From Myxococcota bacterium (GTDB lineage: Bacteria > Myxococcota_A > UBA796), in NCBI GenBank assembly GCA_029251165.1, contig JAQXDW010000052.1, positions 1,736-65,735 on the forward strand: 64,000 nucleotides of DNA. Reading direction: 5' to 3'. Numbering within the stretch: position 1 is the first letter of the stretch; the number at the start of each line of letters is the position of its first letter. Made by a program: the position numbers and the translations under genes. Below are positions 1 to 64,000 of this stretch, in pieces. Below the pieces are notes generated by a model. It was not told the DNA's origin, did not search any database, and saw only the letters and a list, made by a program, of their open reading frames with translations.

Positions 1-566
1 TCCTCCAGCTCCATGTCCGGCCAGTCATACGTCGGGGACCACCGCTCATACAGGGTCCGGAGGCCGGCGAAGTCATCCTTGGCAAAGCGAGCTGCGGCCC
101 CCGGCAGTCGCAGCGTCAGGAAGTGCCGGACTGCCCAGACGAAGCGGGGCCGGGGCCTGACCGTTGCGGGGTGTGGGATAGCGACTGCGACGAGGGCCCG
201 GATCCGCTCGGGGTGGCGTGCTGCCGCAGAATAGGCTGCCCCGGCCCCCCAATCATGTCCCACCACGATCGCCGATGCTTCGCCCAGGGAATCGATCAGT
301 GAGATGACGTCATCGCCGAGTGTGTCTGCGTCGTAGCGTCCGTCTGTCGGGACCGCGGTCGGCGCGTAGCCGCGGGTGTACGGCGCCACCACGCGGTATC
401 CGTCTGCGGCCAGCGCTGGCCCCACACAATCCCAGGTTCGGGCGGTGTCGGGGAAGCCGTGTACAAGGAGGAGCAGCGGGCCTTCTGTTCCCCACTGGAG
501 GTACGCGAAGTCCAGGCCACGCGCGTGGACAATTTGGGTGTCGGGTGGGGGGCTGTAGCTACGCAT
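1..566 (-). CDS. alpha/beta-fold hydrolase (epoxide-hydrolase-like); C-terminus cut by window edge
   Basis: Own translation of the minus strand from ATG at 566-564: MRSYSPPPDTQIVHARGLDFAYLQWGTEGPLLLLVHGFPDTARTW...EASAIVVGHDWGAGAAY. It has an HGFP oxyanion motif and a GHDWG nucleophile elbow. Absent from the ORF track because it has no stop inside the window. Confidence 0.8.
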   Translation of the reverse strand, partial: MRSYSPPPDTQIVHARGLDFAYLQWGTEGPLLLLVHGFPDTARTWDCVGPALAADGYRVVAPYTRGYAPTAVPTDGRYDADTLGDDVISLIDSLGEASAIVVGHDWGAGAAYSAAARHPERIRALVAVAIPHPATVRPRPRFVWAVRHFLTLRLPGAAARFAKDDFAGLRTLYERWSPTYDWPDMELE

Positions 567-916
567 TATCGGCGTCTATCCTTCCAGCAGAGAGGCGGAC
601 CAGTTCGACGGACTTCGTGCCGACTCGGTGCATCACAACCGTGCCAACCGGGTCATGAAAATTTGATCCTGAAGAGTGGCGTCTCCATTCGGAGATGTCG
701 CTCTTCAGATGGGGTGAGAGACAGGATGGGAACACGCAGATGAAGAAAGAGCGATGGGAAACAGCGGAGCCTGTCGGAGGCTGTTTCTGCATGTCGAAAA
801 CACCATTCCCGGTTCAAGACGCAGGGCATAGGCGGTCTGCGCCATGGTAAATGGCCTGTCGAGGTGTTCCCATCCTTCCACGCGGCCTCCTTCAGTCTGT
901 CGAGCGTGGGGCAGCA

Positions 917-1594
917 TCAGCGGTCGTGCTGCAGGCCGACCCGGCCATGGCCGTCCGCTGGGCTGGTCGGTTCGGCGGGATCGAGCTGCACGGTGAAGAC
1001 GGTCGCGAAGCTGAACCCGGCGACCTGCCAGAACCACACGCTGCTTGCCAGGAAGCCCACACCGAGTCCTAGCAGCCCAAGGAGTGACAATGCCATTGCA
1101 CATAGGGCGATGCTCCAGGCGTGCCAGTAGGCGCGTCCGCCCTCGAAGACTCGACGCAGCGCCCTCAGCGGGTTGAAGATCTCCGCCGGATCGAAGGCCT
1201 TGCAGTAGTGGGTCATGTACCCGGGAATCGCGATCACCGCGCCGAGCCACAGAAGGACTCCCGCCACCAGCAGGGCGTCGACGTCCAGCCACAGTCCGGC
1301 GAGCATGAGACTCAGCCCAGGGGCGCCGTAGAACGCCATGCCGGTGAAGGTCACCGCGCCGTGCCACATCAGCGCGCGGGGGTTCTCCCAGGCGGGCCAG
1401 GCCGGACGGCCGGCGTGCATGTTGTGCACCATCTGAATGCGATGTCCCATGTTCAGAAGCCAGCCAAGGACCGGCACCAGGAGCCACATGGCACCGATCA
1501 ACACCTCTCGCCTGGCCTGCGCGTCCTGGAGTGGAAAGGAGAACGAACTCCGCAGCGAGAGCGGCGTCGCCAGAGTGATTCGCTGCTGGGACAT
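917..1594 (-). CDS. polytopic membrane protein (DUF4013-like)
   Basis: ORF 917..1699(-). I prefer the internal start MSQQRITLATPL at 1594. Several hydrophobic helices (LIGAMWLLVPVLGWLL, LLVAGVLLWLGAVIAIPGY, LCAMALSLLGLLGLGVGFLA) and high GC3. Confidence 0.6.
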   Translation of the reverse strand: MSQQRITLATPLSLRSSFSFPLQDAQARREVLIGAMWLLVPVLGWLLNMGHRIQMVHNMHAGRPAWPAWENPRALMWHGAVTFTGMAFYGAPGLSLMLAGLWLDVDALLVAGVLLWLGAVIAIPGYMTHYCKAFDPAEIFNPLRALRRVFEGGRAYWHAWSIALCAMALSLLGLLGLGVGFLASSVWFWQVAGFSFATVFTVQLDPAEPTSPADGHGRVGLQHDR

Positions 1595-2000
1595 TGGGAG
1601 GCCTGCCTCGTGGATGGACTGGGGAGCAGGGTGGTTCCGCCTGTGCACCACGCCCCGACTACTGGCTACCTTTGCATAAAGCATCGTGCTCACGCTCACG
1701 CGACCCGTTCGCGGTCACCAGATCACGCCAGATGCTTCGCATGAGACGTCGGGGTCTCGCACGACACCATCGATGCGGTTCAGCGGGCGACTGCGGCGAT
1801 TGCCAACCAAGCGTAGGAACAGGAAACGTCAGGGCCTCGGGCGCCTCAATCGATGTCCGACACATCGCCCGGCATCCCGTAGGCCTCACGCGGGAAAGCT
1901 ACTGAAAGCCAGCAATGGAACGCACGGCGCTATCACGGTGTCGTCAGATTGAACCCGAACGGCCGGAGCGGCCCATGAAACCGAGCCTTGGGGGATCTGA

Positions 2001-2405
2001 ATGGCCCGATCGCAGCGCATGAGACTCGAGGGGTTACCCGCCGCGCTTCTGCTGGTGCTGTCTGGATGTGCCAAGGCCCCGGTCGCGACGGGGCCGAGCC
2101 TCGCGCCTGCGCACAACGTCTATCTCCGGACTTCGTTCGACACCGACCCTTCTGACTACCTGAGCCGGTTCCTTCCGCAGAATCTTTCTGAGCTCGACGA
2201 GTCCAGCGGCATGACACTTGCTTGCTCCAAACACATCACCTGGCGATTCATCGACGGGGATGGCGTCCAGACCGTGGAGGTGCTTCACGCGTCCTCAAGC
2301 AGTCGGACCCGCCTTGGTACATCGCTTGTGGAGGATGCCGCGGCTGGCTCGAGTCACGCTCGCGCCGTTCGTGTGGACTACACCCTCACCGGCAAGAGTG
2401 GGTAA
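2001..2405 (+). CDS. small lipoprotein, hypothetical; its stop codon lies inside repeat copy A
   Basis: Signal peptide plus lipobox (LLLVLSGC). Good GC3 bias. The TAA stop at 2403-2405 is inside the conserved GGGTAAGTCG start of the repeat, so the 3' end may have been replaced. Confidence 0.6.
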   Translation: MARSQRMRLEGLPAALLLVLSGCAKAPVATGPSLAPAHNVYLRTSFDTDPSDYLSRFLPQNLSELDESSGMTLACSKHITWRFIDGDGVQTVEVLHASSSSRTRLGTSLVEDAAAGSSHARAVRVDYTLTGKSG

Positions 2406-2600
2406 GTCGAACAAGCAGCGTTTTTCCCAGCTGCATCCCGTCTGACGCCGTGCTGGTGGGCAGTCTCGGGCAGCAAAATGTCGCCCGCCCTCCAAGGGCT
2501 CTGCTCGCGCTTTTCAAGCCGATCCAATTCTGCCCGTATATCTTCTTCCAAATACAGCTATCGCTGACCCTGGATGAGCTTCAGTGCCGCTCGATGCCAG
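2400..2600 (+). repeat. repeat family copy A (about 200 bp; IS91-like end-associated element)
   Basis: gggtaagtcgaacaagcagcgttttt...cttttcaagccgatccaattctgccc...gctatcgctgac...ctcgatgccag aligns along its length with 5029-5244, and at its 5' part with 7306-7368. Confidence 0.85.
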
Positions 2601-2810
2601 ACGAGTACCCCTCCAATCCTTCTACGGCCTGATGGCCGGTGCCCTGGAGCTGGACGACGAAGACGGAGGGCTGCGGGTGCGCACCGGGGTGGACTTCGGC
2701 GGCGGTCCGGCCACGGTGGAGGCGCTGTCCTGGGCTATGGACCTCAACCTCGGCCTCCGAGATGCCGCGACGCCCCTGTTTGCCGGGCTGTGTGGCTGAC
2801 CACGCCAGGC

Positions 2811-4979
2811 TCAGAAGGTCACGGTCTCCAGCGACCAGACCATCCCCTCACCCAGCACACTCACCGCCGCCTCATTGCCGCTCACAGCCGCAATGCGCTC
2901 GACCACGCCGCTGCTCAGCGCCACACAGCTCGTCTTGCTGTCTTGGAGTCTGCAGAGCTGCGCGACCGTCGTGCCGTACCGCGCCCAGAACAGCACGCCG
3001 TCCTCGCTCCACACCGGGCGGACATGAGGCAGCGGGGACTCATCGTCGATCACCACAAGCGACGACCATCCCCCAGCCTCTCGACGGGTCATCATCAGCG
3101 AGGTGCCTTCGTCTTCACTGAACCCGATCATCGCCAGCTTCCCGTCGTCTGCCGACAGCCACAGCGCGGCATGTTCCATGCGTCCGTATGTCTCAGTCAG
3201 GGCGTCGTTGGCGGAGGTCCATGCCAGCAGCCAGCTCCACGAGCCGTCCTCCTGAAGGCTGATCCGCTGAAGCTCAATGTGGCGGGTGTACCGGTTCTCC
3301 GGCGGGGTGTCGCCCCGGGCGTAGGCCAGCCACATCGATCCGCTGGTGGACTGCAGCGAGGGCTCGATGGCGTAGGCGTTCTCGGAGTGGGTCTCGAAGA
3401 GCTCCCAGTCCTGGCCGTTCCAGGACGCCAGGGTGATCTGGGTGTTGGTGCCGAGGTTGATGTTCTCGGTGACCAGCAGGTCAGACACCGCCACCACCAG
3501 CCGCCCGTCTTCAGCCTCGCTCAGCGCGGGCTGGGTGTCGGAGTGGAGGCGGGCGAGCGGGAAGCCGATGTCGGTCCAGTCCGATGACCCCGGAGCCTGA
3601 TGCACGCAGCGCAGCTCCCATGGGTAGTACTCCGCACCCTCCGGCAGCTCCAGCTGTCGCCAGCAGGCGTAGGTGTCGTCGGTGCTGGTGACGAGGACAG
3701 CCGGCGCCTCCATGGCGAAGACCTCCGGAGAATCAAACACATGGTCGTCGATCACGATCTCGCTGCGACGGGTGGGGTCCGAGCGCCACTGCTGGTACGC
3801 CAGGCGGCCATCGCTGCTCGACGGCGCGGCGATGCCGCTGCGCTGGGCCGGACCCTCATCCTCCAGGCTCAGCAGCGACGACAGGATCAGTCCGTCGCTG
3901 TATGGGCTCTCCACCCCCATCAGCCAGGCGAGGGTCTGGTGGACATCCTCCAGGGTCGCGGGCTCCTCGGTGACGGCACCGGCCTCGACTCCCGGGCCGA
4001 TGATCAGGAGCGGGATCTCACGGCAGCCGCTGCAGTCGTCTCCGTGGCCGGTCCAGACCGGGTCCACGAGGTCGTACCGGTGCCGACCATGATCGGCTGT
4101 GACGACCATCACCGTGTCGTCCTTCATGCCGCTCTCGTCGCTCTGGATCCACAGCCAGAGGCTCAGGATCCGCTCATCGACGTTGGCGACGGCGTCGGCG
4201 TAGTCCTCTGGATCGTTGTGCGCGGTCCGGTCGATGTTGTGGAGGTTTGCGACCACAAACCGTGCCCCGCCTTCCAGCGCGGTCCTCACATCGTCGACGA
4301 CCTCGGAGTCGCTGTTGGAGGGGGTGACACCGTCAGCCTGGGTGAGGACGTTGTACACCGTGCCGTAGCTCTCGCCGTAGCCGGGGTGCATGCTGTAGTC
4401 GAGGCTGATGAGGTTGACGGTGTTGCCGATCAGCGCCACGGACGACGTGTCCAGTCCCTCCTGTTTGCGGATCAGCTCAAAGAACGTTGGAAGCTCCGGC
4501 CGATACAAGCTCGCGCCCTTGCCTTCCTGCACAGCGGGCGAGCCATAGTGGCGGCGGCGGCCCTGGAGGAGGGTGGCGTGCGCGGGCATCGTGATCGTGA
4601 CCCCGGTGCTGAAGGCGGGCACGCTGCTGCCCCCGCGCGGAAGCAGCTCAGCCTGGATCGCGCTGAGGACCTCCTCGCTGCTGCCGTCATAAGCATCGGA
4701 GAAGCCGTCGGTTGTCTGCCCGTAGCCCAGCGACTCCTCCACCCGGGTCCCGTCCAGGACCAGCACGACCGCCCGAGAGGCGACGCCGGGCTCTGCGGAC
4801 TGCTCTTCAGCATCAAAGGCCGAGCCATCATCCGGTGGCACTTCTTTGTCCCGGTTGCAGGCGGTGAGGAGAAGGGCTCCGAGAAGGAGGGGTGTATGCA
4901 AAGCATTTCTCTTCTGATAAAGAGCAGAGAAGGTCTGCTCTTGAGAATGAAGGATGGTTTGTGCTCGTCGAAACGTCAA
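2811..4979 (-). CDS. alkaline-phosphatase-superfamily lipoprotein (type I phosphodiesterase/nucleotide pyrophosphatase-like) with a large C-terminal beta-rich domain
   Basis: 722-aa ORF. Lipobox LLLTAC. AP-superfamily motifs VVLVLDGTR, TMPAHATLLQG, NLHNIDRTAHND, VVTADHGRH. The C-terminal ~330 aa is uncharacterised and rich in W/S/D (propeller-like). Confidence 0.8.
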   Translation of the reverse strand: MTFRRAQTILHSQEQTFSALYQKRNALHTPLLLGALLLTACNRDKEVPPDDGSAFDAEEQSAEPGVASRAVVLVLDGTRVEESLGYGQTTDGFSDAYDGSSEEVLSAIQAELLPRGGSSVPAFSTGVTITMPAHATLLQGRRRHYGSPAVQEGKGASLYRPELPTFFELIRKQEGLDTSSVALIGNTVNLISLDYSMHPGYGESYGTVYNVLTQADGVTPSNSDSEVVDDVRTALEGGARFVVANLHNIDRTAHNDPEDYADAVANVDERILSLWLWIQSDESGMKDDTVMVVTADHGRHRYDLVDPVWTGHGDDCSGCREIPLLIIGPGVEAGAVTEEPATLEDVHQTLAWLMGVESPYSDGLILSSLLSLEDEGPAQRSGIAAPSSSDGRLAYQQWRSDPTRRSEIVIDDHVFDSPEVFAMEAPAVLVTSTDDTYACWRQLELPEGAEYYPWELRCVHQAPGSSDWTDIGFPLARLHSDTQPALSEAEDGRLVVAVSDLLVTENINLGTNTQITLASWNGQDWELFETHSENAYAIEPSLQSTSGSMWLAYARGDTPPENRYTRHIELQRISLQEDGSWSWLLAWTSANDALTETYGRMEHAALWLSADDGKLAMIGFSEDEGTSLMMTRREAGGWSSLVVIDDESPLPHVRPVWSEDGVLFWARYGTTVAQLCRLQDSKTSCVALSSGVVERIAAVSGNEAAVSVLGEGMVWSLETVTF

Positions 4980-5028
4980 CGCCTGATTTCCAGGTCCCCT
5001 TCATAACTTACCCACATTAAGCGGGTGC

Positions 5029-5244
5029 GGGTAAGTCGTTCAAGCGGCTTTTTTCGGATCCAGGCTCGGTCCGAAGCCTTGCTCCACAACGGGTACTGGT
5101 GGGGGTTGTCGGGTAGGAAAATGGCGCCCAGCTCCCCAGGCACCCCGCTCTCGCTTTTCAAGCCGGTCCAATACTGCCCTCATATCAGCCTAAAAACAGA
5201 GCTATCGCTGACTCTGACTGAGGTTCAGCGTCACTCGATGCCAG
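5029..5244 (+). repeat. repeat family copy B (longest copy; abuts the transposase remnant)
   Basis: gggtaagtcgttcaagcggcttttttcggatccaggctcggtccgaagcc...ctcgatgccag. Relative to copies A and C it carries a ~14-nt insertion (CTCCACAACGGGTA) within ...gcc(g/t)tgctggtggg. Confidence 0.85.
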
Positions 5245-5504
5245 GTGCTCCACACCGGGTGCGACCCCCTCCAAGCCCGTTGTGGAGCAATTCCAGTCCG
5301 ATGGATTCAAGGCGCGAAGAAGTCTGCTGGTGAGCCTGAAAGCGGCCCTGCCTCGTGAGGGAGCAAACACGATCACGTTCGCCACCCGACCCATTCGCAT
5401 CAGCTCCCGCTGAGCACTCACCGGATCGACACCCCGTTGTGGAGCAATGGTCAACCAGCCAGATTCGAGCGCCGCAGGCCGGACACGCACCCGTTGTGGA
5501 GCAA
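5079..5504. repeat. dispersed exact 15-mer CCCGTTGTGGAGCAA (3 direct, 1 inverted, 1 near-copy inverted)
   Basis: Direct copies at 5276-5290, 5433-5447 and 5490-5504. Exact reverse complement at 5079-5093. Near copy (GCTCCACACCGGG) at 5247-5259, which forms a 12/13-bp hairpin with 5276-5288. Confidence 0.95.
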
Positions 5505-5770
5505 CACATCTCGGCCAAATACCCGGTACAGCAGGTCCTTCCAGGGAACCAACCACGAAGTGAGCGCTCATCGTATCCAAGAGGCTTCTTGCTCTGCTTG
5601 CGCTCCCGGGCCTTTTTCTGACGCCGCACCCCATCCGGAACAATGAGAGCCCTCCATTTCGCAGCCGAAGCAAACACTCCATGGTAATGCACCATATTCT
5701 TCATCGGAGAAGGAACAATGGCTGTAGCAGAGCTTGTCGGCATCGACCTCGATGGCAACACTCAAGGCAG
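5231..5770 (-). pseudogene. IS91-family (Y2/rolling-circle) transposase, C-terminal fragment with frameshifts
   Basis: The minus strand encodes AIVPSPMKNMVHYHGVFASAAKWRALIVP, matching the IPPPR-H-x-(V/I)RYHG-x-(L/F)A motif near the C-terminus of IS91-type transposases. Then, in shifted frames, PWKDLLYRVFGRDVL, CPACGARIWLV and IGLELLHNGL (zinc-ribbon and ILxHLGL-like tail). It lacks the N-terminal two thirds. Confidence 0.55.
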
Positions 5771-5827
5771 CGGCTGGCAGAGAATAAAAGAGGAACATCT
5801 GGGTGGCTCCAGCAAGCGGAGCTGCGC

Positions 5828-6958
5828 TCAGCGAATCCACGTGGTGGCAAGCTCGTTGAGGCCCGTTCCGCCGTTGTTTGTGCGCTGGTGGAAGTAGAAA
5901 CCAGCGGACTGACGGATCCAGTGCACCCCGGTGGTGCTGCCACAAGCCATGTACATCTCGGGCCAGCCCGTCACCACTTCGCTGACGGGACAGGTGGGCT
6001 CCGCCCAGTCCCAGTCACTCCACTTCGCGCCGTTGTGCCACGTGCCCGTGGTGGAGCGCAGGGCCTCGACAGCGGACGAGTCTACAGACAAGGTGTACTG
6101 CGTGAGCTCATAGAAGGTATAGCCCGTCCGAAGCATGACCTCGTCCCCCGCCGAGGCAATGCGGGTGACCCGCTCCGGAGACAAGTAGGAGCAGGCTGTG
6201 CCGTCCGTCACCGTGTCCTGGATGGTGCCCTGACTGCAGGTTCCGAGCAGGGAGATGAGCGCCCAGCCGCCCCCCTCGTAGCTCATGCTGCAGTACAGCT
6301 CGAATGCTTCCCCTCCGTCGGGATTGACCCAGTACTCGCCGTCTGAATCGAAGACGCCCTCGTCGCGAATCTCCAGACAGCTGGTCGCCGGGTTGGCGGC
6401 CGTTCCGAGCGGATCACAGTCAGGCGAGCCGTCGCAGTCGCTGTCGTCGCAGTCGGTCGCGCCGTCGTCGTCGTTGTCGATTCCATCGGAGCAATTTTCT
6501 TCTGCTTCGTCTTCTTCGCAGCCTTCGAAGCCTTCACAGCCCTCGTCGTCGCAGTCGATCGCGCCGTCGTCGTCGTTGTCGAGGCCGTCGTCACACTCGC
6601 CGGGGTCATCGCCTTCGTAGTCGACGCCCGCGCACGCCTCGTCACTGGCACAGTCGGGGTCGTCACAGTCAAACAGACCATCCCGGTCGTTGTCGGCGCC
6701 GTCGCTGCACCCGCCTGGCGTGTTGGCTTCCGAGCAGTCGGGCGAGCCAGCGCAGTCGCTGTCGTTGCAGTCGAAGTCGCCGTCGCCGTCGTTGTCAGCG
6801 CCATCCGTACACTCACCAGGGTTGAGCCCCTCGCTTGGGAGCGGCTCATCGGTCGGGTCATCCTGACCACTGCTGTCTGACTTCTCCTCACCGCAACCTG
6901 CCAGCACTCCGAGGGAGAGGCCAAGGAAAATCGCGAGGGAGCGTGCGCAAAGATTCAT
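5828..6958 (-). CDS. lipoprotein with Cys-rich DG-x-DND repeats and a C-terminal fibrinogen-related (FReD-like) domain
   Basis: ORF 5828..7039(-). Preferred start MNLCARSLAIFLGLSLGVLAGC at 6958 (lipobox). Five repeats of C-x-DG-x-DND-x-DG-x-x-DC-x-D-x-DC. C-terminus GEYWVNPDGGEAFELYCSMSYEGGGWALI resembles the fibrinogen C-domain core. Confidence 0.85.
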   Translation of the reverse strand: MNLCARSLAIFLGLSLGVLAGCGEEKSDSSGQDDPTDEPLPSEGLNPGECTDGADNDGDGDFDCNDSDCAGSPDCSEANTPGGCSDGADNDRDGLFDCDDPDCASDEACAGVDYEGDDPGECDDGLDNDDDGAIDCDDEGCEGFEGCEEDEAEENCSDGIDNDDDGATDCDDSDCDGSPDCDPLGTAANPATSCLEIRDEGVFDSDGEYWVNPDGGEAFELYCSMSYEGGGWALISLLGTCSQGTIQDTVTDGTACSYLSPERVTRIASAGDEVMLRTGYTFYELTQYTLSVDSSAVEALRSTTGTWHNGAKWSDWDWAEPTCPVSEVVTGWPEMYMACGSTTGVHWIRQSAGFYFHQRTNNGGTGLNELATTWIR

Positions 6959-7305
6959 GGGCTGGTCCGAGAGAGTCAGAGGCGAAGGGAAGACTTGGGA
7001 TCCGATTTGGACCATGGTTTTCAGCGAAGTTTTTATCATGCAAGCAGACCCAATGACAGGAAATTCAGGCGAGCATGAAGACGCTCAGCGCGGCAAGAGA
7101 CCATTGCGGAGGAACGCTTGATACAGGCGTCGATCAGGCGTGTGAGCCGGTCTGACAGGAATTTCTGAAGCCGCTTTACCCCGATCCTCCCACCCCACTT
7201 TCTCCCAGCGTTCTTGTCAGGCGTGTGCTCACTTGGCCGGAAGCTCATTGTCTATTTTCAACGTTAAGGACGTCTGTTCAACACACAGACGCGCGGTCCG
7301 AACGC

Positions 7306-7368
7306 GGGTAAGTCGTTCAAGCGGCTTTTTTCGTCTCCAGGCCCGGTCCGAGGCCGTGCTGGTGGGGT
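7306..7368 (+). repeat. repeat family copy C (5' ~63 bp only)
   Basis: gggtaagtcgttcaagcggcttttttcgtctccaggcccggtccgaggccgtgctggtgggg. Nearly identical to the first part of copy B, then diverges. Confidence 0.85.
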
Positions 7369-7454
7369 TTCCAGAAGCCGTTATTCAAGGTGGAAAACAC
7401 CGCTTCATGGTGGTTGTGAGAGTGGAGCCAGTTCCGTTGAGTGCCGTGTAGATT

Positions 7455-7494
7455 CGTCACAGCTGGAGCAGTCGCGTCACACTTCGCGTCACAC
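7455..7494 (+). promoter_or_regulatory. three direct CGTCACA repeats (two as CGCGTCACAC with 12-bp period) just upstream of the HTH gene
   Basis: CGTCACA at 7455-7461, 7475-7481 and 7487-7493. ATG of the HTH ORF is at 7506. Candidate operator or arm-type sites. Confidence 0.45.
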
Positions 7495-7505
7495 GGGTCG
7501 GCTCT

Positions 7506-7985
7506 ATGAACGCTGGGGACCTGCTCACCGTGTCACAGACCGCCGCTGAGATCGTAGTGAGCGAGAATACCCTTCGACGTACGGAGCAGAAGGGCTGGGT
7601 CACGCTCGAGCGACGCCCTTGGGGCAACCGACAGCCGATGCGGCTCTCGCGCAAGAATGTCACGGGCTGCGGCCTGATCGCCCGCAAGTATCTATTCTTG
7701 AACGATGATTATCACGCCTTCGATGATATCCATTATCCCTGCAGGATCTTTTCCCCCGAAGATCCGCGACAGACCTCTAAAGATACTCGCCAAGCCCTTA
7801 AGCCAGTCGACAGGGTTGTGGACCGCTCCGAGGCCACCAAAGGCTGCCGCGGCGAGAAGGGGGTCCTTGCCATCTACGAACCTTGCCCGCAGTACACCGC
7901 GCAGTTCGTCATTAGTAATGTTGGGTCGCTCTGCCTTGCACCTCTGTGCGTAGGCAAGAACTTCGGGTTGCGAGACAGACATTAA
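7506..7985 (+). CDS. excisionase/MerR-like helix-turn-helix protein (only the N-terminal ~60 aa looks domain-like; 3' extent doubtful)
   Basis: MNAGDLLTVSQTAAEIVVSENTLRRTEQKGWVTLERRPWGNRQPMRLSRKNV resembles Xis/AlpA-type HTH. From ~7690 onward it overlaps a more protein-like antisense ORF. Confidence 0.4.
   Translation: MNAGDLLTVSQTAAEIVVSENTLRRTEQKGWVTLERRPWGNRQPMRLSRKNVTGCGLIARKYLFLNDDYHAFDDIHYPCRIFSPEDPRQTSKDTRQALKPVDRVVDRSEATKGCRGEKGVLAIYEPCPQYTAQFVISNVGSLCLAPLCVGKNFGLRDRH
7692..7982 (-). CDS. hypothetical small protein in low-GC islet
   Basis: Internal start MSVSQPEVLAYAQRCKAERPNITNDELRGVLRARFVDGKDPLL... at 7982, with GGTGAT upstream. Local GC is much lower than the window. No recognisable motif. 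Confidence 0.45.
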   Translation of the reverse strand: MSVSQPEVLAYAQRCKAERPNITNDELRGVLRARFVDGKDPLLAAAAFGGLGAVHNPVDWLKGLASIFRGLSRIFGGKDPAGIMDIIEGVIIIVQE

Positions 7986-8139
7986 ATCACCAGCAGCACG
8001 AGATTGGCGTCGATTAGAGCATACTGAACGATATCGAAGCAACATCCACGCCCCGTGACACGGACTGCTGGATGACCTGCAAAGCCTACTAAGGCAGAAG
8101 GTTATTTCCAAGAAGAAGAAGTAGGGTAATCACGCCAAG

Positions 8140-8544
8140 TCAAAAGTCATTCGGGCCACTTACCCAAGGCACACTCGTCCCAACATTGTAGTGGAGTGTG
8201 ACGCCGTTGTTGCCATGCTTCTTGTTCACTCGTTTCATCTGCCAGAACCAGACCTTGACCGCAACCGACAGAATCACACCAAGTCCCGGAATACTGAGAT
8301 TGCCGAGGTTTGAGAGGATTGCCAGTAAATCCTCCGTAGACTTTGACGACTCAACCTCCTGATTGGACAAACGCACAACGAAGCCTGTTGGGACTCCAAG
8401 CAATTTCTTGGTCTTAGCCTTAGCCAACGCAGATTCCTCCGTCCCCCTATAGAGCCTGCTGGGGAGTAGGACACCCCTGTCGAGCGGTTCGCACCCTGAC
8501 AAGGGATGCGGGAAGACCATGCTGGCTGCCCGCCAGCCGATCAC
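8140..8544 (-). CDS. hypothetical protein in low-GC islet with one C-terminal hydrophobic segment
   Basis: 134-aa ORF with lower GC than its surroundings. Hydrophobic segment IPGLGVILSVAVKVWFW. Alternative start MVFPHPL at 8520. Confidence 0.45.
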   Translation of the reverse strand: MIGWRAASMVFPHPLSGCEPLDRGVLLPSRLYRGTEESALAKAKTKKLLGVPTGFVVRLSNQEVESSKSTEDLLAILSNLGNLSIPGLGVILSVAVKVWFWQMKRVNKKHGNNGVTLHYNVGTSVPWVSGPNDF

Positions 8545-8590
8545 AACCCAGCCTGATCAGCCCCCCCGCAGCCCCACCAGACCGATGATA

Positions 8591-9289
8591 CTAAATGGAG
8601 AACCTTCGCTTTGACCCGGCCATGAAGAACGCCAGCCGCCGCCGCTCCATGTTGATGGCGAAGAGCAGGAAGCCGCCGATGAGCAGGAGATTGAGCGACG
8701 TCGTGCCGATGCCGATCGCCAGGAAGCCCCAGGCGAACCACTTCGAGATGTTCAGCGCCTGCTTGGTCGCCTGGAAGCGTCCCTTGCGACGAGAAAGCCA
8801 CGCCCGCAGCACCCGCCCGCCGTCCATGGGGAAGGCCGGGATGAGGTTGAAGATGCCCAGCGCCAGGTTCATCGCCGCGAACAGGCCCGCTCCAGGAACC
8901 CCCAGCAGCGCCAGGGGCAGCGCAATGAGAGCCAGCGCGCCGTTGACCGCCGGACCCGCCAGGGCGATCCACAGCTCCTCGCTGGAGCGCGTCGGCTCTC
9001 GGGCCAGCGCGGCCACACCGCCGAACGGGTAGAGGGTGATGGAGCGGGTGAGGATGCCAAACCGCCGGGCAGTCAGGGCATGTCCGAGCTCATGCAGCAG
9101 CACCGAGCCGAACAGCGCGAGCCCGAAGACCAGCGTCATCGCGGCGCTGGTCAGCCCCGAGCGGACCAGCTCGACGCTGACGAACACCGCCGCGAGGACC
9201 AGGAAGGAGGAGTGCAGGCGAATGGGGATGCCGCGAACGGAGAACAGCGTCATGTGACCAGACCTCGATGCGAAGGAAGCGTCTTGCAT
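8591..9289 (-). CDS. M50 family (site-2 protease-like) zinc metalloprotease
   Basis: HELGH zinc motif (SVLLHELGHALTARRFG), downstream NLIPAFPMDGG motif, multiple TM helices. Alternative start MTLFSV at 9253. Confidence 0.85.
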   Translation of the reverse strand: MQDASFASRSGHMTLFSVRGIPIRLHSSFLVLAAVFVSVELVRSGLTSAAMTLVFGLALFGSVLLHELGHALTARRFGILTRSITLYPFGGVAALAREPTRSSEELWIALAGPAVNGALALIALPLALLGVPGAGLFAAMNLALGIFNLIPAFPMDGGRVLRAWLSRRKGRFQATKQALNISKWFAWGFLAIGIGTTSLNLLLIGGFLLFAINMERRRLAFFMAGSKRRFSI

Positions 9290-9540
9290 CTACCTCTCCA
9301 CCTGCCGAGCGATGTCAATGCCCTCGATGTCGCGAGATGTCATGGTTAAAAGCCTACCCTGACAAAAACGTCTCGCGACAATTTTTACAGTACGGCCCAC
9401 CACCCCGACATATTGCCGTCGCCGCGACCTGGACCGGGAAGACCCCCTGCGTGTTCAGTGCACATTACATTGATTCGGACATTAATAGACCGGATCTACC
9501 CCACTGTTCCCACTACATTGATGAAGAACAGGAGGCAGTC

Positions 9541-9759
9541 ATGGATCAGGAACGCGGTCAGATTCGACTTCGCTGGATCATCACCTGCGGCACCTGTGCC
9601 GATGCACAGGAATTCTACGGTCTCAACGACAGCGGCTCAAAGCTCGCGCGTCAGGCCGGCTGGCAGTACACCCTCGCGCGGGGCTACTGCTGCCCGGACT
9701 GCTCTGCGGAGGCTGCTGGAGCCCTGGCGGCGTCTGGAGTCACCGCCCAGGCCGCCTGA
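9541..9759 (+). CDS. small CxxC...CxxC (zinc-ribbon-like) protein
   Basis: AGGAGG 6 nt upstream of the ATG at 9541. MDQERGQIRLRWIITCGTCADAQEFYGLN...YCCPDCSAEAAG. The longer track ORF from 9268 has a non-coding-looking N-terminus. Confidence 0.5.
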   Translation: MDQERGQIRLRWIITCGTCADAQEFYGLNDSGSKLARQAGWQYTLARGYCCPDCSAEAAGALAASGVTAQAA

Positions 9760-9798
9760 GGCCAGGATGCAGGACAGCCAGGCTCAGGACCGCTAGGC

Positions 9799-10695
9799 TC
9801 AGTACATCCAGGGAAACTTCTTGAAGTCCATGTCCCGCTTCTCCAGGAAGGCGTCTCGGCCTTCCTGCGCTTCATCAGTGGCGTATGCCAGCCGGGTGGC
9901 CTCTCCAGCGAACACCTGCTGGCCAACCAGCCCGTCGTCGATGAGGTTGAAGGCAAACTTCAGCATGCGCTGAGCGGTCGGAGACTTGGCGTTGACCTCG
10001 GCGGCCCACTCCAGGGCGACCTCTTCGAGCTGGTCGTGCTCGACCACCGCATTGGCCATGCCCATGTCAAAGGCCTCCTGGGCGGAGTAGTTGCGGCCCA
10101 GGAAGAAGATCTCTCTCGCGCGCTTCTGGCCGACCTGGCGGGCGAGGTAGGCCGATCCAAAGCCTCCATCAAAGCTGGCGACGTTGGCGTCGGTCTGCTT
10201 GAAGATCGCGTGCTCTCGGCTGGCCAGCGTCAGGTCGCAGACCACGTGCAGGCTGTGGCCACCCCCGACCGCCCAGCCCGGCACCACGGCGATGACGACC
10301 TTGGGCATGAAGCGAATGAGGCGCTGGACCTCGAGGATGTGCAGTCGGCCGAGGCGCGCGGGATCGATGACGGTCTTCTCGTCGTCGGAGTACTTGTAGC
10401 CATCCCGGCCACGGATCCGCTGATCGCCGCCGCTGCAGAAGGCCCAGCCGCCGTCCTTGGGGGAGGGTCCGTTGCCAGTGAGCAGCACGCAGCCGACGTC
10501 GGAGGTCTGCCGTGCATGATCGAGCGCGACGAACAGCTCATCGACCGTGCGCGGGCGGAAGGCGTTGCGAACCTCGGGGCGATTGAACGCGATGCGAACG
10601 GTGCCCTGATCGACGGCCCGGTGGTAGGTGATGTCGGTGAAGGCGAAGCCCTCGACGGGCTCCCAGCGGGCGGGATTGAAGATGTCGGAGACCAC
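9799..10695 (-). CDS. menB: 1,4-dihydroxy-2-naphthoyl-CoA synthase
   Basis: Full-length similarity to MenB as I recall it: RPEVRNAFRP, LLTGNGPSPKDGGWAFCSGGDQ, VPGWAVGGGHSLHVVCDLT, C-terminal DFKKFPW. Confidence 0.95.
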   Translation of the reverse strand: MVSDIFNPARWEPVEGFAFTDITYHRAVDQGTVRIAFNRPEVRNAFRPRTVDELFVALDHARQTSDVGCVLLTGNGPSPKDGGWAFCSGGDQRIRGRDGYKYSDDEKTVIDPARLGRLHILEVQRLIRFMPKVVIAVVPGWAVGGGHSLHVVCDLTLASREHAIFKQTDANVASFDGGFGSAYLARQVGQKRAREIFFLGRNYSAQEAFDMGMANAVVEHDQLEEVALEWAAEVNAKSPTAQRMLKFAFNLIDDGLVGQQVFAGEATRLAYATDEAQEGRDAFLEKRDMDFKKFPWMY

Positions 10696-10747
10696 GGCTC
10701 CCTCCTGTGATGGCAGGGAGAGTCATATCCGCTTCCGCGCTGCTGGG

Positions 10748-11440
10748 TCAGTCGTCGCGGCCGCCGAGCAGCCCAGCCCGCATCGCCCAGTAGAGGAGCT
10801 GGAGGATCGCAGAGACCGCAGCCGCGAGGTAGGTCGCAGCAGCGGCTGTCAGCACCGCAGAGACGCCCCTTGCCTCCTGCTCGGTGACGATGCCGGTCTC
10901 CAGGAGCGCCTTGCGGGCTCGGAAGGAGGCATCAAACTCAACGGGCAGGGTCACGAGGGTAAACAACACGAAGCCTGCGAACAGCCCGACTCCGATCTTC
11001 GCCAGCCCTGTGATGCCTGTGAACACCCCCGCGATGACAATCCAGACGCCGAGGTTGGTGCCGATGTTGGCGACCGGGACCATCTTCTGCCGGAGGGCCA
11101 TCGGGGCGTAGCCCTCCGCATGCTGGACGGCATGGCCGACCTCATGGGCCGCGATGCCGGCAGCGGTGATCGAGCGTCCAGAGTAGTTGGCGGGAGACAG
11201 CCGCAGCGTGCGAGACGACGGATCGTAGTGATCGGAGAGCACACCGCCGACCTGCTCGATGGTGACGTCGTGGATGCCACGAACCCGGAGGATCGCTGCG
11301 GCGACATCTGCACCAGTCAGCCCTCGTCCGATGGGCACGCGGTCCCACTTGGCGGTGGACGCCTTGACCCAGGCCTGGGCCCCCAAGCTCAGCACAAGGC
11401 CGAGCCCCATCACGAGCATGTAGAGCGGATCGAACATCAT
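10748..11440 (-). CDS. membrane zinc metallopeptidase (YugP/Zn_peptidase_2-like)
   Basis: N-terminal TM helix, HEVGHAVQH motif, C-terminal TM helices. Architecture typical of the putative neutral zinc metallopeptidase family. Confidence 0.9.
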   Translation of the reverse strand: MMFDPLYMLVMGLGLVLSLGAQAWVKASTAKWDRVPIGRGLTGADVAAAILRVRGIHDVTIEQVGGVLSDHYDPSSRTLRLSPANYSGRSITAAGIAAHEVGHAVQHAEGYAPMALRQKMVPVANIGTNLGVWIVIAGVFTGITGLAKIGVGLFAGFVLFTLVTLPVEFDASFRARKALLETGIVTEQEARGVSAVLTAAAATYLAAAVSAILQLLYWAMRAGLLGGRDD

Positions 11441-11479
11441 GAAGGGATCGTAATCACGGGACCTGACCGCGACGAGCGC

Positions 11480-12934
11480 TCAGTCCTGGATGCGGGCGAT
11501 CGCCTGCTCCAGCTGCTGGCGGTTGAACGGCTTGATGACGATTCGATCGGCATGCTTTGCGATAAAGCGCTGCGACTCCGCAGCCCAGGCACCGCCCGTG
11601 GTGAACAAGATGCGTGCGGCCTGCTCCGGGTGCTCGATCTCGAGCCGCTCGAACAGCGCCATGCCCGTCATACCTGGCATCTTCAAATCGCAGATAATGA
11701 GGTCAAAGGTTTGCTCCGCGAGGATCTCCAGGGCCTCCGCACCAGAGCCGGTGGTCGTGACGTCGTGGCTGCGAAGGAGCCGAACAAGTGAGCGGGAGAC
11801 CCGAGGCTCGTCATCGACGATCAGCACTCGCATCAGCGCCTTGTCCGTCGTTGGTGTCGCGTGCTGGGGATTTACAGACTGGAGGAGGATGGTCGCCACT
11901 GCGCCGCGGCCTCGATGCCGGTTGGCGACCGTCAGTGAGCCACCGAGGCCACGGACGATCCGCTCCGCAGCGGGCAGACCCAGACCCAGACCCAGACCAT
12001 TGCTCAGCGGGCGGACACAGAACAGCGGCTCCAGCACCCGAGGCAGGTCCGCCTCCGCGATGCTGCTCCCCTCATCCATGATCCAGAGCTGCGTCATCTC
12101 TTGGGCAGGGCGAGCCCGGATCTTGATCACCGCCCCTGCCGGACAGGTCAATCCGGCATCGCGGAGGATGTAGGCGAGGGCCTCCACGAGCCCAGGAGTG
12201 GCGAATACCTGGAGGTCCTCAGAGGATGGCTCTCGATGGATCTGGATGTGCTTGAGGGCTTCCTGCTCGAGCACAATCGCGCGGTCCAGCAGCACGGACA
12301 TCGACATCGACACCCGCCGCTCATCGTCTCGCTGCGAGAGCTTCAAGAGCTCTCCGACCGTGCCGCGAATGACCTCCCGCCCCTCGGCCAGCTCCTTTAT
12401 GCGGGAGTCAGTGGGCGCGCTGGGAAGCCCGCGCGCATGCTCCAGCATCCAGACCAGCGGGTTGCTGATCTCGTGCGCGCTGTCAGCGACGGCGGGGTCG
12501 ATGGCCTCCCCCAGAGAGGCTGAGCGCCGGGAGAGCGCGCGTCGGTGGACAAGCATCCACTGCATCTCTCCGTCAGCGTCCTTCAGCGGCATGACCGTGA
12601 CGGCGTGCTCGACGCACGAGCCATCCTTTCGGCGGCTGGTAATAGAGGTACAGACCACTTCTCCCCGGCTCAGGCGGGCATCCAGCTCCTCGAAGACCGC
12701 CGGGGGCTGACTGTCACTCCAGAGGAGTGCGGAAGATGCCTGGCCAAGCAGCTCTGAGAGGGTGTAGCCAAACGCCGCCACGAAGGCTGGGTTGGCAAAG
12801 AGGAGAACCCCGTCACAGCGGACGAGCTCTACTGCATCCGGATACTCCAAGGCCGCGCGAGCCAGAAGCCGCAGGGGCCATGGAAGCACATCGATCACTG
12901 CGGTGGGGGTATGCTCACCCAAAGGAACTCTCAC
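11480..12934 (-). CDS. hybrid sensor histidine kinase/response regulator (PAS-HisKA-HATPase-REC)
   Basis: PAS-like N-terminus, H-box SAHEISNPL, G2 box GLGLGLGLPAAERIV, receiver RVLIVDDEP...DLIICDLKMPGMTG. Confidence 0.9.
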   Translation of the reverse strand: MRVPLGEHTPTAVIDVLPWPLRLLARAALEYPDAVELVRCDGVLLFANPAFVAAFGYTLSELLGQASSALLWSDSQPPAVFEELDARLSRGEVVCTSITSRRKDGSCVEHAVTVMPLKDADGEMQWMLVHRRALSRRSASLGEAIDPAVADSAHEISNPLVWMLEHARGLPSAPTDSRIKELAEGREVIRGTVGELLKLSQRDDERRVSMSMSVLLDRAIVLEQEALKHIQIHREPSSEDLQVFATPGLVEALAYILRDAGLTCPAGAVIKIRARPAQEMTQLWIMDEGSSIAEADLPRVLEPLFCVRPLSNGLGLGLGLPAAERIVRGLGGSLTVANRHRGRGAVATILLQSVNPQHATPTTDKALMRVLIVDDEPRVSRSLVRLLRSHDVTTTGSGAEALEILAEQTFDLIICDLKMPGMTGMALFERLEIEHPEQAARILFTTGGAWAAESQRFIAKHADRIVIKPFNRQQLEQAIARIQD

Positions 12935-12974
12935 AACTGGAAGGCTCTGCAGCTTTTTATGGGAGGACTACCCA

Positions 12975-14150
12975 ATGCGCTTGCTCATCTCTCTTGCTTT
13001 TATACTCACGCTGGCCTGTAGCGGTCTGGACACCCCTGACGCTCCGCCTCGTGAGATCCCCGGTCAGGCGCCCACCCCTGCCCTCGAGCAGGACGGCACC
13101 TCAGCGCCGCTGCCGTCCGTGCCGCTCACGAGCCTCCCGGAGTGGATCAGCAGCGGTGCCTGCAGCATGCCGCAGATCCTCGATGCCGATGCTGCCCTGC
13201 AGGAGAGCGACGCCTCAGGCCCGCTCCACAACGGACTGCTGCTGTGCGAGGTCGCATTCTCTGGGACACCGCCCAAAGGTCGGCGCTGGGATGCTTTCGG
13301 CGGTAACCCTGATCCGAGCATCCACATCAACGACCTCCCCTCGGCCTGTGCGTACGATACCCACGACGTCACCCTCTCCTGGCAGGGGGTGACCCTGGCC
13401 ACTGGAGACCCGATCGAGGTGAGTGCATACGATCGCGATCTCCGTCACGACGACGACGCAGGCACGGACAGCACGCCGCTCGAAGACTGGCCCGTGCGCC
13501 TGAAGGGGAGTCACTTCGCGATGACCTGTGGGGCACTCACAGAGGCCGCAGTCCAGGCTCGGCTGCCCGGCCGGATCGCGGACGCCCGCGCGGCGCTCTC
13601 GGTCCTCCAGCAGGCCATGCAACCAGAGCCGCTGGCTGAGAACTGGGGCTGGCCTGATGATGCTGAGCGCATCGCCCGTCGCCACCTCGAAGACGTCGCT
13701 GGCCACATCAGCTGGACCGCCGCACCCGCCCGCGCGCTGCTGGCCAATGAGGCCGGCATCCAGGCCCGCTGGGAAGACACCGTGGCCGCCTCAATAGAGC
13801 AGACCCGTGCCGGACTCTCTTCGACTGCGGACCTCGGCCAGGGCCTGTCCGTCACGGTCTCCGAGATCAGCTGTGGCTACAGCTGCACCGTGACCCTCAC
13901 GCTGCACAACCAAGGGGCTCTGGTCACCCTCACACCAGGAACCGACTGGGGCGCATGGCTCATCACCCCGCACGGACGAGACGTGGAGCTGATGATGCAA
14001 GAGAGCCTGCCGGGCGACGCGCTCACCCTGACGAACGGCCAGCAGACCACGCTGCGCCTCCAGCAGACCTCCAACGAGGCAACCGATCGATCAATGATAA
14101 GGATTAAGGCACTTAATCGTCACCACATTCTTGCAATTCCGAGCCCCTGA
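12975..14150 (+). CDS. hypothetical lipoprotein
   Basis: GGGAGGA RBS at 12961-12967, ATG at 12975, MRLLISLAFILTLACSG lipobox. High GC3 throughout. Confidence 0.7.
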   Translation: MRLLISLAFILTLACSGLDTPDAPPREIPGQAPTPALEQDGTSAPLPSVPLTSLPEWISSGACSMPQILDADAALQESDASGPLHNGLLLCEVAFSGTPPKGRRWDAFGGNPDPSIHINDLPSACAYDTHDVTLSWQGVTLATGDPIEVSAYDRDLRHDDDAGTDSTPLEDWPVRLKGSHFAMTCGALTEAAVQARLPGRIADARAALSVLQQAMQPEPLAENWGWPDDAERIARRHLEDVAGHISWTAAPARALLANEAGIQARWEDTVAASIEQTRAGLSSTADLGQGLSVTVSEISCGYSCTVTLTLHNQGALVTLTPGTDWGAWLITPHGRDVELMMQESLPGDALTLTNGQQTTLRLQQTSNEATDRSMIRIKALNRHHILAIPSP

Positions 14151-14232
14151 AACCTGGAAGAGGCAAGGAGTCCTGGACTGCTCACCTGTTCTCCTCGACG
14201 TGATACAATCCACTGCATCCCGGAGGCTCTAC

Positions 14233-14799
14233 ATGCTCGGAACGCGGCAGCAGGAAAAGCTCGATCGTCTCTTTCAGCTCATCGACATCGACGGCAGCGG
14301 ATTCATCGAATTCAGTGACATGAAGGGGGTAATGAACCGCACCCTCTCCCAGGATGGTCACGACATCGGCTCTCCAGTCTACGATGCTGCGGAGGTCATG
14401 CTGCGCTGGCTCTGGGAAGCCTTCAAGGGCGAAGCCGACACAGACGGCGATCAGAAGATCTCCACCAACGAGTGGAGCACCGTGTGGAGCGCGCAGCTCT
14501 CTGCGGACGAAGATGGTGCTGGCGATGTCCTGTTTGAGGACCTCCCGGCGCTCGTTCGACGCACCCACCTCATCCTCGCTCAGGCGATGGGCATCAACGC
14601 CAACCGTGGCGCAGATCTCGCCACCTACGCGCGCTTTCTCACGCCGTACGGCGTGCCTGTTGCCGCGCAGGCGGAGGCCGCATTCCAGCGCCTCGACCTC
14701 GACGGAAACGGCCTCATCTCCATCGACGAGCTCCAGCAGCTCACCGCAGAGTTCTTCCTGAGTAACGACGATGCCCCGGGCAATTCCCTCTTCGGGTAG
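14233..14799 (+). CDS. EF-hand calcium-binding protein
   Basis: GGAGG RBS before the ATG at 14233. Three canonical EF loops: DIDGSGFIEFSD, DTDGDQKISTNE, DLDGNGLISIDE. Confidence 0.75.
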   Translation: MLGTRQQEKLDRLFQLIDIDGSGFIEFSDMKGVMNRTLSQDGHDIGSPVYDAAEVMLRWLWEAFKGEADTDGDQKISTNEWSTVWSAQLSADEDGAGDVLFEDLPALVRRTHLILAQAMGINANRGADLATYARFLTPYGVPVAAQAEAAFQRLDLDGNGLISIDELQQLTAEFFLSNDDAPGNSLFG

Positions 14800-14802
14800 T
14801 GC

Positions 14803-15522
14803 TCAGGGTGCGGATCTGTAGTGCTGGAGGACCGAGCGGGAGGACCGCACCGCAGCCTCCAGCCGGTTGACCAGCACCCCCTCGTACGACGACACGAGCT
14901 CGGGACAGCCTCCGACATCACCGAAGTCGATGCCGCCGTAGGTTCCAAATGTCTCGGACGCTGGCGCGCGCCAGATCTCTGAGAGCGGGAGGACCACTCC
15001 GCACCCGCTCACCTTGTCGGACTGCACCCTCTCCCAAGTCTCCCAGGCCAGCGCGCTGTGCGCCGCTACGGGATCGAGGGGCACAGCGGGGACCAGGTCG
15101 AGCCCAGCCACCAGCGCATCGACCGGCCAGGACTCAAACCCATCCCGCAGGTCATGGGCGACGGGCACGACGTGCGGTGGAGAGGCCATGTCCTGAACGT
15201 GGTGGAGGATCCCGCCGACGGCCTGCCACAGCGCGGCGGTGTCTCCAGCATCCTGTGCAGCTTGTGCCTCCGCCACAAGGACCACGACCCGCTCATCCGA
15301 GGTACCCCGCCTCGGAAGAACCAGCGCCGCGTCGGGGCGGAAGTAGTGGCTGAAGTGTCGCCACTTGACGTTGAGGTGGGTGTCCTCAGCGCGGTTGCCC
15401 TGCCACAGCCAGCGCTCAAGCTCCTCCATTCCCTCCGCCGCGATGGCCCTGTCGGTGATGGCGCGGTGTGCAGAGAGCCGAAAGGCGGAGGCAGCGGGCA
15501 GGACGGCGAGGAGGAGCAGCAT
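14803..15522 (-). CDS. secreted protein, tentatively phospholipase C/S1-P1 nuclease-like fold
   Basis: Start MLLLLAVLPAASA at 15522 (signal peptide). His/Asp-rich motifs (HRAITDRA, GNRAEDTH, HHVQDMASPPH) are compatible with zinc-dependent PLC/P1 nucleases. The functional call is weak. Confidence 0.55.
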   Translation of the reverse strand: MLLLLAVLPAASAFRLSAHRAITDRAIAAEGMEELERWLWQGNRAEDTHLNVKWRHFSHYFRPDAALVLPRRGTSDERVVVLVAEAQAAQDAGDTAALWQAVGGILHHVQDMASPPHVVPVAHDLRDGFESWPVDALVAGLDLVPAVPLDPVAAHSALAWETWERVQSDKVSGCGVVLPLSEIWRAPASETFGTYGGIDFGDVGGCPELVSSYEGVLVNRLEAAVRSSRSVLQHYRSAP

Positions 15523-15581
15523 GGCAGATCTGAGAACACTCAGGGCGGCATCACGATTCCACACCAGGATAGACTGCCGCG

Positions 15582-16670
15582 ATGAGCACGTCCTCTCGAA
15601 TGCTGGCCCTGGACGCCCTGCGGGGCCTCGCTGTCTTCCTGATGATGGAGCAGCACATCGGTGTCTGGCTCTGGGAGAGTCACGTCTCTCCAAGCCAGTT
15701 CCTCAAGTATCCTGTGTTCGTCGGCTTCAACGCCCTGGGCGGTGGAGCGGCACCCCTGTTCATCACCCTCGCCGGCGTCGGCGGGGTCCTGTTCGCTGCC
15801 AGCCGGTCGCGCAAGGGATGGAGCGAAGGAACGATCGACGTCACCCTCATCAAGCGCGGGCTGGCGGTGATGGGCTTTGGCTACCTGCTCAACGTCCTGA
15901 CGCCCAGCTGGTTCAGCTCGATGTCGTGGTTCGTGCTGCACCTGATGGGCGCAGCGATGCTGCTCGGCCCGATCTGGCGCCGGCTCCCGACGACGGTGCT
16001 GCTGACCATCGCTGCGGCGATCCTGGTGGCGACGACCGGAATCCAGGACTGGCTGGACACTCCCGCGCGGCTGGGCAACAACCGAATGCGCGACACCACC
16101 ATGGCGGGCGGCGCCCTGCGGCTGGCGTTCGCAGAGGGGCAGTTCCCGGTCTTTCCCTGGCTGGCGCTGTTCCTCGGCGGCACCGCGACCGGACGGTGGC
16201 TGCGAGAGAAGAATCTGCGCGCGATCCGACAGCTGGGCGGCTTCGGAGTCGTGGTCGGTGGTGCGCTGGCAGCCGCTTGGGGGCTCGGCCTGACGGGAGA
16301 TGGGCTGCTGATGCGCGCCGGACGGTTCAACGGAACGTTCTACCCCTGCAGCCCGTCGTACATCCTGCTGGTCGGCGGGCTGGTTCAGCTCGGGATCGCC
16401 GGACTGGTCGGCTACGAGCAGCGCAAGGGAATGCGGCCGGGGCTGTGGGTCAGCCTGGGACGGGCGAGCCTGACGCTGCTGCTGGTACACGTCGTGGTGT
16501 TTCGGGAGATCAGCCGGGACTATGGGTTCTGGTCGGCGCTTGAGGCCGGGCCAGCATTTGCTGGAACGCTCGGCGCGATCGGTGCTGCCGCAATCCTCGC
16601 ATGGCTCTGGGGCAAGGTCGGGTACCGGTTCGGAGCGGAGTGGGTGCTGCGGAAGGTTGCCGGAGGCTGA
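15582..16670 (+). CDS. DUF1624/heparan-alpha-glucosaminide N-acetyltransferase-like membrane acyltransferase
   Basis: N-terminal RMLALDALRGLAVFLMM motif and about 9 TM helices. Confidence 0.8.
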   Translation: MSTSSRMLALDALRGLAVFLMMEQHIGVWLWESHVSPSQFLKYPVFVGFNALGGGAAPLFITLAGVGGVLFAASRSRKGWSEGTIDVTLIKRGLAVMGFGYLLNVLTPSWFSSMSWFVLHLMGAAMLLGPIWRRLPTTVLLTIAAAILVATTGIQDWLDTPARLGNNRMRDTTMAGGALRLAFAEGQFPVFPWLALFLGGTATGRWLREKNLRAIRQLGGFGVVVGGALAAAWGLGLTGDGLLMRAGRFNGTFYPCSPSYILLVGGLVQLGIAGLVGYEQRKGMRPGLWVSLGRASLTLLLVHVVVFREISRDYGFWSALEAGPAFAGTLGAIGAAAILAWLWGKVGYRFGAEWVLRKVAGG

Positions 16671-16767
16671 GCCCGCTGCCGACCGAGCCGCCCCCAAGAC
16701 AACGCTCACCGCCTCGCACGTACCGAACCTGACACCGCCTACACCACCCCTGTCCCCAGAGTGTTCA

Positions 16768-19038
16768 ATGCCCTCATTCACCGACTCTGAGCGCTCCATC
16801 CTGCCTCTCCTCCCGATGATCTACGTCGCATGGGCCGATGGAGAGCTGACCGATGCAGAGCTGTCCGCGCTTCGGGCTGCCCTCCCCGGGGACAATGAAG
16901 CCCTCCGGCAGTGGCTGGATCCTGCCCAGCCGCCCAGCGCCGTGCAGCTCCAAGACCTGCTCCGACGCCTGGAGGATGCCGCAGCTGGGATCGCCGCTCC
17001 CGAGCAGCACGGGCTCATCGATCTCGGACTCGCCATCGCCGGGCTGTCGAGCGAGGCGGGAGCCTGGGCGGCAGCACGGGATGCACTGCGGACGCTGGAG
17101 AAGACGCTGGGGCTGTATGGCACCGCGGCCAGCCGGCGGTTCTTTCCCGCAGAGGCCACGGCACCCACGGCGACCACGCTGAGCTGGTCGCCAGAGGCCA
17201 TGGCTGTGCTGCTGGATGGCCCTCGCGCGTCAGCAAAGGCGAAGGTTCGGGCGCTCTTGGCCGACCCGTTCTTCCGTCACCCCGGTGAGATCAACTCCGC
17301 AGAGTACCGGGCGCTGGTGCTGCGGTGGTGTCAGGTGCTGGCAGACCGGGGCTTCCTCGACACCCTCCTGCCAGCAGCAGCCGGTGGACGGCCAGATGTC
17401 GGCGGGTTCGTCGCCACCTTCGCGACCCTCGCGACCTTCGACCTCAGCCTGCTGGTGAAGTTCGGGGTGCAGTTCGGGCTGTTCGGCTGCAGCATCCTGT
17501 TCCTCGGCAGCGCCGAGCAGAGACGTCGCTACCTCCCCGACATCTTCGCGCTCCGGCTGCCCGGCTGCTTCGCGATGACCGAGCGCGCCCACGGCTCCAA
17601 CGTCCGCGAGCTGGAGACCACCGCGACCTACGATGCCCGCCGAGATGAGTTCGTCATCGACACCCCCCACCCCCTCGCCGGGAAGGAGTGGATCGGCAAC
17701 GCAGCGGAGCACGGACGCATGGCGACGGTGTTTGCACAGCTCTCCGTCGGGGGCATGCAGCACGGGGTCCATGCTTTCCTGGTTCCCATTCGGCGCGCGG
17801 ACGGCTCGCCGGCCCCCCGGGTGCGCATCACCGACTGCGGCCACAAGATGGGGCTCAACGGGGTCGACAATGGCCGCCTGTGGTTCGACAGCGTCCGCGT
17901 TCCCCGAGACAGCCTGCTGTCTCGGTTCGCCACCATCGACGATGACGGCCAGTACCACAGCCCGATCGCCTCGCCGGGTCGGCGGTTCTTCACCATGCTC
18001 GGTGCCCTGGTCGGCGGGCGGGTGAGCGTCGCGGCCGCCAGCGTGAGCGTCGCCGCGTCCGCCCTGACCATCGCGATCCGCTACAGCGCACGGCGGCGAC
18101 AGTTCGGCCCCGAGGGCGGGCCGGAGGTGGAGATCCTCCGCTACCCCACCCACCGCAAGCGCCTCCTCCCCCGGCTCGCCGCGACCTATGCCCTCCACTT
18201 CGCTGCTGAAGACCTCACCACCCGATACGCCCGTGCCATCGAAGAAGACGCCGACATGCAGGAGGTCGAGGCGCTCGCAGCAGGCATCAAGGCGCTCGCC
18301 TCCTGGCATGCCACAGACACCGTGCAGACCAGCCGGGAGTGCTGCGGCGGACAAGGCTACGCAGCGGTCAACCGGTTCGCCGCCCTCAAGGCGGACTCCG
18401 ATGTATTCTCGACCTTCGAGGGCGACAACATCGTGCTGATGCAGCTGGTCGCGAAGTCTGTCCTCGGGCAGTTCAAGGGTCGGTTCTCCGACACCAATCC
18501 GGTCAGCATCATCCGAAACATCGCCGAGATCGCGAGCGGGCGAGTGAGCGAGAAGAACCCGTTCATCACGCGCTACACCCCACCGCACCACCTCAGAGAC
18601 GGGGGGTTCCACAGCGACATCCTCGCCGGTCGGACCCTCGATCTCACCCTCGCCATTGCCCGGGGCCTCCGCCGCGATCTCGACGATGCCGAGGATCCAT
18701 TCGCCGCGTTCACCGCCTGGCAGCCCGCGATGGTCGCGCTGGCCCGCGCCCACATCGAGCACACCGTGCACGGTCAGTTCCGTGCGGTCGTGGAGGCCTG
18801 CACCGACCCCGATCTCGCCGCAGTCCTCAACGACCTCTGCGACCTCTACGCGCTCTCTCGGATCGAGGCGGGGTGTGGGTGGTTCCTGGAGAACGGCTAC
18901 CTGACGCCAGCAAAGTCCCGGGCGATACGGGCAGAGGTCACCACCCTGTGCGACAGCCTCGCGGCAGACGCGGTGGCCCTCGTCGACGCCTTCGCGATCC
19001 CCGACGAGGCCATCGGGGCGCCAATCGCGATGCGGTGA
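16768..19038 (+). CDS. acyl-CoA oxidase/dehydrogenase family protein with an extra N-terminal ~110-aa domain
   Basis: Start MPSFTDSERS at 16768. ACOX-type motifs GCFAMTERAHGSNVRELETTATYD and ECCGGQGY. The track ORF start at 16522 overlaps the preceding gene. Confidence 0.9.
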   Translation: MPSFTDSERSILPLLPMIYVAWADGELTDAELSALRAALPGDNEALRQWLDPAQPPSAVQLQDLLRRLEDAAAGIAAPEQHGLIDLGLAIAGLSSEAGAWAAARDALRTLEKTLGLYGTAASRRFFPAEATAPTATTLSWSPEAMAVLLDGPRASAKAKVRALLADPFFRHPGEINSAEYRALVLRWCQVLADRGFLDTLLPAAAGGRPDVGGFVATFATLATFDLSLLVKFGVQFGLFGCSILFLGSAEQRRRYLPDIFALRLPGCFAMTERAHGSNVRELETTATYDARRDEFVIDTPHPLAGKEWIGNAAEHGRMATVFAQLSVGGMQHGVHAFLVPIRRADGSPAPRVRITDCGHKMGLNGVDNGRLWFDSVRVPRDSLLSRFATIDDDGQYHSPIASPGRRFFTMLGALVGGRVSVAAASVSVAASALTIAIRYSARRRQFGPEGGPEVEILRYPTHRKRLLPRLAATYALHFAAEDLTTRYARAIEEDADMQEVEALAAGIKALASWHATDTVQTSRECCGGQGYAAVNRFAALKADSDVFSTFEGDNIVLMQLVAKSVLGQFKGRFSDTNPVSIIRNIAEIASGRVSEKNPFITRYTPPHHLRDGGFHSDILAGRTLDLTLAIARGLRRDLDDAEDPFAAFTAWQPAMVALARAHIEHTVHGQFRAVVEACTDPDLAAVLNDLCDLYALSRIEAGCGWFLENGYLTPAKSRAIRAEVTTLCDSLAADAVALVDAFAIPDEAIGAPIAMR

Positions 19039-19111
19039 GGCCCTGCGGCGGGCTGTGCCGACGCCCGACCAACCGCCCGTCTCACCCAGGAGAAGACGAG
19101 CCGCCCGCACC

Positions 19112-19141
19112 CCGGTCGCGCATGGTCCCGGGCGCGACCGG
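19112..19141. terminator. 10-bp GC-rich hairpin between convergent genes
   Basis: CCGGTCGCGC (19112-19121), 10-nt loop, GCGCGACCGG (19132-19141). Perfect complement. No clear U-tract. Confidence 0.4.
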
Positions 19142-19185
19142 GGGCATCCAGCGGCCCCTACGGCAGCGCAGGGCGATTCCTGCGA

Positions 19186-20601
19186 CTACTTCGCGACCAG
19201 ACCGCTGATCAGGTCCATCAGCACCGCCAGCCCCCACCGCACGCCATCCACCGGCACCCGCTCGTTGTGGCCATGGAACATCGCGGCGAAGTTGGAGCCC
19301 GGCGGCAGCTTCAGCGGCGAGAAGCCCCAGCACTTCATCCCCAGCTCCGTGTACGCCTTTGCATCCGTGAACCCGGGCAGGAGGTTGCGGATCGGGACCG
19401 CCTTCGTGTCGTGGCGGGTCAGCACGGTGTCGATCATCCCGGCGATCGGATCGGCGACCTCGGTGACGCTCGCCGGCATCTCCTTGTCGATTGTGTAGGT
19501 GTAGCCCGGCCCGATGAGCCGCTTGATCTCCTCGATGAGATCCGCGCCGGTCTGCCCTGGCAGCAGCCGACCGTCCACCTGCACGCTGGCCTCTCCCGGC
19601 ACCTGGTTGATCTTCACCCCCGAGCGCAGGATCGTCGGGTTGGCGGTGTTGTGGAGGACGGCATCAAACGTGCTGGCGAGCGAGGGGTCGGGGAAGACAT
19701 TGTCGAGGATGTGTCCACACAGCGGCTTGGAGAGCAGTCCCTTGAGCACCAGAGAGTTCGGCACCTTCTGGTGCTGCGACAGCGTGCGAACGAACCGCTC
19801 AACGACCGGAGTGACGTGGTGGGGCAGCCGCTTCGTGGCGAGCAGCTCGGCAGCCCGAGCGATGGCGGCGATGGGGTTGTCGCGGTTGGGCAGCGAGCCG
19901 TGTCCGGGGGTACCGCGCGCGGTGATGGTCAGCCAGCAGATCCCCTTCTCTGCGACCTGGACAGGGTAGAAGTGCTTTCCAGCCATGTGAAGGGTGAAGC
20001 CTCCGATCTCGGAGATGACGTACTCCCCACGGATCTTCTCGGGGTGGTTGCGGGCGAGCCACAGGCTGCCCTGCTCGCAGCCCGCTTCCTCGTCCGCCAC
20101 GCCAGCAAAGATGAGGTCACGCTTCAGCGGTACCCCCAGCCGGTGCAGCAGGATCATGGTCATCACCTCCATGGCAACCATGTGCTTCATGTCGACCGCG
20201 CCCCGACCCCACATCCAGCCGTCGTGAACCTCTCCTGCGAACGGATCGCGCTTCCACTGATCCAGCTCGACCGGCACCACGTCGAGGTGTCCCGACAGCA
20301 AGATCGGCTCACCACCGGAGCCATCACCCGGGAGCCGACACAGCACGTTGCCGCGACCCGGCGCGCTCTCCAGCACCTCCGGCTCCATCCCCTCTGCCCG
20401 GAACAGGTCTGCGATCATCGAGGCTGCAGCGGTCTCGTTGGGGTTGCCGTCCGGGGCGTTGATGGTGCGCTGCTTGAGCAGCCGAGAGAGCAGAGCGAGG
20501 GTCTCATCGCCGGCCTTCTGCCAGTCGATGCGGTCCATGAGCGGGTGGGTGGAGGCTGTCATGCCACTGTCCGTATCGCACATCCAGCCGGTACGGGGCA
20601 T
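19186..20601 (-). CDS. M20 family metallopeptidase (dipeptidase/deacylase-like)
   Basis: GHLDVVP, RGAVDMK, VADEEAG and HGHNE motifs. Alternative start MTASTHPL at 20562. Confidence 0.9.
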   Translation of the reverse strand: MPRTGWMCDTDSGMTASTHPLMDRIDWQKAGDETLALLSRLLKQRTINAPDGNPNETAAASMIADLFRAEGMEPEVLESAPGRGNVLCRLPGDGSGGEPILLSGHLDVVPVELDQWKRDPFAGEVHDGWMWGRGAVDMKHMVAMEVMTMILLHRLGVPLKRDLIFAGVADEEAGCEQGSLWLARNHPEKIRGEYVISEIGGFTLHMAGKHFYPVQVAEKGICWLTITARGTPGHGSLPNRDNPIAAIARAAELLATKRLPHHVTPVVERFVRTLSQHQKVPNSLVLKGLLSKPLCGHILDNVFPDPSLASTFDAVLHNTANPTILRSGVKINQVPGEASVQVDGRLLPGQTGADLIEEIKRLIGPGYTYTIDKEMPASVTEVADPIAGMIDTVLTRHDTKAVPIRNLLPGFTDAKAYTELGMKCWGFSPLKLPPGSNFAAMFHGHNERVPVDGVRWGLAVLMDLISGLVAK

Positions 20602-20756
20602 CAGGGGTTCAGAAGGGGGGTGCCGTGCGCCACCGTGGCCTGTCCGAGCCTGCTGTGGAGGTGGGAGCAGGGGTGGTCATTCCGCTCTCCCCGGTCAACA
20701 GTCATGGCCTGATCACCGTGTGATCTGGTATACATGGCCGTCTTCCAGCCAACCGG

Positions 20757-22142
20757 GTGAACTTCATGGGTCAGTACAAGACCGCCCCTGCCGCATCGAC
20801 CGAGATGCCAAAGGGCATTCCCTACATCGTCACCAACGAGGCCGCGGAGCGGTTCAGCTTCTACGGAATGAAGGGGATCCTGGTCGTCTTCATGACGAAG
20901 TTCATGCTGGACTCTTCGGGCAACCCCGACCTCCTCGGCGAGGAAGAGGCGCGGCAGTGGTACCACACCTTCACCTCCGCGGTGTACTTCTTCCCCCTGA
21001 TCGGCGCGCTCATCGCAGACGCCTTCCTCGGCAAGTACCGCACCATCCTGCTCCTCTCGATCGTCTACTGCCTCGGTCACTTTGCCCTGGCGCTCGACGA
21101 GACGAAGATGGGCCTGAGCATCGGACTCACCCTCATCGCGATCGGCTCTGGCGGCATCAAGCCGTGCGTCTCTGCCCATGTCGGTGACCAGTTCGGCAGG
21201 TCCAACCACCACCTCCTCGAGAAGGTGTTTGGTTGGTTCTACTTCTCGATCAACTTCGGCGCGTTCCTCTCCACGCTGCTGACCCCCTGGCTGCTCAACC
21301 ACCCCGACTTCGGTCCCCACTGGGCGTTCGGCGTGCCCGGCGTGCTGATGTTCCTGGCGACCATCTTCTTCTGGATGGGCCGCAACGTCTTCATCCACAT
21401 CCCTCCCGGCGGCGTGGCGTTCCTCAAGGAGACCTTCTCCAAGAACGGCCTCGGCAGCATCGCCAAGCTGTTCATCATCTACGCCTTCGTGGCGATGTTC
21501 TGGGCACTGTTCGATCAGACTGGGAGCGCCTGGGTCCAGCAGGCCGAGCGCATGGACCGGAACTTCCTGGGATTTGAGTGGCTCTCCTCGCAGATCCAGT
21601 CGATCAACCCGATCATGATCATGCTGTTCATCCCCCTCTTCAACGGCATCAAGTCGCTCAAGTGGCCGGGACTCTACGACCTGATCAACCGCGTCTGGAC
21701 CCTCACCCCGCTGCGCAAGATCGGCATCGGCTTCTTCCTGACCGTGCCCGCCTTCCTCGTGCCCGCCTGGATCGACACCCAGCTCGACGCTGGCATCGAG
21801 ATCAACATCGCCTGGCAGCTCGGAGCCTACGTGCTCATGACCGCCGCTGAGGTCTTCGTCTCGATCACCTGCCTGGAGTTCTCCTACACCCAGGCTCCCA
21901 AGAAGATGAAGTCGCTGGTCATGGCCTGCTTCCTGCTGAGCGTGTCGCTGGGCAACGTGTTCGTCTCCGCGGTCAACTTCTTCATCCAGAACGACGACGG
22001 CACCTCCAAGCTCTCTGGCCCGGAGTACTACATGTTCTTCGCCGGCTGCATGCTGGTCACCGCCGTGCTCTACATCCCGGTGGCGCTCTGGTACAAGGAA
22101 AAGACCTACATCCAGGACGAGAACGACGCCGTGACGGCATAG
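20757..22142 (+). CDS. POT/PTR2 family proton-dependent oligopeptide transporter
   Basis: PTR2 signature [29 protein letters not shown] motif, about 12-14 TM helices. Confidence 0.95.
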
Positions 22143-22156
22143 CCTAAAGGGTTCCA

Positions 22157-22543
22157 ATGCTTCTGCTGACGACGCTGCTCGCGCGCGCCGACATCTCTCC
22201 ACCGGAGGGCTACGTCGAGACCTGCACGGTCGCGCTTCAGTGCGGTGAGACCGAAGGAACGAGCTGCTCGGCATACTTCGGCGGTCGCACCGAGTGTGAG
22301 GCGCTGGAGGCGAAGGGCTGGCAGCGGATGTGCCAGACCAGAGGCGCCTCGACCTGGAGCGAGGTGTTCTGCGCCCAGGCTCCTGATGACGATGCCCGAC
22401 GGACCCGCATCGAGCAGACGACCGGGTTCGCTCCCACCATCCAGCCCCTCCCCGCTCGGCGCTGCGGCTGCTCAGCCGCAGGGATGGGCGCAGGCTGGCT
22501 GCTGGTGCCGCTGCTGCTCCTCGCCCGCCGACGGATGCAGTAG
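22157..22543 (+). CDS. secreted Cys-rich protein with MYXO-CTERM-like sorting tail
   Basis: Signal-like N-terminus. C-terminus RRCGCSAAGMGAGWLLVPLLLLARRRMQ (Gly/Cys motif, TM helix, Arg cluster). Confidence 0.65.
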   Translation: MLLLTTLLARADISPPEGYVETCTVALQCGETEGTSCSAYFGGRTECEALEAKGWQRMCQTRGASTWSEVFCAQAPDDDARRTRIEQTTGFAPTIQPLPARRCGCSAAGMGAGWLLVPLLLLARRRMQ

Positions 22544-22659
22544 CGCCTCTTTGTGGGCCTTCACGGTTCGCTCCCCGCCAGGACCTGTGCCCGTCGGGGT
22601 GACTCCGGACGAAGACGGCCTCGCTGCTGTGGCTGAAGTCGTGCCCGGCTCGCTGACGC

Positions 22660-24774
22660 TCAAGCCTCCGTCGGTGCCAGCCCGCTGACACCCGGTCCGT
22701 CGACCCGCCTCGCCAGCGGACGCCGGTTCAGCGCGTCCGCCGTCACTCCAGCCAGCGCAGTCACCACCACCGCGCCGTCCACCTCCCCGACCAGCCCGCT
22801 CTCCCCATCCAGCACCCGCGCCACCGCGACACGCGCCAGCCGTGATGCCAGCACCCGGTCTCCGGGCGATGGCCGGCCGCCCTGCTGGAGGTGTCCGAGC
22901 ACACAGACCCGGGTGTCGAACCGCCCGCCGGACTCCTCGCCGTAGATCCGGGCGAGGGTGTGCGTGTCGTAGGCATCCGATGCCCCGTCCGCGACCAGCA
23001 CAATGCCGACCGACTTGCCCCGGGTGAACGACTCCTGGAGAGCGGCGATGTCGGCGATGAGGTCCGAGAGGAAGATGCCCTGCTCGTGCGTGTAGACCAC
23101 CTCTGCGCCCGAGCCAATGCCGGCGGTCCAGGCGAGGTAGCCGCAGCGGCGGCCCATGACCTCAACCATAAACACCCGGTCCCGGCTGCCGACCGCCGAC
23201 TGCTTGAGCCGGTCAACCGCCTCACAGATCACATTGCAGGCGGTGTCGGACCCAATCGACCGGTCGGTAGCAGGCACATTGTTGGAGATGGTCGCCGGGA
23301 CGATCACGACCGGCAGGGTCTCGCGGAGACGCTGCGCTGCGGTGAGGCAGGCGAAGCCGCCAATCAGGATGAGCCCGTCGGCCTCCGCCAGCGCCGCCTC
23401 CAGACGCACGTCATCGGCCTCGGGCAGCCAGCGGTTGGTGCCGAGGATGGTCGCCCCCTGTGAGGGCAGCCCGTCGACGTCGTGCCAGGACAGGCGGCGC
23501 AGCTTGCCCTCAGCCAGCCCGCGCAGCCCCTCCTGAGCGGCGAGGACACCGACCCCCTCGGACGCCGCGAGGCGCACCACGGTCTGAAGCGCGGCGTTCA
23601 TGCCCGGAGCCGGGGCCCCGAGGTTGGCGACGACGATCGTGCGCCGGGGCTTTCCCGAGGCGGTCGGGGCGCTGCGCCGGTAGATGTCGAGCAGCTCGGT
23701 CATCTCCGGCCCCCGATCGGCCAGGGCCTCGTCGAACCGGCACGCGGCGATGGCCGCTCCAGTGCGGTGGGTCTGGGCCACACAGTGCATCAGCGGACGC
23801 GGGGAGACCGAAGCCCCGGCGGTCGTCATCAGCAGCGGCTCGGCGCCGTCGGTCATCGCCATCAGGGCATCCACTGCCGCGACCCCGAGCCGGGTGGACA
23901 GCACCCGATCCTGCGCAGAGGGGGCCCCGCCGCGCTGGACATGCCCCAGCACGGTCACCCGGGTGTCCCAGCCCGGATCCGCCTCCAGGGCGGCCTTGAC
24001 CATCGCTGCGGTGATCGGCTCTCCGGTCACGCTGATGGCCCCCTCTGCCAGCAAGACGATCGACTTCCGGCGGCCCTGCTGCCGACCGGCGAGCACAGCC
24101 TGTCGCAGCTCGGCCCGCCAGTCGGGGACCGGGGCCTCGGGAATGAGCAGGAAGTCCGCGCCAGTCGCCACCGCCGCAGCCGCAGCGAGGAAGCCGCAGC
24201 GCCGCCCCATGACCTCGACGACGAACGAGCGCTGGTGGCTGGAGGCGGTGGAGGTGAGGGTGTCGACGGCATCGACGATGCGGTTGAGGGCGGAGTCGCT
24301 GCCGATGGTGGAGGAGGTGCCCCACATGTCGTTGTCGATCGAGCCGGTCATGCCGACAATGTAGAGGCTCGGGGTGGCCTGTTCGGGGGTGATTCGGCCG
24401 CTGGAGAGCAGGTCTTGGACATGGCGCGACCACTCTCGTCGCAGGGTGTCTGCGCCGGTCAGTGAGCCATCTCCACCGATGACCGCCAGCCGATTGATTC
24501 CAGCCCGCATCAGGTTCTCCGCAGCCCTTCGGCGACCCTCCAGGGTCCGAAATTCGGCACATCGGGCAGTGCCGATGTCGGTGCCGCCCTTGTGGAGGAT
24601 GTAGGAGACGTCCAGCCAGCCAATCGGCGTGATCTCTCCGGAGACCAGCCCGGCATAGCCCTCGCGGATCGCACTACACGACGCTCCCCGCTGAATCGCC
24701 CGCCTCACCACCGCCCGCAGTGCCGGGTTCATGCCCTGGGCATCTCCGCCGCTGGTCAGCACCCCGATTCGCAT
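22660..24774 (-). CDS. tandem (duplicated, ~700 aa) 6-phosphofructokinase
   Basis: N-half MRIGVLTSGGDAQGMN...VIGGDGS. The second half repeats the fold (IVVANLGAPAPGMNAAL...LIGGFA...VMGR). Confidence 0.9.
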   Translation of the reverse strand: MRIGVLTSGGDAQGMNPALRAVVRRAIQRGASCSAIREGYAGLVSGEITPIGWLDVSYILHKGGTDIGTARCAEFRTLEGRRRAAENLMRAGINRLAVIGGDGSLTGADTLRREWSRHVQDLLSSGRITPEQATPSLYIVGMTGSIDNDMWGTSSTIGSDSALNRIVDAVDTLTSTASSHQRSFVVEVMGRRCGFLAAAAAVATGADFLLIPEAPVPDWRAELRQAVLAGRQQGRRKSIVLLAEGAISVTGEPITAAMVKAALEADPGWDTRVTVLGHVQRGGAPSAQDRVLSTRLGVAAVDALMAMTDGAEPLLMTTAGASVSPRPLMHCVAQTHRTGAAIAACRFDEALADRGPEMTELLDIYRRSAPTASGKPRRTIVVANLGAPAPGMNAALQTVVRLAASEGVGVLAAQEGLRGLAEGKLRRLSWHDVDGLPSQGATILGTNRWLPEADDVRLEAALAEADGLILIGGFACLTAAQRLRETLPVVIVPATISNNVPATDRSIGSDTACNVICEAVDRLKQSAVGSRDRVFMVEVMGRRCGYLAWTAGIGSGAEVVYTHEQGIFLSDLIADIAALQESFTRGKSVGIVLVADGASDAYDTHTLARIYGEESGGRFDTRVCVLGHLQQGGRPSPGDRVLASRLARVAVARVLDGESGLVGEVDGAVVVTALAGVTADALNRRPLARRVDGPGVSGLAPTEA

Positions 24775-25075
24775 GTCTCAGCCTCCGTGCCAGGAGTCTA
24801 CTACCTTGCTCAGCGGTCGCTGCCGCCGGTCGCGGGGCACACACTCGTCGGCCCGGTGTCCAGCGATGTGACCGGTGTGGCCGAGGTGCTTGCCGCTGCT
24901 TGGAGGCCGCACAGTCTCCAGCGGAGGCCCATAGCATCGCGCCCTCTCCTCACCCTTCCCCGCAGCCCTGGGCCAGACCGAGCCCCAACCAGCAGATGCC
25001 CATCGAGAGGCAAGAGGCGTCAACCACACCTGAAATCGCCGCCGTGGGTGTCCATTTTGGCATAGAGACCCCTCT

Positions 25076-25537
25076 ATGAAGATCTGGATCGACGCCGACG
25101 CCGCCCCGAAGATGATCAAGGAGATCATCTACCGAGCCTCCCTGCGCCTGAAGCTGGAGGTTGTCCTGGTGGCGAACTCCTGGATCCAGACCCCAAAGTC
25201 CCGGCTGATCACGTCCATTCAGGTCGGCGCCGGCTTCGACGTGGCGGACGACTACATCGTCGAGCACTGCGCGCCTGGTGACCTGATCATCACCGCAGAC
25301 ATCCCGCTGGCGTCAGAGGTCATCGAGAAGGGTGGCCTCGTGCTGCGGCCCCGTGGGGGTCCGCTGACCGGTGCCAACATCCAGCAGCGTCTGACCATGC
25401 GCAACTTCATGGACGACCTGCGGGCGACCGGCGTGAAGACCGGAGGACCGCCTCCGATGGATGCCAAGGATCGCCAGAAGTTCGCCAGCCACCTCGACAA
25501 GATCCTCACCCGAGAGCTTCGCAAGCTGTCGCGCTGA
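25076..25537 (+). CDS. yaiI: YaiI/YqxD family protein (UPF0178/DUF188)
   Basis: MKIWIDADAAPKMIKEII...ADDYIVEHCAPGDLIITADIPLA, characteristic of UPF0178. Confidence 0.9.
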   Translation: MKIWIDADAAPKMIKEIIYRASLRLKLEVVLVANSWIQTPKSRLITSIQVGAGFDVADDYIVEHCAPGDLIITADIPLASEVIEKGGLVLRPRGGPLTGANIQQRLTMRNFMDDLRATGVKTGGPPPMDAKDRQKFASHLDKILTRELRKLSR

Positions 25538-25752
25538 GCAACCAGCGGACACTGTCACACGCTCGTCACAGTGCTCATGACTGGCATCTGATATTTGCCA
25601 GAGCCGCCCGGGGTGTGACGCCGAACCGCACCCCCGGGACCGAAGCCGCAGCGCTGTTTTCCATACAGCGTCCCGGCCAGGCGCGGTCGATGCCGCCCGG
25701 TGACTCCCCTACGGCCACACCGAAAACATCAAAGAACCCGGAGAATCCAGTC

Positions 25753-26151
25753 ATGCGCTGGCTCACCCTCGCGCTGCTTGCAGCCTGCGACGCCGACACC
25801 CGTCTCACCCCTGATGCCCCGAGCCCGCTCACCGAGCGGACCTGCTCCGAGGAGAGCACCCTCGCCCTCCTCAACGATCCAGCCACCACCGCCCAGACCC
25901 TCCGCGAGCTCGGGCTGCGCTCCTCAGCGGCCTACCACCTCATGCAGATCCGAAGCGGCACAGACGGTGTCCACGGCACCAGCGACGACGTCGTGTTCAG
26001 CAGCATCGATGCCGTCGATGCGGTTCCCTACGTCGGTCCCGCGACGCTGGAGGTCTTAGAAGACTGGGCCGAGGCCGACTGTGAGGCCACTCCTGAGCGG
26101 CGCTCCCCGTCCGCACACGACCTCCCCGCGCGGATGGGACGGATGGCGTAG
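25753..26151 (+). CDS. lipoprotein with ComEA-like helix-hairpin-helix repeats
   Basis: ATG at 25753, MRWLTLALLAAC lipobox. LNDPATTAQTLRELGL...AYHLMQIR and AVDAVPYVGPATLEVLEDW resemble HhH DNA-binding motifs. Confidence 0.6.
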   Translation: MRWLTLALLAACDADTRLTPDAPSPLTERTCSEESTLALLNDPATTAQTLRELGLRSSAAYHLMQIRSGTDGVHGTSDDVVFSSIDAVDAVPYVGPATLEVLEDWAEADCEATPERRSPSAHDLPARMGRMA

Positions 26152-26612
26152 CCCCCTTCAGGCTTGAGCCCTCCAGGCCGCTCCGGGAGCAAGGGGCACG
26201 AGCAGCAAGACCGAACCACAGCGGCTCATCTACCGCCGTCGCGATCCAACACGCTGGTCAGTGTCGGTCTTTGCATGACGTGAAGGCCTGAGGAGCAGCA
26301 CACCTGCCGGGACTGTGGCGGGGTCGCAGCGCTCCAGAATGAGCCGCAGTCCTGGCGTCAACAGCCGCCATCGCGCGGGCTTCTCGCCGCGCCCAGCGAC
26401 ACCTCCGATGCGGACACTCAGATGACCGATGCTGCTGCTGTCGTCGGAGTCCCTGCTGTGTCGAGGCCCATGCTTCTGCACGCTGCTGAGGGGGGAGCAA
26501 TGCGGCGCGCAGGTGTATGCGCCATTGCCAACGCCCTGCGGAGAGTGGACGATCAGGGCCTCGGGGGCAGGCTGCACCAGCGGCTACCGCAGCCCTGAGC
26601 CGTGGAGGAGAC

Positions 26613-27032
26613 ATGCAGGACCCAAACACGCTCGACATCTTCGACATCTTCGACATCGTGGTCGCCGTCCTGGGTGCGCTGTTCGGGATGGGTGTCACGA
26701 TCATGCTCGACATGGACCCCACCTCGGACTGGGTTGACTACGTCATCATGGCCTGCGTGGTGGTGCTGCTGATGCTCAAGCGTGCGGTGCTGCCGGCCCC
26801 AAAGCGTCCGCCGCACCCCAGCGCCGCGGCACGCCTCGCCTACATGTTCACCGGAATCCTCGGCACACTCGGGCTCGTCGCCGCTGTGGCGATCATGTGG
26901 TCCGGGCTTGAGGACGGCAGCAGCCTGAGCGTGACACTGCGCGAGGTCTCCCTGCCCGGGCTCCTCAGCGGCGGGCTGCTCTCAGTCGCGATCGTCCTCG
27001 ACAGGGTCCGCCCCGCTCCCGAGGCCGGATGA
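26613..27032 (+). CDS. hypothetical membrane protein
   Basis: GGAGGAG RBS before the ATG at 26613. Four predicted TM helices. Contains a 3 x 9-bp in-frame tandem (DIFDIFDIV). Confidence 0.55.
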   Translation: MQDPNTLDIFDIFDIVVAVLGALFGMGVTIMLDMDPTSDWVDYVIMACVVVLLMLKRAVLPAPKRPPHPSAAARLAYMFTGILGTLGLVAAVAIMWSGLEDGSSLSVTLREVSLPGLLSGGLLSVAIVLDRVRPAPEAG

Positions 27033-28019
27033 CCGCCCCTCGAAGGCCTCCCAGTGCGCCAGCACCCGGCGGTCAACCTCTGCCGGCGCGAGCGAACTGA
27101 TCTCAGACTCAAAGTCGGCAAAGCCTTCCCGAAACGTCTTGATGAACGCGCCGAGCTGTGGACCGGAGAGGCCCGGAATGAGCTGCATCACCCGCTTGCC
27201 GCCGAACCGCTCCTTGACCGCAGCGACCTGGCGCTCCCGGACGGCTTCCGCAGCAAGGATCTCCGGCAGTCCAGCCTCCGGGAAGGCCGCGATGATGTGG
27301 GGAAGGCACGCCTCACGGGGAGGATAGTCGACACGCGTGTCGATGCCCTCCTCGTCCAGCCACTCCAGGAACCGTCGGATGGTCGGCCGCTGCCGTGCAC
27401 GCGTGCGGGTGGTGCGGCTGGGATCCCGGTAGGGTGCAACAGAGAACCACGGCGAGGCGACGAGCCAGGCATACATCTCCTCCAGCGTCTCGAAGCCAGT
27501 CTCCCAGTGGGCAACGTCGAGGGAGAGGTGCGAACAGATGCGCTGGATGTCGCGGGAGACGTCGATGTCGCGGGTGTAGTTGCCGTCGGCACGGCGGAAG
27601 ACATACTGGAGCCCCCGCTCGCCGTACTTCAGGTTCATCCGTCGGAAGATCTTGCCGAGCAGGTTGCCGAGATCGTTGAAGTCCAGGAAGGCACAGGTGC
27701 TCTCGAAGTAGCGGGCCGGACGCACAATGTAGTCAACCTGAAAGCCCTGATAGACCGTCGAGAACACCGCGCCAGTGCGCTGGAAGCGGGTGAGACCAAG
27801 ACCGGCAACGAGCGCGTCGCGCAGGTCGCTCCAGGTGGTGGTGATGGCCGCCTCAGAGACGACGACATCGACATCACCGAAGTCCTCCTTGCTCCTATAG
27901 TAGCGCGGAATTTGATAGTGCTGTCCGAGCATGCGGTCGAGGTCGGAGCGCAGCCGTGCTTCCAGGGCGAGGTACTCCGCTCTGGGAAGCCGGCCGAGGC
28001 CATAGAGGCTGCCGCCCAC
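26982..28019 (-). CDS. hypothetical protein, possible nucleotidyltransferase-fold N-terminus
   Basis: 345-aa ORF with strong GC3 bias. KEDFGDVDVVVSE resembles the Asp-x-Asp strand of Pol-beta-type NTases, but the upstream G[SG] motif is not canonical. Confidence 0.7.
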   Translation of the reverse strand: MGGSLYGLGRLPRAEYLALEARLRSDLDRMLGQHYQIPRYYRSKEDFGDVDVVVSEAAITTTWSDLRDALVAGLGLTRFQRTGAVFSTVYQGFQVDYIVRPARYFESTCAFLDFNDLGNLLGKIFRRMNLKYGERGLQYVFRRADGNYTRDIDVSRDIQRICSHLSLDVAHWETGFETLEEMYAWLVASPWFSVAPYRDPSRTTRTRARQRPTIRRFLEWLDEEGIDTRVDYPPREACLPHIIAAFPEAGLPEILAAEAVRERQVAAVKERFGGKRVMQLIPGLSGPQLGAFIKTFREGFADFESEISSLAPAEVDRRVLAHWEAFEGRSSGLGSGADPVEDDRD

Positions 28020-28022
28020 CGC

Positions 28023-28664
28023 TCAGCGCGCGGCGCTGTAGAAGCTGTTGATGTTCTCCGGCAGGCTCTTCTCGCTGGCCCAGGAGGAGGCACCGCCGGG
28101 GATGCTTCCGCCGGGATCGGAGACCGCTGCATAGGTGACGGTGCAGCCGTTGGTCGTGGTCGGGACGAGGTCCCACATTCCGTAGTTGATCGGCGTGAAC
28201 ACCGCACCGTACTTGTCCTCGACAGCATCGCGGACGGTCGGGTAGCTGTCCTTGTTCATGCCCGTCCAGGTCTGCCGGTGGTGACCAGGGACGCCGCCGA
28301 GGTTGCGCTCGTTGACCGCCTTGTTGATCCAGTAGCGGTCGGAGATGAGCGGCAGGTCGACGACCTGGTAGAAGACCACCGTGTCGCCGCTGGAGGAGAC
28401 CACGCTGGACTCTCGCAGCATGCTGTTGACCGCCTGGTGCCGGGAGGGGTCAGAGACCGCCGCAAAGTAGGCATCACAGGAGACATCGACCGTGCGCTGC
28501 CCTCGGAAGGCGGGGACCGACAGCCCGGCGACGCTCTTCTGGGTGACGGTCACCCCGTCGTTGGTTGTCGACCCGCTCCAGCCGGACTCGCTCTTGAGCG
28601 CAGCGAGGATCTGGTTGGGGGTGGAAGCATCAGCGGAGAGGGAGAGGAGCGCGATGACGATCAT
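28023..28664 (-). CDS. secreted START/SRPBCC-like lipid-binding domain protein
   Basis: Signal peptide MIVIALLSLSADA. START-like core ...FRGQRTVDVSCDAYFAAVSDPSRH...DLPLISDRYWI... Confidence 0.7.
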   Translation of the reverse strand: MIVIALLSLSADASTPNQILAALKSESGWSGSTTNDGVTVTQKSVAGLSVPAFRGQRTVDVSCDAYFAAVSDPSRHQAVNSMLRESSVVSSSGDTVVFYQVVDLPLISDRYWINKAVNERNLGGVPGHHRQTWTGMNKDSYPTVRDAVEDKYGAVFTPINYGMWDLVPTTTNGCTVTYAAVSDPGGSIPGGASSWASEKSLPENINSFYSAAR

Positions 28665-28788
28665 GGGGACCTCGAAGACCAGGGAAAGGAGTCGACAGAA
28701 AAGAGTGACGAATAAGGGTGCGTTGTTCTTCAGTCGGGTCTCAGAACCGCTACCTTATCGCCCTCTTCCCCCTCACCCCAGATCCGTC

Positions 28789-29835
<1,047 letters not shown>

Positions 29836-30050
29836 GTGCGCTGGAGCAGTCTCAGCGGAGAGACAAGCCAGACTTCCGACCGAGACTCCTACGGAAGCCA
29901 TGGCCCTACTCGATCAAAAATGACCATTAAACGGTTACAATTTATCTCGAATCGAGGCTTATCAATCACCTGACACGAGCACACGCATTGATGCGAATGT
30001 TGTGACTTGGCGCTCGGATTTGAGCTGAAATTGTGGGATGGTAGCGGAAC

Positions 30051-31814
30051 GTGACAGATCAGCACACCAGACTCCTCGGGCTCCTCAGGCACCCTGAGCA
30101 CTACATGCAAGGGGTCGAGCTGGCGGGGTCGCTGGGGAGCCATGACGCACTGGCTGTGGCCATCGAGGAGGTCTGCCTGCCGCATTGGCTGGCGCTGCTG
30201 CGGCTGACGGTCGCGCATGCCCCGGAGGCTGCAGCGATGGGCCTGGGGCGGAGCCGAGACTGGTCACTGGACCCGACCGCTGACCTGCTGTCTCTGTTCA
30301 CCACCCTGCCCACCGAGGCCGCGCTGTTCGAGCTGGCGATGCGCATGGCCGCTGGAGAGTGGGGGGAGGTCGAGAAGCGCCTGCTGGACAACCTCGACCC
30401 AGTCTGGCTGCCCGGCGCACTGCCGGTCGACCAACAGACCAGCCGCATTGATCGGCTGCTGGCCGCCCTGTCCACCGCGGACGTCCACAGCTGGGTGCCG
30501 TTCTACGAGGTGCTGCACTTCGCCGGTCACGAAGACGACGCAATGCGCACCCTCCTGAACAGCCCCCTGATTGCCCATCCTGGTATTCGACGGTTCATCG
30601 TCGAGGATCGCCACATGGCACTCGCGCTTCGGCGGGTGCTCAGCGCGATGCTGCCCCGCGCACCGATGTCGCTGTGGGAGCTGCTCAGCGAGTGGCCGGA
30701 GGCGGGGCGAGTCCTGGATCGCCGTCGGCGGATCCAGCAGCTCCGCGAGGCACTGAAGGCCGCACGGCCCACCGAGCCAGCCCTGCCGGCACTGCTGCGG
30801 GTGGTGCAGGAGTGGACCGAGCCCGGAGATGGCCGACTGGTCAACGGACCGGTCCTTCGCTTCCTGGAGGTCTCTCCGGATCCGACCGTCAAGCTGGCCG
30901 CCGCCACCGCAATCTGCGCACCGATCCCGGTCGGGCGCTGCGCACGCCTCCTCCGCTCCAGCGACCCCGACACCGCGCGTGCAATGCTGCGGGGGCTGGG
31001 TCAGTCTGAGGACGATGCCGCCGCTGACCTGCTGGTCTCCTACGCCGACGGTCCCCTCACCGACGAGGTGACTGCCGAGGCCGCTGAGGCGCTGGGGCAC
31101 CTGCTCGTCACCCTCCGGGTCCAGCTGGAGCGCATGGGACGCACCCTCACCATGACCGGCAGCAGCACAGGGATCCTCCTGGCCGGGGCGCTGTCGGGCA
31201 ACCCGGTCAAGCAGGCCGCGCTGTGCGAGGCCGCCGCCACCAGCCCCGACGCCGCCCTGGCCGTGGTCCGGCTGACCACCCTCCAGTGGCGCACCACCCG
31301 CCAGCGCCTCACCCCGACGATCATCCGCCAGGCCCGGGCCTCCAGCAACCCCATCGCAGCCGGGTGGCTGCGGGCGTGCTGCGTGAAGCTCATCCGCCGT
31401 CCGATCCGGAGGGGCACGGTGACCATCGCCGAGCGAGAGGCGATCAAGACCATGGGGCGAGCGGGCTGGTGGGCGATCCATCAGGAGCTTCGCGCCGGCA
31501 GCGAGGGTCGAATGCGGCGGGGAATCGCCCTGGCTGGCGCCTGCGATGGTCCGGGCTGGGTGCTCGATCTGGCCCGTGTGCTGCTGGGCGGCTGGCAGGC
31601 ACCGTGGCACCAGGCCGCGCGCATCTTCCTCCAGGGTCAGCCCGACCGGGCCATCGCCAAGGCGATCCACCACCACCCCGAGCGCCTCAAGGCCGCCTCG
31701 GTGCTGCCCGAGCGGCTCGGCCCCCAGACCACCGCAGTGCTCCACCAGCTGCTGCGACATCCCCGGCTCACCGGGACCGCAGAGGCGGAGCTGTCCCGAC
31801 GGGGGCTGCTGTAG
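30051..31814 (+). CDS. hypothetical alpha-helical repeat protein
   Basis: 587-aa GTG-initiated ORF with high GC3, preceded by a ~200-bp AT-rich region (29850-30050). Leu/Ala/Arg-rich and HEAT-like in composition. No motif recognised. Confidence 0.7.
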   Translation: MTDQHTRLLGLLRHPEHYMQGVELAGSLGSHDALAVAIEEVCLPHWLALLRLTVAHAPEAAAMGLGRSRDWSLDPTADLLSLFTTLPTEAALFELAMRMAAGEWGEVEKRLLDNLDPVWLPGALPVDQQTSRIDRLLAALSTADVHSWVPFYEVLHFAGHEDDAMRTLLNSPLIAHPGIRRFIVEDRHMALALRRVLSAMLPRAPMSLWELLSEWPEAGRVLDRRRRIQQLREALKAARPTEPALPALLRVVQEWTEPGDGRLVNGPVLRFLEVSPDPTVKLAAATAICAPIPVGRCARLLRSSDPDTARAMLRGLGQSEDDAAADLLVSYADGPLTDEVTAEAAEALGHLLVTLRVQLERMGRTLTMTGSSTGILLAGALSGNPVKQAALCEAAATSPDAALAVVRLTTLQWRTTRQRLTPTIIRQARASSNPIAAGWLRACCVKLIRRPIRRGTVTIAEREAIKTMGRAGWWAIHQELRAGSEGRMRRGIALAGACDGPGWVLDLARVLLGGWQAPWHQAARIFLQGQPDRAIAKAIHHHPERLKAASVLPERLGPQTTAVLHQLLRHPRLTGTAEAELSRRGLL

Positions 31815-31973
31815 GCGGAGCGCCGGCCTGGAGCACGCGCCCGCCACCGCGCCGCTGCGGTCTGTAGCAGCGATGCCGTCAATTCAAGCTCGCAAAGGAC
31901 TGACGCCGACGACCCCCCGCCATTTCCTGGCGTGATCCCTGCTGTACCTTGGGACAGAGCACAGGAGCCGAGC

Positions 31974-32533
31974 ATGATCTTCGTCCTCGCTCCCCTCGCC
32001 AGCGCCGCGCCCATCCTCAGCACGCTGACCGTGCACCAGCCCGACGCAGAGAAGCCCTGCACCCACGACCTGAGCATGCCCGACCTGTGGCTTGGCGAGT
32101 CGCTCCCCAGCGCGGAGATCACGGTGGACTGCGACACCGATCGGTCCGACGCGGTCTTCGTCGAGATGCAGTTCGAGACATCGCTCGCAGTGTCACGGGA
32201 TGGACCGCACTGGCAGCTGGACGACTTCGCCCGCCACGCCTCTCCCTGGCGGCCAGCCTGGACCACCGACGGGCTGACCCTGCCCCCTTACCGAGAGCGA
32301 CCACCGAAAGTTCCCCACCGGCATCGTCTCTCCGCGATGCCATCGCAGCACACCGGGAGAGACTCTCCGACAGCGGCCGCGCGCCCACCGTCTACGCGCC
32401 CACCTGCGACACGCCGTGGCCTCCCCCCTGCTTCGTCGGCATCTCGACGGTGTGGCTGCGGGTGAGTGCTTACCGAGACGGCGCGCTGGTCGAGAGCCGG
32501 ATGATCGAGGCCGCCGTGCCGATGGGCTGCTGA
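31974..32533 (+). pseudogene. secreted hypothetical protein, apparently disrupted by frame shifts near 32283-32330
   Basis: AGGAG RBS, ATG at 31974, signal-like MIFVLAPLASAAP. High-GC3 signal moves from frame 0 to another frame after a C5 run at 32283-32287. It ends as ...PTVYAPTCDTPWPPPCFVGISTVWLRVSAYRDGALVESRMIEAAVPMGC at 32533. Confidence 0.4.
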
Positions 32534-32542
32534 GCCGCACGC

Positions 32543-33385
32543 TCACGGCGCGTTGAGCGAGTCCACCACCGCCTGCGCAGCGCCGATGTCGTAGAAGTCG
32601 ACGAGGACCTGGTTGGGGAAGCGCCCGGAGGCCTCCTGGCAGTCGGCCACATGGCCCTCAATGACCGGCAGCGCGTTCGCTTCTGTGGCGAGCTCGAGAG
32701 AGGCGAGCGGGCTGGTGAGGAAGTGGTTGATGTTGTAGAGGGTGGCAGTGGCCGGATCGCCGCGATCATCGGTGCAGGCAAAGTCCTCGATCGACTCCGC
32801 CGAGTAAGGCACGTCGATCCAGTGCTCCCACTGGCTGTGGTGCCAGTCCACCCCGCCGCCGCTCGCCGAGAAGATCACCACACGCTGATCCTGCGCGATC
32901 AGCTCACCGAGCGTGGGCCAGGGCTGCCCGGTGGTGTGGGTGTAGGCACGCTCGGCGAGCCCCGCCTCGGTCAGCGCCGCGCGGGTCTCTTCGCCGGAGA
33001 TGCCGTCCTGGAGCGTGAGGATGACCACCTCATCGGGGCGGTCGGTGAGGAAGGCTGTGATCTCCGCGAAGCCCTCGACGAGCGGCTGGCTGCCGAGCTC
33101 GCAGTAGCCATGGCACAGCCACAGCTCGTCCTCCCAGGCGTGGGTGTCGAGGTTCAGCGCCCGTACCCCATTGGCGAGCTGGGCGGGCACGGCGTCGTTC
33201 TGGTTGGGAAACAACCACTCCCGCTCCGCGCTGGACATGCTGTTGTGGGTGCCGACAAACGCCACCGCGCTCAGGGGGCGGTCGCACAGGGCGGAGGAGC
33301 CGTTGCAGGTGGCGTCAGGGTCGGCGGTCTCAGCGGAGGGTGCGCCCTCCGGAGAGGACGCAGTGCAGGACAAGAGGAGCAGCAT
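32543..33385 (-). CDS. PI-PLC X-domain-like phospholipase C lipoprotein
   Basis: MLLLLSC lipobox. FVGTHNSM catalytic-His motif and NLDTHAWEDELWLCHG, typical of PLC-like phosphodiesterases. Confidence 0.85.
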   Translation of the reverse strand: MLLLLSCTASSPEGAPSAETADPDATCNGSSALCDRPLSAVAFVGTHNSMSSAEREWLFPNQNDAVPAQLANGVRALNLDTHAWEDELWLCHGYCELGSQPLVEGFAEITAFLTDRPDEVVILTLQDGISGEETRAALTEAGLAERAYTHTTGQPWPTLGELIAQDQRVVIFSASGGGVDWHHSQWEHWIDVPYSAESIEDFACTDDRGDPATATLYNINHFLTSPLASLELATEANALPVIEGHVADCQEASGRFPNQVLVDFYDIGAAQAVVDSLNAP

Positions 33386-33406
33386 CCTCCCAGGATAGCA
33401 GGGTGA

Positions 33407-35128
33407 CTACGCCGTGGCAGCCGGGAGGTCCTGTCGGCGGACGAGCTTGCCGGGCAGCTTGCCGGTGGGCGCGCCGTCTCGGAAAACGACCTCGCCGCTG
33501 ACGATGGTCGCCCGGTAGCCGTCTGCGCGCTGCACGAACCGCCGACCGCCCGCGGGGAGATCGTAGATGATCTCCGGGGCGTGCAGGGTGAGCTGGTCGA
33601 GGTCGATGACGTTGATGTCGGCCTTCATGCCCGTCGCGATGACGCCACGGTCGGTCAAGCCGTACAGCCGCGCGCTGTCGCGGGTCTGCATCGCGATGAC
33701 CGTCTCCAGGGGGAGCTTCTCGCCGCGCACCCGGTCCCGGACCCAGTGGGTGAGCAGGAAGGTCGGGGTCGAGACATCGCAGATGGTGCCGCAGTGCGCC
33801 CCACCGTCCGCCAGCCCGACCACCGTTCCCGGGTGGCTGAGCAGCTGGCGGCTGACCTCCATGTCGCCGTCGGTGTAGCAGAAGATCGGGAAGTAGATGA
33901 CCCCGCGACCGTCGCCCTCCAGCAGCCACTCGATGACCACCTGACGGGGATGGCAGCCGCGCGCCGCTGCGATCGCGGCGGCAGAGGTGGAGGGCTCAGG
34001 CTCGTAGTTCGGAGACTCTCCCAGGCGGTACATGCGGCCGAAGCTGCTGAGGATGAAGTCCTCGAACGGACCAATCGAGAGGAGCTCATCGGCGATGATC
34101 GCAGCCTGGACCTTAGGATCCCGCAGCTTCGCCACCTTCTCGTCGTGGGGGAGGAAGTGGATGCCGAGGTAGGTCACCGAGTTCAGCAGCGGAACGGCGG
34201 TACCCTCCAGGCACATCAGGATTCCCGGCGGACGACCAGCGACCTGTGCATAGACCGGCAGGCCCTCCGCCTGGGTCTCCTCCAGCAGGGTCAGCATGCG
34301 CTTCCACAGCTGCGGCGCGACGTCGGTCTGGTGGAGGTTGAAGCTGACGGTGCAGCCGGTGCTCCGGGCCACATCGCGCATCCAGACGAGCTCGTCGGCC
34401 ATGTCCTCGTGGTTCGAGGTCATCTGGAAGACTCCGCCGCCGCCGGCGGCAAGACCATCTGCGAGTCCAAGCAGCTCGTCCTGACCAGCGAAGGTTCCAG
34501 GGACGTGGACGCCGTCAGAGCCCTTGTGGATGAGGGTGCGAGAGGTCGAGAAGCCGAGCGCACCCGCAGCGATGCCGTCGCGGACGATGGCGGCCATTGC
34601 CACGATGTCTCCTGGGGTGGCCGGCTCGTTGCGGGCCCCCCGGTCGCCCATGACGTAGGCCCGGACTGCGGCGTGAGGCACCTGGGCGGCGATGTCGATG
34701 GCGCGGGGGTAGCTGGCGAGGGCGTCGAGGTACTCCGGGAAGTGCTCCCAGGCCCACTGGATGCCCTCGTGCATCGCCGCACCGGGGATGTCCTCGACCC
34801 CCTCCATCAGCTGGATGAGCCAGTCACGCCCCTCGGGGCGGGCCGGCGCGAAGCCGACCCCGCAGTTGCCCATGACGACCGTGGTCACGCCGTGCCAGCC
34901 GGACGGGGTGAGGTAGGGATCCCAGGTGGCCTGGGCATCGTAGTGGGTGTGAACATCGACCCAGCCCGGCGCGACGATGCAGCCGGTGGCGTCGACCTCT
35001 TCATCGCCGGGGGGCAGGTCGGCACCGACCGCGATGATGCGGCCGCCTTCGATGGCGACGTCCGCAACGCGGCGGGGGGCGCCGGTACCATCGACGAGGG
35101 TTCCGTTTCGGATGACGAGGGTAGACAT
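33407..35128 (-). CDS. N-acyl-D-amino-acid deacylase (D-aminoacylase) family amidohydrolase
   Basis: [13 protein letters not shown]...[12 protein letters not shown] metal-binding motif. Length and C-terminal beta domain are typical of the family. Confidence 0.9.
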
Positions 35129-35833
35129 TCAGGACTCTCCAGTCGGGATGAGGCTGCGCACCAAGCCGCCGATGATGGTCGCACGCACGAGGTCGTCGGG
35201 GATGCCATCGGGCCGGGGATCCCAGGCACGGTGGACGGCGAACCAGAGGGTGGACTCGATGAGCATCCGGGCCGCAGCGGCGGTGGAGGGCGGGGGCGAC
35301 AGGACACCCGCAGCCACCTGGGCATCGAGGTAGTCGGTGAGCTGGCGGTGCAGCCCTGCCCGAGCACCGTCGAACCACAGCGCCGCGAGCGCCGGCAGGT
35401 CACGAGCGGCAGCGTTGATGAGCCGGATGGTCACCCGGTTGGCGGCGACCGTGTCGTAGAGCTCCTCCACGATCCCGGTCAGTTCTGTGAGGACATCGCC
35501 GCTGGGGTCCACGAGGGCTGCCTGGAGACGGACGAACTGCCCCTCGGTGGTCATGCGCTGCCGAAGGTACGCCACGGTCTGGCCGGGCTGCGGGGTGGGC
35601 ACCGGGAGGACGTCCGGGATCGGTGGCGGGACAGGGTCGTCGGCATGGCGAACCGCGATGTCGAACAGCGCAGCCTTGCTCTTCGCGTACAGGTAGACGG
35701 TGCCCTTGGCCACGCCCATCGCCGTCGCGACGTCCTCGACCTGAGCGCGCCGATACCCGTTGGCCGCGATGAAGGATTGGATCGCAGCTTGAACAAGCGA
35801 AGCGTAGCGATCGGGTGAGCGGGTTCGTGCCAT
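35129..35833 (-). CDS. TetR/AcrR family transcriptional regulator
   Basis: N-terminal HTH YRRAQVEDVATAMGVAKGTVYLYAKSKAALF. Its stop abuts the start of the amidohydrolase gene (operon). Confidence 0.9.
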   Translation of the reverse strand: MARTRSPDRYASLVQAAIQSFIAANGYRRAQVEDVATAMGVAKGTVYLYAKSKAALFDIAVRHADDPVPPPIPDVLPVPTPQPGQTVAYLRQRMTTEGQFVRLQAALVDPSGDVLTELTGIVEELYDTVAANRVTIRLINAAARDLPALAALWFDGARAGLHRQLTDYLDAQVAAGVLSPPPSTAAAARMLIESTLWFAVHRAWDPRPDGIPDDLVRATIIGGLVRSLIPTGES

Positions 35834-35844
35834 GATGGCTGCAT

Positions 35845-35865
35845 AACTGACCCATTCAGTCAGTT
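35845..35865. promoter_or_regulatory. 7-N7-7 palindrome AACTGAC-N7-GTCAGTT, candidate TetR operator
   Basis: aactgacccattcagtcagtt lies 12 nt upstream of the TetR start codon. An overlapping ACTGA-N5-TCAGT dyad is also present. Confidence 0.5.
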
Positions 35866-36440
35866 AAAAGACTTCCCGCATTTTCTGCTCGAGAAGACCG
35901 CCGGGCTCCCCTGCGCGCGAGCCTCCACGACGACGCGGTCATGCGCGGGTTCATCGCGGTGCTCTGGGAGTCCGTCGAGAGCGGTCCGCACCGGAGCGGC
36001 TCATCGACGTCCTGCGGGGCGGAGTGGTCGAGCAGCACTGTGCAGGAGGGCTTTGCGCGGAGAGCTGGGCCTCAGTCATCCGGTAGACCATCGCCAGCAC
36101 GTGCCCCGCTGCCATCGGCGTGACGGGCGGATCGACGCTGAAGACATCCCCCGGGAGCCGCAGGGCAACCCAAGGCCGCTCCATCACTGCAGGAGTGAGC
36201 GGGTAGAGCATGATCATCAGGGTCTTGAGCAGCTGCACAGCCCGCCGCCGGCCTCCATGTCCGGCATGTTGGTGAACAGCCGGGAGCGGTTGCCGTCCCG
36301 GGCGCTCTTCCCTTCTTCCACTTCGGCATCGTGCACTTCAGCAGCGACTGCTTGAGCAGCATCTCATTACCGTGGCGGCGGCGGATGTCATCGTCGAGGG
36401 CGACCTGCCGGGGGGCAGGGTCTCGGGGCGGGAGGTGCCG
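35856..36440 (-). pseudogene. probable degraded gene (coding-like GC3 signal that jumps between three frames)
   Basis: Minus-strand segments VALDDDIRRRHGNEMLLKQSLLKCTMPKWKKG / RDGNRSRLFTNMPDMEAGGG / MQLLKTLMIMLYPLTPAVMERPWVALRLPGDVF...VYRMTEAQL / TVLLDHSAPQDVDEPLRCGPL each show high GC3 but are in different frames. No intact ORF. Confidence 0.3.
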
Positions 36441-36513
36441 GTTTAGGCGTCGAGGCCGACATACCAACGGGCTCTGTCTACAGGCATTGCCCAGCCGCAG
36501 CCATTGGGCGACT

Positions 36514-38583
36514 TCAGCCGAGGATCTGACCCAGGACGGCCCGGGTGATCGCATACAGCGGCGGCACGCCCTCGGTCGGAGAGAGGGCCTCAGAGAGGGT
36601 GCTGTCGGGATCGAGGGGGACGTCGGAGGTGTAGTAGGCAAACCGGGTGGCGACGTCGTCTCGCACGATGCCGGCGTTCATCGCGGCGGTGAGGGTGCGG
36701 GCGAAGAAGCTGCCCTCCATCTCCAGGCCCACGCAGCGCCAGAACCGCCGGTAGAAGTGCAGCAGCTGGCGGTTCTGCAGCAGGGTGCCGGCCACGGTCA
36801 GCACCGGGCCCTCGTGGACCGTGCGGCCGGGCGCGAGGGCGGCGAGCCGCGCAGCATCGAGGTCGGCATTGGGGAGGGGATGCAGCGCATCGCCGGACTG
36901 CATCAGGGTCGCGCGGGGCACCATCAGGTCGCCGCGTCTGCCGGTCAGCCCGCCGGCCTTGCCGATGACCGACACCGAGCGGACGGCGTGGCCGAACACG
37001 AACAGGAGGTTGGAGAGGATCTCCTCGGCCTGCTGCCCGAAGGCGTAGTCGACGTTGACGATGAGGGTCGGAGACTGCGGCGGAGAGACCGTCAGGGCCG
37101 GGTCACACAGGCTCGGCTCGATGCGTCGGGCGTCGATGATGTCCACCGCGATTCCGGTGAACGCAGTGGTCCGCAGCCGGTAGTGACCCGCCGCCCGCTC
37201 CTCGTTGATGCACGCCTCTCGCGCGCCGGGGGTGGCGGCGATGTAGTGCCGGGCGAGCACGTAGAGGAGGTCAGACTCGTCCGCCCAGTCCTCCGCGACG
37301 TCCTCGGGCCGGTGCTGTCGGCCCCAGGCGAGGATCGCATCGCGGCGACGGGCGGTGTAGGCGGAGAGGCAGTTGCCGACGGAGTGGGTGTTGGAGGAGA
37401 CGATGTGGACGCAGAGCTCGGGGTTCTCCAGGTCGACCAGCTCCTCGGCGACGTCGCGGATCTGCCGGGCCCACCGCTCCGCTGCGCTGGCGTTGTAGTT
37501 GTCGATCTGGAAGTCGCAGTCCAGCGCGATGTCCTCGTGGTGCAGCAGGATGTCGCGGATGCGCTCCCACAGGTCGTCCGGCCAGATGCGGTGCAGCGCA
37601 GCCAGCTCGGAGTCGGTCAGACCAGACAGCTCAGCGAGCACGGCGTCAGAGCCATCTCGGGGCTCCTTCAGGGCGACCAGCAGCTCCGGGGAGCGGCAGC
37701 GCATTCGGATCTTCGCCGCCTCCACGGCGTAGGCGCACAGGCAGGTCAGCAGGTCGGTGATGTCAGAGATGCCGTCTCGGAGCAGGACGAGCGTCTTGCC
37801 GGGCATCTGCCGCCACGCGCTGCGACGGCGGGCGTGGGTGCGCAGGGGATCGAACTTGGTGTCCGGGTCAGCGTAGAGCGAGGAGAGGTGGGCGGTGAGG
37901 AACCAGGTGTGGGTGCGGGTGACGTCCTCGGGGAGCCGGGCAACAGCATAGGAGAGGGCGTCAGTGTCGATGTGCTCGCTGTGGAGGCGCGGGTGGAGGG
38001 CGGGATGGAGGGTGCGGTAGTCGGCCACCAGATCGCTGAGCAGGAAGCCCTCGGAATCCACCAGCCGGAGGATCTCTGCCCACAGAGATCGATAGCCCAG
38101 GAAGATGCCTTGCTTGATGGTCAGGCTTCGGGCCAGCGAGAGGCGGAAGGTGGGGTGGTGATCGATGAGGCGGAGGAAATCGACGGCGGGGAGGGCGTAG
38201 AGGTGGACGGTGCCGATGGCCTGAACATTTTGCTGGCGAGGGGCGTCAAACAGGGCGGCGCGCTCGCCGAAGAAGTGGCCAGACTGGAGGGTGGTGTGGC
38301 CCGTCTCGTGTCGAAAGGCGACCTCTCCAGCAGCGAGCAAAAAGACCGCGCGCGAGCGCTCGCCCGCCTGAATGATCCAGTCGCCAGGGTCATAGCGGCG
38401 CAGCTCCATGCGGTCGGCCAGGGCCGTTCGGGCGACGGAGGAGAGGTAGAGGAAGGGGATGACATGGGCCAGGAGGTGGCTGGCAGTAGGAATGGTGGTC
38501 ACGGGGAGAGGGTACACGATGCCAGCACGGCTCCGGATGGCCGCCCCCCTGAGCGAGCCCCGCCGCCGGGCGGGTCGAGCCAC
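36514..38583 (-). CDS. cyclic-nucleotide-binding (CAP_ED) domain protein with C-terminal AMP-nucleosidase/PNP_UDP-like domain
   Basis: N-terminus RRYDPGDWIIQAGERSRAVFLLAAGEV...GHFFGERAALFDAPRQQNVQA (cNMP-binding beta-roll). C-terminus LIVNVDYAFGQQAEEIL...VIGKAGGLTGRRGDLMVP...VGLEMEGSFFA (phosphorylase family 1 pattern). About 330 aa of uncharacterised middle region. Confidence 0.85.
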   Translation of the reverse strand: MARPARRRGSLRGAAIRSRAGIVYPLPVTTIPTASHLLAHVIPFLYLSSVARTALADRMELRRYDPGDWIIQAGERSRAVFLLAAGEVAFRHETGHTTLQSGHFFGERAALFDAPRQQNVQAIGTVHLYALPAVDFLRLIDHHPTFRLSLARSLTIKQGIFLGYRSLWAEILRLVDSEGFLLSDLVADYRTLHPALHPRLHSEHIDTDALSYAVARLPEDVTRTHTWFLTAHLSSLYADPDTKFDPLRTHARRRSAWRQMPGKTLVLLRDGISDITDLLTCLCAYAVEAAKIRMRCRSPELLVALKEPRDGSDAVLAELSGLTDSELAALHRIWPDDLWERIRDILLHHEDIALDCDFQIDNYNASAAERWARQIRDVAEELVDLENPELCVHIVSSNTHSVGNCLSAYTARRRDAILAWGRQHRPEDVAEDWADESDLLYVLARHYIAATPGAREACINEERAAGHYRLRTTAFTGIAVDIIDARRIEPSLCDPALTVSPPQSPTLIVNVDYAFGQQAEEILSNLLFVFGHAVRSVSVIGKAGGLTGRRGDLMVPRATLMQSGDALHPLPNADLDAARLAALAPGRTVHEGPVLTVAGTLLQNRQLLHFYRRFWRCVGLEMEGSFFARTLTAAMNAGIVRDDVATRFAYYTSDVPLDPDSTLSEALSPTEGVPPLYAITRAVLGQILG

Positions 38584-38619
38584 GACGATCCCGTCGCCAA
38601 CCGGGAGTAGACTGACGAT

Positions 38620-39510
38620 GTGCTGATCTTCCTCACCCTGTCCGCCGACGCCGCCACGACCGTGGTGCTGCCGTCGGGCGAGGATCCAGCCGACTGGCAG
38701 GCGGCGGTGTCGATGGCCGGGATGACGTTAGGGCCGGCCACCAGTACCCCCCATGTCACCCTCAGCATCGACCAGCTCTGCGCGGTCCGCTCCCCGACCC
38801 AGCAGCGGTGCGTGCCCCTGGCGCTGCCGCAGACCGACGACGCGAGAGAAGACGCAATCTGGCTGGCCCGGTCGCTGCTGCGTGAGTTCGAGGCCGCGCC
38901 GCTCCCAGTACCCGCCCCTGTGCCCGCGCCCGCCCCGGTCGCCGCGCGTCCGACGCCGAGCGCGCTCCCCCCAGCCCGAGAGCCCGTCGTGGTCGCCCCA
39001 GCTTCGGTGCTCGTCCCGCCGCCGGAGGAGTCAGTGGTGCCCGTCGCCGTCAGCCCGCAGCTTCGGTACCGCAGCGACAGCGGGCTCGCGATCGGCGGCG
39101 TGCTGTCGGTGATGCTGCCGACGACTCAGGCCCTCCAGCCGCTCGCTCGCCTCTCCGGGATCGCGCCCGACCGCCTCTCCCTCGACGGCCCCGAGCGGCA
39201 GACCACACAGCTCGGGGGACACCTCGGGGTCCGCTGGCAGCACGACGGCCCCACAGCGGCGCTGGATGTCGGCGTCGTCTGGCAGCGCTGGCGTCAGGAG
39301 GGCACCCCGATCGCTGCGGCCCTGGTTCCCCAGGCCACCGCCCGGCTCGGCTGGCGAATTGCCCCGGACGGCCCCCTCGCCTGGCAACCCTGGCTGGGCA
39401 CTGCGACCGCGCTCCGCAGGGTCTCGATGTCCATCGACGGCGATCCGATCGCCGCTCCGGCCCGACTCAGCGGACTCATCGGGCTGTCCGTCGAGCGATC
39501 TGGTGGGTGA
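38620..39510 (+). CDS. hypothetical secreted protein (Pro-rich linker plus beta-rich C-terminal domain)
   Basis: GTG start. MLIFLTLSADA signal-like N-terminus. PVPAPVPAPAPV linker. C-terminal alternating pattern suggests a beta-barrel. Confidence 0.6.
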   Translation: MLIFLTLSADAATTVVLPSGEDPADWQAAVSMAGMTLGPATSTPHVTLSIDQLCAVRSPTQQRCVPLALPQTDDAREDAIWLARSLLREFEAAPLPVPAPVPAPAPVAARPTPSALPPAREPVVVAPASVLVPPPEESVVPVAVSPQLRYRSDSGLAIGGVLSVMLPTTQALQPLARLSGIAPDRLSLDGPERQTTQLGGHLGVRWQHDGPTAALDVGVVWQRWRQEGTPIAAALVPQATARLGWRIAPDGPLAWQPWLGTATALRRVSMSIDGDPIAAPARLSGLIGLSVERSGG

Positions 39511-39549
39511 CATGATCCTTTTCAGCCTGCAGCGGCACCTCTGACAAGG

Positions 39550-40128
39550 ATGCTCCGCCCCCTTCCCAGCACAGAGATCGTCACCGCTGCAATCCGCGGC
39601 GTCCCCGGCGCGCTGGATCGGGTGATGGACGACAGCCTCCCGGTGGTGCTGGGCTGGTGCAAGCGGCTGCTCGGTCCCCGGGGCGATCCAGAGGATGCCA
39701 CCCACGATGTCCTGGTGGTCCTCCTCGACCACCTCGGAGGGCTGGAGGATCCAGTGGCGTTCCCCAGCTGGCTGTTCCAGGTCACCCGACGCGTCCTCGC
39801 CACACACCGTCGACGAGCCTGGCTCCGCCGCTGGCATCCCGAAGCCTCCACCGAGACCACCGATCCCAGCCCCTCTCCCGAGCGCCGCTACCTGCGCGAC
39901 GAGACCGCCCGATCCGTCCAGGAGCTGCTCGATCAGCTCCCCGAGTCCCAGCGCATCACCCTCATCCTCCACGACCTCGAAGATCGCTCTGATGCGGAGG
40001 TCGCGGACATCCTCGGCGTCCCCAAGGGAACGATCAAGAGCCGCCTTCGGCTCGGTCGTGCACGCCTCAAGACACTCGCCGAGGAGGCTGGGCTGGTCCC
40101 GACCTCCACCAAACGGAGCCTCCTGTGA
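39550..40128 (+). CDS. ECF (RpoE-like) sigma-70 family sigma factor
   Basis: Region 2 (DPEDATHDVLVVLL...FPSWLFQVTRR) and region 4 HTH (DAEVADILGVPKGTIKSRLRLGRARL). Confidence 0.9.
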   Translation: MLRPLPSTEIVTAAIRGVPGALDRVMDDSLPVVLGWCKRLLGPRGDPEDATHDVLVVLLDHLGGLEDPVAFPSWLFQVTRRVLATHRRRAWLRRWHPEASTETTDPSPSPERRYLRDETARSVQELLDQLPESQRITLILHDLEDRSDAEVADILGVPKGTIKSRLRLGRARLKTLAEEAGLVPTSTKRSLL

Positions 40129-40916
40129 ACCCCCTCCTCCAGCACCTCGATCGCATCGACGGCCCCACCTCCGAGGAGGCTGAGCGCATCCGGCGTCGGC
40201 TCTCGATGCGACGCCCACACGTCTCCTCGATCCTCATTCCCACCGGGCTCGCGGTGGCGGCTGCCGCTGCACTGCTGCTGGGTGCCCTCCCCTCAGCGAC
40301 GCCGCCCGCTGCCCAGCCAGCTCCCGTCTCTGCCGCGCTTGCCCAGCCCGGCACCGTCGACCTCACGCCGGCGGTTCAGCTGGAGATCGACGGCCAGGGA
40401 AGCGCCAGCGGAGACGCTTCAGACCTCGACATCGCCTGGAAGGTGGGCACCCTGTCCGTCTCCGTGGCCCCCCAGCACGGCGTCGCGCTCACCGTGAACA
40501 CAGAGGAAGCGAACGTCTCCGTAGTCGGCACAGTGTTCACCGTCGCGCGCGGTCCGCTGGGAACCGACATCTCGGTCACAGAGGGTGTGGTCTCCGTGGA
40601 GTGCGTCGACATGACCCGACACCGCCTGGGCGTCGGCGACACCCTGCGCTGCCTCCCGCGCTCCGCGATGAGACGGGTGCTGACCCTGCGCGATCAGGGC
40701 GCTCCGACGGATGTCGTGCTGGCAGAGCTCAGCCGGGGCCTGCTCCTGGACTCGGTCAAGTCGATCAGAGGGGAGCTGTTGAGCCTGAAGATTGAGGTAC
40801 TGTTAGAGCAGGGAAGCCGGCCTGCTGCCGCAGCAGTCGCCTGGCAATACCTCCACGAAGGCCACACCGCGCGCGCTGATCACCTCTCCTCTCTCGCTCA
40901 GGAAGCCCATCCATGA
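40125..40916 (+). CDS. anti-sigma factor, FecR-domain-like, single-pass membrane
   Basis: The GTG start overlaps the sigma gene stop (GTGA). One TM helix (ILIPTGLAVAAAAALLLGAL). FecR-like VGTVFTV...VTEGVVSV. Confidence 0.8.
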   Translation: MNPLLQHLDRIDGPTSEEAERIRRRLSMRRPHVSSILIPTGLAVAAAAALLLGALPSATPPAAQPAPVSAALAQPGTVDLTPAVQLEIDGQGSASGDASDLDIAWKVGTLSVSVAPQHGVALTVNTEEANVSVVGTVFTVARGPLGTDISVTEGVVSVECVDMTRHRLGVGDTLRCLPRSAMRRVLTLRDQGAPTDVVLAELSRGLLLDSVKSIRGELLSLKIEVLLEQGSRPAAAAVAWQYLHEGHTARADHLSSLAQEAHP

Positions 40917-41656
40917 GACACCACCTCTCCCTCCTGCTGGTCACCGGCTGCGGAGAGATTGCTGTGGACTGGCCAGGCACAGCACGCGAAGACACGGTGC
41001 AGCCCGAGCAGAGCAGCGACTCCGACGACGACGGTCTCTCGGATGCCGAAGAGTCTGAGCTCGGTACTGATCCGCAGGATGCAGACACCGACAACGACGG
41101 CTGGGAAGACGGCGAAGAGGTCAAGCTCGGCACCAACCCCAACTACGCCTACAGTCACCCCTACTACGGCGGCTACAACGTCGGCTGGTGCCAGGACAAG
41201 CCCTCAGCAGCCGGACCATCCAGCGGCAACCGCTACGAGCGCGGGGACGTCGTCGAGAACTTCACCCTCACCGATCAGCACGGTGAGCCCGTGGATCTCT
41301 ACTCCTTCTGCGGCCAGCACATGATGCTCATCTTCGGCGAGACCGGCTCCAGCGCGTTCCGAGAGCTCGCCGCAGAAGCCCAGAAGCTCCAAGAATATCA
41401 CGTCGACGACGGCCTCCAGATCATCGAGCTCCTCATCGGTGATGAGACCGGCGGATCAATCTCGGGACTGGAGCAGGTCGAGTGGGCCTCCCAGTACACG
41501 TTCTCCGCCATTCCCGTCCTCGATGAAGACAACCGCACCAATTGGCGCAACTTTGAGCACGACAACCACACGCCGACCATTGTTCACATTGATGCCAATA
41601 TGGAAGTTCTATCCATAGATGACGGGATCATGAGTCCAGCAGAGTGGCTCGAATAG
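40913..41656 (+). CDS. lipoprotein with TSP3 repeats and a thioredoxin-fold (TlpA-like) domain lacking the CxxC motif
   Basis: LLLVTGC lipobox. [26 protein letters not shown] repeats. The redoxin-like core [16 protein letters not shown]...[16 protein letters not shown] has TGSS where WCxxC is expected. Confidence 0.8.
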
Positions 41657-41744
41657 TCAAAAAAGATCATCTCATAGTGATCCTTTCAGCACAATGTGCC
41701 ACCTTTCACACCGACCCAACGATGAACCCACCGGGAGAACCCTG

Positions 41745-42584
41745 ATGAAGCTTCACACCCTCGCCCTGCTCGCTCCGATGTTTCTCGCAGCCTGCAGCTT
41801 CGACTCTGACGAAGACGGCCTGACCAACGCTGAAGAGGAAGAGCTCGGCACGAACCCGGACAAGGCAGACTCCGACGGCGACGGCATCGACGATGCAGAC
41901 GAGGTCGATGGCGGCACCGATCCGACCGAGGCAGACACCGACGGTGACGGCCTTGAGGACGGCGACGAGCTCGACCTGGGCACCGACCCCATCCTCGCAG
42001 ACTCCGACACCGACGGCATCTCTGACGGCGACGAGGCAAGCAACGGCTCGGACCCGCTCAACGTGTACTCGTGGCCCGGCGACGGCATCTGGCCGGACAA
42101 CTCCGCCAAGGCCACCGAGTCCGACACCTACGCATACGATGAGATCTTCCCCAACTTCACCGCCAGTGACCGCTACGAGAACGAGGTCTCCCTCCACCAG
42201 TTCTGGGGTCAGGCCATCCTCCTCGACTTCTCCGCCGGCTGGTGTGGCCCCTGCAAGACGGTCGCCGAGGATGCCCAGGAGATGTGGAGCGAGCAGCGCG
42301 AGGATGGCTTCGTCATCATCCACGCCATGACCGACGGCTACAACACCGACGCCGACAGCGACTTCCTCAACGACTGGGCCGATTCATATGATCTCACCTT
42401 CCCCGTCCTGGGCGAAGGCGAGATCGAGGATGTCTACTACGGCCTCTACGACGCCGGCCTCAACGAGGGATACGTCCCCTACATGCTCGTCCTCGACAAG
42501 GATATGACTCTTCGGAGCATCTATGTCGGCGGCGGCTCCGAGAGCGCGATCGCGTCCGAGATCGAAGACATCATCGCGGAGTAG
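41745..42584 (+). CDS. TlpA/ResA-like thiol-disulfide oxidoreductase lipoprotein with TSP3 repeats
   Basis: [17 protein letters not shown] lipobox. Five TSP3-type DxDxDGxxDxxE repeats. [34 protein letters not shown] active site. Confidence 0.9.
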
Positions 42585-42620
42585 GGATGCTGCGGCGTGT
42601 TCACGCCGCGCCTCCAAGCG

Positions 42621-42648
42621 CAGCGGCTCCCCTGACGGGGAGCCGCTG
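42621..42648. terminator. intrinsic terminator-like hairpin between convergent genes
   Basis: CAGCGGCTCCCC-tgac-GGGGAGCCGCTG, a perfect 12-bp stem, followed by tctgcttct. Confidence 0.75.
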
Positions 42649-42704
42649 TCTGCTTCTGGCATCCACACCGACCCGCGCGCACCGGCTGGGACGGGGGCCA
42701 CGGC

Positions 42705-43487
42705 TCAATGCCTGGGGATCGGCACCCCGTCTCCGCCGATGAGCGGCGCGTGATCGATGGTGTAATGAGTCGGCATCTGGCGAGCGCTCTCCAGCACCCG
42801 CTCCACCAGCCGGTCGAGCCCCCAGAACACATAGCGGGTGACCAGAGCATCGGGAATCTCGCCGCCCAGCGAGGACGCGCAGTGGTATCCGAACACCGTT
42901 CGTCCGTCGGGAAGGTCGAGGAAGATCCAGGCGCCGAGGTTCACCGGCACCGAGATCGCGGCATCGAAGGCCTCAAGGCTCAGCCCCGCGATCTCTCCAG
43001 CGGCCACCACCGGGCGCATGGTCTCGACAAGCCCCGCCTCTAGTCCCCAGCTTCGCTCCCACATTCCCGCACGCTGCTGAGGCAGTGTGGGGTTGATGGT
43101 GGTCTGGATGAGGAAGTGGCGATCGGTGACGGGTGCCGGCAGCGCGACGTAGCCATACCAGCGGAACAACTCCTCGCCGCGGAGGGGGAGGTGGTGGCTG
43201 ATGAGACTGCTGTCCGTGCCGAAGTGTTCGGAGTCGATCGAGCCAAGCCAGAGATCGACGCGCGAGTGATCAGTGATGACCATCGCCATCGCCCCGTCCG
43301 GTGCCCTGCCCTCGCTGGGGGTGCGCAGCTTGACCACCCGCCCCTCCAGAAGCCGATCGAGCTGGGCATCACTCAGCACCGGGATCGGGTGGCTGGCGTG
43401 GGGAGCGTAGTCCAAGAGGACGGACCGCACGGCAGCGGAATCCAGCGGCTCCGCAAGGGCAGACAGTGTCATCAGCCAGGTAAACAC
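42705..43487 (-). CDS. hypothetical protein
   Basis: 260-aa ORF with good GC3 bias and a signal-like N-terminus (MFTWLMTLSALA). No motif recognised. Confidence 0.7.
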   Translation of the reverse strand: MFTWLMTLSALAEPLDSAAVRSVLLDYAPHASHPIPVLSDAQLDRLLEGRVVKLRTPSEGRAPDGAMAMVITDHSRVDLWLGSIDSEHFGTDSSLISHHLPLRGEELFRWYGYVALPAPVTDRHFLIQTTINPTLPQQRAGMWERSWGLEAGLVETMRPVVAAGEIAGLSLEAFDAAISVPVNLGAWIFLDLPDGRTVFGYHCASSLGGEIPDALVTRYVFWGLDRLVERVLESARQMPTHYTIDHAPLIGGDGVPIPRH

Positions 43488-43616
43488 AGCCCATTGTTAC
43501 CCACGACGCTGCCGTCGTACAGCCCCTCGCGCCAGCCACTTCCATCGGTCACCCCCAAAACTCCGCGACAGGTGACGCATCGCAGCGGGCGTCGACCGCA
43601 TCCTGAACCGACACGC

Positions 43617-44510
43617 TCACCGCCGAGGTGCCGGGCGGACCGCAGGGACCGACTCCGCGCCATAGACCAGCCCCACCGCGACCATCACCACCGCCGCGCT
43701 CACCTCGCGCGCTGCGCCCGACTGATCGACCAACACAGTCAGCCCTGAGCGGGTCTCACGCCAGCCCACCGCCTGCGCACCGAGGAGCAGGCGGACCCCA
43801 GCCGCATCCAGCCGTCTCCGGACGGCAGCGACCGCAGCAGCCGGGAAGCCAACGAGCAGGGCCGGCTGGTTGTTCAGCACTGTGACCTGACAGCCCGCCT
43901 GTGCCCACAGCAGCGCCACCTCACAGCCGACGTAGCCGCCGCCAATGATCACGGCATCGTCGGGTGTCTGGAGGCGCACAGCAGCGGTGAAGTCGACGAT
44001 CCGACCTCCGAACGGAAAGCCGGGCAGCGGGCGTGCAGTGCCGTGCAGGAACAGGCCGTCCTTGCCGAGGATGCGAGCCACGACAGGCGAGAATCCGGCA
44101 TCAGGGCCGAACGGATGCGCAAGTCGAACCGGACCAGAGACCTCGGCGGGGGCCGTGTCGGTCAGCACCTGGAGCCGCTCCGCCAGCCACACGCCGAGCT
44201 CTGGAGCGCGGAGCAGGCGCCGCAGCGCTCGCTGACGACGGCGTCCAAAGCCGTGGATGGTCCGAAGCGTTCGAAGCGAGCGCACCGGGCCGCGCCTCAC
44301 AATCGCGGCAGCCACAGGCTGCGGGAGGGGACGCAGTCCGGCAGACTCGTGGAGCGCGCCGAGCAGCCACACCCGCTGCTCCACCGTCAGCGGGAGTCCG
44401 ACGATGGTGCGCCAGGCGTGCAGGGCGATCGATGAGGCGTAGTCCGGAATGTCCGCAGCTCCTGGCACGAATTTACCGTAGCGGTTCGATCTCGTGCTTA
44501 CGCTCTGCAC
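43617..44510 (-). CDS. atypical protein containing only the central NAD(P)-binding module of a pyridine nucleotide-disulfide oxidoreductase
   Basis: PDDAVIIGGGYVGCEVALLWAQAGCQVTVL is a Rossmann GxGxxG. The N-terminal FAD-binding GxGxxG and the C-terminal dimerisation domain are absent. The N-terminus is Arg-rich and HhH-like. Confidence 0.5.
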   Translation of the reverse strand: MQSVSTRSNRYGKFVPGAADIPDYASSIALHAWRTIVGLPLTVEQRVWLLGALHESAGLRPLPQPVAAAIVRRGPVRSLRTLRTIHGFGRRRQRALRRLLRAPELGVWLAERLQVLTDTAPAEVSGPVRLAHPFGPDAGFSPVVARILGKDGLFLHGTARPLPGFPFGGRIVDFTAAVRLQTPDDAVIIGGGYVGCEVALLWAQAGCQVTVLNNQPALLVGFPAAAVAAVRRRLDAAGVRLLLGAQAVGWRETRSGLTVLVDQSGAAREVSAAVVMVAVGLVYGAESVPAVRPAPRR

Positions 44511-44521
44511 AGGAGGTGTTC

Positions 44522-44869
44522 TTGGACTTCTTCATCGTCGCCATCACCGGAATGATTGTGCTCGCCGCCCTGCGACGCGCTCTGCGCCCCAGCATCGCTC
44601 CCGCGGATCCGATCCAGGCAGCGCTGCCAGAGACCCTGGCCCGGAGCGCCGACGGCAGCGTGATCGATCCAGAGGCCGACGCTCGGATGCGCCAGGCGTT
44701 CAACGGACTCAACAGCAACCTGTCCTTCCTCGGTGGTCAGGAGAGCTGGGATCTCGGCCCGCCTCCGCCGGTCGCGGAGCTGGAGGCGGACATGGGAGCC
44801 CACCAGCAGATCCTAAGCGCTGCGGAGCTGGCTGCGCTTCAGCCGATGGCCACCCGCTCAACGAAGTGA
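44522..44869 (+). CDS. small membrane-anchored hypothetical protein
   Basis: AGGAGG at 44511-44516, then an in-frame TTG at 44522 (GTG at 44516 is too close). (M)DFFIVAITGMIVLAALRRAL TM helix. High GC3. Confidence 0.45.
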   Translation: MDFFIVAITGMIVLAALRRALRPSIAPADPIQAALPETLARSADGSVIDPEADARMRQAFNGLNSNLSFLGGQESWDLGPPPPVAELEADMGAHQQILSAAELAALQPMATRSTK

Positions 44870-44925
44870 TCCCGACCGACAGCTCCTGCCAGCGTTACGC
44901 TGACGGTGAACCCTGGAGATCCCAG

Positions 44926-45492
44926 ATGCGCATGCTCCTGTTGACCACCGCGCTGCTCGCCGCCTGCGACAGCAAGACCGAAGACGGTCCCGACACCAGC
45001 GACACCAGCGACACCAGCGACACCGACTCATTCGTCGAGGGCTTTGGTGTCGGCGAGGTCCCGCCGGACTTCACCCTCGCTGACGCAGCGGGCAACCTCG
45101 TCTCGCTCTCCGACTTTCCAGAGCAGCGGGTCATGATCGTCGGCACAGCCTCTTGGTGAGGCAGCTGTGTGTCCCTGGTTCAGGGACTTCACGACGAGTA
45201 CTACACCAGCGCCCCTGACGACGTCGAGGTCCTCACGGTCCTCACCCAGGATGCCCAGGCCAACGACGCCGATGCCGCCGATGCTGCGGACTTCGTTGGC
45301 TTCACCGGGGTCACCTTCCCCGTCCTCGGCGATGCCGATGGCGAGTGGCTGGCGACGTGGGGAGGAGCCGACGGGACCAGCCAGCACAGCTACACCATCC
45401 TCAACACCAACGGCACCATCGCCTGGCGACAGGACGACGGCACCAGCAGCTCTGTTGCGATGCTCTCGGCGATGATGGAGTCCGCTCAGTAG
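44926..45492 (+). CDS. TlpA-like thioredoxin-fold lipoprotein, probable selenoprotein (in-frame TGA at 45157-45159 read as Sec; U-x-x-C motif)
   Basis: ORF ...MRMLLLTTALLAACDSK...FTLADAAGNLVSLSDFPEQRVMIVGTASW stops at TGA. The next ORF (45169..45492) is in the same frame. The joined product reads ...IVGTASW-U-GSC-VSLVQGLHDEY...VTFPVLGDADGEW...YTILNTNGTIAWRQDDG, a complete redoxin fold with TGA exactly at the first Cys of WCxxC. Confidence 0.7.
45156..45192 (+). other. bacterial SECIS-like stem-loop immediately 3' of the in-frame UGA
   Basis: Upper stem GTCCCTG (45171-45177), GTT loop, CAGGGAC (45181-45187). Lower stem GTGA (45156-45159) with TCAC (45189-45192). The apical loop starts with GU, about 18 nt after the UGA. 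Confidence 0.55.
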
Positions 45493-45581
45493 AGACGCCA
45501 GGGCGGCGGTGGTCGTCCTCGGGCGCGGCGATGCTCGAGGGCTCCGGAGCCGTGTCGTCAGCAGGGGCTGCTCAGCGGCGG

Positions 45582-46181
45582 CTACTCTGAGGGCGTGTCC
45601 GCCGGCTGCTCGCGGTCCCACGGCGTCGCGCACGTGCCCATCTCGCTGATGGTCGCGACGTCCAGCCCCGCGTCATGCCACGACTCCGCCGAGCGCTCCG
45701 AGAGGAGCGCGCAGGCCGCAGCGGCACGAAGCACAACCTCCTCAGCCGTCGTCATGAGTCCAGAGAGCACCTGACGTCCAGGCTCGTCGTGCGCGAGGCT
45801 GACGGCCATCGGCCGCCACAGCGGCATCGGTGCCGCAGCGATGTCCACAGCAGCAGACGAGATCTCGACACGCACCGCATCGGGCACGTCTGCCGCCGAG
45901 AGCGCCCACCACAGGATCTCGCGGCTCTCCACCGGCTTCTCGCTTGAGCGCGCGCTGCTCAGGAGACGGTCGCAGGAGACCTCACAGCGCCGCTGCATCG
46001 CCTCGATTCGCACCAGCTGACCGCCTGGCGAGCGCGGCGGGGGACGCAGTGCCTCCGACGCACTCGGCGGAGTCGGCACGCTGGGCACCACCGACGGAGC
46101 CGGCGCAGCAGGCGCGCCGACGACAGGGGGTGGGGTGACGGACTCAGCGGAACAGGCGAAGAAGAGGAGAGGCAGCATCAC
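45582..46181 (-). CDS. hypothetical lipoprotein
   Basis: MMLPLLFFAC lipobox, Pro-rich linker, good GC3. Confidence 0.7.
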   Translation of the reverse strand: MMLPLLFFACSAESVTPPPVVGAPAAPAPSVVPSVPTPPSASEALRPPPRSPGGQLVRIEAMQRRCEVSCDRLLSSARSSEKPVESREILWWALSAADVPDAVRVEISSAAVDIAAAPMPLWRPMAVSLAHDEPGRQVLSGLMTTAEEVVLRAAAACALLSERSAESWHDAGLDVATISEMGTCATPWDREQPADTPSE

Positions 46182-46223
46182 GGAATCATATCGCCTGGTG
46201 GATCTGGCTGGGCAGCATCCCGC

Positions 46224-46523
46224 TCAGTCGCAGTCCCAGACCGACGCGCAGGCCGCAGGGAGCGCAGCATCCGACGAGCCTGCCGGGCAGTCGATCGCGG
46301 CATAGTCCTGAACACACTCCTGCGCGGCGTCCGGATCGTAGGTGCAGGAGTCCGAGATCCCGGTGCGGCTGTCGGCGGCCACACGAAGGCACTCTGCGTG
46401 CTCCTGATAGGAGAAGCAGTCGGTCTGCCAGTCACAGCTCGCCGCGTCGAAGTCATCGAGGAAGGTCTCCTCGGGGTAAGAGCAGCCCGTCGCCAGCAGC
46501 AGGAAGGTCAGCATGCTCATCAT
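46224..46523 (-). CDS. small Cys-rich lipoprotein
   Basis: MMSMLTFLLLATGC lipobox and 9 further Cys in 99 aa. The start overlaps the stop of the upstream DUF2330-like gene (ATGA-type coupling). Confidence 0.7.
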   Translation of the reverse strand: MMSMLTFLLLATGCSYPEETFLDDFDAASCDWQTDCFSYQEHAECLRVAADSRTGISDSCTYDPDAAQECVQDYAAIDCPAGSSDAALPAACASVWDCD

Positions 46524-48073
46524 CCCTCCTCCCGCCGACGGATCGCACCGACTCCCAGCAGCGCCAGCGAGAGGATCACCACCGAGCGCCCAGCCCCCTC
46601 ACAGGCCATCGCGCCCGGATCGACCGCGGCGATGGTCGGCTCCAGCTCCCCGCTCGCCGCCCGCAGCCAGTACTCCGACGAGTAGCAGCTCCCTGGCTCT
46701 TCTGGGAGCTCATCGCAGACCGGCAGGAGGCCCTCCAGCTCCCAGCGGCGGATGATGTAGCGGACCTGCGCCTGGTCCTGGACCCGGGTGGGGTAGAGCA
46801 TGAGGTCTTGGGGAACGGACTGCGGGGTGTACCGCAGCCGCAGCCGGGTGACATGCCAGCCGTCCCAGGCGCTTCGCAGGCCGAGCTGCCACAGCTCATC
46901 CTCGGTGATCGGATCGCTGGAGGCATCGCGGGGATCCGGCTCTGGGCAGGGATCGCACTTCACCGCCGAGTCCACGCCGTTCAGCGACACCCCCCAGCTG
47001 TACTCCGTCGACCACGACAGCCCCGGCGTCTCAGAGGAGACCCCCGCAGCATCTGACCACAGCGCCTCGTAGGCATCGCTGAAGTCGGTGACCGGCTGGT
47101 CTGCATCCACATCGAGCATGCACTCGTCGCCGGGAGGATCGATCTCCGGGTAGTTGCTGATGCCGACCCGTCCATCAGCATGCGGAGTGAGCGTGTAGAC
47201 GATGAGGTCCTGCATCCCCGCAGAGGAGACGGTGCCGAGCCGAATCGGCAGGCTCCAGGCGGGCGTGTCGTAGGTCAGCTGGAGGGGAGAGAGCCAGTCC
47301 TGACCGGCGGGGACAAGCTCGGTGTTGATGCGCAGTGCCAGGAAGCGGCCCTCGGTGCTGATGTACTCATCGAGGAGCTCCGTGGCACCGCCGGGCATGA
47401 CGAAGTCGTTGTCGCTCAGCCAGCGAGTCAGACCCTCCGCTTCATCTGCACGCAGCACCCACAGCTCATACTCACCGAGGCTGAATTCATCCTCGATGAC
47501 CACACCGGTTGCAGTGTCGAGACGATCATCGGTGGTGTCCGTCTCAGAGAGGTAGGCCGTGCTGGGACCGCCACCGCAGCCGGAGGACGACGCGGATCTG
47601 CTGAAGCTGTCGCCGATGTCGGCCGTGTCGAAGACGCCCTCGCTGTCTGGGACCGCGACGCTTCGGCTCGACGAGGCCGAGCCTCCCGTGCCCGGCGCGA
47701 CCACCATGGGATCGATGGTGATGCCGTCGTCGTTGAAGAAGTCCTCGCAGGTGTACTGAACGAGACGGGGGGCAGAGTAGCGGTCGAGCCGGTCGATCAG
47801 CTCAGGCACGACGAGCCGGATGTTGTCGGAGTCGATGGTCGCAGAGACGGGGATGACCATGCCAAACGTTGAGGCATCCCCCTCAAAGTCATTGAACATC
47901 GTCAGGGTGGTGATCGAGCCTTCGCGGGCGAGGACGATCCGGCTCGCATTGTTGTGAATCTCGTCCCCCTCTGCGCCCACATAGGCCCCACAGAAGGCAT
48001 CAGAGAGGTCTGGGCAGAGCAGCCCAGCGGCCAGCATCAGTGGCATCCAGCGTCGCATGGTTGTTTCCTCCAT
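46520..48073 (-). CDS. DUF2330-like secreted protein with C-terminal TM/Arg sorting tail
   Basis: N-terminal signal then FCGAYVG motif. C-terminus ACEGAGRSVVILSLALLGVGAIRRREEG. The likely true start is MRRWMPL at 48058 (GGAGGAAACAACC before it). Confidence 0.85.
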   Translation of the reverse strand: MEETTMRRWMPLMLAAGLLCPDLSDAFCGAYVGAEGDEIHNNASRIVLAREGSITTLTMFNDFEGDASTFGMVIPVSATIDSDNIRLVVPELIDRLDRYSAPRLVQYTCEDFFNDDGITIDPMVVAPGTGGSASSSRSVAVPDSEGVFDTADIGDSFSRSASSSGCGGGPSTAYLSETDTTDDRLDTATGVVIEDEFSLGEYELWVLRADEAEGLTRWLSDNDFVMPGGATELLDEYISTEGRFLALRINTELVPAGQDWLSPLQLTYDTPAWSLPIRLGTVSSAGMQDLIVYTLTPHADGRVGISNYPEIDPPGDECMLDVDADQPVTDFSDAYEALWSDAAGVSSETPGLSWSTEYSWGVSLNGVDSAVKCDPCPEPDPRDASSDPITEDELWQLGLRSAWDGWHVTRLRLRYTPQSVPQDLMLYPTRVQDQAQVRYIIRRWELEGLLPVCDELPEEPGSCYSSEYWLRAASGELEPTIAAVDPGAMACEGAGRSVVILSLALLGVGAIRRREEG

Positions 48074-48122
48074 CAGGTCTCTTCAGTATTGCTGATTAAA
48101 GCACCCACTGACCACCCAACAA

Positions 48123-48172
48123 TGCACAAACCATCCCCCAATAATGGGCCTGACCGTGCATTTCTGGCACAA
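48123..48172 (-). promoter_or_regulatory. conserved 50-nt upstream element, copy 1 (also readable as a 29-codon Cys-rich micro-ORF, 48083-48172)
   Basis: tgcacaaaccatcccccaataatgggcctgaccgtgcatttctggcacaa matches 49063-49112 at 46/50 positions. The flanks are unrelated. Confidence 0.6.
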
Positions 48173-48288
48173 GATGTCCAGACGATCAAAAAACAGAAAA
48201 GCATGGTATCTAAACCACTCTCAAGGATGAGAGAAGCACAGACCATGCCAGAGAGGACGCTAATTCTGTATACTATCTGTTACGCTAT

Positions 48289-48999
48289 TCAATCACACGT
48301 CGGAGGGGTGAGGATGTAGTCCGTCCGAATCTCTGCACCGGCAGCGGGTGTGCTGGAGAGGGTGATGTGACTGTCTTCAGCAGAGAAGCTCCACTCCCCC
48401 TCCGACAGCGGTATCCCGTCGAGCTGCACCGCGAGCGTTCCAGAGACAGCCTCGGCGCTGAGCACGAAGCGATCGGAGGCACCATCGGCGATGAAGGTGT
48501 CGTCGCTGCGGTCATACACCAGCCCGCTGCCCTCTCCGCTCCAGGTCAGCGCAGGCTCCGCCTCGTCGAGGATGTAGAGGCTCAGCGTGACGACATCAAG
48601 CCCTTCATCCAGGGGGGCGTAGCGGACCAGGAGGTCGAAGCTGGTGCTGGGCTCAAGAGAGAGCGGGAAGGCGCCGTCGAGCTGGAGGCTGAACTCCTCG
48701 GGTGCCGCTGAGAGCCCGGCAACCGTGACCGCCGTGGCGGCGCTGTTGGTGACGGTGATGGATGCCTCGGTGACGCAGCCGACGGTCGTCTGAAGACCGA
48801 AGCTGAGGCTCCCCTCGGAGCTGGACAGGGCGACCGCGGTCGTCGTGGTGGCGGTGTCGTCACCAGCAAGCTCTTCACCCTCCTGGCCGCCATCACCGCT
48901 CCCAGTGTCCGCAGTGTCGAATCCAGAGTCGCTGCTGCCGGTGCCGGTGTCGCAGCCGAGCAGCAGAGAGAAGAGCAGAGAGGTTGTGGTTCGGTGCAT
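48289..48999 (-). CDS. hypothetical lipoprotein
   Basis: SLLFSLLLGC lipobox, Asp/Gly/Thr-rich linker, beta-rich C-terminal domain. Confidence 0.75.
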   Translation of the reverse strand: MHRTTTSLLFSLLLGCDTGTGSSDSGFDTADTGSGDGGQEGEELAGDDTATTTTAVALSSSEGSLSFGLQTTVGCVTEASITVTNSAATAVTVAGLSAAPEEFSLQLDGAFPLSLEPSTSFDLLVRYAPLDEGLDVVTLSLYILDEAEPALTWSGEGSGLVYDRSDDTFIADGASDRFVLSAEAVSGTLAVQLDGIPLSEGEWSFSAEDSHITLSSTPAAGAEIRTDYILTPPTCD

Positions 49000-49062
49000 G
49001 TGGATCTTCAGGGGTTGTGCCTACAATCTGCCCCTGAGGTGCACAACCCGCAAGTCCAGTGC

Positions 49063-49112
49063 TGCACAAACCATCCCCCAATAGAGGGCATCACCGTGCA
49101 TTTCTGGCACAA
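49063..49112 (-). promoter_or_regulatory. conserved 50-nt upstream element, copy 2 (micro-ORF reading 49008-49112)
   Basis: tgcacaaaccatcccccaatagagggcatcaccgtgcatttctggcacaa. Same position relative to the downstream gene start as copy 1. Confidence 0.6.
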
Positions 49113-49272
49113 CACGGTCGCACAATGCCGACCGACACGCTGCCGCCGAACACCGAGGAGCGGCTCACAGCGCTCCGAGGATACCGTTTGTAGACCGCCG
49201 GGTTCCCGCAGCAGCGTCGCCACACGGGTGGGAGTCCAGCGGCGCTTCTCCGACCGCTCCGAGAGCACCGCT

Positions 49273-49309
49273 CACTGCGGGTGACGACACTGCGGGTGAC
49301 GACACTGCA
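49273..49309. repeat. 2.5 x 15-bp tandem repeat (CACTGCGGGTGACGA)
   Basis: Exact copies at 49273-49287 and 49288-49302, and a partial copy at 49303-49309. Intergenic. Confidence 0.9.
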
Positions 49310-49396
49310 GGACGCCGGCGATCCAGCGGATCTCCTCCGACGCACGCTGCGGCCTCTCTTCCTGTGGCCTGACAGCCGCCTTCCCTTCCAGTCGCT

Positions 49397-49684
49397 TCAG
49401 CTGACCGGCTCCGGCGGCGCGACCACTGCCGAGATGGCGTGGAATGGAATCAGGCGGCGGTAGCGGCGGCCAGCATCGTCGGTGACGAAGTGGAGGACCT
49501 CGACCCAGTCCTCACCGACCTCGCCGATCTCGACCCGCGCCATGCGGTCGGTGTCGATCTCGGAGACCGGCAGCGGATCGACGAAGCCAAACGGACCGCC
49601 GCCGTTGAGCGGGCCGGCGCGCCAGGAAATCCCGGCGTCCTGTCCGGCGAGGAGGGTCGCGGCGATCTTGCTGCTGGCGGTCAT
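49397..49684 (-). CDS. hypothetical small protein
   Basis: 95-aa ORF with good GC3. No motif recognised. Confidence 0.6.
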   Translation of the reverse strand: MTASSKIAATLLAGQDAGISWRAGPLNGGGPFGFVDPLPVSEIDTDRMARVEIGEVGEDWVEVLHFVTDDAGRRYRRLIPFHAISAVVAPPEPVS

Positions 49685-49716
49685 GGCAGGCTCCTGTGTG
49701 GGTCAGGCCCCCTATC

Positions 49717-49816
49717 CTGCCGGACGGCACAGGCTGCTGCCGGACGGAACAAGCTCCTGCCGGACGGAACAAGCTGCTGCCGGATGGAACAAGCTGCTGC
49801 CGGACGAAACAATCTG
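49717..49816. repeat. 5 x 20-bp head-to-tail tandem repeat (consensus CTGCCGGACGGAACAAGCTG) in a divergent intergenic region
   Basis: Units at 49717, 49737, 49757, 49777 and 49797, with 0-3 mismatches to the consensus each. No spacers between units. Confidence 0.95.
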
Positions 49817-49909
49817 CTGGGTGGGGGGGTGCGGTGGAGAGCCCCAGACACAGGCTTCCGCATCACTGAGACTCCTCATCCCGGATCGACTCGGATACAG
49901 CACCAGTAC

Positions 49910-50479
49910 GTGGACGACCCCTACTACAGCCCCAGCCCGCTGCTCATCCTCGACCGCCCGCTGGCGCTGGTCGGCTTCCTCGGCGCGCGCGTCCCCCAGA
50001 CCGCCGCGATGTTCTCGGCGCTGACCGGCGTCCCGCTGCTGGATCTGGAGCGCATGGTGGAGCACCGGGTCGGCAGCAGCCTCGTCCGCTTTGTGCTCAC
50101 CGAAGGACTCGACGCACTGCACACCACCGAGGAGGCCCTGCTTCGACAGCAGCTCCGGCTCTCTCCGCCGCCGGTCCTCGCGCTCGGCCCAGCCACTCTC
50201 CAGCACCCCGCCAGCGCCCGGCTCATCCGTCGCCATGCCACCCTCGTCTACATCCAGCGCGACATGCTGGAGATGTACGGCAACCTGCTCGATGAGCTGG
50301 ACGATGCCTCAAGTCGCTGCTGGCTGATGGCCGGTCGGCGCCCGGGCTCTGTCGGTGACCTTCAGCCGGTCTTCGCCGGCTGGCGCGCCAGCTACGAGCG
50401 CGCTCAACACACCCTCCACGGAAGCGGCCGCTCCCCGACTGCCATCGCCAACGAGCTGATCGCACAGCTCCAGGCATAG
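49910..50479 (+). CDS. shikimate-kinase-like protein with degenerate P-loop
   Basis: In-frame GTG at 49910. LALVGFLGARVPQTAAMFSALTGVPLLDLERMVEHRVG parallels AroK (GxxGxGKT...LDxD), but GKT is replaced by RVPQT. The long track ORF from 49439 crosses the tandem repeat. Confidence 0.55.
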   Translation: MDDPYYSPSPLLILDRPLALVGFLGARVPQTAAMFSALTGVPLLDLERMVEHRVGSSLVRFVLTEGLDALHTTEEALLRQQLRLSPPPVLALGPATLQHPASARLIRRHATLVYIQRDMLEMYGNLLDELDDASSRCWLMAGRRPGSVGDLQPVFAGWRASYERAQHTLHGSGRSPTAIANELIAQLQA

Positions 50480-50510
50480 GAGGCTCGGCCGAGCCGGGCT
50501 GGCAGGAGAC

Positions 50511-51545
50511 TCAGTAGAGGATGTTGTCGATCGGCGTCTCACCGGGCGGCAGAGACTCCTCAGGCTCGTCGAGCATCTGCCGCAGGTCGCGCTCGATGGT
50601 CCGGCACAAGGCATTCATCGGCACGTCGCCCATGCTGCGCTCGAACGGATCCTCGCTGGCGTCTCCGATGGCCTCCATCGTCATGAACACCCAGGAGATC
50701 AGCGCCGCCGCAGCGATGAACGGCACGATGTAGATGACCTCATCGGCGGTCGACACCGCCGCGCCGATGTGGTCTGCAAAGACATCCAGCAGGCCAAACG
50801 GGACCAGCACAACGAAGACCCGGGTGAAGATGCGACTGTACTCCGCATACTGCCGAGGGAAAGGTGTGTTCTTGATGCGCTCTGCCTTGCCCTGGAGCGT
50901 GTACATCTCGGTGAGCAGATCCATCAGCGCGATCTGATGGAACAGGTTGACGTGCTCGGCCTCTTTCGCCGCAGCCAGTCGCGTTCCCTGGCGGGTGACC
51001 AGGTGCGTCGCCGAGTTCAGCTTCTGCTTCATCTCGGCATGCTCCTCAGCGGAGAGGAAGGGAGAGATCTCGGTGTCCCAGTCGTTGCGCATGTGCTCGG
51101 CATGCCGCTCCAGCCGCCGCTTCGTACTCCGAGCAGGCTTGTTGAAGAAGCGGGACTTCTTCCGCAGCTGGAGACGGACGGCGTTGATCCAGGCCAAGTG
51201 TCGGTAGATCAGCTCCTGGCGCAGCGCGTGGGCCTCGGGGGAGTCATCACCGGGCCGGACATAGCTCATCACTGCAGTCCCCCAGCTGCGGCTGGTGTTG
51301 ACCACCCCACCCCAGATCTTCCGTCCTTCCCAGAACCGGTCGTAGGAAGCGTTGTTCTTGAAGCCCACATAGAACGCCACCGCGATGCCGATCGTTGAGA
51401 GGGGCTGGAACGGAATGCGGAGGAACTCCAGCTGAACGAACGTATGCAGAGAGAAGACAATGCTGGCCCAGATCGCTGCAATGGTGACGGCAGGGATCGC
51501 AAAGCCAAGCGCAATAGAGGGTCGAATTCGACGTTTAGAGAGCAT
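50511..51545 (-). CDS. bestrophin/UPF0187 (YneE-like) family membrane protein
   Basis: Start MLSKRRIRPS at 51545. FKNNASYDRFWEGRKIWGG signature. Four TM helices. Confidence 0.85.
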   Translation of the reverse strand: MLSKRRIRPSIALGFAIPAVTIAAIWASIVFSLHTFVQLEFLRIPFQPLSTIGIAVAFYVGFKNNASYDRFWEGRKIWGGVVNTSRSWGTAVMSYVRPGDDSPEAHALRQELIYRHLAWINAVRLQLRKKSRFFNKPARSTKRRLERHAEHMRNDWDTEISPFLSAEEHAEMKQKLNSATHLVTRQGTRLAAAKEAEHVNLFHQIALMDLLTEMYTLQGKAERIKNTPFPRQYAEYSRIFTRVFVVLVPFGLLDVFADHIGAAVSTADEVIYIVPFIAAAALISWVFMTMEAIGDASEDPFERSMGDVPMNALCRTIERDLRQMLDEPEESLPPGETPIDNILY

Positions 51546-51832
51546 GCTTGGGGGTCTATCGTCATGCGCAGACCAGACCAGAAGACCGCATGCCAGCGAT
51601 GAGCGCGAGCAGGACGATATCCCCCATGAAGCGTAGGGCCCTAAGAGCACGGATCCACGGTTGCAGCATCAAGACGAGCAGGCCGAACGGAACCCATCGA
51701 AGGAGAGACTGCGCGGCGCCATTTAGCTCTCCCCCATGCACAGGCTGCAGCACACAACACGCTGCCGAGCGTCAGGCTCGCCCCTGCCTGAGTCTCCGTT
51801 ACGGTACCGGGCAGAACAAGCCTGGAGCCGAC

Positions 51833-52693
51833 ATGTCAGACTACACGCCCCCGAAAATATGGACCTGGGACAAGGAGAGCGGAGGAAAGTTCGCAAGCAT
51901 CAACCGCCCCATCGCTGGACCGACCCATGAAGCCGACCTGCCGAAGGGGGAGCACCCGCTGCAGCTGTACTCCCTGGCGACCCCCAACGGCGTGAAGGTC
52001 ACGATCATGCTGGAGGAGCTGCTGGCACTGGGCCACTCCGGCGCGGAGTACGACGCCTGGCTCATCCAGATCAACAAAGGCGATCAGTTCAGCAGCGGCT
52101 ACGTCGACGCCAACCCCAACTCCAAGATCCCGGTGATGGTCGATCACAGCCAGGATCCACCACAGCGGGTGTTCGAGTCTGGCGCGATCCTGCTGTACCT
52201 CGCGGAGAAGTTCGGAGCGTTTCTTCCGCAGTCTCCCCGTGAGCGGACCGAGGCGCTCAGCTGGCTGTTCTGGCAGATGGGCAGCGCGCCCTACCTCGGC
52301 GGCGGCTTCGGTCACTTCTATGCCTACGCCCCCGAGCCGATGGAGTACCCGATCAACCGGTTCGCCATGGAGACCAAGCGTCAGCTCTCCGTGCTCGACC
52401 GGCACCTCGCCGACAACGCCTACATGGCCGGCGAGTCCTACTCGATCGCGGACATGGCGATCTGGCCATGGTACGGCGCGCTGGCCAAGGGACTGCTCTA
52501 CAGCGCCAGCGAATTCCTCTCGGTCCACGAGTACACCCACGTCATCCGCTGGACCGATGCCGTCGCACAGCGCCCGGCGGTCAAGCGCGGTCGGATGGTC
52601 AACCGGGCCTGGGGCGATCCAGCCAGCCAGCTCCACGAGCGGCACAACGCCAGCGACTTCGAGACAAAGACCCAGGATCGCCTGAAGAAGTGA
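51833..52693 (+). CDS. yghU: Nu-class glutathione S-transferase YghU
   Basis: Near full-length similarity to E. coli YghU as I recall it: KIWTWDK.SGG.FA.INRP..GPTHE, HPLQLYSL.TPNG.KVTIMLEELLALG, GGGFGHFY.YAP, LHERH.ASDFET. Confidence 0.9.
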   Translation: MSDYTPPKIWTWDKESGGKFASINRPIAGPTHEADLPKGEHPLQLYSLATPNGVKVTIMLEELLALGHSGAEYDAWLIQINKGDQFSSGYVDANPNSKIPVMVDHSQDPPQRVFESGAILLYLAEKFGAFLPQSPRERTEALSWLFWQMGSAPYLGGGFGHFYAYAPEPMEYPINRFAMETKRQLSVLDRHLADNAYMAGESYSIADMAIWPWYGALAKGLLYSASEFLSVHEYTHVIRWTDAVAQRPAVKRGRMVNRAWGDPASQLHERHNASDFETKTQDRLKK

Positions 52694-52775
52694 TCGAGAG
52701 GCTGGGGTACAGCATGTCTACATTCCACCAGAACAATCCAGGAATGCGGTCATGACACCTCGCCCCATCTGCTCC

Positions 52776-52816
52776 CCTCCGCGAGCTCAGAGAGACAGCC
52801 TCTGAGCTCGCGGAGG
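52776..52816. terminator. perfect 17-bp inverted repeat (7-nt loop) downstream of yghU
   Basis: CCTCCGCGAGCTCAGAG-agacagc-CTCTGAGCTCGCGGAGG. No U-tract. Also insulates the downstream TIR locus. Confidence 0.6.
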
Positions 52817-52972
52817 GCGGAAGCAGTGCTCGACTGAGGACGGGATTGGAGGGTGCTGTGAGAGGGAAACCAAGTCTTTGAGCAATCCGCCAGTTCGGAC
52901 AGCTTGTGTCCGACATGATCCCCCCTCACCCGATACATCCTCTGCATCACCCCACAACAACGGGATCGTACG

Positions 52973-53278
52973 ATGGACATCAGCTGGGAACTTCGCGACG
53001 CTCGCCTCCAGAACCGGATCGCAGACTTCGCAGACCATGGCGTCTCGTTTGTCGTCGGCATCACCGCCAGCCCGGAAGATCGCGTCGATACCCTGGAGCA
53101 GGGCGGAGAAGACTACGACAAGATGATCGTCCTCTACCAGACCCGGAACAAGTCTGAGGTCCGACGCCTCAAGCAGGACCTCAGCGAGTACTACGATGGC
53201 TACTCCGACCCGACCGGTCGCGGCACCACGCAGGGGCCTCCGTTCTACGTCTACCTCTGCCGATACAGCGAGGCTTAG
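52973..53278 (+). CDS. hypothetical 101-aa protein with a weak GIY-YIG-superfamily-like signature
   Basis: Strong GC3 bias. GVSFVVGITASPEDRVDTLEQ...KMIVLYQTRNKSEVRRLKQDLSEYY...FYVYLCRY. A TCGGACA-N5-TGTCCGA dyad lies at 52895-52913 upstream. Confidence 0.75.
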   Translation: MDISWELRDARLQNRIADFADHGVSFVVGITASPEDRVDTLEQGGEDYDKMIVLYQTRNKSEVRRLKQDLSEYYDGYSDPTGRGTTQGPPFYVYLCRYSEA

Positions 53279-53329
53279 GCATCCCCAGGGATACGCAGCA
53301 GCAGCCGGGTGTGCTGCGTAGAATGACCC

Positions 53330-54211
53330 ATGCCTTCCCCACCTGCCCGACGCTGCATCTGCGGACGCTCTCAGACACCTCCCCTGTGCGATGGCTCTCA
53401 CAGCACTGATGGCTGGCGCTGCGTCGCAGCGACCGCTCCGGTTCATGCGCGGCTGTTCGTCGCTGCACCGCACAACGACAACATCGCCGAGCGGCTGGCC
53501 CATGCCCGCCAGGGGGTCGCGCTGCACCGCCTCGCAGGCCCCGTGGTGGCGGCATCGGTGGTCGTCATCACCGACGGCGCAGAGCTCGACCTGCTGACCA
53601 CCTCCCTGGGGCGGGTCTCCGGCCCTCGCGGCAGCCCGCCCAGGCAGCGGGTGGTGCTCCTCGGAGGCGATCCCGCGCTGCTGCGGGGCGCGTTCCCCGG
53701 CAGCGCTGTCGAGTCGGTCCCGGACGAAGGCCACCCGGTCCTGCTGTGGCGACGGCTCACACAGCTCCTCGACGCCTCACCACCAGAGCCATCCACGGAG
53801 CCACCTCCGAGGCTGTTTCTCTCTCACGCCACCGCCGATGAGCCCCTCCTTCAGCCGGCCATCGCGCTGCTGCGGCGGCTGGGGGTCTCTGTGTTTGTCT
53901 GCGGAGACTCGATCCCCGGCGGCGCGCGCTGGTGGGACACGATCCTCTCGTCTCTGCACCAGTGTGACCGGCTCGTCCTCGTGCTCTCCGAGGCCGCACG
54001 GAGGTCGACGTGGTGTGCCTTTGAGGTCGGGGCCGCTGCTGCTGTGGGCAAGCCCATCCGAGTCATCTCCCTGGATGGTCAGCCACCACCATCGTTTGTC
54101 AGCCACCTCCAGATGTTCGATGTTCCCCGCATGCTTCGCCAGCGTCCCTGGCTCACGCAAGAAGACTCCGTCCTCGAGGCCATCCTCTCTTCAAGCGTGT
54201 CCGAGTCATGA
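53330..54211 (+). CDS. CDGSH iron-sulfur domain / TIR domain fusion protein
   Basis: aa 9-24 CICGRSQTPPLCDGSH fits C-x-C-x2-(S/T)-x3-P-x-C-D-G-(S/A/T)-H exactly. aa ~161-265 RLFLSHATADEPLL...VFVCGDSIPGGARWWDTILSSLHQCDRLVLVLSEAARRSTWCAFEVG...PIRVISLDG is TIR_2-like with a conserved Glu (E232). Confidence 0.85.
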   Translation: MPSPPARRCICGRSQTPPLCDGSHSTDGWRCVAATAPVHARLFVAAPHNDNIAERLAHARQGVALHRLAGPVVAASVVVITDGAELDLLTTSLGRVSGPRGSPPRQRVVLLGGDPALLRGAFPGSAVESVPDEGHPVLLWRRLTQLLDASPPEPSTEPPPRLFLSHATADEPLLQPAIALLRRLGVSVFVCGDSIPGGARWWDTILSSLHQCDRLVLVLSEAARRSTWCAFEVGAAAAVGKPIRVISLDGQPPPSFVSHLQMFDVPRMLRQRPWLTQEDSVLEAILSSSVSES

Positions 54212-54425
54212 GGGGATGCTTGGATGCCACCGAACGCCTGCCGGCAGGCACGGGAGCAGGGCACAGGACTCCAGCGGAGCCCCCGCCAGCGGGCACCACC
54301 TTCGCGACCGCTGCTGCGTGGCACCGGAGGAGGCTGACGCCATGCTCGGCGGTCGGCCCATCACGCTGTCCGGGACGACCGTCTGATAGACGTCACCAAC
54401 CGGAGCACTCCCGAAGCGTGTCCTC

Positions 54426-55493
54426 ATGATCATCATCGCATTCGTCCTCATCGCACTCTTCGCACTCTTCACCTACCGGAAGCAGGCTGCGGAGCTGGAG
54501 CGGCTGTGGAAGTCGCTGGCCGCAGAGCGCGGCCTCCAGTGGCAGCCTGGCGGCCTGCTTTCGTACCCACAGCTCGTCGGTGAGCATCGCAGCTACGCCG
54601 TCACCATCACCATCACGTCTCGCTCACAAGGAAAGAGCAAGATTCCATACACCACCGTCACCGTCAGCCCTCAGCGCCCGCTCCCTCCCCAGCTCCGCAT
54701 CACCCAGGAGGACTTCATGGATGCGATGAGCAAGATGCTCGGCGGACAGGACATCACGATTGGGGACGACCTCCTCGATCCACAGCTTCGGTTTCGCAGC
54801 TCCGATCCCGGGGCTACACGAGCCCTGTTTGCCGATCCCGAGCTGCGCCAGGCCATCGGGAGCCTGTCCAACGGCTGCCCCTACAGTCGCCTGGAGAGCG
54901 AGCAGCTCGTCCTGGAGACGAGAGGACGGCTCAACGCCGACCTCGGTGAGATGCTCGACGACACCATCATGATGGCCGCTGCCCTGGATGATGCACGGAT
55001 CAGGCCCTGGCAAGACATCGCCAGCCGGCTGGCGCTGGTGCTGAGCGACAGCCGACGCCGGGTGACCCTCACCGGCAGCCACCGAGGTCGGCAGGTCTTC
55101 CTCAGCGTGAACTTCGCAGCCAACCGCACGATCATCGACGTACCCGTCACGGGACTGCCCGCTCAGCTCACGATCACGAAGGGCGACAAGCCCGACGCCA
55201 TCCGGCTGGGGGATCCCATCCTCGACGGCATGCTCTCCGTCACCGGGAGCGACCCAGAAGCCATCCGAGCGCTGCTCCGAGATGACACCCTGCGCGGTGA
55301 GCTGCTCGCCGTCCTCCACGCCTGGCCCGGCTCTCAGCTCACGCCCAAGGGAGTCCAGCTCGTCATGCCCGGCGCGGCGGCGGTGGACCTGGAGGCACGG
55401 CTGGAGGAGACGACGGCCCTGGCGAGCACCCTGGCGCGTCGGCTGGCGCAGCGGCACGCGCGCGGAGGCGAGCGCCAGCCAGTGTCGTCGTGA
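54426..55493 (+). CDS. membrane-anchored hypothetical protein with an internal tandem duplication
   Basis: N-terminal TM helix MIIIAFVLIALFALFTY. Two homologous ~130-150-aa modules (GEHRSYAVTITI...LRITQEDF...SSDPGATRALFADPELR and GSHRGRQVFLSV...LTITKGDK...GSDPEAIRALLRDDTLR). Confidence 0.75.
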   Translation: MIIIAFVLIALFALFTYRKQAAELERLWKSLAAERGLQWQPGGLLSYPQLVGEHRSYAVTITITSRSQGKSKIPYTTVTVSPQRPLPPQLRITQEDFMDAMSKMLGGQDITIGDDLLDPQLRFRSSDPGATRALFADPELRQAIGSLSNGCPYSRLESEQLVLETRGRLNADLGEMLDDTIMMAAALDDARIRPWQDIASRLALVLSDSRRRVTLTGSHRGRQVFLSVNFAANRTIIDVPVTGLPAQLTITKGDKPDAIRLGDPILDGMLSVTGSDPEAIRALLRDDTLRGELLAVLHAWPGSQLTPKGVQLVMPGAAAVDLEARLEETTALASTLARRLAQRHARGGERQPVSS

Positions 55494-55636
55494 GCCCTGA
55501 CCGGAGCCGGTGATGCCGTCGCCCCCAGCGGGAGCACCTGGGGCCCCTTCGCGCCGAGCGGCCACGTGAGGTCACCGTCAGGCTGCCCGACGGCCTGCAC
55601 ACCCCACGCATCCTCGACCAGGGTTATCTGCGAGGC

Positions 55637-56392
55637 ATGAACCAGCACATCCAGGTTGAGACGCGCGATCGTGTTCAGCGCATCGTCATCGACCGCCGCC
55701 ACAAGAAGAACGCCCTGACGCCGGCGATGTACACCGCCATCGCCGATGCCCTGGAGGCTGCCGAGGCCAGCGACGACGTCCGGGTCCACTACATCACCGG
55801 AGCCGGCACCGTCTTCACCGCCGGCAACGACATGGCGACCTTCCTCAACCCCGGGGAATTCATGGCGCCGGTCGTGCGGTTCCTCACCGCCATCCGGGAC
55901 GCAAAGAAGCCACTCGTCATCGCCGTCAACGGCGCAGCCATCGGGGTCGGAGTGACGATGCTGCTGCACGCTGACCTCGTCTATGCTGCAGCCAGTGCCC
56001 GACTGCGAACACCGTTCGTTGACCTCGGCCTGGTCCCGGAGGCGGGCAGCTCGCTGCTGATGCCGCTGACCATGGGCCACACCCGGGCTGCGGAGCTGCT
56101 GCTGCTCGGCGAGACGCTGTCTGCACAGCGCGCCTGCGAGAGCCTCCTGGTCAATGCAGTCCTCGACGACGACGACCTCCAGGATCACGCCATGGCAAGG
56201 GCCGTCGCGCTCGCCCGCCGGGCTCCGGCTGCCGTGCGCGCCAGCAAGGCGCTGATGCGTCGGGCCAACCACACCGGGCTCACGGAGACAATGGACGAAG
56301 AGTACCGGGTGTTCGCCGAGCGCCTGGCCTCCCCGGAGCTTGCCGAGGCGGTCGCGGCGTTTCTCGAGAAGCGCGCCCCGGAGTTCTCCTGA
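55637..56392 (+). CDS. enoyl-CoA hydratase/isomerase (crotonase) family protein
   Basis: RRHKKNALT, GAGTVFTAGNDM and AVNGAAIGVGVTMLLHADL motifs. Confidence 0.9.
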   Translation: MNQHIQVETRDRVQRIVIDRRHKKNALTPAMYTAIADALEAAEASDDVRVHYITGAGTVFTAGNDMATFLNPGEFMAPVVRFLTAIRDAKKPLVIAVNGAAIGVGVTMLLHADLVYAAASARLRTPFVDLGLVPEAGSSLLMPLTMGHTRAAELLLLGETLSAQRACESLLVNAVLDDDDLQDHAMARAVALARRAPAAVRASKALMRRANHTGLTETMDEEYRVFAERLASPELAEAVAAFLEKRAPEFS

Positions 56393-56556
56393 CCCTCCAC
56401 CTCACCCGCTCCTGACCGCTTCATCCACCGCTCAGAATCGTCCTGCAAGAAGCGGTCAGCGGCACTGCACGCTCGCCTCCTCCGAGGCTTGGGTACTGGC
56501 GGGCGGCAGCCATGGCGGGAGCGATGTCGTGGAGGGGGACTGGACAGCCATGGACG

Positions 56557-57378
56557 CTACTGGACCGCGACCGATCCCGACCACAGCCCCACGCCCCCGC
56601 GCCCGTCGATGATCACCACCCAGATGGGCACGTCAACGCCACCATCATCGGGAGCGAACCACTTGTACTCCTGGGTGGTCTCCTCGGCGGTCAGCGGGGT
56701 GAAGTCCAGGCCCCAGCCCCCAGCGGTGGTGTAGCCCCACAGCCCGCCCTCCAGCTCAAAGTCGCCCGTGACGTCACAGTCAAACACCAGCGGCTCTCCA
56801 GCGGCCACAGACATCTCTCCAGTCTGCGGGGTGCAGGCGACGGTCGGATTGACCAGACGCTCCGCCTCGCTGCGGTTGGACAGCGAGATGGTGCGCAGCG
56901 ACAGGCTGACGCCCTCAAATGGCAGCTCAGCCAGCCACGTCGTCGGATCCGTGAGATCATCCCGCAGCGCGTCGGTGTCGTCGTCTCGGGCCGTGTCGAA
57001 GATCGGGCAGGTGCCTGGGATGCAGGCCAGCGTCCAGTGGCTGACCAGGGGGAGCGGCTCCTCGGAGAGCGCCGACGACAGCGCCTTGGAGACGGTGTAG
57101 TCCGTGGAGATGGTGTCAGACTCCGGCGCATCCTCCAGGATTAGCCCCGACCAGGACTCCTCGGAGAGCGCCTCCAGGCAGTCCTCTCCAGTGAACGTGC
57201 AGGTCCAGGAGAGGAACTCGAAGCCCTCATCGAGGGGGTCGACCACCACCGCCTCCAGCGCGACGGTCTCTCCGGCGGTGGCCTCGGGCGGGTCAGCGAG
57301 AACAGCGACCGTGCGCAGCTCGTCGATGAGGGTCTCCGGAGCAGGGCCGCTCGCGCAGGCAAAGAACAGGATCACCAC
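56557..57378 (-). CDS. hypothetical lipoprotein co-transcribed with the TonB-dependent receptor
   Basis: MVILFFACASG lipobox. Overlaps the receptor stop by 7 nt. Confidence 0.75.
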   Translation of the reverse strand: MVILFFACASGPAPETLIDELRTVAVLADPPEATAGETVALEAVVVDPLDEGFEFLSWTCTFTGEDCLEALSEESWSGLILEDAPESDTISTDYTVSKALSSALSEEPLPLVSHWTLACIPGTCPIFDTARDDDTDALRDDLTDPTTWLAELPFEGVSLSLRTISLSNRSEAERLVNPTVACTPQTGEMSVAAGEPLVFDCDVTGDFELEGGLWGYTTAGGWGLDFTPLTAEETTQEYKWFAPDDGGVDVPIWVVIIDGRGGVGLWSGSVAVQ

Positions 57379-59861
57379 TCCCCCTTGAGGCCAAAGGCTG
57401 GCAGCGGCGGGTTGGAGGTCAGGGGCTGCAGCTCGCTGAAGTCATAGGACCATCCGATGACCTCCGCGCTCTGGATCAGGACGATGTTCTGGATGTCGAG
57501 GTAGGCCATCATCTTCCACTTTCGGTAGGTGATCGTGCGGTCAATGCGCAGATCGAGGCTGAACAGCGGCGGCAGACGGGCGCTGCTGCGCTCGCCATAG
57601 ACCGGGATAAACCCCCGGCTGGCCTGATCGTAGATGCTGTTGACGATCGGGGTGTAGGGGTTGCCGGACGTGTACCGCAGCCGAGCACCCAGGCGCCAGT
57701 TCTTCGGCAAGGTCTGAGACCACAGACCGTTGACGATGATCGGCTGGTCGTAGGTGAACAGCTCGACGGGATCATCGGGACGGTCCTGGCGCTCGGAGCG
57801 CGAGAAGGTCGCGGTGAGCAGGCCGACCGCTGCCGGACCATCGTAGCGCAGCAGGGTCTCGATGCCGTAGACCCGACCGGTCCCGTCGTTGGCGTAGTCA
57901 CCAGTGTCAAACGGGCCGACCGGGGGCGGACCAGAGAAGAACTGGAAGCGATCCTCCCGACCGACGATGAGGTTGTTCAGATCGTTGTAGAACCCAGTGA
58001 CCTCGCCGCGAAGGTTTCCAGTGATCTGCTGCTTGAGGCCGAGGCTGCTCTGAAGCGCATAGCCCTCGTCGAGGTCTGGATTGCCGCCTCCAGGAGCGAC
58101 CTGCCGCAGCGAGGGCGGTGCAGAGAACCGACCAACGCTGCCCTCGAGTCGGGTGTTGTCGGTCAGCAGGAAGCGTGCTGCGAAGCGGGGATCAAGCGTG
58201 TAGGTAGAGTGCTCTACGCTGTAGAGACTGGCGTCACCACGGAGGCCGGGGATGAGGGTGAGCTTGCCGAGCCGGGCAGAGGCTTCAGCGTAGACCGCCG
58301 GCTGAAAGACCACAGCCTCCTCTGCCTCGGGGTCACCGAATCCGGCGATATCGTAGGAGTAGGACTCGGTGCCTGTGAGGATGTCCACACCCGCCCGCAT
58401 GCCGAGGTTGGTGTCTGGAGAGAGCATACGACCGAACTCGCTGCGCAGGGCAACGCTCAGTCGCTCCTCATAGGCCTCGGAGTCACCCGTGAACTCAAAC
58501 TCTCGACGCTCCGGTCCCACGCTCAGCGTCGTCTCCTGCTGCCAGCCTCCGCCCCAGGCTTGCTGACGACGGATCCGACCGCGCTGAAAGCTGTCGGCCA
58601 GCGAGACCGTGATGTCCTCTTCCGCACCGATAAACCGGAAGCTGTCATCAGAGAGGTAGAACAAGGCATCCCAGTCTGCGCCGCGCTTGTCTTCGTGCAG
58701 CAGCCGGACCTGGGCATCGTAGTAGCGGGGGGCCTGGACGGTGGCGGTGCCGTTGCTGAGGATCGGGGTGAGCACCGCGTCGATGTAAGACCGCCGACCA
58801 GAGACCGACAGCGCGGTCTTCTCGCCGATCTTGCGCTCAATGAATGCGGTGGACTGGTAGAGGTCGACGGAGATGTAGCCGCGAGAGCGCTCCGGAAGCT
58901 CTGAGGAGGTGCGGAGGTCGACCAGGCCGCCCAGGGCCCGGCCATAGCGGACCGAGTAGTTGCCCGGCAGGTAGGCGACCTCAGAGATCGAGTCCGAGTT
59001 GATGACCGCAGTGAGCCCCGAGAAGTGAAAGACCAGCGGAATCGGCGAGCCGTCGATGAAGAATCGGGAGTCCTCTGGGGCGGTGCCGCGGATGATGAGC
59101 TGGCCGATGCCCAGCGGCGCGCGGGCAACACCGGGGAGGTTCTGGACGACCTTGACCACGTCGCCATTGGTTCCGGGCAGGTACTGGACCTCCTCTGCGG
59201 TCAGGCGACGCTCAGTGATCTCCGAGGTGATCCGCTCTGCCTCGATGACCAGCTCCTCAGACGAGGCGAACGCATCGGCGCGCGCATCGCGGGTGAGGTA
59301 GAGCTTGAGCTGCGCGACCTGTCCATCGCTGACCGTGACCGTCTCAGTGATGCGCTGAAAGGACCCCCCGTAGGCTGCGATGACCCAGGGCCCTGGAGTG
59401 AGTCCAGCGAAGGAGAAGCCGCCAGAGGCATCCGAGATCGCCAGGGCGGTGATGTTGTCCGGTCCAAGAGCCCGCAGCTCGATGCCGGACAGCGCCGTGC
59501 GGATTCCAGCCTCGACCACGCTGCCCTCCAGCGACAGCGGCGGTGCGGTGTCTGCAGAGAACACAAGGCTGTACTGAATGATCGCCGGGACCGGAACCCC
59601 CTCAGCAGACAGCGCGGGAGTGAACCGGAAGCTCCGAGCCGCGAGCAGAGCGGCTGTGTCGAAGCCCTCACCGACCGGCTCGACCACCCGAGCGTCAATG
59701 ACCTCGCCGAGCTCTGAGACCGTCAGCTCCAGCAGGACCGACGCACCCGTCCCTTCGGCGAGGGCCTCCGGTGGGTAGGTCGCTGGTGCCTCATAGGTGA
59801 GCACCGGCAGCTGAGGCTCAGCGGCGACGGCGCTGAGGAGTGAGAGGAGAAGAAGCAGCAT
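57372..59861 (-). CDS. TonB-dependent outer-membrane receptor with an N-terminal TonB-C-like domain and a carboxypeptidase-regulatory-like domain
   Basis: Signal peptide. YPPEALAEGTGASVLLELTVSELGEVIDARVV (TonB_C-like). Plug region (VQYLPGTNGDVVKVVQNLPGV). Long beta-barrel ending ...FGLKGEW (aromatic terminus). Confidence 0.9.
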   Translation of the reverse strand: MLLLLLSLLSAVAAEPQLPVLTYEAPATYPPEALAEGTGASVLLELTVSELGEVIDARVVEPVGEGFDTAALLAARSFRFTPALSAEGVPVPAIIQYSLVFSADTAPPLSLEGSVVEAGIRTALSGIELRALGPDNITALAISDASGGFSFAGLTPGPWVIAAYGGSFQRITETVTVSDGQVAQLKLYLTRDARADAFASSEELVIEAERITSEITERRLTAEEVQYLPGTNGDVVKVVQNLPGVARAPLGIGQLIIRGTAPEDSRFFIDGSPIPLVFHFSGLTAVINSDSISEVAYLPGNYSVRYGRALGGLVDLRTSSELPERSRGYISVDLYQSTAFIERKIGEKTALSVSGRRSYIDAVLTPILSNGTATVQAPRYYDAQVRLLHEDKRGADWDALFYLSDDSFRFIGAEEDITVSLADSFQRGRIRRQQAWGGGWQQETTLSVGPERREFEFTGDSEAYEERLSVALRSEFGRMLSPDTNLGMRAGVDILTGTESYSYDIAGFGDPEAEEAVVFQPAVYAEASARLGKLTLIPGLRGDASLYSVEHSTYTLDPRFAARFLLTDNTRLEGSVGRFSAPPSLRQVAPGGGNPDLDEGYALQSSLGLKQQITGNLRGEVTGFYNDLNNLIVGREDRFQFFSGPPPVGPFDTGDYANDGTGRVYGIETLLRYDGPAAVGLLTATFSRSERQDRPDDPVELFTYDQPIIVNGLWSQTLPKNWRLGARLRYTSGNPYTPIVNSIYDQASRGFIPVYGERSSARLPPLFSLDLRIDRTITYRKWKMMAYLDIQNIVLIQSAEVIGWSYDFSELQPLTSNPPLPAFGLKGEW

Positions 59862-59931
59862 GGATCCATTCGGCGTGAGGTGACGGACTCTGATCGCGAT
59901 CTCGCTGACACCAACCGCTTACCCTCTCCGG

Positions 59932-60030
59932 ATATACTTTGCGCACTTTTCGCATACAGTACAAAAATTTAACTCACTAAAAACAACTACGAAATATACT
60001 TTATTTTAAATTTAGCTTCGCATACAGTAC
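59932..60030. promoter_or_regulatory. AT-rich promoter region with two copies of a composite direct repeat (ATATACTTT ... CGCATACAGTAC)
   Basis: ATATACTTT at 59932-59940 and 59994-60002. CGCATACAGTAC at 59951-59962 and 60019-60030. GC content falls sharply here, immediately upstream of the receptor start (59861). Confidence 0.5.
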
Positions 60031-60091
60031 GATGACTCTGCGCCGTTCTGGGCGTGTGACGCCATTCGCTGAAGACGGCCACCCTGCCGGT

Positions 60092-61594
60092 CTACTCGTA
60101 CTGACAGCCGCTCCGCTCATCGATCCACCGCGCCCGGGTCTTCACGATCCCCAGCGCCTTCGCGGTCACCGTCTTCTCCTCGATGTCGATCTTCAGCTTC
60201 ACGATGTCCGGACTCGCCCGCACCCAGTCCGTGCAGTACGCCTCGTCCTGCTCCATGACAAACAGGCACGAGCAGGCCAGCCTCGCTCCATAGTTCGACG
60301 CGATCCGCAGCAGTCCGGTGTCGAACTCCAGCGGCACGCTCTCAGCGAGCGTCCCGGTCGGCTCTGCCATCGGCTCGGGAACCGGCGGCAGGTCATGCAC
60401 GGTCGACTCGCCCACCGCCATGGACAGCGCGAACAGGTCGTTGTTGTCGAACATGCCGTCCCGATCATCGCCGACCCGAACGATCACCATGTCGTGCGAC
60501 GGGATCATGACGATGCGCTGCTTCCAGTGCCCCTGTGCGGCATAGGCGGTGACCGGAGCGGCCGTCCACGGCGGCGTGGTGTCTCCCAGGGCGACCACCG
60601 GCTGGTTCAGCCAGACCTGCCAGCCCTGAGAGCCGGTGGTGCGGTCGAGGGCAGTCTGCTGGATCGCAGCGGAGACGCTGGTCGCGGACATCACCCAGCC
60701 CTCCGGCAGCACCCGATCCCCCATCCAGCAGCCGTCATCCAGCCACAGGTGTCCGAAGCGGGCCAGGGAGCGCGGCGGGGCGTAGAGGTAGGAGCTTCCG
60801 ACGAGGGTGCCGGCGCCGTCCTCCTCCCAGACCACGCCCTCCATTCCCAGCGGCTCGAACAGGGCACTCCAGGCGTAGTCCTCGCCGTACTTCGGCACCA
60901 TCGCTGCTTGGAGAACCGCAGCCAGCAGGGTGGTGTCGCCGGAGCTGTACTGCCAGGTCGAGCCCGGCTCGGAGGCCCGCGCAGCGCTGGAGATGAACGC
61001 AGACATGTCGTCGATGCCGTCGCCATAGAGCATCGAGACCACTGAGGAAGTGGTCGGCGGATCGCCCTCGTAGGTCTCCCGCCACTGCAAGCCGCTGGAG
61101 AACGTCAGCAGATCCTCGACCGTGATCACGCAGTTGTCAGGGTTGGTCGGCGTGATGTGATCGCAGATGGAGGCGTCGAGGCTCAGCAGACCGTCGCGAA
61201 CAGCGATGGCGGTCAGGGCACTGGTGAAGGTCTTGGAGGCCGACCAGGTCAGGTGCGGGCTCTCTGCGGTGTAGCCGCGATCGTAGCGCTCATACAGCAG
61301 CGCGCCGCCCTGGTAGACCAGCAGCCCCTCGGTGCGAATCCCCAGACGCTCAGCCTCGTCTTCTTCCGACAGCTCTGGAAAGGCCCAGGCCTCCAGGGCC
61401 GCGATCGCCTCAGGCCTCGCCGCCGCAGTCTCCGCAGTGGCGTCGGTGAATTCACCGGACCACTCGCGGGGCCGACAGGTCGGCAGCGGCTCCTCTGGCG
61501 GTGCTGCAAGGGCCTCTACAAGCGGCTCTGCAGGCGGCTCTGCGACCTCTTGAGCAGCTGCAGTCAGAGACAGGATGGGGATCAAGGGGAGCAC
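60092..61594 (-). CDS. beta-lactamase-family (class C/esterase-like) serine hydrolase, secreted
   Basis: Signal peptide, S-x-x-K (WSASKTFTS) and YSSGDT (Y-x-N-like) motifs. Confidence 0.9.
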   Translation of the reverse strand: MLPLIPILSLTAAAQEVAEPPAEPLVEALAAPPEEPLPTCRPREWSGEFTDATAETAAARPEAIAALEAWAFPELSEEDEAERLGIRTEGLLVYQGGALLYERYDRGYTAESPHLTWSASKTFTSALTAIAVRDGLLSLDASICDHITPTNPDNCVITVEDLLTFSSGLQWRETYEGDPPTTSSVVSMLYGDGIDDMSAFISSAARASEPGSTWQYSSGDTTLLAAVLQAAMVPKYGEDYAWSALFEPLGMEGVVWEEDGAGTLVGSSYLYAPPRSLARFGHLWLDDGCWMGDRVLPEGWVMSATSVSAAIQQTALDRTTGSQGWQVWLNQPVVALGDTTPPWTAAPVTAYAAQGHWKQRIVMIPSHDMVIVRVGDDRDGMFDNNDLFALSMAVGESTVHDLPPVPEPMAEPTGTLAESVPLEFDTGLLRIASNYGARLACSCLFVMEQDEAYCTDWVRASPDIVKLKIDIEEKTVTAKALGIVKTRARWIDERSGCQYE

Positions 61595-61607
61595 GGCGCC
61601 TCCAGGG

Positions 61608-61835
61608 CTACCGGGCAGTGTACCCCGTCTCCCCCATCGACAGCACCATTCCCCATCCCGACAGGCCGACCAGAAAGACGCCGATGAGCGTGCTGGACAC
61701 CATGACTCCTGGAACAGGGTGCTCCCACCACCACCAGATCATCCCGACACCGCTGCTGCCGAGCACCAACAGAAAGAGCTGGAGGAGGCTCGATGCAGAA
61801 ATGCTCTGGTCTGAAGACATGTCCATATCGAACAC
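61608..61835 (-). CDS. possible small membrane protein
   Basis: 75-aa ORF with two hydrophobic helices (LLQLFLLVLGSSGVGMIWWWW, LIGVFLVGLSGWGMVL). Co-oriented, 13 nt upstream of the hydrolase gene. Confidence 0.4.
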   Translation of the reverse strand: MFDMDMSSDQSISASSLLQLFLLVLGSSGVGMIWWWWEHPVPGVMVSSTLIGVFLVGLSGWGMVLSMGETGYTAR

Positions 61836-61951
61836 GTCGGATACAGCCGGGAGGACTTGAGGGGTGGCCGATTAAACTCCGCAACCTCGCCCATCATGAG
61901 TCGGCCTCAGGGCATCTGCGGCAGCACGTGTGGAGTCGGCGCAGCAGCGCC

Positions 61952-62779
61952 TCACCTCACCGAGGCCCCTGCCTGTCCACCCGACACGCACGCCTCACGA
62001 CGCACAGCGATCGCCACAGCATGCCAGCCCAGCCCGATGACATCTGCACGCCCAGCAGTCGCCTCGATCGCCGCCATCACCTCTGCAAACACCGGCTTCC
62101 CCTCCAGCGCCCGCAGCTGTGCCCCGTACCCTGCCCCCAGTCCTCGCAGTGAGACCACGGCACGCACCTCGAACGCTGGCGTGAGGGCCTCGACCAGCGC
62201 CTCGGGATGGGGGAAGTAGCTGCCGGCGAGGTGCCCGGTGCGCAGCGCCTCTGACAGCACACCAGGGACCAGCCGCGCCGGCTCCACCGCCGCCCGGGCG
62301 ATGAAGTCAGAGAGCCCGGAGATCCTCGGAATGAAGGCCGCGAGCAGCACACCGCCTGGCCGAAGGACAGCGGCGATCTGCGCAAGGAACCCAGCCAGCT
62401 CATCGGCGTCTGCGGCATGGTAGAGCGGCCCGAGGGCGAGCACGGCATCGAACGGCGCGCCGGGGAGCGCTGAGAGGTCTGCGGCATCGGCGACCAGGGT
62501 GGTCGCAGAGAGCCCTGCGTCCAGGAGGCGCGTCCGGGCCTCCGCGACCAGCTCCGGAGAGAGATCGGCCAGGGTCACGACGTCGCCGCGCTGTGCGAGG
62601 TGGAGGGCATAGCGGCCCGGACCGCCCCCGAGATCCAGCACCCGACTGCCGACGGGGATGTGTCGCGCGATGAGGCCGAGGGTCCGACGGTGCTCCAGCC
62701 AGCCCTCGTCACCCGCCAGCCGCGACCACTCCGCGCCGTCGGCGTACCACGCCCTCAGCCGATCGCGATCCGCCGGCAC
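61952..62779 (-). CDS. class I SAM-dependent methyltransferase
   Basis: Motif I VLDLGGGPGRYALHLAQRG, followed by an acidic residue (TLADLS). Confidence 0.85.
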   Translation of the reverse strand: MPADRDRLRAWYADGAEWSRLAGDEGWLEHRRTLGLIARHIPVGSRVLDLGGGPGRYALHLAQRGDVVTLADLSPELVAEARTRLLDAGLSATTLVADAADLSALPGAPFDAVLALGPLYHAADADELAGFLAQIAAVLRPGGVLLAAFIPRISGLSDFIARAAVEPARLVPGVLSEALRTGHLAGSYFPHPEALVEALTPAFEVRAVVSLRGLGAGYGAQLRALEGKPVFAEVMAAIEATAGRADVIGLGWHAVAIAVRREACVSGGQAGASVR

Positions 62780-63763
62780 TCAGGGCGCCGTCGGTACCGG
62801 CTCGGTCTCGTCCAGCGCGCTGTCGCGGACCCGCTCGGCGGGGGTGTGCTTGACCAGGAAGTCGCCGATGGTCTCGATGACCTGGTCGGTGTTGTCTGGA
62901 GAGGCAATGTCTCCAGCGAGCACATGATCCGAGTCCATGCCGCCGTGGAGGATCTGCACCGACTCCACGGGCTGACCGCCCATCTCTTCCATGCGCTCTT
63001 CGACCAAGTCAGGCCGAATGACCTGATCGTTGGGGGAGTAGATGACCAGGGTGGGCTGGCGGTTGCCGCTGAGATCGATCTTCTCGACCAGCCGGACCAG
63101 CTCCATCATCGGGAACAGCGCCGTGGTCGGGTAGCGGGTCGTCCAGTACTTCCCTTGCTGGGCGTTGCCCGGCTCCCACTCCCGATACTCCCCGACGAGC
63201 AGCCGGGTGAGGATTCCGCGACCGGGCATCAGCAGCATCCGACTGCCAGCAGCCTGGGGGCCAAAGTTGGGAGAGAGGAAGACGCTGGCGGCGATCTCCT
63301 CGTGCCGGGAGGCCAGCCAAGCGCCCAGGGTCGCGCCGGTCGAGGTTCCGATAATGATCACCTCGTCGCCCAGCGCGCGGCCAATCGCGAGGGCCTCCTC
63401 CGCCTCCACCAGCCAGTCTCGCAGCTGCGCCTCCGCCATCGCATCGTCGGAGCGACCATGGCCAGAGAGTCTGGCGAAGTAGGTGTTTGCGCCCAGCGAT
63501 GCCCCGAGATTCTCACACACCGGGGCGATCTCCTGGCGGGTGGCAGAGAAGCCATGGAAGTAGACCAGAGAGACCGCCGTCTTCTCGGGATTCTCTGGAT
63601 CGTTCCAGCGGATCGAGCGCTCGGCGCCCGGGACGATGTCGTTGAACCGACCCTCCGCGTCGGCAAGCCAGGCATCGTACTCCCCCAGGCGGGCGGGCAG
63701 CGGGTAGGCGTCCGGGAGATCGCTGGGCGTGCGAATGCAGGCGAGCAGGCTGAGGAACATCAT
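62780..63763 (-). CDS. alpha/beta hydrolase (lysophospholipase/monoglyceride-lipase-like) lipoprotein
   Basis: MMFLSLLAC lipobox, HGFSAT oxyanion motif, GTSTG nucleophile elbow, C-terminal GGMDSDHVLAG (catalytic His region). Confidence 0.85.
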   Translation of the reverse strand: MMFLSLLACIRTPSDLPDAYPLPARLGEYDAWLADAEGRFNDIVPGAERSIRWNDPENPEKTAVSLVYFHGFSATRQEIAPVCENLGASLGANTYFARLSGHGRSDDAMAEAQLRDWLVEAEEALAIGRALGDEVIIIGTSTGATLGAWLASRHEEIAASVFLSPNFGPQAAGSRMLLMPGRGILTRLLVGEYREWEPGNAQQGKYWTTRYPTTALFPMMELVRLVEKIDLSGNRQPTLVIYSPNDQVIRPDLVEERMEEMGGQPVESVQILHGGMDSDHVLAGDIASPDNTDQVIETIGDFLVKHTPAERVRDSALDETEPVPTAP

Positions 63764-63864
63764 GTCAGGAGACTACCGCTTGAGGACGCCCCACGCTGCC
63801 CTCGCGCGGATGCTGGACAGCCGCTGACCGGTGAACCCACCCCCGCACAGCATATATAGCCACC

Positions 63865-64000
63865 ATGATGAGCCAACTGGACGACATTGACTGGAGCGCC
63901 CTGAGCCACGCCTACGGCTCCGCCGACGACATCCCCGCCCACCTCCGCGCCCTCTCCAGCCCCGAGCAGGCCGACGCCGCGCTGGACGCGCTCTACGGCA
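63865..64000 (+). CDS. hypothetical protein, N-terminal fragment (runs off the window)
   Basis: From ATG at 63865: MMSQLDDIDWSALSHAYGSADDIPAHLRALSSPEQADAALDALYG. High GC3. Confidence 0.5.
   Translation, partial: MMSQLDDIDWSALSHAYGSADDIPAHLRALSSPEQADAALDALYG

Follow-up and report, generated by a model that had tools for sequence, protein, structure and literature searches.

A UGA-containing gene for a putative lipid-anchored thioredoxin-fold selenoprotein in an uncultured Myxococcota genome

The 64-kb stretch of DNA analysed here (the window) is part of contig C107 of a MAG from an uncultured member of the Myxococcota, an assembly of 8.0 Mb in 152 contigs that is 90.75% complete and has an estimated contamination of 7.75%. 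Within it lies a gene which, with a probability of roughly 0.9, is a single monocistronic unit encoding a 188-residue exported, lipid-anchored, putative redox selenoprotein, and whose UGA codon 78 is, judging from the sequence, very probably recoded as selenocysteine (Sec). The evidence comes from the reading frame and the fold of its product, from the Sec-insertion machinery of the genome, from the alternation of Sec and Cys among homologues and the selection acting downstream of the UGA, and from a hairpin that is conserved immediately 3' of this codon.

Translated with TGA as U, the plus-strand frame runs over 188 codons, from an ATG at 44926 to a TAG at 45490-45492, and its sole internal stop is the TGA at 45157-45159, in the context IVGTASW-U-GSC; neither frameshifts nor further stops are found between 44926 and 45492. 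The two ORFs that translation table 11 yields (44494..45159 and 45169..45492) share this frame and give one 188-aa product from the ATG at 44926. A preliminary description of this DNA, made from the sequence, had proposed that the two ORFs form one thioredoxin-fold protein, and this is borne out by the single frame and by Pfam matches that cross the TGA. The same description had placed the TGA where a paralogue has WCGPC, and the paralogue at 41694-42584 does carry WCGPC at the aligned place. The features of the gene are as follows.

44915 to 44919, plus strand: Shine-Dalgarno-like GGAGA, 6 nt 5' of the ATG (read from the sequence)
44926 to 45492, plus strand: complete coding sequence of 188 codons, including the predicted Sec78, with stop TAG at 45490-45492 (translation with TGA=U; Pfam)
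44926 to 44967, plus strand: predicted lipoprotein signal peptide MRMLLLTTALLAAC, with lipobox L-A-A-C and Cys14 as the putative lipid-modified residue (pattern reading)
44968 to 45048, plus strand: acidic low-complexity tether (DSKTEDGPDTSDTSDTSDTDS...), predicted to be disordered (AF2 pLDDT; linkers of relatives)
45049 to 45489, plus strand: thioredoxin-fold (TlpA/ResA/Prx-like) domain, residues 42-188 (AF2, Foldseek, profile match)
45157 to 45159, plus strand: UGA codon 78, the probable selenocysteine, first position of a U-G-S-C redox motif (homologue alignment)
45166 to 45168, plus strand: Cys81 (TGT), partner of Sec78 in UxxC (invariant column C81 of alignment A1)
45171 to 45187, plus strand: bSECIS-type apical hairpin GUCCCUG-GUU-CAGGGAC (pairing and covariation in relatives)
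45382 to 45393, plus strand: Q153-H154-S155-Y156, in place of the cis-proline loop (alignment A1; HMM alignment to 2yp6)

The product matches both the Redoxin domain (PF08534; 2.9e-14, 53.6 bits against a cut-off of 26.6) and the AhpC-TSA domain (PF00578; 1.3e-13, 51.4 bits against a cut-off of 26), in each case over residues 42-171 and thus across the TGA. An AF2 model built from alignment A1 has a mean pLDDT of 86 and a pTM of 0.75, and its pLDDT exceeds 90 from residue 41 onwards. Over residues 1-40 the values are 49-57, and the acidic tether (residues 15-41) stands at about 50; in relatives, the tether region often consists of bacterial TSP3 repeats or of long D/T-rich linkers, and its length is variable. 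Foldseek aligns the model with ResA (1st9) at a TM of 0.84-0.88 over 142-147 columns and 1.9-2.1 A rmsd, with DsbE (3gl3) at a TM of 0.83, and with Etrx2 (2yp6) at a TM of 0.80. The best PDB profile match is also Etrx2 2yp6 (E = 1.4e-22), aligned from the signal region to the C-terminus. In the model, position 78 lies at the start of a helix that spans residues 79-95, within the motif W77-U78-G-S-C81. The N-terminal sequence MRMLLLTTALL-AAC fits the lipobox pattern [LVI][ASTVI][GAS]C, as established by pattern reading with no dedicated predictor, and nearly all of 30 homologues have a lipobox in the same place.

These features can be assembled into a mechanism, in which Sec-tRNA(Sec) would decode UGA codon 78 after delivery by SelB, itself bound to the hairpin at 45171-45187 that begins 12 nt 3' of the UGA and lies within the coding sequence. 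The resulting precursor, with its lipoprotein signal peptide, would be exported, lipid-modified on Cys14 and cleaved, and the mature form would consist of an acidic flexible tether of ~27 residues followed by a ResA/TlpA/Prx-like domain on the periplasmic side of a membrane. Sec78 and Cys81, at the N-terminus of helix 1, could then form a selenenylsulfide/selenol-thiol redox couple, and the protein may serve as an extracytoplasmic thiol-disulfide oxidoreductase that reduces an envelope substrate or, possibly, a peroxide. Recharging could proceed via a membrane electron carrier of the CcdA/DsbD type, and the genome holds one such gene, a DsbD_TM gene for a DsbD/CcdA-type membrane protein at G000:C46:170448-171092. 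The biochemical role as a redox enzyme is suggested here by homology.

As regards the chemistry of this mechanism, the cis-proline loop is missing: in the alignments H154 takes the place of the Pro found in Etrx2 and in relatives further off, and the closest homologues (the near clade, E <= 1e-22) display Q-[HRW]-[ST]-[YF] throughout at this position, which weakens a reading of the protein as a 'protein disulfide reductase'. The same selenoprotein could instead be a thiol/selenol peroxidase (Prx/GPx-like) or an envelope redox sensor, and not a reductase of the TlpA/ResA type, an assignment that is on balance unlikely. In its favour, AhpC-TSA scores on par with Redoxin, AhpE and thiol peroxidases figure among the structural neighbours returned by Foldseek, the loop that has been replaced is the one that holds the substrate in TlpA, ResA and Etrx, and the His or Arg of the replacement falls at the position of the conserved Arg of Prx; Sec, moreover, favours peroxide chemistry. 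The redox motif itself, however, is a thioredoxin-like UxxC and not TxxU or PxxxTxxC, ResA and Etrx2 provide the best sequence and structure matches, and the H/R/W position varies within the near clade. Membership of the true Prx selenoproteins (TxxU; PxxxTxxC/U) was rejected, since the context here is V-G-T-A-S-W-U, with a Thr four residues before U, no Pro, and a motif that runs on as UxxC.

The reading of the gene as one that encodes a selenoprotein calls for a complete Sec-insertion system, and all of its components are present in the genome with scores above curated cut-offs: a tRNA-Sec (65.3 bits, above the Rfam cut-off, and called by ARAGORN as tRNA-SeC with anticodon tca), selA (501 bits), selB (311 bits across the full model) and selD (354 bits), the latter with an in-frame TGA of its own (VECAG-U-ASK). 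The preliminary description had named selA, selB, selC and selD as the genes to look for, and their absence would have spoken decisively against recoding. That the sel genes entered the MAG through contamination is ruled out by the GC and tetranucleotide composition of the contigs that carry them, which is typical for the bin, and by the occurrence of selA in 58 of 61 related genomes from the same family and order. In the three related genomes that have no selA (G050, G055 and G057), only non-TGA homologues are seen among the matches listed. A genome-wide recoding of TGA was likewise rejected, as many homologous genes end in TGA and the one internal site is accounted for by the Sec machinery.

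A six-frame search for homologues over the 61 related genomes, for which 150 matches were listed, revealed exactly one in-frame TGA in 14 of the 15 best matches and, by a count from the table, in about 63 of the 150. Reading of 48 homologous loci, 37 with TGA and 11 with Cys, located the TGA at the first Cys of W-C-x-x-C in every one of the 37 (W/F/T-[U]-x-x-C), while the 11 non-TGA loci have Cys at the Sec codon (WCGPC, WCAPC or similar). Sec and Cys thus alternate in the same column, the pattern that the preliminary description had singled out as informative, and the 37 TGA loci stem from dozens of independent assemblies in seven families of the order. Nor is the TGA a true stop followed by unconserved sequence: the 110 residues 3' of it are conserved in alignment A1, and in a comparison with the same-genus orthologue pN/pS amounts to 0.295 for the 110 codons that follow the TGA and to 0.30 for the 44 that precede it. 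The U-G-S-C tetrapeptide varies even among close relatives (UPSC, UNTC, USTC, USRC).

The genome also contains a second Sec copy, on contig C85, with 58% identity, and both copies have orthologues in a congener (G001), with identities of 78% and 62%. Across 154 genomes of the whole order, the near clade comprises 20 members, spread over 16 genomes; 18 of these members have Sec and two have Cys. A maximum-likelihood tree requires at least four Sec/Cys switches, with three Cys forms nested within Sec clades and the Sec state retained across deep branches, a pattern in line with published work on bacterial redox selenoproteins, in which Cys and Sec exchange dynamically (PMC1794560). A search of a collection of genome contigs for related loci, seeded with the single protein, gave no match; alignment A1 was too diverse to serve as a scan seed, and the scan succeeded with a narrower alignment, A2. 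A GC3-based genome-wide TGA scan returned 382 candidates, many of them antisense or adjacent-gene artefacts, from which the Pfam-confirmed ones were retained; candidates on C101, C125 and C27 were rejected, as they look non-coding. At least four genes for thioredoxin-fold Sec proteins that are predicted to be exported and lipid-anchored are found in this genome.

The hairpin is formed by arms G45171-G45177 and C45181-C45187 around a GUU loop, and its 7-bp stem is exactly as first described. It is separated from the UGA by 11 nt (stem) and 18 nt (loop), and with G as the first loop nucleotide it also agrees, as had been claimed, with the rules for bacterial SECIS elements. Only 0.44% of random genome positions have a perfect Watson-Crick hairpin of at least 7 bp with a G-first loop 16-37 nt downstream. 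The folding energy of the 66-nt segment 45150-45215, in a sequence of 65% GC, is unexceptional in comparison with shuffled sequences (z = -0.95, not significant), and the significance of the hairpin comes from its position, conservation and covariation. In a gapless alignment of the 16 closest Sec sequences (A3), used for hairpin pairing, 92% of the cells of the seven pairs are paired. Pair 22-36 changes from UA to GC in five sequences, so that the first base of a Ser/Ala codon covaries with the third base of a Gly codon, and pair 23-35 changes from CG to UA once; the observed covariation score was reached in none of 500 shuffles, and slid registers of the hairpin lower the paired share to 12-61%. 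Part of this conservation is due to the protein, because the hairpin overlaps the conserved codons of S-L-V-Q-G-L.

The association of the hairpin with Sec extends beyond the closest sequences. A stem-loop with its apex ~20-25 nt after the UGA is present in all 25 Sec loci that were first examined, and the position shows no consistent structure in 12 Cys loci. In distant Sec clades a hairpin recurs equally far from the UGA, although its stem is unrelated in sequence (for instance GAGGCC-GGU-GGCCUC), and in the genome under study selD and other Sec redoxin genes have similar hairpins with G-first loops of GGU, GGUC or GUU. A same-genus pair illustrates the contrast: the Sec locus L076 has a perfect GGUCCCUG-GUU-CAGGGACU hairpin, whereas its sister L077, a Cys locus with WCSRC, lacks it, S-L-V-Q-G being replaced by G-L-I-Q-E where the hairpin codons lie. 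One element of the preliminary description did not hold up, namely a lower stem of GUGA/UCAC that would include the UGA: among the 16 relatives only 52% of its cells are paired and no compensatory change occurs. The MFE fold employs UGUG/CACG instead (45166-69 with 45190-93), which is 50-94% conserved, variable and weakly supported.

SECIS hairpins lie inside the coding sequence in all bacterial selenoprotein mRNAs, and the elements modelled by bSECISearch are typified by that of E. coli fdhF. The hairpin of the window resembles them in its location within the coding sequence right after the UGA, and in an apical loop that stands 16-37 nt from the UGA with a G among its first two positions; it differs from the fdhF type in its short and perfect 7-bp stem, its 3-nt loop and the lack of a conserved bulged U, and also in that its lower stem is variable. 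When 44900-45500 was searched against Rfam with E up to 10, the only matches were chance ones to miRNA and snoRNA models, and none was to a SECIS family; SECIS elements of bacteria vary too much to be captured by Rfam models. The hairpin at 45171-45187 would be the binding target of SelB.

These observations also bear on the possibility that selenium plays no part in read-through of the UGA, a near-cognate tRNA inserting Trp or Cys, or that the codon mostly terminates translation, leaving a non-Sec protein or a 77-residue lipopeptide. Decoding of UGA as Sec is inefficient and depends on the supply of selenium, which lends this idea some plausibility, but it is made very improbable by the complete selABCD set, by a SECIS-type hairpin that is conserved with UGA and lost once the codon is Cys, by the non-TGA homologues that alone are found, among the matches listed, in the three selA-less genomes, and by purifying selection that is equal on both sides of the UGA. 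A pseudogene, or a sequencing or assembly mistake that splits a former Cys redoxin gene, is what the division of the gene by standard callers and the MAG origin of the assembly might evoke, but this reading is effectively refuted, a pair of separate genes being excluded with it, by the TGA at the same codon in 37 loci, by the two TGA copies found in both the genome and its congener, by the lack of further stops or frameshifts and by a pN/pS of 0.30 after the TGA.

With UGA-78 taken as selenocysteine, the protein can be set against the systems it resembles. Prx-like and TlpA-like selenoproteins with a UxxC motif have been catalogued since 2005 (PMC13188914 Table 1, PMC2398784 Table 2, PMC1088965), and the Prx-like/Trx-like UxxC class is among the most abundant of marine selenoproteins: a Sargasso Sea study (PMC1088965) reported 21 Prx-like sequences with UXXC, together with 4 that resemble thiol-disulfide isomerases, and the GOS survey 225 "Prx-like 1" (pfam00578) and 68 "Prx-like 3" (pfam08534) sequences (PMC2398784). 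The window protein shares with this class Pfam domains above gathering scores, Sec as the first residue of UxxC, abundant Cys homologues, an origin in marine or uncultured bacteria, and a function predicted from homology only. It differs in being a predicted lipoprotein with an acidic tether and without the cis-proline loop, and PMC13188914, PMC2398784 and PMC1088965 hold no mention of a lipoprotein or a signal peptide for the UxxC class. Exported and lipoprotein selenoproteins also have a precedent in the SAO system (bioRxiv 10.1101/2022.07.06.499078). The preliminary description had considered an exported, lipid-anchored UxxC redoxin to be notable; its proposal of a Sec lipoprotein is supported, but the class being catalogued, the find is less notable than was thought: it adds a sound but fairly ordinary example to a class of selenoproteins that is well known from marine bacteria.

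Other comparisons define the protein by what it shares and what it lacks. ResA of Bacillus subtilis, TlpA and CcmG/DsbE are the best structural matches, have their redox motif in the same place and are tethered to the membrane outside the cytoplasm, as is predicted here, and a gene for a donor of the DsbD/CcdA type occurs in the genome; the known proteins, however, use Cys and a cis-Pro loop, whereas the window protein has a probable Sec and no cis-Pro. With regard to TlpA/ResA/CcmG in the strict sense (cd02966), the fold with an N-terminal hairpin and a central insert is present and the cis-proline loop is not, and the score against the NCBIfam ResA model NF002854 is 30.9 bits, far below its cut-off of 170. 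ResA, TlpA and CcmG proteins serve specifically in the maturation of cytochrome c or of oxidases, and no genes for either process adjoin the Sec redoxin gene. Etrx1 and Etrx2 of Streptococcus pneumoniae (PDB 4hqs, 2yp6, 4hqz) offer a lipid-anchored thioredoxin fold with WCxxC in the corresponding position, but they use Cys, keep the cis-Pro and belong to a Gram-positive surface. They work together with MsrAB2, a methionine sulfoxide reductase of the cell surface, and no Msr gene is adjacent to the Sec redoxin gene.

Two further families that involve Sec were set aside. NF041054, the 'ResA-like WAxxUGC motif-containing protein' of NCBIfam, likewise combines a ResA-like fold with Sec in the active-site region, but membership was rejected on score (27 bits against a cut-off of 300), on a partial match confined to profile positions 84-168 of 354, and on motif and length; the window protein is a member of no curated NCBIfam equivalog. 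The UGSC-containing family of the GOS survey (PMC2398784 Table 2), set apart by its description, has no Pfam domain, unlike the window protein, whose UGSC is in addition unconserved in relatives.

The Sec redoxin gene stands alone, with a pair of minus-strand genes 5' of it and a single minus-strand gene 3' of it. The former separate it from the paralogues at 40913-41656 and 41694-42584, the first of which has lost the motif, with GETGSSAF and no CxxC at the aligned position. The Cys and degenerate paralogues that had been noted next door are thus indeed present, but they are distant relatives, with 29% identity, and being distant and separated by two minus-strand genes they form no recent graded series. 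No conservation of gene neighbourhood was found among close homologues, and a partner or substrate therefore cannot be inferred from the neighbourhood. A promoter and terminator scan of 44400-45750 gave no match, and in a search for the ECF-type motif GGAAC-N-CGT matches occurred at chance level, with no site 5' of the Sec redoxin gene.

The gene illustrates how annotation can obscure such proteins, since gene callers break it up, as they do dozens of related genes, and leave two "hypothetical" fragments in each case, and reading the UGA as Sec would restore a complete putative envelope redox enzyme. Use of selenium is nearly universal in the order (selA in 58 of 61 genomes), and much of it would go into exported, lipid-anchored thioredoxin-fold proteins, which bears on how much selenium marine bacteria of predatory or social habit require and on how their cell envelope copes with oxidative stress. 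No new kind of biology is opened, as predictions of UxxC redoxin selenoproteins from marine metagenomes go back to 2005. A bolder proposition, speculative and with the odds clearly against it, is that the protein belongs to an uncatalogued subfamily within an order-specific Myxococcota radiation of lipid-anchored Sec redoxins, with several Sec paralogues in each genome, many of them tethered by TSP3 or acidic linkers, with changed chemistry and with a minimal SECIS as the standard target of SelB. If this were true, the substitution of Q-[HRW]-S-Y for the cis-proline loop would denote a change in chemistry away from the reduction of protein disulfides, for example to that of a redox sensor or of a selenol peroxidase in the envelope, and SelB in this lineage would as a rule recognise a perfect stem of 6-8 bp that is closed by a G-first triloop ~20 nt 3' of the UGA.

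The radiation of predicted Sec lipoproteins in the order is a large one. Loci such as L076 and L077 offer clean natural contrasts between Sec and Cys, in which the gain or loss of a SECIS element within coding DNA can be studied.

Within one genus, two sister species provide a natural Sec/Cys pair, in which the redoxin locus of one (L076, G084:C172) encodes Sec and has a perfect, 8-bp SECIS hairpin, while its counterpart (L077, G086:C22) encodes Cys and has lost the hairpin through three amino-acid changes. TlpA, ResA and Etrx proteins, as well as more distant relatives, carry a cis-proline in the active site, whereas the near clade, which groups the closest homologues of the window protein, displays Q-[HRW]-[ST]-[YF] at that site throughout (window 45382-45393 and loci L020-L025 and L066-L081). 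This replacement may be the mark of a subfamily with altered chemistry. Sec redoxin genes are also carried by TPA_asm MAG records titled 'uncultured Enterobacterales/Enterobacteriaceae bacterium' (L051, L053, L055 and L057); in the maximum-likelihood tree these genes are nested amid Myxococcota sequences, and the titles look like default mislabels.

The window's own genome, G000, holds four more genes in which TGA takes the place of the first Cys in a redoxin motif, in addition to a selD gene that is itself interrupted by an in-frame TGA:

G000:C24:43452-44375, selD, TGA at C24:43482, context VECAG-U-ASK
G000:C85:1241, plus strand, Sec redoxin gene, 58% paralogue of the window gene
G000:C96, TGA 77878-77880, minus strand, Sec redoxin gene for a protein of ~619 aa, motif FATW-U-PQC
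G000:C135, TGA 99180-99182, minus strand, TSP3-repeat lipoprotein, motif GAFW-U-PSC
G000:C19, TGA 70138-70140, minus strand, redoxin fragment at contig end, motif HAT-U-SYC

Judged from its sequence, the selenophosphate synthetase SelD of this genome is predicted to be a selenoprotein; its hairpin, GGGCCAGA-GGU-UCUGGCCC, begins 13 nt 3' of the UGA. The C96 protein ends in an AhpC-TSA domain (9.7e-26), and the hairpin loop of its gene is GGUC. The C19 fragment is borderline in Pfam (25.4, for a cut-off of 26).

The Sec gene of the window is flanked by the following genes:

42705-43487, minus strand, neighbour ORF
43617-44510, minus strand, divergent upstream neighbour with a partial Pyr_redox_2 match
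45582-46181, minus strand, neighbour ORF
46224-46523, minus strand, neighbour ORF
46520-48073, minus strand, neighbour ORF

The product of this divergent neighbour matches Pyr_redox_2 only over the middle of the profile (positions 116-237 of 291); it is predicted to be the NAD(P)H-binding module of a pyridine nucleotide-disulfide oxidoreductase, in either truncated or stand-alone form. Downstream of the Sec gene lies a gene for a DUF2330 protein (5.6e-45); the other three neighbour ORFs gave no Pfam matches, and one of these, of 99 aa, is Cys-rich with a lipobox-like LLATGC at its start.

In the Sec lipoprotein, Asp (window 44968-44970) directly follows the predicted lipid-modified Cys14. Asp at that position is an inner-membrane retention signal in E. 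coli; the final membrane is nevertheless uncertain, because myxobacterial sorting rules differ.

A paralogue cluster (window 39550-42584) opens with two regulatory genes:

39550-40128, ECF sigma factor
40125-40916, FecR-like anti-sigma factor

After these come two redoxin lipoproteins with TSP3 repeats, of which one lacks CxxC and the other has WCGPC; both share only ~29% identity with the window Sec protein, and two minus-strand genes lie between them and its gene.

What the first reader, a model, noticed from the sequence alone, without database searches (positions are those of the whole stretch)
52973..55493. Three-gene locus around a CDGSH(2Fe-2S)-TIR fusion: candidate undescribed redox-gated TIR signalling or defence module
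ORF 53330-54211 opens with a perfect zf-CDGSH signature (CICGRSQTPPLCDGSH, nt 53354-53401). A ~130-aa uncharacterised linker follows. The ORF ends in a TIR_2-like domain (nt ~53810-54124) that keeps the Glu in the W-C-A-F-E context (E232, nt 54023-54025), the position NAD-cleaving TIRs use for catalysis. Upstream, after a 51-nt gap, is a well-coding 101-aa ORF with a GIY-YIG-superfamily-like signature. Downstream is a 355-aa membrane-anchored protein. The three genes are co-oriented and wedged between housekeeping-type genes (yghU and a crotonase). A perfect 17-bp hairpin (52776-52816) insulates them upstream. Bacterial TIR domains act as NADase or signal-generating effectors in Thoeris, some CBASS, Pycsar and SPARTA systems. 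I am not aware of any described system in which a mitoNEET-type Fe-S cluster is the covalently linked input. An Fe-S or redox sensor gating a TIR would be a new sensing logic.
Basis: partly seen in the sequence, partly recalled or inferred. Interest (0 to 1): 0.8.

Follow-up and report, generated by a model that had tools for sequence, protein, structure and literature searches.

The report
Iron-sulfur-motif TIR enzyme, stand-alone gene
The middle gene encodes a real, conserved and undescribed protein family that joins an iron-sulfur-type (CDGSH) motif to a TIR enzyme domain, but it acts as a single gene linked to oxidative-stress and kinase genes, not as a three-gene phage-defence module.

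Summary
The sequence observation largely holds. ORF 53330-54211 encodes a 293-aa protein with three parts: a complete CDGSH cluster-binding motif at its N-terminus, a confidently folded but unassignable alpha/beta domain (not a linker), and a C-terminal TIR_2 domain with the catalytic-position Glu.

About 90 representatives (clusters at 50% identity), mostly from marine Myxococcota, share this cassette. The Cys/His ligands and the Glu are almost invariant. No other effector replaces the TIR.

The three-gene module is not supported:
- The 355-aa downstream gene occurs next to the fusion only in a 98%-identical strain. In a relative with a 71%-identical fusion protein it is absent, and its own homologues sit without the fusion.
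- The 101-aa upstream gene is a clade-restricted ORFan. It pairs with the fusion only in the subclade at 64% identity or more.

No defence context was found: no PADLOC hits in the flanks, and no family members on phage, plasmid or viral contigs.

Different lineages place the gene next to antioxidant or redox enzymes: MsrA (start/stop overlap), OYE, glutathione peroxidase, DJ-1/PfpI, flavin reductase and GST. Others place it next to Ser/Thr kinases. Some members are fused to a kinase or a nucleotide cyclase.

Best reading: a redox/Fe-S-controlled TIR NADase in stress signalling. This is inferred, not shown. It is a new variant of a known kind and of moderate interest.

The parts
53330..54211 (+). 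Gene B: 293-aa CDGSH-motif / alpha-beta domain / TIR protein. This is the actual finding.
   Evidence: ORF. Pfam TIR_2 51.9 bits and zf-CDGSH 24.3 bits. 27 close homologue clusters. About 98 representatives (clusters at 50% identity) with E<=1e-10 to the N-terminal profile. AF2 pLDDT 88, pTM 0.79.
53354..53401 (+). CDGSH cluster-binding motif, C9-x-C11-x2-S14-x3-P18-x-C20-D-G-S-H24 (putative 3Cys-1His ligands).
   Evidence: Read directly from the sequence. The profile aligns to the 2Fe-2S loops of 3tbn, CISD3 (6avj) and mitoNEET. The ligands are nearly invariant in the family.
53414..53422 (+). Family-specific W29-x-C31 just after the motif; role unknown.
   Evidence: W29 87/87 and C31 84/87 across family representatives. 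The three CDGSH alignments printed stop before or at this position, so it could not be compared there.
53435..53779 (+). Middle alpha/beta domain (about aa 36-150, four beta-alpha units), unassigned. Its most conserved position is D82 (78/89), followed by G83 (70/89).
   Evidence: pLDDT 90-97. No Pfam hit. Best Foldseek PDB E-value 0.087. hhalign against the TIR domain gives probability 1.9%.
53810..54187 (+). TIR domain (about aa 161-286) with the F-x-S-H-A-x2-D-E and W-C-A-F-E232 motifs.
   Evidence: TIR_2 above gathering score. Foldseek probability 1.0 to Hydra TRR-2, AbTir 7uxu, MyD88, SPARTA, SpbK and SARM1. E232 aligns to the Glu of Cat1 and BtpA. E232 69/70.
52973..53278 (+). Gene A: 101-aa clade-restricted small protein. 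It is paired with B only in the subclade where B is at least 64% identical.
   Evidence: 11 homologue clusters, ten of 101 aa and one 116-aa variant, identity 61-94%. Upstream of B in L007-9, L032/33, L034/35, L037, L038 and the P0002 contig, with differing outer flanks. The stop overlaps the B start (TGATG) in L034/35. Absent from all more distant loci.
54426..55493 (+). Gene C: 355-aa protein with an N-terminal hydrophobic helix and an internal duplication. Judged NOT part of the unit.
   Evidence: Found next to B only in L036, a 98%-identical strain. In L033 the crotonase gene starts 11 nt after B. C homologues in L081-L083 lack B. Internal repeat aa 50-187 against 215-336, E 1e-14.
52775..52817 (.). 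Perfect 18-bp inverted repeat between the GST gene and gene A. Probably the GST transcript's terminator or stabiliser (inference).
   Evidence: z = -5.86. Single copy in the window. No T-tract, and not called by the terminator scan.

Best explanation
Gene B is a self-sufficient cytoplasmic sensor-enzyme of (mainly marine) Myxococcota.

Proposed mechanism:
1. The N-terminal mini-CDGSH loop (C9, C11, C20, H24) ligates a redox-active, labile [2Fe-2S] cluster. This is inferred from motif identity to solved CDGSH proteins.
2. The loop sits on a family-specific alpha/beta domain.
3. The C-terminal TIR is of the BtpA/AbTir-like F-x-S-H-A...W/F-x3-E type. It cleaves NAD+ and may make an ADP-ribose-derived signal. 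This is inferred from the fold and from the conserved Glu at the position where Cat1 and BtpA/TcpB also carry a Glu (their NADase role is from my own knowledge).
4. Oxidation, loss or nitrosylation of the cluster changes the N-terminal module. That changes TIR self-association and activity, coupling oxidative or electrophile stress (or iron status) to NAD+ turnover or signalling.

Recurrent fusion and adjacency to Hanks-type Ser/Thr kinases, and one fusion to a class III nucleotide cyclase, place the cassette in the host's signal-transduction network rather than in anti-phage immunity.

Gene A is a lineage-specific, probably co-transcribed small partner of unknown role. Gene C is an unrelated lineage-specific insertion.

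Shown: architecture, conservation, fold, distribution and neighbourhoods. Inferred: cluster binding, NADase activity, gating and physiological role.
For: Architecture and fold.

Purifying selection on both ends across representatives only 24-44% identical to the query. C9 82/84, C11 83/84, C20 86/87, H24 87/87, E232 69/70.

The cassette is indivisible. Of 92 proteins found with the N-terminal profile, 72 carry TIR_2. The remainder are probably fragments, since 18 of the 92 are under 200 aa. No alternative effector appears. An apparent CDGSH-less member was a mis-called start.

Signalling fusions: Pkinase-CDGSH-mid-TIR in P0043, P0049, P0054 and P0066. CDGSH-mid-TIR-Guanylate_cyc in P0032 and L046.

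Kinase neighbours:
- Pkinase-FGE-sulfatase, convergent, in L007-9, L034/35, L039 and L041/42.
- Pkinase-AAA_16-TPR, divergent, in L014 and L021.
- TIR_2-Pkinase-FHA in L015.

Redox-enzyme neighbours in separate lineages:
- msrA, with a GTGA stop/start overlap in L048 and L053 and a short gap in L049.
- OYE upstream in L001-4 and L084.
- Flavin reductase in L046/L064, and NUDIX in L042.
- Glutathione peroxidase in L045/L012, DJ-1/PfpI in L017 (the L060 and L062 upstream neighbours cluster with it), and FAD amine oxidase in L069.
- GST in the window and in L007.

B is flanked on both sides by opposite-strand genes in several loci, so it is often monocistronic.

No defence context.
Against: No biochemistry supports any step.

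The CDGSH region is only the 16-17-residue loop, with about 8 residues before it. It lacks the beta-cap of solved CDGSH domains. The Pfam score is below threshold in the window protein. AF2 confidence there is about 50. Zn binding or no metal cannot be excluded.

A Glu at the catalytic position also occurs in non-enzymatic TIRs such as TLR2.

The redox-neighbour theme is a category-level association. Each case is probably one evolutionary event. My gene calls were a home-made GC3 heuristic, and no formal background test was run.

Ser/Thr kinases are, from my own knowledge, very abundant in Myxococcota. Kinase genes lay within 6 kb in 8 of about 52 identity-distinct locus groups, which may be near chance.

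The window itself has no kinase neighbour.

Single-gene TIR defence proteins exist, so the absence of partners does not exclude defence.
Confidence: 0.4

Rival explanations
1. Single-gene abortive-infection or anti-phage TIR protein (like SpbK or stand-alone AbTir-type TIRs). The CDGSH/alpha-beta module senses a phage-induced perturbation, or a phage protein, and unleashes NAD+ depletion.
For: TIR fold closest to NADase and defence TIRs: AbTir, SPARTA, SpbK and Cat1. Weak PADLOC ThsB hits, best 5.5e-10. Immediate surroundings vary even between close relatives. Two DNA methylases appear among about 100 neighbours.
Against: No PADLOC hits in ten window flank proteins. No recurrent defence genes among about 40 contexts. 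No family member in phage GenBank, PLSDB plasmids or IMG/VR. Local synteny (SKI-GST-A-B) and identity track each other, as in vertical descent. Fusions are to kinases and a cyclase, and operon partners are antioxidant enzymes.
Confidence: 0.2
2. The Cys/His motif is a structural Zn (or constitutive Fe-S) site with no sensing role. The protein is a metabolic N-glycosidase acting on NAD+ or on nucleotides or nucleosides (as NDT/DNPH1-like enzymes do), used in housekeeping nucleotide or NAD turnover.
For: Sub-threshold Nuc_deoxyrib_tr hits in 15 of 92 members. The motif AFE-x-G-x-A-A-A-x-G-K resembles that of 2-deoxyribosyltransferase 6qai. DNPH1 appears among the fold hits. A NUDIX gene lies upstream in L042. 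The gene sits in a housekeeping-type context.
Against: TIR_2 scores far better than Nuc_deoxyrib_tr (51.9 against 20.6 bits). The motif matches 2Fe-2S CDGSH loops residue for residue. Kinase and cyclase fusions argue for signalling.
Confidence: 0.13
3. Non-enzymatic TIR. The domain is a homotypic scaffold that recruits Ser/Thr kinases or other TIR proteins, and the CDGSH module controls assembly.
For: Fusion to Pkinase. A TIR_2-Pkinase-FHA protein lies 1.5 kb from a homologue in L015. Good fold matches to scaffold TIRs such as MyD88, TRR-2 and TLR1.
Against: The Glu, the aromatic residue four positions before it and the F-x-S-H-A-x2-D-E motif are near-invariant, as in BtpA and Cat1 (which I know as NADases). 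From my own knowledge, every bacterial TIR tested so far that keeps this Glu is an enzyme.
Confidence: 0.12
4. One reading: A, B and C form a three-gene signalling or defence operon.
For: The genes are co-oriented with short gaps in the window. A and B are adjacent, and overlap in L034/35, within one subclade.
Against: C occurs next to B only in a 98%-identical strain, is missing in L033, and occurs elsewhere without B. A is absent from all loci where B is 58% identical or less. There is a 214-nt gap between B and C.
Confidence: 0.03

Closest known systems
Bacterial TIR_2 NADases with an N-terminal accessory region (AbTir, BtpA/TcpB, PdTIR)
   Same: C-terminal TIR fold (7uxu TM 0.69, 4lzp). 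The F-x-S-H-A-x2-D/E start motif, and the Glu preceded by an aromatic residue four positions earlier. Encoded as a stand-alone gene.
   Different: The N-terminal region here is a CDGSH metal motif plus a novel alpha/beta domain rather than a coiled coil. The hosts are free-living marine Myxococcota. The neighbours are antioxidant enzymes and kinases.
CDGSH iron-sulfur domain proteins (mitoNEET/CISD1-3; bacterial types 3, 4 and 6, e.g. 3tbn, 3tbm, 3tbo)
   Same: The full C-x-C-x2-(S/T)-x3-P-x-C-D-G-(S/A/T)-H signature, aligned to solved 2Fe-2S loops.
   Different: Only the loop is present, matching Pfam positions 32-48 of 48. There is no beta-cap and only a single copy, at the extreme N-terminus. 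An extra invariant W-x-C follows it. The published classification lists fusions only to a glutamate-synthase FMN domain and to DUF1271 (PMC3174974).
Thoeris ThsB
   Same: A TIR domain. Weak hits to ThsB models.
   Different: No ThsA or other effector nearby in any of about 40 contexts. Scores are far below those of family members. Not in defence islands.
Sensor-gated TIR enzymes (SARM1 ARM-SAM-TIR; Cat1 CARF-TIR; TIR-STING; SPARTA)
   Same: The logic of a covalently linked input domain controlling TIR oligomerisation and NADase activity. Fold matches.
   Different: The input would be a metal or redox centre instead of a nucleotide or nucleic-acid ligand. The regulatory parts share no homology.
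Fe-S cluster redox sensors (SoxR, IscR, NsrR, FNR, Wbl proteins)
   Same: A proposed use of a labile cluster as a stress sensor. This is an analogy from general knowledge.
   Different: Those proteins are transcription factors. Here the output would be an enzyme domain. No sequence relationship was tested or expected.

Membership tests
TIR_2 (PF13676) / TIR fold | Profile score above Pfam gathering threshold | tested here: met
   51.9 bits against 28, aa 163-266. 72 of 92 family representatives also hit.
TIR_2 (PF13676) / TIR fold | Flavodoxin-like TIR three-dimensional fold | tested here: met
   AF2 pLDDT above 90 in this region. Foldseek probability 1.0 to many TIR structures.
NAD+-cleaving TIR enzymes | Catalytic Glu at the conserved helix position | tested here: met
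   E232 aligns with the Glu of Cat1 and BtpA/TcpB. Conserved 69/70.
NAD+-cleaving TIR enzymes | Measured NADase or cyclase activity | not testable with these tools
   Needs an enzyme assay.
zf-CDGSH (PF09360) / CISD | Signature C-x-C-x2-(S/T)-x3-P-x-C-D-G-(S/A/T)-H with 3Cys-1His | tested here: met
   Exact match at aa 9-24. Aligned to 3tbn, 6avj and mitoNEET. Ligands 82-87 of 84-87.
zf-CDGSH (PF09360) / CISD | Profile score above gathering threshold, with the whole domain (beta-cap plus cluster module) | tested here: not met
   24.3 against 29.5 bits. Only profile positions 32-48 of 48 match, and only 8 residues precede the motif. A few relatives reach 30-31 bits.
zf-CDGSH (PF09360) / CISD | Binds a [2Fe-2S] cluster | not testable with these tools
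   Needs UV-vis, EPR or metal analysis.
Thoeris | ThsB TIR gene adjacent to a ThsA (SIR2/SLOG or equivalent) effector | tested here: not met
   No conserved partner in all-against-all neighbour clustering. SIR2 and SLOG are not among the 25 commonest Pfam families of the +-2 neighbours.
Thoeris | Strong match to ThsB models | tested here: inconclusive
   Best PADLOC ThsB hit is 37 bits, E 5.5e-10, over about 80 residues. Pfam ThsB_TIR E 0.36.
Defence-island gene | Embedded among known defence or mobile genes; present on mobile elements | tested here: not met
   No PADLOC hit in 10 flank proteins. Flanks are housekeeping-type. No members in phages, plasmids or IMG/VR.
GIY-YIG / MUG113 (gene A) | Profile score above threshold | tested here: not met
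   MUG113 17.3 against 22.3 bits, E 0.0076. No other library hit.

The most novel reading that the evidence does not exclude
A labile [2Fe-2S] cluster in a minimal CDGSH loop directly gates a TIR NADase. Oxidative, nitrosative or iron stress would then be converted into NAD+ depletion or an ADP-ribose-derived second messenger. That signal would feed into Ser/Thr-kinase and cyclic-nucleotide signalling in Myxococcota. This would be a non-immune, housekeeping stress-signalling use of a bacterial TIR enzyme, with a metal-cluster input not described for any TIR.
Probability: 0.25. Interest if true: 0.8.

Novelty: new variant of a known kind. Interest (0 to 1): 0.55.

Why it matters
Bacterial TIR enzymes are currently understood almost entirely as immune effectors or signal generators, triggered by phage cues or nucleotide ligands. 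This family would instead have a covalently attached redox or metal centre as its input. Its genomic company is antioxidant enzymes and eukaryote-like kinases. Together these would make testable the idea that TIR-based NAD+ chemistry is also used for physiological stress signalling. It would also give the poorly understood bacterial CDGSH motif a concrete output. The protein is small (293 aa), soluble and single-gene, so the test is cheap.

Tried and rejected
- **Middle domain as a degenerate second TIR.** hhalign probability is 1.9%. Foldseek found no PDB match better than E 0.087. Rejected; the domain stays unassigned.
- **Apparent frameshift or pseudogene of gene A in L034/L035.** It is an artefact of a run of N in both records. 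The reading frame is otherwise intact, and the A stop overlaps the B start.
- **CDGSH-less family members.** P0023 is a mis-called start. The motif lies 29 codons upstream in frame.
- **C homologous to the ~300-aa gene downstream of B in L007 and L034.** No similarity. That ~300-aa gene is a different conserved neighbour, and it is absent from the window.
- **A kinase (Pkinase-FGE-sulfatase) elsewhere in the window.** None found by tblastn.
- **The hairpin as a repeated REP-like element.** It is single copy in the window.
- **NCBIfam, PHROGs and PADLOC naming of A, B and C.** Nothing above threshold.
- **Home-made GC3 gene caller.** It mis-handled some loci: B was not called in 10, and the start codon was over-extended in others. 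I therefore used it only to nominate neighbours, which were then checked by Pfam.
- **No formal enrichment statistic was computed.**
Full report
**1. Observation**

The three co-oriented ORFs exist as described:
- A: 52973-53278, 101 aa.
- B: 53330-54211, 293 aa.
- C: 54426-55493, 355 aa.

B opens with RRCICGRSQTPPLCDGSH. Residues 9-24 (nt 53354-53401) fit the CDGSH signature C-x-C-x2-S-x3-P-x-C-D-G-S-H exactly.

Pfam results for B:
- TIR_2 scores 51.9 bits against a gathering score of 28, over aa 163-266.
- zf-CDGSH scores 24.3 bits, below its 29.5-bit threshold. It matches only profile positions 32-48 of 48. Only the cluster-binding loop is present, not the beta-strands that precede it in canonical CDGSH domains.

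A profile of the N-terminal 157 residues aligns this loop to the 2Fe-2S-binding loops of solved CDGSH proteins: 3tbn, CISD3 (6avj) and mitoNEET.

E232 (nt 54023-54025) sits in W-C-A-F-E. It aligns with the Glu of Cat1 and BtpA/TcpB, and also with the Glu of non-enzymatic TLR2.

The hairpin is real: 18-nt perfect arms at 52775-52792 and 52800-52817, -47.8 kcal/mol, z = -5.9. It is single copy in the window.

The flanks are a bestrophin, a YghU-like GST and an enoyl-CoA hydratase.

The 'GIY-YIG-like' claim for A rests only on a sub-threshold MUG113 hit, 17.3 against 22.3 bits.

**2. Structure of B**

With a 27-sequence alignment, AlphaFold2 gives pLDDT 88 and pTM 0.79.
- Residues 1-30, the metal loop, are modelled at low confidence. 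I expect this, because AlphaFold2 does not model metal clusters.
- Residues about 36-150 are not a linker. They form a confidently predicted four-unit beta-alpha domain.
- Residues 161-286 form a TIR fold.

Foldseek against the PDB returns TIR domains at probability 1.0: Hydra TRR-2, AbTir 7uxu, MyD88, SPARTA, SpbK and SARM1.

The N-terminal half was modelled alone at pLDDT 85.
- It has no PDB match better than E 0.087.
- It has no Pfam hit.
- It shows no detectable relationship to the TIR half: hhalign probability 1.9%.

It is therefore an unassigned Rossmann-like domain.

**3. The family**

A word-indexed search found 27 clusters with the full architecture, at 35-86% identity.

An exhaustive HMM search with the N-terminal profile found 733 proteins at E<=1e-3. 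The lower-ranked hits listed match only the motif region, often several times per protein, as ordinary multi-motif CDGSH proteins would. It found 98 proteins at E<=1e-10.

I aligned 92 of these, and most are 270-300 aa long. Of the 92, 79 hit zf-CDGSH and 72 hit TIR_2. The rest are probably fragments, since 18 of the 92 are under 200 aa. No other effector domain ever replaces the TIR.

These representatives are only 24-44% identical to the query, yet key residues are almost invariant:

| Residue | Conserved |
|---|---|
| C9 | 82/84 |
| C11 | 83/84 |
| C20 | 86/87 |
| D21 | 86/87 |
| H24 | 87/87 |
| W29 | 87/87 |
| C31 | 84/87 |
| S165 / H166 | 76/79 and 78/79 |
| D170 | 79/79 |
| E232 | 69/70 |
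| G234 | 70/70 |

One apparently CDGSH-less member (P0023) is a mis-called start. The motif is encoded 29 codons upstream in frame.

Species-representative genomes that carry the family are mostly Myxococcota or Polyangiaceae MAGs. A few contigs are binned as Planctomycetota, Dehalococcoidia or 'Enterobacterales'. Metagenome hits include Tara Oceans and seawater-metagenome records.

**4. Is it a three-gene unit? No**

*Gene C.* tblastn of A, B and C against more than 80 fetched loci finds C next to B only in L036, a 98%-identical strain.
- In L033, where B is 71% identical, the crotonase gene starts 11 nt after B. C is therefore an insertion specific to the window's lineage.
- C has eight homologue clusters. 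Those with context (L081, L082, L083) lack B.
- C has an N-terminal hydrophobic helix and an internal duplication.

*Gene A.* A is a clade-restricted ORFan. It has 11 clusters, ten of 101 aa and one 116-aa variant, at 61-94% identity.
- It lies upstream of B in every locus where B is at least 64% identical: L007-9, L032/33, L034/35, L037, L038 and the P0002 contig.
- The genes outside the pair differ between those loci. In L034/35 the A stop overlaps the B start. A-B is therefore probably a true pair in that subclade.
- A is absent from all more distant loci.

*Wider neighbourhood.*
- All-against-all clustering of neighbouring ORFs finds no gene that accompanies B across the family.
- A census of about 100 genes within two positions of B, in about 40 contexts, gives 104 different Pfam families. 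None is dominant.
- In several loci B is bracketed by opposite-strand genes, so it is monocistronic there.

**5. Defence?**

No positive evidence was found.
- B hits PADLOC ThsB models only weakly, best 37 bits. A and C hit nothing.
- Ten flanking proteins in the window have no PADLOC hit. Their Pfam assignments are housekeeping-type: DUF2330, shikimate kinase, TonB-dependent receptor and beta-lactamase-fold.
- No family member occurs in GenBank phages, PLSDB plasmids or IMG/VR. Only distant TIR-only hits appear.
- The window and L007 share the gene order SKI-GST-A-B.

Single-gene TIR defence cannot be excluded. I rate it at 0.2.

**6. What the contexts do show**

(a) *Signalling fusions.* Four representatives are Pkinase-CDGSH-mid-TIR proteins of about 590 aa. 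One lineage is CDGSH-mid-TIR-guanylate/adenylate cyclase (P0032, L046).

(b) *Ser/Thr kinase neighbours.*
- Pkinase-FGE-sulfatase, convergent, just downstream in L007-9, L034/35 (split into two genes), L039 and L041/42.
- Pkinase-AAA_16-TPR, divergent, in L014 and L021.
- TIR_2-Pkinase-FHA in L015, and a Pkinase in L054 and L084.

(c) *Antioxidant and redox enzymes directly adjacent, in separate lineages.*
- msrA, with a GTGA stop/start overlap in L048 and L053 and a short gap in L049.
- Old-yellow-enzyme upstream in L001-4 and L084.
- Flavin reductase upstream of the cyclase-fused form.
- Glutathione peroxidase, divergent at 42 nt, in L045/L012.
- DJ-1/PfpI, divergent at 12 nt, in L017; the L060 and L062 upstream neighbours (24 nt) cluster with it.
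- FAD amine oxidase 21 nt upstream in L069.
- GST in the window and in L007.
- A NUDIX gene upstream in L041/42.

Pairwise identities show that each of these is essentially one lineage-level event. This amounts to roughly 6-7 independent redox adjacencies among about 20 deep lineages.

My judgement, from general knowledge of how rare MsrA, Gpx, DJ-1 and OYE genes are in a genome, is that this is well above background. I did not run a formal test. The kinase association may be close to chance, because Myxococcota encode very many kinases.

**7. Mechanism proposed**

B is a stand-alone sensor-enzyme.
- The mini-CDGSH loop holds a labile, redox-active 2Fe-2S cluster on the alpha/beta domain.
- The state of the cluster controls self-association and NAD+-cleaving activity of the BtpA/AbTir-like TIR.
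- This links oxidative or electrophile (or iron) stress to NAD+ turnover or an ADP-ribose-derived signal, integrated with kinase and cyclase signalling.

Shown: architecture, fold, conservation, indivisibility of the cassette, distribution and contexts. Inferred: metal binding, catalysis, gating and physiological role.

Confidence is about 0.4. The rivals are a single-gene abortive-infection TIR (0.2), a structural metal site with a metabolic N-glycosidase (0.13), a non-enzymatic scaffold (0.12) and the three-gene operon (0.03).

**8. Comparison with what is known**

The TIR half meets the TIR_2 and TIR-fold criteria.

The CDGSH half meets the signature criterion. It fails the whole-domain and profile-threshold criterion. 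I therefore call it a CDGSH-type motif, not a CDGSH domain.

Thoeris membership fails for lack of ThsA.

The published CISD classification has seven types. It lists fusions only to a glutamate-synthase FMN domain and to DUF1271 (PMC3174974). A later CDGSH phylogeny mentions no fusions (PMC5859297). No relevant paper in the library holds both 'CDGSH' and 'TIR domain', or 'CDGSH' and 'anti-phage'. Where public sources give a name, it is 'hypothetical protein'.

**9. Verdict**

This is a real, conserved and uncharacterised CDGSH-motif/TIR family. It is a new variant of a known kind, namely sensor-linked TIR enzymes.

The three-gene module is wrong, and the defence reading is unsupported. Interest is 0.55.

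Noticed in passing
window 49717-49819: A 20-nt tandem repeat (CTGCCGGACGGAACAAGCTG, 5.2 copies, 90% matches) lies just upstream of the shikimate-kinase domain coding region (49910-50479). It falls inside the long 5' extension of ORF 49439-50479.
   Followed up: no
window 54426-55493: Gene C has an N-terminal hydrophobic helix (aa 1-17) and an internal duplication (aa 50-187 against 215-336, 31% identity, E 1e-14). Its few homologues sit near a DbpA-type DEAD-box helicase in L081 and L082.
   Followed up: partly
window 53414-53422 (W29-x-C31 of gene B): An invariant Trp and a fifth conserved Cys follow the CDGSH motif throughout the family. The CDGSH protein alignments I saw do not extend to this position. 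It may be an alternative ligand or a redox-switch thiol.
   Followed up: no
L048 about 1610-1616; L053 about 5996-6002: The stop codon of msrA (peptide methionine sulfoxide reductase) overlaps the GTG start of the CDGSH-TIR gene (GTGA). This implies translational coupling in that lineage.
   Followed up: yes
L015 10292-12283 (-): A TIR_2-Pkinase-FHA multidomain protein is encoded 1.5 kb from a CDGSH-TIR homologue.
   Followed up: no
P0043, P0049, P0054, P0066; P0032 / L046 659-2062: Longer family members fuse the whole cassette to an N-terminal Ser/Thr kinase, or to a C-terminal class III nucleotide cyclase. In the cyclase form (L046) the Cys three residues before the Glu is Ser.
   Followed up: partly
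L007 7145-8047; L034 6914-7858; L035 2125-3030: A conserved ~300-aa protein with no Pfam hit (53-54% identity between lineages) follows the A-B pair. It precedes a convergent Pkinase-FGE-sulfatase gene. It is absent from the window.
   Followed up: partly
L041/L042 (L042 5330-5881): A NUDIX hydrolase gene lies 120 nt upstream of a CDGSH-TIR homologue, on the same strand. It could be relevant to ADP-ribose handling.
   Followed up: no
L034 about 5872-5918; L035 about 1046-1105: A run of N interrupts gene A at the same point in two independent records. It first looked like a frameshift.
   Followed up: yes
window 50511-51650 (-) compared with L007: Relative to L007, the window has a bestrophin-family gene inserted between the shikimate-kinase and GST genes. 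L007 instead has cytochrome c and a GSDH-type dehydrogenase between GST and gene A. This stretch is a local hotspot of gene gain and loss.
   Followed up: partly
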